A stretch of DNA of 28,854 nt from the IMG/VR virus record IMGVR_UViG_3300005758_000151, positions 1 to 28,854 of that record, one strand, 5' to 3'. Both the position numbers and the translations under genes were made by a program. The notes under the pieces are model-generated. The model worked only from the letters and a program-made list of their open reading frames with translations, was not told the origin of the DNA and did no database searches. Numbering within the stretch: the stretch's first letter is position 1; each line of letters begins with the position of its first letter. Below are positions 1 through 28,854 of this stretch, piece by piece. This DNA comes from a virus. Taxonomy: Duplodnaviria; Caudoviricetes.

Positions 1-148
1 CCCACTAGCCCCTCAAGCTAGTGGGTTGAGAAAACTAAACGGTCAGATCAGGCATTTTGAAGAGTAAATTCACTGGCCCGAATTACGATGGATCGTAGGA
101 ATTAACATCACGGACGATCTTTCAATCTCGCCGGAAAGGCCCCTGATC

Positions 149-1021
149 ATGAATCTTGTTGACTTCGCTCAACACTACTTTGACTCGCACGAATTCGGGA
201 TCAAAGAAAATTCTCAGCGTTGCTATTACCTCCCTGCGGCGCGTCAGTTTGTTCAAGCGACCAACTGCCAGCAAATCAAAGCCATCAACAAAAGCTATGC
301 AAATCAGTTTGTTGATTGGCTCAAGTCTCGCCCGATCTCAGTCACTACTCAGCACACCAGGCGGCGAGCTTTCGCGACCCTCTGGCGAGCTGCGTACGAT
401 GCAGGGGAATGCCCAGTATTCGAGGCATTTCGCAAGATTCGAATCACTAAAAAATCCCCTCGAGCCTGGTCTCGCGAGGATGTGCAAAACTTGTTTGACA
501 CGACCGTGCTCGATCAATCCGAATGGGCTTGGGGTATGAAAGCTGGCACCTATTGGGGATCGCTTTTCTCAGCTGCTTGGGACAGTGGTTTGCGGCTTGG
601 AGATCTGCTATCGATCGAGCTCGACTGGCTCATTCGCGATCGCAAATCAAACACTGCCGTAGTCGTGATGTCCGCCAGCAAAACTGGCAAAGAGCATGTT
701 GTGACCTTTAACGAGCCCACCATGGAGCTCATCGATCGCAGCATGAAAGAGCACCCGCATCGCAAGCTGATTTGGCCACTGCGCAATGCTCGTCGCGAAT
801 TCTATCGCGACGTCAAAAAGCGAATCGAGGCAGTCGGCCTCGAGGGATCATTCCGGTACCTGCGTCGATCGGCAGTCACCTTTGCCGAATCGATCTCGCC
901 AGGCATGGGCACTCGACTCGCTGGCCATCGTGATTCTCGCACCACGCGAGACAGCTACATCGATCCGCTGTTGTTACCCAGCAATCGAGTGATCCTGCCG
1001 GCTCTCAAGAGAGAAGAATAG
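149..1021 (+). CDS. int: Tyrosine recombinase / phage integrase
   Basis: 290 aa. Catalytic motifs GLRLGDLL (Arg I), SKTG (Lys), FRYLRRS (HxxR box with H replaced by R), LAGH, and a C-terminal Tyr in TRDSYID. The N-terminal region resembles a core-binding domain. Confidence 0.9.
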   Translation: MNLVDFAQHYFDSHEFGIKENSQRCYYLPAARQFVQATNCQQIKAINKSYANQFVDWLKSRPISVTTQHTRRRAFATLWRAAYDAGECPVFEAFRKIRITKKSPRAWSREDVQNLFDTTVLDQSEWAWGMKAGTYWGSLFSAAWDSGLRLGDLLSIELDWLIRDRKSNTAVVVMSASKTGKEHVVTFNEPTMELIDRSMKEHPHRKLIWPLRNARREFYRDVKKRIEAVGLEGSFRYLRRSAVTFAESISPGMGTRLAGHRDSRTTRDSYIDPLLLPSNRVILPALKREE

Positions 1022-1137
1022 GAAATCGCGGCGAGGCACTGTGCTGCAATCGCTGCCTAGTTGCCACTCGTAGACGGGAATAGCTCAGCATCACAGAGCC
1101 TCACCGCTCAGAATGCTGGCCCCGCGTCCCTCGCATC

Positions 1138-1163
1138 ATCGTGCAGCGTCCATGCTGCACGAT
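1138..1163. terminator. Stem-loop between convergent integrase and tail operon
   Basis: ATCGTGCAGC-gtccat-GCTGCACGAT, a perfect 10-bp stem abutting the stop codon of the minus-strand gene. No clear U-tract. Confidence 0.45.
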
Positions 1164-2287
1164 CAAGCTCGAGTAGCTCGTGGTCCCCTCACCCTGCCCT
1201 CTCCCTCGGGGAGAGGGTTTATCAGCTCGCGATGTTCGCGAACAAACTGCATTCGTTTCTCATGCTCAATTCCCGCTAGGTGCACGATGAATGCCTGGGC
1301 GATTCCGTTGGCAAAGTCGCTTTGCCACGCCTGCCAATTCCAGCGTCGATCAATCTTTTGAAACTTGTCGGCCATCAGGTAATCATGCCAGAGCTGCTCG
1401 CTGCAGTGAGTCAGCGGCAGCGGCTTAGGCGGCATCGCCCAGGATGCCGATCGCTGGCTAGCCAGAATCATACCCGAGTTAATCATTCGCTGCGTCCACT
1501 CGATCCGAGGCAGTCCCTGCGAATCCATCACCCCTTGCATCTCCCAGTGGAATGGCTCCATGCTTGGCACATAATCCGCATCGTCCACGCCGTAGACTTT
1601 CGCTGGATCCGAATGTGATGCGAAAATGTCAGGACAATTTGGCATGAAAAAAAGATCGTTATCAATCCATAGAATCCAGTCGTACTGGTAGACGAAAAAC
1701 GATGCTCGCAATTTGTCCAGCTGCCAAGAATCGTACAATCGATTGCCCAAGCAAACATAATCTGCACCGACTCGCTCAGCGTACGCTCGATGGTTTGGCC
1801 CAGTGAATGCGTGCAGCTCGATCGCCTGCGCCCCAGTTGCCAAGCTCAAGATCAATCGCGGCGCCCGTTGCGGCCCGATGTGTAGCCATTGGGATTTTGC
1901 CTCTTCGATCGTAATGTTTGGCCTGCCAAGTTTTTGATTGACTGCCGATCGGAGTCGATACTTCCAGTCGAAATCGATCGACTCGCCAGGCGGATTCTCG
2001 CGTTTCCATGCCTGATAAAACGGTTCGCATTCGCAATACCTCGGGATAGTCGATTCCCATTGCACAAGCTGCTCGAGCGTATCGACTGAGGTAAACAGCT
2101 TTCGCCAACTGCGTCGCCCATCAAGCACGATCGGCGGCTCATCGTGTGGCATAGATGCGAGTGGTGCAGTGTCTAGGTTAAGCTCTGGCGTCGGCATTAC
2201 GAACTGCGACGCATCAAAAGGCGATCGCATCCGCAGCGACTCCACATAAGCAAGTGCAGCCTCTTTAGACAAAAGCGAATGTGACAT
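1163..2287 (-). CDS. Fusion of a divergent Erv1/ALR-like domain and a GT-A glycosyltransferase (GT34/GT8-like)
   Basis: C-terminal part: LDKL, YDWILWIDND (DxD), INSGMIL, SEQ, RWNWQ, FIVHLAG. N-terminal part: GRRSW, IPRYCEC, NPP, W..RLRSAVNQKLGRP, EA..QW. The start is uncertain (TTG 2344, ATG 2287 or GTG 2245). Confidence 0.75.
   Translation of the reverse strand: MSHSLLSKEAALAYVESLRMRSPFDASQFVMPTPELNLDTAPLASMPHDEPPIVLDGRRSWRKLFTSVDTLEQLVQWESTIPRYCECEPFYQAWKRENPPGESIDFDWKYRLRSAVNQKLGRPNITIEEAKSQWLHIGPQRAPRLILSLATGAQAIELHAFTGPNHRAYAERVGADYVCLGNRLYDSWQLDKLRASFFVYQYDWILWIDNDLFFMPNCPDIFASHSDPAKVYGVDDADYVPSMEPFHWEMQGVMDSQGLPRIEWTQRMINSGMILASQRSASWAMPPKPLPLTHCSEQLWHDYLMADKFQKIDRRWNWQAWQSDFANGIAQAFIVHLAGIEHEKRMQFVREHRELINPLPEGEGRVRGPRATRA
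1185..1217. repeat. CCCCTCACCC..CCCTCTCCC-N3-GGGAGAGGG type palindromic repeat inside a gene 3' end
   Basis: CCCCTCACCCTGCCCTCTCCCTCGGGGAGAGGG with a 9-bp hairpin. It resembles a widespread bacterial interspersed repeat family. Confidence 0.7.
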
Positions 2288-3335
2288 TCCACGAATCCCA
2301 TATAGCTTGCGCAAACGAGTAAGCAGTCGTTTCGCTCTCGACAATTTCTAAGCCACCAGCGTACTGCTGCTGCAGCTGGCACCCTTCACAATCTCCTGCA
2401 AACTCCCAAGCTGTCTCGCGGCCAAAAGTGCGATTCGTAGGCGTTGGGCACGTCGTTGACGGGATAGTCGGTACCGAGTTGACTGGATACACATTGCAGT
2501 GCTGCAGTGCTGCGTGCGCCGTACGATTAAAGCCAAGCGTCTCGTCTGTCAGATCGTCGACGTCTCGACTCATCCAATAAGTGAATGCCGATTGACTAGC
2601 TAGGTTAAGTACAGAGGGCTCGATACTGGTGAGGAAATCGGGCATAGCACAATTCGCATTGGGGAGCAAATCGCATGGAACCGGCTCGCATGTGCTAGGC
2701 GTCGTAATGTTGATGGACTTGGTGCCTATGTACACCGCAGGGTCTCCTACAAACTGACCTGCGCAATCAGCTGCTGGTACTCCCGTACGGTATTGAAAAG
2801 TGTGTGATAGCAAGTGGACACCTGATACCCGGAGCGTCACTCGCCACCGACATGAGTCGTTCGGCAATCGACTTAGGTACACTTGCACGCTATCGAGCAC
2901 CGACCAGTAGTGCCAATGCAGATTGTACACCCAATGCTGGCACGTGGTTATAGAATAAAGCGGTATCCTAGGTTGAGGTACTGAGTTCACTAAACAGAAC
3001 TTCGCATAATCTGTTGTGTTCTCAGCGTAGCTGCGGTATCGGCATCTAATGCCATTCTGCGCAAAAGGATTGTCTGACCACATGCTGCCATTCACGCCGG
3101 CAAACGCATTGCTAACACTGATACCAGCACCGCAGCATTGCGAAGATGTTCCATTCAAAAAAACAGTCGTGTTATATTCAGGGTTGTCTTCGCTGGATAC
3201 CGTAGCTCGGATTCTATCCCATTTCGGTGCACGGCATTTGCCTGTCTTTGATCCGCAGCTGCGGCAGTTATGCCCTAGCCAAAGTTCTTGATCGTTGCAC
3301 CACTTGCACTGATACGCGAGGTTCAACGTGCTCAA
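2265..3335 (-). CDS. Cysteine-rich putative tail-tip / receptor-binding protein
   Basis: 356 aa with 19 Cys, rich in S/T/N and likely beta-rich. It is the last structural position in the tail operon and overlaps the upstream gene by ATGA. Confidence 0.6.
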   Translation of the reverse strand: MSTLNLAYQCKWCNDQELWLGHNCRSCGSKTGKCRAPKWDRIRATVSSEDNPEYNTTVFLNGTSSQCCGAGISVSNAFAGVNGSMWSDNPFAQNGIRCRYRSYAENTTDYAKFCLVNSVPQPRIPLYSITTCQHWVYNLHWHYWSVLDSVQVYLSRLPNDSCRWRVTLRVSGVHLLSHTFQYRTGVPAADCAGQFVGDPAVYIGTKSINITTPSTCEPVPCDLLPNANCAMPDFLTSIEPSVLNLASQSAFTYWMSRDVDDLTDETLGFNRTAHAALQHCNVYPVNSVPTIPSTTCPTPTNRTFGRETAWEFAGDCEGCQLQQQYAGGLEIVESETTAYSFAQAIWDSWNVTFAFV

Positions 3336-4123
3336 GGTATAGTCTCCTCAGGTTGGAGAGGATCAGCAGATTCAACTGTATCATCAACGCACCATGGATT
3401 GACAACCACCCATCGATTATTGAGCAGCATCACTTCGCCACGATCCTCGCTGGCCTGCCATTGAGCAATAGCAAAGCTATCAAACAAAACAAAATCCTCA
3501 GTAAAGCTTTGTATGTTGGTCAGCGTCGCAAGCGATGGTGTTTTCATTTGCTCTTTCAAGCGATAAAACATTCGATTCGACGAGCTATTCAGATCGATCA
3601 GTGCCAGGCCTGTGCCGGTATCGCAGATCTTGCGAGCCACACCCCATACGCCATTGACGGTAACTCGCGATCGAAAATTCGTATCGGCCTGCGTCATTGG
3701 CGAGATCCAGCCAGCCCCAGCGACATGGCAATTACATTCCACCACGCCAGCGACAGCGACTTGGCCCGAGGCGTTTTGAGCGATCGCATCCAGCGTGATA
3801 CCGATCGAAAAGAGACTTCCCTGCAATGCATTTGACTCGGCCAGCGTACGAGGCAGATAGCACGGCCTGAGCGAGTACCATCCCTTGCGACTGTTGCCGA
3901 GCTGAGTAGGCGTCTGATCTGCTGTAAATGTGCCAAGCACGACCGGCGACCCAGGCACTAAATCATATCCACAATCGTTGCGGCCGGTCGCCGATACATA
4001 GGTGATCTCTGTCGGTTTGTTTGGCGTCTGTGTCCCCAGCCTCTGCGAGGGCTCAATAAGGTTATTCCACTCACTCGCAGAGATCTTGGTTTTCTCACCA
4101 GCAAAGCGTCGCCGTGGCAGCAT
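3332..4123 (-). CDS. Putative tail-tip / baseplate protein
   Basis: Likely start MLPRRRFAGEK (ATG 4123), just after the upstream stop at 4126. Contains a GITLDAIAQNASGQVAVAGV segment reminiscent of DUF2190-like beta domains. Assigned by synteny. Confidence 0.55.
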   Translation of the reverse strand: MLPRRRFAGEKTKISASEWNNLIEPSQRLGTQTPNKPTEITYVSATGRNDCGYDLVPGSPVVLGTFTADQTPTQLGNSRKGWYSLRPCYLPRTLAESNALQGSLFSIGITLDAIAQNASGQVAVAGVVECNCHVAGAGWISPMTQADTNFRSRVTVNGVWGVARKICDTGTGLALIDLNSSSNRMFYRLKEQMKTPSLATLTNIQSFTEDFVLFDSFAIAQWQASEDRGEVMLLNNRWVVVNPWCVDDTVESADPLQPEETIP

Positions 4124-4125
4124 GA

Positions 4126-5013
4126 TTACACCGTCAGAGCCAGAGGAGAAAAGTCTGCGGGCTCGATGCCGTAGAGATCTTGCACGTAAACCGCGAGCGG
4201 TCGACGCACGGCTTTGCTCGAGACAATCGCCGACTCCCAATCGATCCACATGTACTGATGCCCGAGCTTGTTAATGCCGGTAATTGATCCAATAGTGATG
4301 CCACTCAAATTCGGCGAGTACAAAAACTCAAAGCTCAGCTCGCGATCTTGAGGATCCAATGGAGGACCTCCCGCAAATGGGTTGTTGATCGCAAAAGATA
4401 AAGCAGCATCGCCCCCAATGAATTGAATTGAGCCTGCAGGAAAGACGCTCATGAAAGTATTGTTGTTGTACTTGCCCACCAGGTTAGCCACTGCCAGCGA
4501 ATAGGCAGGAGTCAAATCAGCACCAGCCATGCGCTGCGTGACGGTGATCGACAGCCCAGGGATGATCGTATCGACGCCCTCGACTTGGCCATCGGAGTTT
4601 ACATTTATCGCACCGCCATAGTCTTTTGCACCGCTTGGAAACTTAACCGTGTTCTTGGCAACAAATTGCTTGATCGTCTGCGGCTTGACCGAGAACGATA
4701 CCCGATAATCGCCGACCGCCTGCAGCTTTTCGCGTTCTCGCGTGCGTAGTTTCGGCTCGCCATACTGAGCGACCGCCTGCCAAGCGTTCGGCCCATCGGG
4801 AACCATATCGATGGTGCGGCAAAGCAATCCATCGATCTCGCCATCGAGCCCGCTCCATAGAGCACCATCGCCTGTGATCAGCGCCGAATAAGCCTCGGGG
4901 CTCGTCGGACAATCCACGATCGACCAAATCAGCTCGCCGCTATCCTCCCCCTCGCCGGAATAGATCAGCTGCGATTTGCCGGAATCCCATAGCGGTATGA
5001 CTCGTGCCGGCAT
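4126..5013 (-). CDS. Putative distal tail / tail-tip protein
   Basis: 295 aa, immediately downstream of the tape measure gene with a TAATG overlap. Confidence 0.55.
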   Translation of the reverse strand: MPARVIPLWDSGKSQLIYSGEGEDSGELIWSIVDCPTSPEAYSALITGDGALWSGLDGEIDGLLCRTIDMVPDGPNAWQAVAQYGEPKLRTREREKLQAVGDYRVSFSVKPQTIKQFVAKNTVKFPSGAKDYGGAINVNSDGQVEGVDTIIPGLSITVTQRMAGADLTPAYSLAVANLVGKYNNNTFMSVFPAGSIQFIGGDAALSFAINNPFAGGPPLDPQDRELSFEFLYSPNLSGITIGSITGINKLGHQYMWIDWESAIVSSKAVRRPLAVYVQDLYGIEPADFSPLALTV

Positions 5014-6974
5014 TAAGCGAATCCCCCTTCCATTTCTTTGAGCCTGGCCAAAATGCTGCCCAGCGTCGTGTTAGCAGTCGTGAGACTCGTCGTGAGTGCT
5101 GGATCCAGCTGAGCTACGATCGACGGTGCTTTCGATCCGACCTGTGAAAATGGATCTCGTGTTGATTGCTCAAGCATCACTTGCGTGCTCTTAGTCGCGA
5201 CCAGAGCACCGGCCATCTCGGCCAGGTACTGCGTCTGAGCTTTGCTCTCAGCCAGCATTTCGGCGTCTAGATCGTACGCACCCGATTGACCCATAAGTGC
5301 TGCAGCAAATCCCGAGAACGTGCCACGCATCGAATCTGAGGCCTTGCCGAGTTGATTATCGGCCTGAGCAGCTACAGGTTGTGCTTTCGCCTCTGGCAGT
5401 TCGACGTCCTTTAAGGTTTCGTCAAGTGTCATACCTGCTGCATCTGCAGCAATAGTCGCAGCCTTTGCTGTTGATGCCGTGAGTGCAGCCTCTAACTCGG
5501 CAATGGCTTTTTCACGATCGGATATATTGGCTCTTGAGGCGGCGTCTCGATCGGCTGCACGGTCGAAAACGCCCTCCCCAAGAGCCGTGTTTTTGTCTAT
5601 GGTGTTTTGCTGTCGCTTCATCTTTTCAGCTTCCACGTCAACGTCAGCGCTCATCAGCCCCCAGAGCTCAATCATGCGATCGACAAAAAACCCGACTACA
5701 TTGTTAAACACTTCCCTAATTGAAGCGAAAGCCATATCAAAACCACCAATGATATAGTTGAGCCAACTGTCCCATGTTGCTCGTAACTCCATAGTTCCTT
5801 TCAAAAAAGCTAACTGTACGCCCTGCCATAGTATCTCTGCTGCTATTTGGAAATTGCCACCTTTCATTGCATCCTGAATGCCTTGGAATACTGGCCCTAC
5901 GATGTCCTGCAGCATTTGAAATTTGCTGCTCAGCCAATCCATGGCCTTGCCACCTACGCCTGATGTGTAGGTAAAGTAACCAGCCAAGCCAATTAGCCCC
6001 ACCACTACGGCAGCGATCGCGACTCCTACGCCACCGGTGAGAATCGTACCGAGTACTCCCATCACGGTACCGGCTGCAGCAGATACGCTCGTGACGACTC
6101 CGATCGCTACCGACAGACCATAGGCTAATGCGGCAGCAGTGACAAAGCCTGCACCAAGTAGGCCCAGTGCAGCAGCACCGAGCACGATAGCAATGACAAG
6201 GCCTTTGTTCGCAGCGATAAAGTTACGCACCTGCACCACGCCTGCAGTCATCAGACCAAGCACGGCCGTAAACATCGGCGCGACCGTTGCCCCGATCGTA
6301 TTGACCAGGCCCGAGAATGAGGTGCCTAGCATGTCGATCGAGTCACCGAGTGCCGCAGCTGCAGCAGCATCCTCGCCGCTCATTTCGGCCCCAAGCTTTT
6401 TGGCTTCCGCTCGCAGTGCATCAATACCCTTTGAGCCAGTGCTCAGCAGCGGTAGCAGATTCGCACCGCTCTTGCCGAATACCTCCATCGCAGCCGAAAC
6501 GCGAGCGGCTGGATCTTGGATCGCTGCGATCTTGTCTGCGATCGCAGCAAACTGTTCATCGGGGCTCATGCTTGCCAGCGTTGCCGGATCCAGCCCGAGT
6601 TCCTCGAGCACTTTGGATCCACCAGCGATACCCTGCTGCATTTTGCGGATGCCCTTCTCAATATCCTCGATTGAGGATCCACTCATCTTGGCAGCATAGC
6701 CAAGGCTAGAGATAGCCTCGGTACTGGCACCGGTGCGTTGTGCAATATCATCGATCGCACCGCCAGCGTCGGCAAAGGACTTGATAGCTAAGCCTACTCC
6801 ACCGGCACCTAGAACAGCCCCAACTCCCAGCTTGGCCGAATTGCCAATAGATGCAGCACTCGCAGCAAAGCTCGATAGTTGTTTTTTCGCTGCAGCGATA
6901 CCTGCTGATAGCTTATTGCGAATCAGCTCGACGGTGATCGCTGCGCGTCCGGCTTGAATGTCTTTACCTGCCAC
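5013..6974 (-). CDS. Tail tape measure protein
   Basis: 653 aa, Ala/Gly-rich and helical. Has tape-measure-like segments (SPDEQFAAIADKI, AMEVFGKSGANLLPLL) and central hydrophobic stretches. Confidence 0.9.
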   Translation of the reverse strand: MAGKDIQAGRAAITVELIRNKLSAGIAAAKKQLSSFAASAASIGNSAKLGVGAVLGAGGVGLAIKSFADAGGAIDDIAQRTGASTEAISSLGYAAKMSGSSIEDIEKGIRKMQQGIAGGSKVLEELGLDPATLASMSPDEQFAAIADKIAAIQDPAARVSAAMEVFGKSGANLLPLLSTGSKGIDALRAEAKKLGAEMSGEDAAAAAALGDSIDMLGTSFSGLVNTIGATVAPMFTAVLGLMTAGVVQVRNFIAANKGLVIAIVLGAAALGLLGAGFVTAAALAYGLSVAIGVVTSVSAAAGTVMGVLGTILTGGVGVAIAAVVVGLIGLAGYFTYTSGVGGKAMDWLSSKFQMLQDIVGPVFQGIQDAMKGGNFQIAAEILWQGVQLAFLKGTMELRATWDSWLNYIIGGFDMAFASIREVFNNVVGFFVDRMIELWGLMSADVDVEAEKMKRQQNTIDKNTALGEGVFDRAADRDAASRANISDREKAIAELEAALTASTAKAATIAADAAGMTLDETLKDVELPEAKAQPVAAQADNQLGKASDSMRGTFSGFAAALMGQSGAYDLDAEMLAESKAQTQYLAEMAGALVATKSTQVMLEQSTRDPFSQVGSKAPSIVAQLDPALTTSLTTANTTLGSILARLKEMEGGFA

Positions 6975-7546
6975 TATGCACCTACCTTGCCCGAGGCATC
7001 AGCCCAAGTATCGCGGATAAAATTCATGTTCTTGTCTAGTGCCGGTCCCATGAACGGCCGAGCAGGATAATTCAGACTCCGCTTTCTTACTCGATTCCCA
7101 TTTGCTAGAGCCCGCTGCTTTCCCTTGCGGCCAACTTGCAACCATCGCGTTGCTCCATACGCACCGCCAAAGATTCGAAATTCTGCCTCGTAAATCGAAA
7201 CGGTTTTTCCGAATTCGTGCGTCTCTGGTACGGTCGCCTCAGGGAATGCGTCCCAGTTGAATTTGAGTGGACCGACAATAACACGATGCTTGATGCGATC
7301 GTAGGTGTACCAAATCTTGGAAAGCTTTTCCCCCATCGACCCAGTTCGTTTGGGCGGCTTGCCTGGCTTTGATGGGCTTGTTACTCCCTTTTTGTTGGGC
7401 TTGTTCGGTCGCATCGATCGCTGCGCTGTCAGCTTGATGCGTGAACCGATCCGATTCATGGAGTTGCGTTCTTTTTCGTCGACAAATCGAATGACTTGCA
7501 TTCGGTCGAAAAAATTGAACTTACTAGCCTTCTCGAGATGGATCAT
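6974..7546 (-). CDS. Basic tail-completion / virion morphogenesis protein (HK97 gp10-like)
   Basis: K/R-rich, with PSKPGKPP, HEFG and the C-terminal YPARPFMGPAL motif typical of this family. Confidence 0.7.
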   Translation of the reverse strand: MIHLEKASKFNFFDRMQVIRFVDEKERNSMNRIGSRIKLTAQRSMRPNKPNKKGVTSPSKPGKPPKRTGSMGEKLSKIWYTYDRIKHRVIVGPLKFNWDAFPEATVPETHEFGKTVSIYEAEFRIFGGAYGATRWLQVGRKGKQRALANGNRVRKRSLNYPARPFMGPALDKNMNFIRDTWADASGKVGA

Positions 7547-7986
7547 CGGGCGTAGGCTTTCCTTTGGGCTCGCAAGGTCTCTTTAGTCATCTTCGTTCCC
7601 ACTCGCTGATACTCCATCATCGGGTGGAAGTGCGATCGCATGAATCGCTTGTGTCGGCTGCTGTTGATGTTCGCCAGCAGTGCCATCAGGTCAGCGGTTT
7701 GATTCCACTCGTGCGTGAGTCGGCTCTTGGCCATGCGGCTTAGCTCTCGGAGTGTGTAGCCCCAGGGCTCGACTCCGAGGACTCCGGCCAGGTCGAGGCA
7801 GAGCTCGAGGACATACTCAGGGCTTTGTCCACCTCCCGATCTATCACTGCGTCGATCTCGTTCCCCGCCAGCAGCGTCTCGAGCTCCCGAGTCGCTCGTT
7901 TCATCTTGCGCTGCGTCGCTGTCAGAGTCCGGCTCAGCAGCTCCCTGCGGGCGGGGTGGGAAAAATTTATGTATGCCGCCATCCAC
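7543..7986 (-). CDS. Tail assembly chaperone T-like ORF, probably expressed by -1 frameshift from the upstream ORF
   Basis: Lies in the -1 frame and overlaps 7740..8243. The protein-like part begins about EYVLELCLDLAGVLGVEPWGYTLREL. Sits between the tail tube and tape measure genes. Confidence 0.6.
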   Translation of the reverse strand: MDGGIHKFFPPRPQGAAEPDSDSDAAQDETSDSGARDAAGGERDRRSDRSGGGQSPEYVLELCLDLAGVLGVEPWGYTLRELSRMAKSRLTHEWNQTADLMALLANINSSRHKRFMRSHFHPMMEYQRVGTKMTKETLRAQRKAYAR

Positions 7987-8243
7987 TCCTCGGTGGCCGA
8001 CTGCAGCGACTCGTTATCGAGCGACTCGAGCCACTCCTCCTCGCTGATGTTCATCTGCTTGGCTTGTGGTTTGATCGTCAGCCAGAGGCATTGCAGCAGC
8101 AGCGATTCATCTTGACCGATTCGCACCAGAAGCGAGTTCTCGCCGGTGAGTGCTCGGCAGTCGAGATGCGTTGCCGTGACAATGTCACGCACAGCCAGAG
8201 CGGTGAATCGAAAGATCCACTCGCGGCCTTTAATGTCTTTCAT
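7740..8243 (-). CDS. Tail assembly chaperone (G-like)
   Basis: 167 aa, helical, downstream of the tail tube gene. Ends in a Ser-rich tail that looks off-frame. Confidence 0.65.
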   Translation of the reverse strand: MKDIKGREWIFRFTALAVRDIVTATHLDCRALTGENSLLVRIGQDESLLLQCLWLTIKPQAKQMNISEEEWLESLDNESLQSATEEWMAAYINFSHPARRELLSRTLTATQRKMKRATRELETLLAGNEIDAVIDREVDKALSMSSSSASTWPESSESSPGATHSES

Positions 8244-8293
8244 CGGTTGCAGCCTTTGGTAGGGTTTGGTAGCCGATCTCGCCAGAGATTGGA
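8241..8293. repeat. Direct repeat copy A (start codon, AGGCTGC motif and half REP)
   Basis: cat-cggttgcagcct...gtttggtagccgatctcgccagagattgga. The 30-nt block at 8264-8293 is identical to 8526-8555. Confidence 0.9.
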
Positions 8294-8304
8294 CTTGGAT
8301 TTGA

Positions 8305-8511
8305 CTAGGCTTCGTTGCGCGCTATCGCAGCGTTAGCCCAAAATACGGACGATTCCAGCTCGGTCATAGCGATGGATTTTTCGCGAGAGTGCGGGCAATT
8401 TGCATCAATTAGGATCGCAAGCTCTTTCGCCTTCTCGCGAATCTCTTGGTACCTTTCCGGCTGCCCAGGTTTCGGTGGATGATAAGTAAAGTTCTTTTCG
8501 ATCTGTGACAT
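8305..8511 (-). CDS. Acb2/Tad1-like helical hairpin protein (candidate immune-signal sponge)
   Basis: 68 aa with FTYHPP...RYQEIR..AKELA...CP.SREKS.A.T.LE..VFWANAAIARN, a pattern I recognise as the Acb2/Tad1 hairpin (DUF7681-like) family. Confidence 0.7.
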   Translation of the reverse strand: MSQIEKNFTYHPPKPGQPERYQEIREKAKELAILIDANCPHSREKSIAMTELESSVFWANAAIARNEA

Positions 8512-8530
8512 GGTTTGCAGCCTATGTTTG

Positions 8531-8598
8531 GTAGCCGATCTCGCCAGAGATTGGATGCATCACTGGCGTGCGTCCAAAGTCTTGGCGACTTTGGCTAC
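8531..8598. repeat. GTAG-type REP inverted pair (REPIN-like), family 1
   Basis: GTAGCCGATCTCGCCAGAGATTGGATGC...GCGTCCAAAGTCTTGGCGACTTTGGCTAC forms a long imperfect hairpin just downstream of the tail tube gene. Confidence 0.8.
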
Positions 8599-8609
8599 AT
8601 GTACGTGAA

Positions 8610-9092
8610 CTAAGCTACAGTGAACCACTGCGGCAGAATGAGCGTGGTGCTCTCGTAATGCTCGACGAGACCGATCGAGATGTTAATGATCTTGCCATCT
8701 TCCAGCGGCTCATCATTGCCAAAGTCAAAGATCTGCCCAGGAAAGACTTTTCCTTGAGCGCCGATCCAGTTATCTGGTCCGTCTAAGATCCAGAAAATGA
8801 GAGTGGTCTTGGCTTCGAATGCAGCTCGCAAGGCAGCAAACACCGCATCGGTACCTCGTTTGTATCGATAACCAAACTCAAGCTCTTGCCTGCGTGTGGT
8901 TGCTCGATCAAACACAAACTCACTCATGCGTGCCTTAACCTCAGCACGGTTGCGAGTGTTGTTCTCGGTGATGTCGATCGCTCGAGGAATTGCGACGCGC
9001 GTCGGAGCGCCAAAGCTCGTCGAGTAGAACAGTTTGCAATCAATACCGACGGGTGAAACATCCCATCCGGTAGGCGGTGAAACGCTAGACAT
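8610..9092 (-). CDS. Major tail tube protein
   Basis: 160 aa, beta-rich, with an AGGAG RBS. Sits between the tail terminator-like gene and the chaperone pair. No sheath gene is present. Confidence 0.7.
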   Translation of the reverse strand: MSSVSPPTGWDVSPVGIDCKLFYSTSFGAPTRVAIPRAIDITENNTRNRAEVKARMSEFVFDRATTRRQELEFGYRYKRGTDAVFAALRAAFEAKTTLIFWILDGPDNWIGAQGKVFPGQIFDFGNDEPLEDGKIINISIGLVEHYESTTLILPQWFTVA

Positions 9093-9105
9093 GCTTTGCG
9101 GGCTC

Positions 9106-9594
9106 CTAATTGATGTTGGTAAAGGTCATGGTCAGAATCGATTTGAATTCCATGTGCTGATCTAGCACCGCAGGATCGTAAATCGGTTCGTTGGCTGACT
9201 CGATGTAACCGAGTCGTGTTTGTTGGCCGATCAGCTCGTCGATCGCAAACATCAGTTCGATGAGATCCTCGAGCTCGCTGTACTCTGAATCTAGCTTTTT
9301 CATCACGAGCATTTGCACCGTGATCTGTCGATTCCGAGGACCTCGCCCAGCTAGCGACGTGCGGCGGGCTCGATCGCTCAGTGCAATGCAAAGGTTTTCG
9401 CGGTCGGCTGGCTCCCACTTAGGTAATCGCGATAAAGCGAGCTCGGCGATCGTGCCGACAGCCATTGGCAGCGATACGCCAGGCGTATAGTTGCTGTCGA
9501 CCGGTGCGGATTCGAGCACGCTCTTGATTTGTTCGCATAGCCAGCGTCCAGGGTTTTTCATGATGCTTTGGTTTTCGTTTAACCGCATGGGCAT
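9106..9594 (-). CDS. Putative tail terminator (gpU-like)
   Basis: 162 aa, directly upstream of the tail tube gene, with a C-terminal FKSILTMTF strand. Confidence 0.55.
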   Translation of the reverse strand: MPMRLNENQSIMKNPGRWLCEQIKSVLESAPVDSNYTPGVSLPMAVGTIAELALSRLPKWEPADRENLCIALSDRARRTSLAGRGPRNRQITVQMLVMKKLDSEYSELEDLIELMFAIDELIGQQTRLGYIESANEPIYDPAVLDQHMEFKSILTMTFTNIN

Positions 9595-9676
9595 CGCCCT
9601 GCGTTGGGCGTGCCGGTGCGGTTTGTTTAGTCATGAGTTAGAGCGTTCAGCGCGGCCCGATGGGCACGCGGTTAAA

Positions 9677-9904
9677 CTACTCGGCGTCAGCTTTCTTGCG
9701 GCGGTTGCCAAACAATGCTGGCTTCTTCGCTTCAGTCGATGGTGCACCGCATGGCCGGATGTGCTCATCGGCCAGCAGCATATCGAATCGAGGATGCGAT
9801 TCGATTTTTTCAGCGGGCAGCACAGTGCCTGCGACTTGTACTTTTCCGTCAATCTCGAAAGCAGAGCTCATGAGATAGTGAGTGACGCCATTTTCTTGCG
9901 ACAT
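9677..9904 (-). CDS. Small hypothetical protein (MSQENG...)
   Basis: ATG at 9904 follows the upstream stop (9915) and the AGGCTGCAAACC motif. The longer ORF call to 10162 overlaps another gene. Confidence 0.6.
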   Translation of the reverse strand: MSQENGVTHYLMSSAFEIDGKVQVAGTVLPAEKIESHPRFDMLLADEHIRPCGAPSTEAKKPALFGNRRKKADAE

Positions 9905-9914
9905 GGTTTGCAGC

Positions 9915-10265
9915 CTATAGTTGTTTGGAATGAATTCGCAGCACCGTGCGATGCTGGCCTGAGTATCGATAAGGTTTTTCCCCACCTGGTGCGAGCACTC
10001 GATAGTTGCTCTTTCCGTCATTAACCTGGTCGCCATCCTGCGGTGTGCCAAACCGGGATTCGAATTTGGAAACGTCGGTGATGAGAAAATCTTGGGTCTC
10101 GACTCGATGAATTGCACCGTCGACGTCCTCGCTCTCAAATGTCGATGTTCCTCGCGTCGCATCGATCTTTAATGTGACCGCACCGCGAGAGTAGGTAATG
10201 CAGTCGCTCGCATGCTGGCCCAATTGCTGAGCCAGCCACTGCGAGCCAGCTTGCAGCATGTTCAT
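9915..10265 (-). CDS. Head-tail joining / head closure protein (gpFII-like)
   Basis: 116 aa with a pattern ITY.RG...DFLI...PQDGDQV...YRVL...LRIHSK typical of head-closure beta barrels. Confidence 0.7.
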   Translation of the reverse strand: MNMLQAGSQWLAQQLGQHASDCITYSRGAVTLKIDATRGTSTFESEDVDGAIHRVETQDFLITDVSKFESRFGTPQDGDQVNDGKSNYRVLAPGGEKPYRYSGQHRTVLRIHSKQL

Positions 10266-10540
10266 TAGGACTCCTCGCCGAGCAGCTCGTACGCCTCAGC
10301 GATCGCGGCAGCGTCAGCCTTGGCTTCGTACTTTTGTTGGAGTACTCGCTGGACTCTGAGCAGCTTGCGATCGAGCTCAGAGTCAGCCTGCGGCCTGGCG
10401 TACTGGACGATCGGCTGCATTGGTTGCGGTTGAACCATGGGTGCCATCTGCTGAGCGGCTTTTTTTGGCTTGATAATCAACCATGCGAATGCACCGACGA
10501 TCAGTGCCACAAATCCGTAAACGATTACATTGAATACCAT
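10265..10540 (-). CDS. Small membrane-anchored protein
   Basis: N-terminal transmembrane helix, Pro/Gln linker and C-terminal helix. Confidence 0.65.
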   Translation of the reverse strand: MVFNVIVYGFVALIVGAFAWLIIKPKKAAQQMAPMVQPQPMQPIVQYARPQADSELDRKLLRVQRVLQQKYEAKADAAAIAEAYELLGEES

Positions 10541-10548
10541 GGCGCAGC

Positions 10549-11544
10549 CTATCGGGTTTTAATGAGGTAGATGATGACAAAGGTACCGATCGCGATGATG
10601 AGGATCTGGAAAAGAAACTCAGTCGGCGAGAAGATCGCGTTAAGTAATCCCTCGACGGTATCCTTTGGCTTGTCTCGCAGTCGATCGAGTAGCGGGAATC
10701 GCGAATCAGGCGGACATGATCCATCTTTGCACTGCTCGACATAATCGGGTGCGGGATGCGTCGCAGTCTGCGAGCCCACTGGTGGCTGCGGCTGTGCAGG
10801 CAGCGGGCTGTTGTTGCCTGCCATGATCGACTGATGCAGCTTGGTCGCGTCGCTGATTTCCGTCACCAAAGCGGCTGCTGTGGTCGGTAGTGCGTGCCGA
10901 TCAGCGGCGTAGACATGCCCACCATTGGGTGCAGTGACCAAGCAGACTGGAAACGCATCAGGCGGAATGAGTGCTGCATATCGCGACCGATAGAGCGGGT
11001 TGTCTGCGGTGTAGGTATTGTGGTTGCAGGTAGTCGTCCATTTAAGCAGCGTCGCATGCTCTTTGAACCACGATTGCAGAGATTGGCTTTGCTGATCATT
11101 GTTGACAAATAGCTCGATCGAGTATCGCTCCTGAGTCTTTACCGGCTGCATGTTGCTCGGTTGCTTAGGTTGCGTATTGTTGGCCGGCGTCACGTTTGGC
11201 ATCGGCTGCGCTGGCACAGTGCCAGGCGGGCAATTGCCATCAGGACAATTCGGCGATCGATAGGGCGTTATGCGTCGGCCCAGGATTTGCTTTTTGATCT
11301 CGTCGCGTGCAGCATCGTTGACCGGTAGCGTGTTGGGAGATCCGTATCGATTGCTGTCGAAATTGATACCACCAGGCGGTGCGGCAGGCGTCGCAGTCTG
11401 TGGCGAGTCCAGAAGATACTGCTCCACCTTTGGCAGCGTGCGCTGCACGGTACCAAAGATGATCGCGTGAGCGACCATCGCAGCGATGAGGCCAGCACTG
11501 AGAGCAATCTTAAATCGTTTTGGGTTGTCGCAGCATTCAGTCAT
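10549..11544 (-). CDS. Membrane protein with two C-x-D-G-x-C-P-P motifs and a possible thioredoxin-like domain
   Basis: N- and C-terminal hydrophobic helices. CPDGNCPP and CKDGSCPP flank a globular domain (YSIELFV...FPVCLVTAPNG). Confidence 0.65.
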   Translation of the reverse strand: MTECCDNPKRFKIALSAGLIAAMVAHAIIFGTVQRTLPKVEQYLLDSPQTATPAAPPGGINFDSNRYGSPNTLPVNDAARDEIKKQILGRRITPYRSPNCPDGNCPPGTVPAQPMPNVTPANNTQPKQPSNMQPVKTQERYSIELFVNNDQQSQSLQSWFKEHATLLKWTTTCNHNTYTADNPLYRSRYAALIPPDAFPVCLVTAPNGGHVYAADRHALPTTAAALVTEISDATKLHQSIMAGNNSPLPAQPQPPVGSQTATHPAPDYVEQCKDGSCPPDSRFPLLDRLRDKPKDTVEGLLNAIFSPTEFLFQILIIAIGTFVIIYLIKTR

Positions 11545-11555
11545 TTGTCTGTCCC

Positions 11556-12416
11556 TTAGAACAGTTGGACGGGCTCATACGAGCGGAATGGTGGCGGGCT
11601 TGGTGGATCGCCGAGGACGGTCAGTCCAAAGCCTCCATAGCTCGCCCAGAGTCGGTGAAATTGATTTTTCTCGGTGTACTCGAATCGCTCGGGAAAGTTG
11701 TTGTCGAGTACCACGGCATGAGTGCGGCCGTTGATTTCGACCCATCCGCAAAAGGTGCATGCGTGCGAGGGCTTCCACCAAATCACAGCTCCTCTGCGAG
11801 TCTCGTGCGCGTAGTCGAGCAGAGCTAAATTCGCTTGCTCGGTGTAGGCGTATTTGACTCCCTCGCGATCCAGTCGCTCGCGAAGGCGTGATGCGTACTC
11901 GCCCCCCGAGTACTTGCTACGCCAGGTGCGAGCGAGATCGAATTCGTTTTGCCAGTGCAGCATGTTGACCGTGCTGGCATGTGCACATGATCCCTCGCGG
12001 CCCGATGGGCCACCGAGCCAGTTACGGACTCGGATCGATACAGGCGGATTGATCGAGGGAGTCTCGGCCCGCGGTGCGGCGAGAGCTCGGTACTCGAGCG
12101 GTGCGGTATCGCAGCCTAGTGCGATGCCCAGGCCCACACAACAAAGCACCAAAGCGACAACTCGAAACTTTTGAGCGGGTGGCTTGGGATCGTTGTCTTT
12201 GGTGTTTTGCATTTTGGTCAGGGCGTAGGTGACTTGTGCAATAATGATGATCAGGATCGACAAAGGCCAGATCCATGCTGCCATGGCGATCAGCAGCGTG
12301 AGTACTGGCTTGGTCAAGTTTTGACGCAGTTCGGATTCGCGGATCCATTTCGATAGGCCCACGAGTCGATTGACTGCGGCGATGATTCGAAATGCGATTT
12401 GGATCCAATGCGTCAT
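11556..12416 (-). CDS. Membrane-anchored papain-fold (C39-like) cysteine peptidase
   Basis: Candidate triad in EGSCAHAS, KPSHAC and LDNN. Two N-terminal hydrophobic segments, the second ending in the lipobox-like IALGC. Confidence 0.65.
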   Translation of the reverse strand: MTHWIQIAFRIIAAVNRLVGLSKWIRESELRQNLTKPVLTLLIAMAAWIWPLSILIIIIAQVTYALTKMQNTKDNDPKPPAQKFRVVALVLCCVGLGIALGCDTAPLEYRALAAPRAETPSINPPVSIRVRNWLGGPSGREGSCAHASTVNMLHWQNEFDLARTWRSKYSGGEYASRLRERLDREGVKYAYTEQANLALLDYAHETRRGAVIWWKPSHACTFCGWVEINGRTHAVVLDNNFPERFEYTEKNQFHRLWASYGGFGLTVLGDPPSPPPFRSYEPVQLF

Positions 12417-12429
12417 GTTTGGTTTGTTG

Positions 12430-12489
12430 GTAGTGGCCGAGGCTACGAGGCCATGTCTCTCACTCAGGACTCGTAGCCTCGTCCACTAC
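12430..12489. repeat. GTAG-type REP inverted pair, family 2
   Basis: GTAGTGGCCGAGGCTACGAG ... CTCGTAGCCTCGTCCACTAC, 19 of 20 positions complementary, intergenic. Confidence 0.85.
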
Positions 12490-12496
12490 AAATGCT

Positions 12497-12811
12497 TCAC
12501 TCGGCTGGTGGCGAGATCGATAGTTTTTTCTCGATCGACTTCGCAGCCTCTTCCTTGAGTCGGTTTGCTTCCTCAGGCCCGCAGGCCTTGAGAAACTCAT
12601 CGGCCCACTTCACAGTGGCACGACCATCGACCCACGCGAGCGTGAATCCATGTCGCTTGATCGATTGCTTGCCAGTCTTTTTCAGCTCGGCTTCGAAATC
12701 GGCCTCGAGCTGCTTGGCTCGCTGGCCTAATGTTTGGGATTGTCGCGAGAGCTCTTTACGCTCCGCTTCGATTTGCTGCCACTCGAGCAGCTTGTCTTTG
12801 AGGGCGGACAT
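12497..12811 (-). CDS. Coiled-coil protein, loosely Mu Gam / Gp157-like
   Basis: N-terminal coiled coil followed by a KTGKQSIKRHGFTL beta-hairpin. The function is tentative. Confidence 0.45.
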   Translation of the reverse strand: MSALKDKLLEWQQIEAERKELSRQSQTLGQRAKQLEADFEAELKKTGKQSIKRHGFTLAWVDGRATVKWADEFLKACGPEEANRLKEEAAKSIEKKLSISPPAE

Positions 12812-13098
12812 TGGGCGTATCCTAGTTGAGTCAGTATTCGGGCTATGTCAGTTGCTGTCTCGGCAATGGCATCCTCGTCGAGATCCCAAAAGCAAGCGTG
12901 CAGCAACTCGTGTATGAGTACGTCAAGGAAACGCTCGGGCGTGAGTCCGTCACGAATCCTGATCGATCGCCTCGTGTGATCGGGCGAGTCACACGAGGCA
13001 TCGACCTCTTCGCCATCGACAATCACGGTGGACTGTCGATAAATCGTTATCGTCATGCCACGGATCGTAGCCGTAGCGATGCGGCTTGGGCGTGGCAT
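12727..13098 (-). CDS. Small zincin-like (HExxH) protein
   Basis: IRIRDGL...DVLIHELLHAC...DE motif. Confidence 0.65.
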   Translation of the reverse strand: MPRPSRIATATIRGMTITIYRQSTVIVDGEEVDASCDSPDHTRRSIRIRDGLTPERFLDVLIHELLHACFWDLDEDAIAETATDIARILTQLGYAQCPPSKTSCSSGSKSKRSVKSSRDNPKH

Positions 13099-13110
13099 GA
13101 TTGGCTAGGC

Positions 13111-13482
13111 CTACGGTGTAGTGCCAGTGCCGTTGAGATCGACCTCGACCTCGAGCACTCCTGTGCCTGCTGCTTTGGTTGTTCGACCTAGCAAAATATT
13201 GTTTGCATCGGCTGCACCGGATGCTTTGGCGGTCACGAGCTGAGTCGCGGTTGCGATCTGCACTCGAGTGCCTGGCGTGCTCAAATCGGTGCCTGTGGCT
13301 TTCGCACAGACAACGATGCCTTTGGTGCGAGCTTTACCAGCTCGACCGTTTGGCACTCCCGCTAACCCTTCGACGATGCCAGCTCGTCCGTCAGGCATCG
13401 CGATGATCGTGCCGTTTGCAATTTCGGATCCAGACGAGTTGGTGAAATCCGCCTCGTCGTGTTCGCGTAAAAATCTTGCCAT
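13111..13482 (-). CDS. DUF2190-like capsid cement / decoration protein
   Basis: 123 aa, Gly/Ala/Thr-rich, with C-terminal VEVDLN. Located just downstream of the capsid gene. Confidence 0.75.
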   Translation of the reverse strand: MARFLREHDEADFTNSSGSEIANGTIIAMPDGRAGIVEGLAGVPNGRAGKARTKGIVVCAKATGTDLSTPGTRVQIATATQLVTAKASGAADANNILLGRTTKAAGTGVLEVEVDLNGTGTTP

Positions 13483-13561
13483 GTTGGTACCTCAGAAAAA
13501 CAAAATTGTGCGGTTGTCGTGCAAGCAGAGTCTTAGCGACTTTGGCTGCATATTGGCTTGG

Positions 13562-13834
13562 TTACTTTTTGCGAGCTGCTTTTTTCGTCGGTCGCTTTGG
13601 TGCTGATGCAGCAGCTGGCACATCGACGGGTTTATCATCGTCGCTTGCAGTAGATGTCACCGGCTTGTCATCGTCGGTGTCTTGTTCCTCTACGGTGCTC
13701 GGTTTGCTGCGTGAGACTGATGCCCATCCTGCATTGACCAGGCTATCGGCATAACCATCCTCGACGGTGTGAATGCCAGGCTCATGCATTACGCCATCGA
13801 TTTTCACTGGTCGGTTTAGATTGATTCGTTTCAT
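13562..13834 (-). CDS. Small head-associated hypothetical protein
   Basis: Short globular N-terminus (ADSLVNAGWA) with an acidic-then-basic low-complexity tail containing DDDKPV twice. Confidence 0.6.
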   Translation of the reverse strand: MKRINLNRPVKIDGVMHEPGIHTVEDGYADSLVNAGWASVSRSKPSTVEEQDTDDDKPVTSTASDDDKPVDVPAAASAPKRPTKKAARKK

Positions 13835-13865
13835 GATTTCTTGAGTGGTAAGAATGACTTAGGAA

Positions 13866-13898
13866 AGATCCGTCCAATCGATCTGATCAGACGGATCT
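13866..13898 (-). terminator. Stem-loop downstream of the capsid gene
   Basis: AGATCCGTC...GACGGATCT perfect 9-bp arms, extendable with G-U pairs, about 15 nt after the stop. Only a short U-tract. Confidence 0.5.
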
Positions 13899-13912
13899 AA
13901 TTGCAGAATCGA

Positions 13913-16288
13913 CTATGCTCGGCCTCGGACGAATCCTCGGAAGTCTAGAGCCTTAGCTCCGACATAGTGACGCACGGTGACGTTGATACCAAACTTGCCA
14001 CCGGTCAGCGTTTCTGTGGTGACGATCGGCACTCGGCCAGCTCCCTCAAGGAAAGTGACCTCGATCGTGTTCGCCTCAGCAGAGACTAGATACCAGTTGC
14101 TAGCTGAGCCCGAGAGGTTAGCCTTGCTAACTGGATCCACCAAACCGTTTTCGAGGCGAGCCTCCGATACTGGTTTGATGTTGTACTCAGCGAGCACATT
14201 CTTTGAGCCCTTACCACCGTCGACCATCACTTGATCGCTCTTGGTCAATTGCACACCGAGATCTCGCAGCGTAGGCGGTAAGAGCAAGTGCGTCGCGGTC
14301 AGGTTGAGCGATGCATCGCCATCCTTTCGCAATCCGAGCTTGCTGATCGCCAGCGAAAGCGGTGCTCGATCGAGTGCTTGTCCGGTACCGATATCGGAAA
14401 CGTCGGTTGCGTTGAACAATGCTCGACCGGTTGCTGCCAAGTTAGCGTTGGCCAAGATGACCGCTGCGACCACGTTTGGCCGCATGCGACCAGCTGCGAG
14501 ACCAAAATCGCGAGGCGTTTGCGCCAAGCGTTGGAAGTTATCCGACATGAAGTCGGCTTCGTCGATTGGCATCTGTTTCGAGAATCGATCGACCTTGGTC
14601 TTTTCAGACACTGCCGAGCGAGTCGCATAGTCGGCGGATCCCCCGACGGGATGTAAAGAAAGATCGCCAGCCGCTTCCATGCGGTTGCGATCGTGCTCCT
14701 CCATGTCTGGATTATCCGCTTCCTGCGTCCAGCCTAGAGAGAAGTCCTGAATCTCGGCGTACGAGCTAAGCATTCTAGCTCCGATCGTAGCGCCGAACAA
14801 TTGCGATACCGATCCACTGCTAAACGCAGCGTGCAACATATCGAGCCTGTTGCTCGGGACGGTTGCACCTGTGCATGCGAGAGCCATGTGAGCAGCCTCA
14901 AGCATCGAGATACCTCGAAACTCTTGTGCGTTGTCCATAATGCGTTGGCGGTTAGGATCGTTGACGCCAGCCTGCAGCCATTGCGGCATGCGGTGTCGAA
15001 CACTCGCAGCACTGAGGTGCGGTGAATCTAACTCCACTCCTGCACGCATGAGCAAACCTGCTTGCAATGTTTCCATCGTGCCCCGCTGATTGCGGCTGGT
15101 CGAGTGGATCGCAGGTCCATGTGGTCGGTTGTTTCGAGCAGCCTCGAGCTCTTGATGACGTCGAGCCTCGAGCTCGCATCGATCGGTATCCCATCCCTCG
15201 GAGATCGCATGAGCGGCCAGCAATACATTGCGGCCACCGATGTTGACCTCCGGATTACCAAATCGAGCACAGAGCTGATTGATCGAGTTCGTGCGAGCGG
15301 TTTCCTGTGCAAATGTGGCTCGGAGATCTTCGAGCACGGCATTGCGGGCAGGTGTTTGACGAGCGGCTGCACCGTTGGTCGATCGACCATTGCCGGACTG
15401 AGCGTGTAGAGAGTCACCGGCAGCACGGCCAGCGGCTGCGGTGGGGGGTGGCTCGGTTGGTTGCGATCCATCGCCAGCATCCGAGCTATCGCCCGAGCTT
15501 GCGGCCATTTTGGCATCGTATTGAGCCTTGAGTGCGGCCTTAGCTTCTTCGCTAAGAGTTGCCATATCGAGGCCAAGAGAAGCAACCCAGGATTCGAAAT
15601 CCATTGCAGAGGTTCCTGTTTGAAGTTGGGCAGAAAGTGTGAGCTTGGGCACTTCCATATCGCCCGGCTCGGTCAAAATAGCGATGTGCTTGAGTCGCGA
15701 TCGCGACACAAACAGCAGAGGTCCTACGAAGGTCTGGCCATTGGCCTGCAGCTCTTCACCCTCGCGGATCATGCGATGTTCGATGAGGATCAATCCGATC
15801 GACGTTTTCCATGGGAAGGTTTTCCCCTCCTCAGCAGAGAGAGAGCCCACGATTTCGCGAGCATCCTCGTTATCGAGCGAGAATAGGCCCGATGCGAGAA
15901 ACTGCGTGTTATCGTGTCCGACTGTTGGGCAATGTCCGACTGGCCTAGCGGGATCGTGATCGCGATTGATAGGCGTATCGGGTGCAGCCTCGATACCCGT
16001 CACATCGACTACCACGGCACCTTGATAGCCCGATGCCATTCGCAGCTGCGGATACATTAGGCCACCGGTGTACACCACTTGGTTTGTGAACTTGGCCGGT
16101 CCAGAGGACTCAGCAGCATCATCATTCGCAGCTGCAGCGTGCAGCGTAAGACGAGCACCGCCAGCCAGGCATACCGTAGGGGAGGCAGCGGCAGCGGATA
16201 GAGTCGCCTCGATCAAATCATCAGCGATGATTTGAGCGATACGGCTCTTAGCATGTTTGCGAGATTGGATGAGTCGGCGATTGATCAT
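13913..16288 (-). CDS. Prohead protease-scaffold-major capsid fusion protein
   Basis: 791 aa. N-terminal protease-like domain (NRDHD..RPVG, WKTSIG), low-complexity linker, and a Mu gpT/HK97-fold-like C-terminus (HLLLPPTL, WYLV, IEVTFLEG, GAKALDFRG). Confidence 0.85.
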   Translation of the reverse strand: MINRRLIQSRKHAKSRIAQIIADDLIEATLSAAAASPTVCLAGGARLTLHAAAANDDAAESSGPAKFTNQVVYTGGLMYPQLRMASGYQGAVVVDVTGIEAAPDTPINRDHDPARPVGHCPTVGHDNTQFLASGLFSLDNEDAREIVGSLSAEEGKTFPWKTSIGLILIEHRMIREGEELQANGQTFVGPLLFVSRSRLKHIAILTEPGDMEVPKLTLSAQLQTGTSAMDFESWVASLGLDMATLSEEAKAALKAQYDAKMAASSGDSSDAGDGSQPTEPPPTAAAGRAAGDSLHAQSGNGRSTNGAAARQTPARNAVLEDLRATFAQETARTNSINQLCARFGNPEVNIGGRNVLLAAHAISEGWDTDRCELEARRHQELEAARNNRPHGPAIHSTSRNQRGTMETLQAGLLMRAGVELDSPHLSAASVRHRMPQWLQAGVNDPNRQRIMDNAQEFRGISMLEAAHMALACTGATVPSNRLDMLHAAFSSGSVSQLFGATIGARMLSSYAEIQDFSLGWTQEADNPDMEEHDRNRMEAAGDLSLHPVGGSADYATRSAVSEKTKVDRFSKQMPIDEADFMSDNFQRLAQTPRDFGLAAGRMRPNVVAAVILANANLAATGRALFNATDVSDIGTGQALDRAPLSLAISKLGLRKDGDASLNLTATHLLLPPTLRDLGVQLTKSDQVMVDGGKGSKNVLAEYNIKPVSEARLENGLVDPVSKANLSGSASNWYLVSAEANTIEVTFLEGAGRVPIVTTETLTGGKFGINVTVRHYVGAKALDFRGFVRGRA

Positions 16289-16340
16289 GCACCGACGTTA
16301 TCACACCACCCCCGAAATCGACGAATTTTAGATTCCAATA
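16285..16340 (-). promoter_or_regulatory. 56-bp conserved late-gene upstream element, copy 1
   Basis: 53 of 56 nt identical to 20547-20602. It runs directly into the ATG of the capsid fusion gene. Confidence 0.8.
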
Positions 16341-16360
16341 ACTTTGGATCCCTACATGGG

Positions 16361-17635
16361 CTATGGTGTTAGGTTGCGTACGTCGATCTGGATTTCGTTG
16401 AGCTTGTTTAGAACTGCCGCATTGTCGGAGTCGCCGATAGACATCAGACTGGTCACTACCGTATTCGCTTCTAGAATTTGAGCTTCGGTAGTTAAGTGCA
16501 CGTTGTCAAGAAGAAACGATCCGCCCGCTGAGGTCCATCCCAATCGGTCGTTAGTCAGTCTTCGCAGATTGAGAAACGCCACGTTGGCGTCTAGGTCCGT
16601 TAATTGCTTAGCAGCTAGGTTGTAGTCGGACAGATTCGTTTGTTGTTGCGTTGTCAGCGCTGTCCTGGCAACATCCGGCACAATAAGAAAAGTCTGATCC
16701 GCTCCCAGCCAAGTTCTTAGAGTAGCGATAAGGGTCTGAAGATTAGTCCGATACTGATCTGGAGTGACATTGTTGCCACTGTCATTGGCACCGAATTGTA
16801 GGATTACCAAATCAAATGGTCCCATAGCTGCAGTCGCTCGTCCTGCATTAGCATGGCTCGCTAGAACATTCGTTACTTGATAACCTCCTGCACCCGCCGG
16901 TGTTAGCGCGATTCCTCGTGCGTTCGCATGCCGAAATCTGGCGGATGTGATTCTTATAGGAGTGGAAGTGGCACTGCGAATTGCAATTTGCGCATAGTGA
17001 TTAGTGGCATGCTGGGTGTAGCGTTGCGTTCTTACAATGTAATCATTTGCTGCGTTAAGCGCCCATCCGCTTGTAGTGGTAAGCGTTGGACCTGCAGCAA
17101 AGTAATTAGTTGCATTCGTCGCTAAGGTGTTAAATATCAACTGCGCTTCAGCACCGCCGCTTGTGTCCCTTTGAAAAAGGAAATCAATATCCAGATCGCC
17201 TGTTACGTCCTGATACCATTGGCGACTAGGGAAATTGGTACCCACCAAAGACGCATCGGGAAGTTGCATCCAAAGCGGCCCGTTGTCGGCATTTACATAA
17301 GAACGTGTAACGAAACCAGGCAATAATTGGTCCGTAGTGCTAACTTGTGCTCCGCCCGATATGTTTCCTCTCGCCAAGAAAACTGCAACTGGTGCGCCGC
17401 CTCCAAAACTCGACTGTGGCAACCATCGTGTTTCGCATCTGTTGCCGTAGTAACTCTGAAAAGCTTGATTGATCGCGGGTATATAGACGCTCCCAGATCC
17501 CCCCGGCGCAGTCTCTTGGCTGTCACCTAACATCAACCATCGACGCACGCCGGTGTACGCTTGATTGATTGAGTTTAGAATCTTTTGCCTAGCGTAAGGC
17601 TGAGCAACAAAATATGGTAGTGATGAAAAGCTCAT
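16361..17635 (-). CDS. SGNH/GDSL hydrolase domain protein
   Basis: All four blocks are visible: LGDSQ, GAGG, QFGAND and DNVH. A beta-rich insertion separates blocks I and II. Confidence 0.85.
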   Translation of the reverse strand: MSFSSLPYFVAQPYARQKILNSINQAYTGVRRWLMLGDSQETAPGGSGSVYIPAINQAFQSYYGNRCETRWLPQSSFGGGAPVAVFLARGNISGGAQVSTTDQLLPGFVTRSYVNADNGPLWMQLPDASLVGTNFPSRQWYQDVTGDLDIDFLFQRDTSGGAEAQLIFNTLATNATNYFAAGPTLTTTSGWALNAANDYIVRTQRYTQHATNHYAQIAIRSATSTPIRITSARFRHANARGIALTPAGAGGYQVTNVLASHANAGRATAAMGPFDLVILQFGANDSGNNVTPDQYRTNLQTLIATLRTWLGADQTFLIVPDVARTALTTQQQTNLSDYNLAAKQLTDLDANVAFLNLRRLTNDRLGWTSAGGSFLLDNVHLTTEAQILEANTVVTSLMSIGDSDNAAVLNKLNEIQIDVRNLTP

Positions 17636-17640
17636 TTTTA

Positions 17641-18114
17641 TTAAACGTCCCTGCTGAGCGTGCCGTCTGCGTTGTATGTCCGAGTGCGAGTAACCACGGC
17701 ACCATTTGCGAGAGTGTGAACAGTTACCGTTTTTTGCCCTAATCCGTTGTAAGTGTGAGTTTTTACTGACCCGTCACCATATATCACTGAAGTCAGTCGA
17801 CCGCCGACGTATATTGTGTCAGCAATGCCTCCAAAGTTAGACGCAAGCGATTCAATCAATTCGTCTTGCGTGACTAGATCCTCAAGCGGGATTGAATACG
17901 GACTCTCCCCGTCACCAACAATGACGCCATCAAATGGAGTCGATGTCGATGAGTCGATGATGTTCGGTCCGGGTGCACCTTCTTGACCTGGCTCGCCTAC
18001 CAATGATTCCAACCACTCGGATCTCGTGCCCTCAAAGCCCTGCTGCACTGCAATCTCGTACGCATCATAGCCAGGCCTGCCTACTCCTCTAATGATCGTT
18101 TTTAGCGTGCTCAT
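17641..18114 (-). CDS. Fibre-like protein with a short collagen stretch and YD/RHS-like end
   Basis: AYEIAVQQGFEGTRSEWLESL.GEPGQEGAPGP motif typical of phage fibre proteins, followed by TY..G..L / RTYNADGTL. Confidence 0.65.
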   Translation of the reverse strand: MSTLKTIIRGVGRPGYDAYEIAVQQGFEGTRSEWLESLVGEPGQEGAPGPNIIDSSTSTPFDGVIVGDGESPYSIPLEDLVTQDELIESLASNFGGIADTIYVGGRLTSVIYGDGSVKTHTYNGLGQKTVTVHTLANGAVVTRTRTYNADGTLSRDV

Positions 18115-18536
18115 ATGGATATACCTGGCTTTGTTACGTGTCGACTGACAAATGCGTGTCCGTAGTACAAAGGCTCTCGATCGCCTCCGCCTGGTGGCTG
18201 AAAAAAGATATCATGCACAAACTGACTCGCTCGATCCGTAATCAACTCACCGCATACGATTGCAGTGGTCTGAGCCTCAGTCATCGATAGCGAAAATTTA
18301 TTTATGTCAGTTATGATCGTTGTCGGCGTTGCGACCGGTGTACCGGTATCGAGTCCCTTTTTGCGAATCTGACAAATGACCTGGCCACCAGTCAAATCGT
18401 AAGGCACCACGTCGCCGTTTTCATCCTCGAGCTCGAGCTCGAATTCAAACGGTCCAAACTTGGCCCCCTGCTTGATGAGCATGTCAAACGGCTCGCCGAG
18501 CCAGCCTAATACGATTCGATCGCTGTCGCAGCTCAT
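18111..18536 (-). CDS. BppU-N-like fibre adaptor protein
   Basis: IKQGA.F, YDLTG....QIRK, LSMTEAQT, HDI, LYYG..FV...VT pattern of fibre attachment beta-sandwiches. Confidence 0.6.
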   Translation of the reverse strand: MSCDSDRIVLGWLGEPFDMLIKQGAKFGPFEFELELEDENGDVVPYDLTGGQVICQIRKKGLDTGTPVATPTTIITDINKFSLSMTEAQTTAIVCGELITDRASQFVHDIFFQPPGGGDREPLYYGHAFVSRHVTKPGISI

Positions 18537-20323
18537 GCGTCCACCTCGTCGTATTCGCCCTCTTCGATGTCCTCAAGCTCGTCGGCATCATCGTCGATCT
18601 CATCGAGCAGTGCATCGATCGTCGTTTGCTTTAGCCCTAGCGAGCTGAGAAACAATCCGGTGCGAGTGCGTGTCCACTCGCCAGCACTAAAGTGATGGAT
18701 CGCGTCATCAATCGCCTTGGTCGCGTTGTGCATTTGGCGTCGCGACATATCGCGGAATTCGCCTGCAGGCTGATCGAGCTCGCTCTCGGCCTCTGCTGGT
18801 GCGGCTCCGTTCGGAAGTGCCCCGGTTGTTGTAACTCCTGAAGGCCCAGAGACGCGAGCAGATCCACTTGCTGCGGGTACAGCTGGCGGCGGTACGTTGC
18901 CCATCGGTCCACCGAGCTCGGCGAGCTGGCGGCGTCGCAAGGCCTGGCGTAGCAGCTGCTGGTGATGTTCCTCGGGATCGATGTTTTGCTCGAGCAAATA
19001 TTGCTCCTCGGTCTTGAGCCCTGCATCGAGCATGGTCACAGCTGCAGATGCCTCTTTGCTCGGATCCACATGCTTGGGTGGATTCCATCGCCAGTGGCGT
19101 GCCACTGGTACCTCGAGCATCGAGCCTGGTGCTATGGGCACATAGCTGCTGATCATGAGTGCCTCATCGAGCCACCATTCAAAGATTCGATCGAGGCATT
19201 CCAGCTCCCACTGCGATCGCTCGACGTCGATAGCCTCGTAGTACGTCTGATGATCGAGTCGGCCCGAGCTGTAATTGTATTTGCTCGAGTCGGCCAGAGC
19301 TTTGTTCGCTGGCATGTGGACGCAGCGAGCGATTTCATTGAGGATGGCGTTGCGGAACACTTCATACGTAGTGGTCGGCTGCTCGGGCTTGAATTGGTTC
19401 AATCGCCAGCCCTTGGGCAGGCTCATCATCATGTTTCGGACGATCGGTAGCATCAAGGGATCTTCGCCATCCCCAAGATCTTCAGAGTAGGGATTGCCAT
19501 CTTCGTCAAAGCTGGTCGCCTCGGTCTGCATCACACCAGCGAGATTGGCAGCGGTTTCGCTGGCTGCTATCGTCGCCAATGTCCAGCGTCTGAGGAATGC
19601 AAACAGAGGCAGAGCAGTCGTGATCTCGGGAATGCCTCGCACCTGGCCTGGTCTCTCGACGCGGAATAGGTGGATGATGTCATCGGGTGTGACGTCGATC
19701 TTATCCCAGGCTCGCAGATTCCATATGTCGCCCGGGTGCGACTTGAGCATGTGGTAATTGATCGGATAACCGTATTTGTCGAATTCGATGCCGTCGACTT
19801 GGCCATCGATCCCATCCATAAAGCCAGGCGTCGAGATCTGATCGGCTTCAATGAGTCGAATATCAAGCTGTACCGGTGTGCGTAGTCGTTTGTTGTACGA
19901 TTTCAACATAAAGACTTCGCCATCGACTACCTTGGATAATCTGGCGGTGCGTAGCTTGGCGGCGAGATTGACCGAGCGAGACCAAGCCCGCCATTCTCGC
20001 TCGATCCATCGATCGAGATCTTTATCACCGGTATTGAGCTGCAAGCAAGGCCCGGTCGAGATCGTATCGTTTGCCAGCGTGAGACAGATTCCTTTTGCAA
20101 AGGCGTTTGCCTGGTGGCATTCGTAGCGAGCTCGCGATCGCAGTTTGCGACGTACCTCGATCGAGTTCGCTGCAGCAGCTGAGTCGTGATCGGCCCAGCT
20201 CCAATGGCGGCGATTTTCCTCGGTATCTTGCGCAGCGTCGTACTTGGCATTGAGTCGGCCTCGAGATCTCGAGGCCTGCGGCTGCGATGCAGTGAGAGGC
20301 TTGCCGTATTGATCGACCAGCAT
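18533..20323 (-). CDS. Portal protein, lambda family, with C-terminal extension
   Basis: LRSRAR, DGEVF, LIEADQ, DGIEFD.YG.P..Y, IIHLF...RPGQVRGIP, NYSSGR, VDPSKE. Confidence 0.95.
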   Translation of the reverse strand: MLVDQYGKPLTASQPQASRSRGRLNAKYDAAQDTEENRRHWSWADHDSAAAANSIEVRRKLRSRARYECHQANAFAKGICLTLANDTISTGPCLQLNTGDKDLDRWIEREWRAWSRSVNLAAKLRTARLSKVVDGEVFMLKSYNKRLRTPVQLDIRLIEADQISTPGFMDGIDGQVDGIEFDKYGYPINYHMLKSHPGDIWNLRAWDKIDVTPDDIIHLFRVERPGQVRGIPEITTALPLFAFLRRWTLATIAASETAANLAGVMQTEATSFDEDGNPYSEDLGDGEDPLMLPIVRNMMMSLPKGWRLNQFKPEQPTTTYEVFRNAILNEIARCVHMPANKALADSSKYNYSSGRLDHQTYYEAIDVERSQWELECLDRIFEWWLDEALMISSYVPIAPGSMLEVPVARHWRWNPPKHVDPSKEASAAVTMLDAGLKTEEQYLLEQNIDPEEHHQQLLRQALRRRQLAELGGPMGNVPPPAVPAASGSARVSGPSGVTTTGALPNGAAPAEAESELDQPAGEFRDMSRRQMHNATKAIDDAIHHFSAGEWTRTRTGLFLSSLGLKQTTIDALLDEIDDDADELEDIEEGEYDEVDA

Positions 20324-20550
20324 TACTGCCTCCTCGTTTCGCCTACGGCAGAGCCAGGAACGAATCGAGTCAGCAGTACGCCTCGAGATCGCTTGCGGGC
20401 GGTGCGATTGGCGTCCGCCTGTTGTAGAGCGGCGATCTGATCAGCAGCAGATCGGCCAGTGACGGTGAGACCATCGGCAGAGACCGATTGCGGCCCCATG
20501 GCGTTGGTTAGGATCGAATCAGCATTGGGTGTGGGGTCTGCAGTGCTCAT
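20323..20550 (-). CDS. Head completion protein (gpW-like)
   Basis: 75 aa between terminase and portal with a TAATG overlap. SVSADGLTVT.RS..DQI resembles the gpW hairpin. Confidence 0.7.
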   Translation of the reverse strand: MSTADPTPNADSILTNAMGPQSVSADGLTVTGRSAADQIAALQQADANRTARKRSRGVLLTRFVPGSAVGETRRQ

Positions 20551-20602
20551 GCACCGACGTTATCACAGCCCCCCCAAAATCGACGAATTTTAGATTCCAA
20601 TA
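20547..20602 (-). promoter_or_regulatory. 56-bp conserved late-gene upstream element, copy 2
   Basis: 53 of 56 nt identical to 16285-16340. It runs directly into the ATG of the gpW-like gene. Confidence 0.8.
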
Positions 20603-20620
20603 GCGATAGTCGATCTCGAG

Positions 20621-20688
20621 GTAGCCGATCTCGCCAGAGATTGGATGCGTTGCTGGCGTGCATCCAAAGTCTGGCGACGCACGGCTAC
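20621..20688. repeat. GTAG-type REP inverted pair, family 1 (second full copy)
   Basis: GTAGCCGATCTCGCCAGAGATTGGATGC...GCATCCAAAGTCTGGCGACGCACGGCTAC, homologous to 8531-8598, located just after the terminase stop. Confidence 0.85.
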
Positions 20689-20696
20689 GAGAAAGA

Positions 20697-22820
20697 TCAT
20701 GCTGCATGCTTGCGCATGATGTCGGCGTAGCGATCGCGGACACTCTTGCCCGATTTCTGAGGTGGCTTTCGGCGAGTGGTGGGCAAGGCCTCGGCTTCGT
20801 TGGTGGCTCCCTCCATTGATGCGGCGATGCCTGCCATCGCGACTGCATCGAGCAAGTGATTGTCGCGGTTTGGCTTGAGCGACCACTCGTACAGCGTGCG
20901 ACCATGGCCAGAGGTCTCGATCGGATACTCGGCTGACAAATTATCGGCGATCATGCGATGTCGGCTCGGATGAGCGCGGAACAAATGCCAGGCCCCGGCA
21001 GCTGAGGCGTCCATCGAAAACGATTCAGCGATAAAGGTCTTAAATCGGTTGGTGTCGATGTGCACCGAGCGAGCTCCTCGCACTTGTCGCACCGGTGGCA
21101 TACGCCAGCAGAATCCTCGTCGCTCGCCTCGCTGTTTTGGCATCTGCGACCAGGGTTTTTTCTTGGCCGTAATTCCCTCGCCCTTGCTCGGCATGAGCTT
21201 CATCGAGCCTTCGTAGCCGTTGCAGAATTGGAAGATCGTTTCGCTACGATAGCCACTGTCGATCAGCCCTCGCTCGATTCGCAATACTGTGCCATCGTTT
21301 CGCACGAATCGACGCGCTGCGAGCTCGCTCGTCAATCGCTTGAGTGCTTCGAGTAATGCCTCAGCTGGTCGCGAGATCTTTAATTTGCGTTGATACGACA
21401 TTTCAATGTCGGCCAGCGTTACGTACTCGATGCCCTGATCCGGCCATACGCCATAGTCTGTGACCAGGCCCGAGAAGTCTGAGCCAGTGGCCAGGATCGC
21501 CCACCAGAGCGATGATCCCTGTACGTCGATACCGAGCGTGACCCATTCGGCCCAGTCTGGTAGCTCGCCTCGCTTGTGCGTTTGGAGTACTCGCAAGCAG
21601 TACTCATCGGAGTTGAGTACTTTGATGCCAGTCGATACCTCGATCTCGGGCTTGGGTTCATTGTTGTACTCGGCATCGAATGTATCAGGATTATCCTCGC
21701 GTAATCCATAAGCATGCTGAATGGCCGAGATCTCGTGATCGTAATGCCGATGCTCCCACCCGCAGCGAGCCCCTTTGTCCATCGCTTTACGATTCTTGCG
21801 ATAGAAAGCAGTCGCTTTCGGGTGCGTGTCATCGCCCCCGAGGATCTCCTCGCGACGGATCTCGAGATACTTATTCCAGAGCTCTTCATTCTCAGGCCAG
21901 GCATAGACCAGCTTGCATCTGCGGCCATGCCATTTCGGATTGAGTTGCCGATTGAGCAGTCGATCGGCAGCATCGTTTTGCACGATGACTGTCACCGCAG
22001 CAAATCCCGAGATCCGTTTTCCGGGCCCAGCGAGACCGAGGATTGCAGCAGATAGAATCTTTTCGCGTTTCGCACATTCGATCGCAGACTTGGCCGAGGT
22101 GTCGGTCTGAGGATCGTTGATGAGCACGAAATCCGGTCGCACGGTCTCGCCATTGGGCATGAGGACCTGCATACCACGAATGCGGCCTAGGATGCCGGTG
22201 CAGCGAATGGTGGCACCGGATGCGACGCTACCGACTACCGTCGGATAGGTAATGCTCTTTTTGGTCCATCCGATTTGGGTACGTTGGCCGAGGCAGGTTT
22301 GTGCGTTGGCTCTTTGGGTGATTCCCTCGAGCTTGCGAATCGGCACAGCGATCTCTGGAAAGTCCTCTAGTAAGAGATCGTTGGTTTCCCATTCGCCCTT
22401 GATCGTGTCGAGCGACTCCTCAGCTGCAGATTTGTCGGCCTCGACGAGCAGCACCACTTTGCGATGCCCGTACGATGTGGCCCACATGGCAGCACGAATA
22501 AGGATCGTCGTTTTCCCGGATCCCCGAGGCATTGCGATCGCAGAGAGACCGCCCTCGAGAACTTTCTTCTCGATGTCGGCGATGATGTCGAGGTGATCCT
22601 GGCTGAATGGTTTCAAAAACGATTCAGCGAAGTACGTCAGCAAATATCGCTTGAGGTCTCGCTCGCAGGCCTGGCGGCGTTTGAAATTCTTGGGGCGTGG
22701 GATGCGGCCTAGATCCTTGGCATCGGTGGCCTTTTCGCGTTGGCGATTGTTGGCACGGATCTTGTGCTGCTGGTAGCTATCGTCGTAATCGTCGGCTGCT
22801 GCTGGTGGCTTGCGTGGCAT
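20697..22820 (-). CDS. terL: Terminase large subunit (lambda gpA-like nuclease domain)
   Basis: Walker A MPRGSGKT, Walker B-like FVLINDPQ, nuclease motifs LGIDVQ, LIDSGY and NHLLDA. The start at 22820 (MPRKPP) is preferred, but the ORF is open to 23012. Confidence 0.93.
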   Translation of the reverse strand: MPRKPPAAADDYDDSYQQHKIRANNRQREKATDAKDLGRIPRPKNFKRRQACERDLKRYLLTYFAESFLKPFSQDHLDIIADIEKKVLEGGLSAIAMPRGSGKTTILIRAAMWATSYGHRKVVLLVEADKSAAEESLDTIKGEWETNDLLLEDFPEIAVPIRKLEGITQRANAQTCLGQRTQIGWTKKSITYPTVVGSVASGATIRCTGILGRIRGMQVLMPNGETVRPDFVLINDPQTDTSAKSAIECAKREKILSAAILGLAGPGKRISGFAAVTVIVQNDAADRLLNRQLNPKWHGRRCKLVYAWPENEELWNKYLEIRREEILGGDDTHPKATAFYRKNRKAMDKGARCGWEHRHYDHEISAIQHAYGLREDNPDTFDAEYNNEPKPEIEVSTGIKVLNSDEYCLRVLQTHKRGELPDWAEWVTLGIDVQGSSLWWAILATGSDFSGLVTDYGVWPDQGIEYVTLADIEMSYQRKLKISRPAEALLEALKRLTSELAARRFVRNDGTVLRIERGLIDSGYRSETIFQFCNGYEGSMKLMPSKGEGITAKKKPWSQMPKQRGERRGFCWRMPPVRQVRGARSVHIDTNRFKTFIAESFSMDASAAGAWHLFRAHPSRHRMIADNLSAEYPIETSGHGRTLYEWSLKPNRDNHLLDAVAMAGIAASMEGATNEAEALPTTRRKPPQKSGKSVRDRYADIMRKHAA

Positions 22821-23121
22821 AGGGGGCGATCCTGTGCTTGGGGGTTGGGCGTTTCTTTCGACCGCAGCCGGTTTGGGCTGTTTGTCGTGGCATCGATCGC
22901 AGCTGCTCGATGCGTGATCGGAGTCGCGAGGCCTTGTACGGTGCGGCTCCGCAGTCGAAATAGTAGTAGGTCCAAAATGGTGTCGAGCGACATGCTCGAG
23001 CGATCGTGCCACAATCGGGGCAGATCTTCGCTGTGCAGCGTGGTTGTCTCGTGTAGCTGTTGTCTATGAGAATGGTGCGTGGATCTGCTGCAGCGTGGCT
23101 AAGTTGGTGCATGGGTGGCAT
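22777..23121 (-). CDS. Small basic protein with a possible Zn-ribbon
   Basis: CTAKICPDCG...CRST...YYYFDC. It fills the gap upstream of terL. Confidence 0.4.
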   Translation of the reverse strand: MPPMHQLSHAAADPRTILIDNSYTRQPRCTAKICPDCGTIARACRSTPFWTYYYFDCGAAPYKASRLRSRIEQLRSMPRQTAQTGCGRKKRPTPKHRIAPYATQATSSSRRLRR

Positions 23122-23842
23122 AGCCTCGCCATACTAGCCAGCTGTTGAGCGTGCGTGTCGGCCGGTACCAGAGCCAGCCTGCCATCGGCTGCGAGACTCG
23201 CAGTTGCTCGAGCCAATCGCTGATCGATTGGCCTGGTGGCAGTGGCACCGTGTAGACTCGGCCCTGCGCATGCACCACGCTATCGATCATCTGGTACCAG
23301 CGTGCGATCTGGTAACAATCGATCATGGCGATCGGTAACTCGTGATCATCAGAGCCCATGCATCGCACGAGATCCTGCTCGCTGTAGTGCATCACTCGGC
23401 ATTGCATCGTGATCTGATTGCCAGGCCTGGTGCGTGGTCTGCGGTTTGGTACCTGGTGGGATCGAGTCGGATAAGGTGGGCTCGTTTGGACGTCCGGTAG
23501 CTGTGCAAGGTGCTCATTGATCGTCTCGGTGTCCGTGAGCCAGAGCCAGCCTGGTTTCGCGGTCCCTTTGCTTAGCTGCTTGATCCAGTTCGGATGCTGC
23601 ATCGAGGTAGGCGTCGGAATGGTCAGGCTAAGATTCGGGGCCCGTAGCAGCAGAGCATTGATCGCGGCCCGAGTGGCTCGCGAGTAGCATTCGCCTCGAG
23701 GGAATGCATTGATCGGTACGATCGTGAAATCGTGACCGCAGCGGGTGCGAGCGATGATGCCGGTTTTGATGAGCCTTGCCTCAGCGATTGGCAGCGTGAC
23801 GCCTGGCTCTGGCCTGGTCTCAGGTGCAGTGATTTGCATCAA
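23099..23842 (-). CDS. Hypothetical protein with two internal repeats, possibly degenerate SNase/thermonuclease-like folds
   Basis: Each half ends similarly: GWLWLTDTETINEHL and GWLWYRPTRTLNSWLVWRGYA. Confidence 0.5.
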   Translation of the reverse strand: MMQITAPETRPEPGVTLPIAEARLIKTGIIARTRCGHDFTIVPINAFPRGECYSRATRAAINALLLRAPNLSLTIPTPTSMQHPNWIKQLSKGTAKPGWLWLTDTETINEHLAQLPDVQTSPPYPTRSHQVPNRRPRTRPGNQITMQCRVMHYSEQDLVRCMGSDDHELPIAMIDCYQIARWYQMIDSVVHAQGRVYTVPLPPGQSISDWLEQLRVSQPMAGWLWYRPTRTLNSWLVWRGYATHAPT

Positions 23843-23844
23843 GA

Positions 23845-24507
23845 CTATTCGGCTATTTTGTCGGTCAAGGCATCGAAAATCGATTGGTCTCTGAGTTTTT
23901 TCATCAATTCAGATAGCAATTGTGAGATTCTGGACTCGCTGAGACCCAATATCATGCCAATGTTTCTCAGAGTGACATCGTGATAGAAACGCAGATAGAG
24001 AAGATTCTGCTCGAGTAAACTGAGCCCCTTGGTAGCCTCGCGGAATGTATCGGCCTCTTTGATCGAGCATCGGCTGCTGCGAGCTCTTGGATGATGGTAC
24101 TGCTTTTCGAGCGTACCGAGAACGGTGGGCTGTCTAGTTCTGACTCCTACTTTTTCGAGATCCTCATCGGTCGGTGGGCGTTGCAGTTTCTGAGTCAGAT
24201 AGGCGATCGCTTTATCTCGCTCAGTGGCCATCTGGCGTGATCGTCGCGAAAGATGATCAGCGTTGCGGATCGCGTCCAGCATTTCGCTATGGCAGCAGTG
24301 AGCGATCCAAGTCGTAATCGATCGGCCCTGTGATTCATCGAATGATCGTATCGCACGCAGTAATCCGACATGGGCAGCACTTTCGAGTGCATCGAGATCC
24401 CATTTGTTGCATTTCTTCCATAGCTTTCGTGCGAGCGAAATGGCGAGGCGTTGATGCTTGGTCGCGAGTTCGGCCTCGCGTTGGGGATCGGTTTGTTTGG
24501 CTCTCAT
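23845..24507 (-). CDS. Sigma-70 family sigma factor, FliA/WhiG-like
   Basis: Region 2 (DALESAAHVGLLRAIRSFDESQG..ITTW...EMLDAIR..DHLSR), region 3 (LTQKLQRPPTDEDL) and region 4 HTH (TLRNIGMILGLSESRISQL). Confidence 0.92.
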   Translation of the reverse strand: MRAKQTDPQREAELATKHQRLAISLARKLWKKCNKWDLDALESAAHVGLLRAIRSFDESQGRSITTWIAHCCHSEMLDAIRNADHLSRRSRQMATERDKAIAYLTQKLQRPPTDEDLEKVGVRTRQPTVLGTLEKQYHHPRARSSRCSIKEADTFREATKGLSLLEQNLLYLRFYHDVTLRNIGMILGLSESRISQLLSELMKKLRDQSIFDALTDKIAE

Positions 24508-24550
24508 CTCGGTACGCTACCGAGATTTGACACGATAGGTCAAGCAGCGT

Positions 24551-24775
24551 TTAGAGTATCTTGTGGCTCAGCCCCATAGCGTGGATGCGTGCGGCCAGTA
24601 CTCTCTGGTACCCGTTCATGTGTACCAGTTGCTCATCGAGTCTTTGCCTCTCGGCCTCTTCGAGCGATCGAAAGAGCGGCGTGAATGTGAATGCTGCGAG
24701 CTTGTCTCGTCGCTCCGTAAGCTCCTTGTACTCGTCAAGTACTCGCTGTTGATGGGGTTGAATTTCGTTAGTCAT
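24551..24775 (-). CDS. crAss001_48-like small helical protein
   Basis: PHQQRVLDE..EL..R.DKL.AF....F..L...E..RL..Q...M..Y..VL..RI pattern. Confidence 0.7.
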   Translation of the reverse strand: MTNEIQPHQQRVLDEYKELTERRDKLAAFTFTPLFRSLEEAERQRLDEQLVHMNGYQRVLAARIHAMGLSHKIL

Positions 24776-24776
24776 C

Positions 24777-25067
24777 CTATCTCACTTTCCATTGAAACTC
24801 GTCTGCGTAAAGGCGTTCTAGTGGTTCAGTCATCATCGGCATCATGGGCTGCATCGCCATTGCCGTTGATAGATCGAGGATCTCGAGATTTCGGAATAAG
24901 TGCTCAAGCTCCTCGGGGCTTGCGTTCTGCATCAGTGCATACATGGCAGGGCTTACATGCAGGGTTTGATTGATACGCACGGCGGTTTTCTGGCCTGCCA
25001 TCATTTTACTTACACTGATCGCCAGGCCTGCAAAGGGTATCGAATCTTTCAATGGTCGATCCTCCAT
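24777..25067 (-). CDS. Hypothetical protein
   Basis: 96 aa, part of the tightly packed minus-strand gene chain. Confidence 0.55.
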   Translation of the reverse strand: MEDRPLKDSIPFAGLAISVSKMMAGQKTAVRINQTLHVSPAMYALMQNASPEELEHLFRNLEILDLSTAMAMQPMMPMMTEPLERLYADEFQWKVR

Positions 25068-25438
25068 CCGTTTTCGAGCTCAAGCGGCTCGCGATCTTTT
25101 AAGTTCACGACCTTCATCTTTTCTAAAATGAACTCCACAAAGAAAAGGCCTTTGCTAATCTCTGTTGCCTCTTTACGGACACAGCGAAACAGTCCCTGGC
25201 CTTCAATTTCTACATATCCATGCAATGGCAATGCAGCAGGATGCTTAAGTGCCTGCATGTGATTCGCAGCGTAGACGTAAATCGAGAAATTGGGATCGTG
25301 TGGCACACGAAAACGCCTAAGCCAGATCGACACTACAGCCCAAATCAAAGAGATTCCAATGACACAAAAAACCAAAACGTGCATTACTACGACGATCGTA
25401 AAAGCGAACATTAAAACGTCCATCATCAGATCAGCCAT
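25049..25438 (-). CDS. Hypothetical membrane protein
   Basis: Long N-terminal hydrophobic segment. Overlaps both neighbouring genes. Confidence 0.6.
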   Translation of the reverse strand: MADLMMDVLMFAFTIVVVMHVLVFCVIGISLIWAVVSIWLRRFRVPHDPNFSIYVYAANHMQALKHPAALPLHGYVEIEGQGLFRCVRKEATEISKGLFFVEFILEKMKVVNLKDREPLELENGWRIDH

Positions 25439-25733
25439 TTTTCCTGCTTTCGTATTGTTGCATCCACTCGGGCACTGTGCTTGGTTTGTCCGGTGCTACG
25501 ATCTCGAGATAGTCGAGCAGTGCGTCAGCTGCAGGGCACCTGGCGTCGAGCACTCGTCGATCGACTAGCTTGGCCACCGTATAGGCGAGCTTATCTGCAG
25601 CTCGTCGCCAAATCAGCTCATGCTCAAGCTCGCGGATGCGATCCTCAAGCGTCTCGATCAGCTCGGCTTGCTCTCGCTCAAGTCCTGTGCAATCGCAATT
25701 CATCGACTTGTTACCGCAGATGTTACAGCTCAT
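25431..25733 (-). CDS. Hypothetical protein with N-terminal Cys cluster and coiled coil
   Basis: MSCNICG...CDC, with an ATGA overlap to the upstream gene. Confidence 0.65.
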   Translation of the reverse strand: MSCNICGNKSMNCDCTGLEREQAELIETLEDRIRELEHELIWRRAADKLAYTVAKLVDRRVLDARCPAADALLDYLEIVAPDKPSTVPEWMQQYESRKNG

Positions 25734-25957
25734 GATCGCTTCCTCGGTGGCGGTGCAGATGTTGGCTGCAAATGTTGAAATTCCTCTCGGCGAGCGTAGC
25801 AGCCCGAGCCATCCTTGAACTGAACGTGAAACATGATATCGCCAGTGATGATGCGAACAGGATCGCCGAGTACACCGATGCGGTGCTCGTGCGGATGCCC
25901 AGGTAGCAGCTTAACATGATGCGTCGGTTTCGGCGGTTGCTGTGGTGCTCGTTTCAT
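25730..25957 (-). CDS. Small hypothetical protein (possible SH3-like barrel)
   Basis: ATGA overlaps at both ends. Confidence 0.6.
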   Translation of the reverse strand: MKRAPQQPPKPTHHVKLLPGHPHEHRIGVLGDPVRIITGDIMFHVQFKDGSGCYARREEFQHLQPTSAPPPRKRS

Positions 25958-26268
25958 GTGCTTACAACCTTAAATCCAATCGTTTCGAAATGCTCTGCCT
26001 CTGCGTAGTTAGTCGCAAATGGAAAATCCAACTCAAGCACGAGCTCTCGACTTGAATTTACCACTCCCATGCAAACCCAAAAACCGCCATCGAGGTAGGC
26101 TACCAATCTCTCGCCAGGATTAAGCACTGGCGGCTCCCAGTTTTCGTGAAGCAATTGCTTGAACTCTCCGGTACCGGAACATACTTCACAGTCTGAGTCT
26201 TCACCCAAGCACTTAGGGCAGGGCTCAACTGGGAAGCCAACTCGCTTGATTGTGTCTAGCCTGCTCAT
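25954..26268 (-). CDS. Hypothetical protein with DnaJ-type Zn-finger motifs
   Basis: CPKCLG...CEVCSGTG, with ATGA overlaps. Confidence 0.65.
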   Translation of the reverse strand: MSRLDTIKRVGFPVEPCPKCLGEDSDCEVCSGTGEFKQLLHENWEPPVLNPGERLVAYLDGGFWVCMGVVNSSRELVLELDFPFATNYAEAEHFETIGFKVVST

Positions 26269-26576
26269 GATTTACTCCTAGCATCGCCGACGGCGATGAT
26301 TTCGCATTGGTAGTAACTGCGGCGTGGAAACATTTTCTTAGCTCGCTCAATCGCTAGGCGAGCCTTGTCAGCTGTCTCGTAGATCTTGGCACTTTTAAGC
26401 ACCAGCGTGCGGCCAGGATCGCCGGTCCAAGGTGCAAAGTAACAGCCTGGCCAAAACTGTACGATGTAGCCACTGCCAACAATGTCGGCTGGATGATGCT
26501 CGCAGCCTGTGATGTAGCCCCCGAGCTCGATGTCGATGCATGGCTTGCCGCATTCGGTGCAGTTGAAGCTGCTCAT
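26265..26576 (-). CDS. Hypothetical protein with N-terminal Zn-ribbon
   Basis: CTECGKPC...GCEHH and WTGDPGRTL, with ATGA overlaps. Confidence 0.65.
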   Translation of the reverse strand: MSSFNCTECGKPCIDIELGGYITGCEHHPADIVGSGYIVQFWPGCYFAPWTGDPGRTLVLKSAKIYETADKARLAIERAKKMFPRRSYYQCEIIAVGDARSKS

Positions 26577-26800
26577 GCTGGCTCCTTCGTGTCAGAATGA
26601 CTTAAAAACTTGGCGAGCTGCTCGCTAGTGATCCGGGCTCCGGTCTTACTGTCAACCATGATTTCACCGCTACCGATAACCCCATCGCCAAGCAAACCGC
26701 CACGCCCTTTCCCACCGCATTCGCGACAGTTGTTGCCGTCATCCAAAACGCCATACCCATGGCATTTTGGACACTCCCTGAAATCAATCTTTACTTTCAT
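26573..26800 (-). CDS. Small DnaJ-type Zn-finger protein
   Basis: CPKCHGYG and CRECGGKG (two CxxCxGxG motifs), with ATGA overlaps. Confidence 0.7.
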   Translation of the reverse strand: MKVKIDFRECPKCHGYGVLDDGNNCRECGGKGRGGLLGDGVIGSGEIMVDSKTGARITSEQLAKFLSHSDTKEPA

Positions 26801-27177
26801 GCGTGCACCTTCAATTTCGCTTTACTCGATCGAGTATGCATCCCACCTGTGTAGTAGATCCCGTGCGGCCCGGCAGTCTGAAAAACCATCATCGAATTCA
26901 TCAGGCGAGGCATCCGCAAAATGCAGTCGTAGAACTGCCCATCTTCGCCAATGAATCCATACCGAATGCGATAAGGCGAGTTGCTCGCAAACTCGCGCCA
27001 TGCTGATTCAGGATCGCCTGGATAGGTCTTTCGCCAGAATCGCCGATCGCGATGTGGCAACTCTTCCCAGCTATGCATGTATTGGCCACTGTCGCCGGGA
27101 ATGTCGCAGATCCTCTGCCAGGTTGGATTCTTCTCGCACCATTCCTTGGCGAGTCGTGATGCATCTTGCACGCTCAT
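26797..27177 (-). CDS. Hypothetical Trp-rich protein
   Basis: 126 aa with ATGA overlaps at both ends. Confidence 0.65.
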   Translation of the reverse strand: MSVQDASRLAKEWCEKNPTWQRICDIPGDSGQYMHSWEELPHRDRRFWRKTYPGDPESAWREFASNSPYRIRYGFIGEDGQFYDCILRMPRLMNSMMVFQTAGPHGIYYTGGMHTRSSKAKLKVHA

Positions 27178-27443
27178 GCTTTGGCCTCTGGCTTGTAGTT
27201 CGGATTTTCAAATTCGAGACTCTCGATCGAGCACGAAAAGACACAACCAGATTTGTTGGCGAGCATCACATGAGTGGACGCATCGTGCAATGCGAATGCC
27301 TCGCTGGTCACGGTTACATCGATAGGCTTTTCGCCTGCGGCGTTACACATTCTCGCAGTCGCACCGACAGCCACATTCTTGTTGAAAATGTCTGCCTTCA
27401 TCCATGCCTTTACCATTCGTTCCGTATAAGATTGCTTGCTCAT
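27174..27443 (-). CDS. Hypothetical protein
   Basis: Its ATG directly follows the TAA of the initiator-like gene, and it has an ATGA overlap downstream. Confidence 0.65.
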   Translation of the reverse strand: MSKQSYTERMVKAWMKADIFNKNVAVGATARMCNAAGEKPIDVTVTSEAFALHDASTHVMLANKSGCVFSCSIESLEFENPNYKPEAKA

Positions 27444-28457
27444 TTAAGCTCTTTCTGAAATTGGGTTTGAAACTTTTGGGCATGGTGGAAGTTGTTTTCT
27501 GAGCTTGTGCCAGCGGTGCCCTCGCTCTTCGGCAAAGCGGCGGATCGTGCCTCGGTAGTAGTCGGCCTCGTCACGTGCATGCGTTTTGGCCGATCGCACG
27601 AACTGCCGCACCTGGTGCAGTCCCTCGAGAAGCACGGCTGCACAAGCGACCTGCCAGCAGTGCTCTCGCTCCTCGCGACGTCGATCGAGCGATCGGATCG
27701 ATTCGGCAAGCATCTTGGCACCGGTCTCGATGTCGCGGCGTTGCTCGGTTGTGATGGTCGCGAAATCGCTTTCGTGATCATCGTCGACGACGACGACCGG
27801 CTGCTCGGCTGCTGTTGGTTTCGCGGCCTCTGTCGGAGTCGTCGGAGATATTGGATTATTGGATTTATTGGATATAAAGAGAGGCTCGCAAATGTTGCAT
27901 GCAGCGCTGCCATAGTTGTTGCATACAGCGCTGCTATGGGCGCTGCTATCAGCGCTGCCATAGTCGTTGCATACAACATGAGTGGGCAAAGCACTACTCA
28001 GGGCGGCGGTTTTCGGCTCCTCATCGACCACGTAAAACGGTCTCGAGCGAGGGCTCTTAGCGAGCTGGTTTACTACGTCCATCTGGATCTCGATCAGCAC
28101 GCCTGCGTTTTGGCCTCGTGCGTTGCGTACCGTGGTGCGAGTAATGATGCCAGCCTCCTCGAGGCGAGCCAGTGCTCGGCCTACTGCGTTGGGGTGGCAT
28201 TGGAGTCGATCGTGCTCGGCGAGCTCTTTCTTGCTACCGATCCACTGAATGCCCGAGCAGCCCATGGCGAGCGCTGAGGGCGAGCCAGCGAATACGGCCA
28301 GCATGCCAGCCAGCTCGTACAAGTGCTCGCCATCTTGAGCACCTATTTGCTCAGCGGCGAGCTGCATCTTGCGAGCTCGATCGGCTCGTGCGGCCTTGAT
28401 CGCGGCGGCTTCATCCTCTCGCGACTCGAAGCCTAGTTTGAGTTGTTGGATAGTCAT
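27444..28457 (-). CDS. Putative replication initiator (winged HTH)
   Basis: HTH-like SKKELAE...HPNAVGRALARLEEAGIITR, a central low-complexity linker encoded by DNA repeats, and a helical C-terminal domain. This is a lambda O-like layout. Confidence 0.6.
   Translation of the reverse strand: MTIQQLKLGFESREDEAAAIKAARADRARKMQLAAEQIGAQDGEHLYELAGMLAVFAGSPSALAMGCSGIQWIGSKKELAEHDRLQCHPNAVGRALARLEEAGIITRTTVRNARGQNAGVLIEIQMDVVNQLAKSPRSRPFYVVDEEPKTAALSSALPTHVVCNDYGSADSSAHSSAVCNNYGSAACNICEPLFISNKSNNPISPTTPTEAAKPTAAEQPVVVVDDDHESDFATITTEQRRDIETGAKMLAESIRSLDRRREEREHCWQVACAAVLLEGLHQVRQFVRSAKTHARDEADYYRGTIRRFAEERGHRWHKLRKQLPPCPKVSNPISERA
27849..27975. repeat. Iteron-like repeats plus AT-rich repeats (putative origin)
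   Basis: GCGCTGCYAT at 27904, 27928, 27940 and 27952. GTTGCAT at 27894, 27918 and 27966. TATTGGAT at 27849, 27857 and 27866. Confidence 0.7.
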
Positions 28458-28540
28458 TTCGATGCTTTCAACGTCTTGTTGTTGGATTCGATTTGCTGTT
28501 GTAAATCCTGTTGTAAATCGCTACTTTTTAGGCCATGAAT

Positions 28541-28581
28541 CCCAATAAAAAATAGTCTTAGTAAGACTCTTGTTTATTGGG
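28541..28581. promoter_or_regulatory. 41-bp AT-rich palindrome (operator-like)
   Basis: CCCAATAAA-aaat-AGTCTTA-g-TAAGACT-cttg-TTTATTGGG, 18 of 20 arm positions complementary, upstream of the initiator-like gene. Confidence 0.6.
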
Positions 28582-28854
28582 TTTTTGATGTGCCTTTTTG
28601 CTCAGCTCAGTGCGTAGAATGAGCGAGCGACCCGAGAGAATCTCGGTCGATATAGGCAAGCAAAAATCTATTGCGATTGTGGTCTCGCGTTTTTGATTCG
28701 CGTCGCTTGCCAGTGCTGTGGAATTGTCCGAGGCTACTCGATTTGTAGCCTCTCTCAGAGCGTAGCTACTCGCTCGTGAGAGTGGCCGAAACCATTCGTC
28801 TCGTCAGTGGGGGTATGGTTTAGATCTTCATGGTGATTGCTCCGAGTTTTGAGG

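Follow-up and report, generated by a model that had tools for sequence, protein, structure and literature searches.

A compact Erv-like domain lacking both conserved histidines, fused to a glycosyltransferase and encoded behind a cysteine-rich tail gene in a tailed phage

Main

Erv-type flavin enzymes make disulfide bonds in eukaryotes and giant viruses. The closest compact viral forms are ASFV pB119L (PDB 3GWL), the core of mimivirus R596 (3GWN) and a predicted oxidase of Yasminevirus (A0A5K0U929). According to PMC3616962, the hallmarks of the Erv domain are one histidine and two asparagines, and the helix-1 and helix-4 histidines are coplanar and stack on the FAD adenine. A search of the published literature (without supplements, and with most subscription journals outside it) found no description of a phage Erv. 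The domain studied here differs from the compact viral Ervs in that it belongs to a bacteriophage, carries CxC and not CxxC, has both histidines and one asparagine replaced, and is fused to a glycosyltransferase.

Results

The fusion gene and its phage

The window (the whole stretch of DNA that was analysed) is a 28.9-kb virus record with an estimated completeness of 74%. Its integrase, sigma factor, terminase, lambda-type portal, protease-capsid and tape measure genes indicate a temperate, long-tailed phage, and the tyrosine integrase gene marks both the end of the late operon and the temperate life style (Table 1). The host is probably a planctomycete, since tail ORF 4126-5013 had matches in 28 of 201 genomes from the class of a Pirellulaceae strain, the single class searched, and the complete chromosome of the same strain carries two copies of the Erv-like domain.

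Table 1 Features at the fusion locus, in window coordinates
Feature	Position	Strand	Remarks
Tyrosine integrase	149..1021	+	convergent on fusion gene
Erv-glycosyltransferase fusion gene	1163..2287	-	374 aa from ATG 2287; last gene of late operon
GT-A fold glycosyltransferase domain	1232..1864	-	DxD, N-x-G, EQ, WN and H-x-A/G motifs
Miniature Erv/ALR five-helix domain, His-less (FK) clade	1883..2134	-	motifs, profiles, model
CxC dithiol C104, C106 (CEC, aa 104-106)	2027..2035	-	invariant in alignment A4 of 124
Cys-rich 356-aa protein	2265..3335	-	end of tail module; 19 Cys, 5.3%
Two unnamed tail ORFs	3332-4249, 4126-5013	-	upstream of Cys-rich gene
Tape measure gene	5013-6974	-	upstream tail gene

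Elsewhere in the window, a GDSL/SGNH hydrolase gene (16361-17635), tail-protein-like apart from its unusual site, lies between the portal and protease-capsid genes, and a sigma-70 factor gene (23845-24507) upstream of the terminase gene is a candidate late-gene activator. In 10265-12416, where lysis genes are expected, three ORFs match no family and have hydrophobic segments at their N termini; one of them, with 286 aa, may be a peptidase, judging by eye from Cys and His motifs that look conserved.

A preliminary description of this DNA had placed an Erv/ALR-like domain ahead of a DxD glycosyltransferase in an ORF at 1163..2344. The motifs that it named lie on the minus strand where it put them: GRRSWRKLF (aa 76-84, 2119-2093), CEC, RSAVNQKLG (aa 132-140, 1951-1925) and W153, followed by the DxD within IDND (aa 227-230, 1666-1655). 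Its start needed revision, because homologues P0003, P0004 and P0006 begin at ATG 2287, which is most likely the true start of the protein; residue numbers given here count from 2344, the start of the longest ORF (1163-2344, 393 aa). From ATG 2287, the gene overlaps the upstream Cys-rich ORF by 23 bases. Both domains are under purifying selection in comparison with locus L002 (dN 0.21 and dS 1.69 for the Erv-like domain; dN 0.06 and dS 0.99 for the glycosyltransferase domain), and the full-length protein was modelled with a pLDDT of 89.9 and a pTM of 0.81.

The final codons of the fusion gene are spanned by a 9-bp GC-rich hairpin (1197-1217; z -2.5, with 2 of 200 shuffles as good), which presumably resembles a REP-like palindrome read in frame (ORF C-terminus, 1163-1230). 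The stand-alone Erv P0009 has the same C-terminal peptide as the hairpin-encoded end of the fusion protein, whereas L001 and L002 do not; the hairpin may mark the site of glycosyltransferase gain or loss.

An Erv fold without three sequence hallmarks

As a single sequence, the domain gave no match in Pfam and fell short of significance against ALR (E 0.28). A profile of 15 close relatives (A3) aligned with ALR from end to end (E 3.8e-4), and a profile of 124 (A4) matched 19 of 19 Erv-family chains, with a best E of 2.9e-15. The domain was modelled as five helices, a four-helix bundle plus a fifth (pLDDT 85.8), and every high-probability Foldseek row, as well as the top six VIA rows, was an Erv; the structural check proposed in the preliminary description thus returned the Erv bundle.

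The residues that define the domain are G76, R77, W80 and F84, C104-x-C106, W127, K128, Y129, R132, S133, V135 and N136, and W153. C106 sits where helix 3 begins, which is the position of the flavin-proximal cysteine, and the stretch from helix 1 to the dithiol is about 12 residues shorter than in ALR (26 versus 38). Where Ervs have CxxC, this protein has CxC at the equivalent place; of the helix-1 Trp and His, W80 is retained and His is replaced by F84; and the helix-4 H-N-x-x-N reads R132-S133-A-V-N136, retaining the second Asn alone. The CxC and both His replacements had been recognised beforehand and were confirmed. The domain is a real Erv fold and a homologue of the family, yet it fails three sequence hallmarks; on present evidence it would work like an Erv and should not be filed as a canonical member.

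Histidine loss and the cofactor pocket

A profile search of 1.84 billion representatives returned 572 proteins at E <= 0.001. We used the best 150 of the 572 together with 14 closer domains, and all counts in this paragraph refer to these 164, among which the His-less type is over-represented because the seed is itself His-less. The second His is kept in 115 of the 164, so the His-keeping versions sought by the preliminary description exist; the first His is also present in 111 of them, with one Tyr and three gaps. Lys or Arg stands at the second position in 49 domains, where the first is Phe (46), Val (1) or a gap (2). Dithiol spacing is CxC in 149, CxxxC in 8 and CxxC, the other version sought, in 5, with 2 fragments. 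Because CxC prevails in both groups (107 of 115 His-keeping and 42 of 49 His-less domains), it is no sign of decay. Lys128 is found in 48 of 49 His-less versus 8 of 115 His-keeping domains, position 129 is aromatic (W/Y/H) in 49 of 49 His-less domains, and the Lys of the KLGKP motif is kept in 7 of 35 His-less representatives versus 87 of 115 His-keeping ones. Most His-less members are small (38 of 49 have at most 170 aa, one being the query fragment), and 8 of 49 carry an N-terminal CxC..C..H motif.

In a quick-search tree of 161 rows (three fragments dropped), the His-less group formed one side of a branch with an SH-aLRT support of 98, which was 94 after removal of six trait columns; on this tree, the loss of His marks a clade. 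Lys128 is already present in eight His-keeping members, most of which adjoin this clade, one of them with Tyr at the first His; this suggests a stepwise path to the His-less form. As the change arose once, the co-occurrence of its traits is a single event, and it is later conservation that counts. Core identity within the clade averages 50% (lowest 35%), and both cysteines, on whose conservation the preliminary description had staked its assignment, are present in every one of the 47 complete His-less domains and are missing solely from two fragments, which do not include that half.

The 13 FAD-binding residues of yeast Erv1, as given in PMC4721541, were placed on the fusion protein by spacing, with constant offsets per segment and no printed alignment. 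Mapped in this way, six contacts are identical (G76, R77, W80, C106, V135 and W153), three are similar (Y103, Y110 and R141) and four are changed (Y129, R132, I144 and Q152), with the positions of I144 and Q152 changed in most His-keeping phage members too. G76, W80, C106, F109/Y110, V135, N136 and W153 are conserved as in the His-keeping relatives or more, and five pocket positions hold a mean of 3.1 basic residues in the His-less clade versus 1.6 in His-keeping domains. By this mapping, the flavin-ring side appears intact, and the changes peculiar to the clade gather at the adenine/phosphate end. Remodelling of the pocket accounts for this pattern better than its abandonment would.

The cysteine-rich partner

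A gene with 14-27 Cys (about 4-7%) is directly followed by the His-less Erv in 11 of 11 loci examined, the window included, after exclusion of duplicates and near-duplicates (L003-L005, L010, L012, L015 and L018). The His-keeping Erv likewise directly follows a Cys-rich gene in 79 of 80 loci (58 of 59 distinct), the exception being cut by a contig end. These partners form several groups without detectable mutual similarity, and their neighbours vary (the settings include tape-measure phages, phages in which long genes with few cysteines come behind, and a Mu-like region), so that the pairing is kept across unrelated partners. The conserved partner of the phage Erv is the upstream Cys-rich gene, not the glycosyltransferase.

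Family searches with the Cys-rich protein of the window gave no match. Across three close phages, 18 of its 19 Cys are invariant, versus 148 of 337 other columns, and tryptophan is invariant at 10 of 12; the chain begins with paired CxxC motifs, and the 18 invariant Cys are spread along it, mostly unpaired in sequence. We infer that this protein is the substrate of the Erv-like domain. Separately, P0102 holds a Cys-rich domain and a C-terminal Erv domain in one protein, a presumed substrate-enzyme fusion.

The His-less copy is the sole Erv in four of four other virus records, three of them at least 95% complete, and the window record (74% complete) has one Erv only. Among 401 host-class genomes, some perhaps incomplete, Erv domains were found in 2 when 11 candidates were scored in each. 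On these counts, the His-less Erv appears to replace the His-keeping enzyme one for one and not to assist it. No Erv was found behind the homologous tail gene in the 19 usable of 20 regions from planctomycete-class genomes; four of these regions encode tail proteins with 19-25 Cys in 330 residues, so Cys-rich tail proteins can do without an Erv. Small Cys-motif proteins fill the Erv slot of some Erv-less prophages (L123:2895-3467; L108, about 3500-3830, tail orientation), and such proteins or domains may be alternative redox or metal helpers.

The glycosyltransferase domain

The fusion to a DxD glycosyltransferase held up: the domain has a GT-A fold, with D228 and D230 invariant in 14. It did not reach the cut-off of Pfam GT8 (PF01501; 11.6 bits versus 24.3, E 0.21); its relatives scored up to E 4e-7, and one (P0150) passed with 30.3. 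The best structural match, by 3 Z units, was a capsid glycosyltransferase (PDB 2P6W, which we take to be PBCV-1 A64R), and GT-A matches included the LPS/polysaccharide enzymes LgtC and WbbM. The full-length model contains no membrane segment.

Among the matches listed, 13 phage Ervs, six of them His-keeping, are fused to the same glycosyltransferase type; others are fused to a second, unnamed glycosyltransferase type (6), a phosphoribosyltransferase-like module (3), GT4 (1) or CxxCxxCC domains. Fusions to CxxCxxCC (P0063/65/71/74/99) or DUF6171 (P0158) domains make up 6 of 30 scanned, all His-keeping, and close relatives P0009 and P0010 are stand-alone Ervs. In 12 of 19 control regions, glycosyltransferase families lie directly behind tail genes, as seen in a scan of 58 ORFs picked by eye from 105 listed. 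Given these varied partners, the stand-alone relatives and the glycosyltransferases of Erv-less regions, the fusion is a joining of habitual tail-end neighbours, and the two activities need not be chemically coupled.

Several neighbouring arrangements were also seen. In L016:1333-2613, P0043, P0073 and P0084, an Erv is joined to a phosphoribosyltransferase-like and an FDxDG (HAD-like) domain behind a Cys-rich gene. A sulfotransferase gene lies 3' of the Erv-glycosyltransferase fusion in L009 (6021-6662) and in L013, which also has a GT2. The tail genes of L105-L124 are directly followed by dense groups of genes for glycosyltransferases, FkbM methyltransferases, sulfotransferases, 2OG-Fe oxygenases and radical SAM proteins; planctomycete phages may commonly build elaborate virion glycans.

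Discussion

On balance, and by analogy, we lean towards a protein that is made late and coupled to the Cys-rich tail protein. Its first domain would pass electrons from the thiols of that partner to O2 by way of C104-C106 and a flavin, and its second would add sugar to part of the virion; all chemical steps are drawn from what is established for Erv and GT-A enzymes. The overlap between the two genes would couple their translation, and the flavin-dependent oxidation of thiols would take place in the cytoplasm of the host. C104-C106 would accept electrons from the thiols of the tail protein, leaving disulfides, and C106 would pass them to a flavin held by G76, R77, W80, Y110, V135, N136 and W153, and the flavin to O2. 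With the FAD-adenine-stacking His pair replaced by F84 and R132, and a new K128 one helical turn away, aromatic and cationic contacts would hold the adenine/phosphate end, unless the cofactor is FMN. The DxD domain would use a nucleotide sugar as its donor, with a protein or glycan of the virion as acceptor. We consider it rather unlikely that the clade made an outright switch from FAD to FMN in planctomycete phages, with Phe in the adenine site and two new helix-4 basic residues clamping the terminal phosphate; if true, no smaller flavoenzyme that forms disulfides would be known, and its fusion to a virion glycosyltransferase would give a single phage protein the two kinds of chemistry by which giant viruses mature their particles.

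Other readings of the Erv-like domain give up the flavin or the catalysis. Loss of the flavin, leaving a cofactor-free dithiol/disulfide carrier or isomerase-chaperone for the Cys-rich protein that is re-oxidised by a host oxidant or air, seems unlikely to us: the isoalloxazine-end residues are as conserved as in His-keeping relatives or more, and the gain of basic residues in the pocket fits a phosphate-bearing ligand, although both adenine-stacking His and one Asn are replaced, F84 and the aromatic residue at 129 could fill the pocket, the cysteines remain invariant and shuttle disulfides of cellular Ervs are known with CxC spacing (PMC3509050). The preliminary description had offered a variant enzyme or a non-catalytic docking domain; the variant enzyme is favoured by the presence of both cysteines in all 47 complete His-less domains, at a mean identity of about 50%, and by sole-Erv status in three of three near-complete records. 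A pseudo-Erv that anchors the glycosyltransferase to the tail protein, with CxC as a structural disulfide, has a precedent in the catalytically dead pseudo-Erv of QSOX (PMC3616962) and is consistent with the full-length pTM, which suits a packed two-domain protein. We nonetheless hold it to be very improbable: most His-less members are short and stand-alone, so glycosyltransferase docking cannot be their job, no intact Erv stands alongside in those three records, and His-keeping Ervs are fused to the same glycosyltransferase type (6 of 13 among the matches listed).

Equally doubtful is a role in metal supply, in which the tail protein would receive a metal or iron-sulfur cluster from the CxC and its own Cys would be metal ligands and not disulfides. 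The paired CxxC motifs that open the partner, the CxxCxxCC and DUF6171 fusions and the N-terminal CxC..C..H motif of some His-less members point that way, but the partner's invariant Cys are dispersed and mostly unpaired, those fusions belong to His-keeping members, and the Erv pocket residues would serve no purpose in metal delivery. Apart from these questions, the Erv reading may hold while the glycosyltransferase acts on the host surface (masking the receptor in lysogens) or on a small molecule, and not on the virion. The gene is last in its operon, beside the integrase, a usual site for phage accessory genes, and the LgtC and WbbM matches would suit such a role. We think it somewhat unlikely, given that the domain is in frame with a late-operon gene and has no membrane segment in the model, that its best structural match is a capsid enzyme, and that glycosyltransferases lie directly behind tail genes in most control prophage regions.

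Phages of this kind appear to carry Erv in hundreds of divergent versions. The present clade keeps the redox Cys and drops residues regarded as invariant, and so offers a natural experiment on what Ervs need for flavin binding; the copy in a complete Pirellulaceae chromosome opens the module to study in a named host. A 90-residue oxidase adapted to the bacterial cytoplasm could, if the predicted activity holds, serve the production of disulfide-bonded proteins.

Compared with cellular Erv1/ALR/Erv2 (PF04777), the domain has profile homology (E 2.9e-15) and, by spacing on the contacts in PMC4721541, six of 13 FAD contacts identical and three similar, but it has no Pfam match, no shuttle disulfide and changed adenine-end residues. 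With the His-keeping phage Ervs it shares CxC, the short bundle, the place after a Cys-rich tail gene and the kinds of fusion; they keep W-x3-H, H-N-x-V-N and the phosphate-side Lys, whereas the fusion protein belongs to the derived Phe/Lys-Arg clade. Its glycosyltransferase domain is 15-18% identical to the PBCV-1 capsid glycosyltransferase (PDB 2P6W) and GT8/GT34-like GT-A enzymes. Like the pseudo-Erv of QSOX, it is an Erv fold that departs from the catalytic signature; according to PMC3616962, however, that domain pairs with an active Erv in one chain, whereas here the Cys are invariant and the Erv stands without a second.
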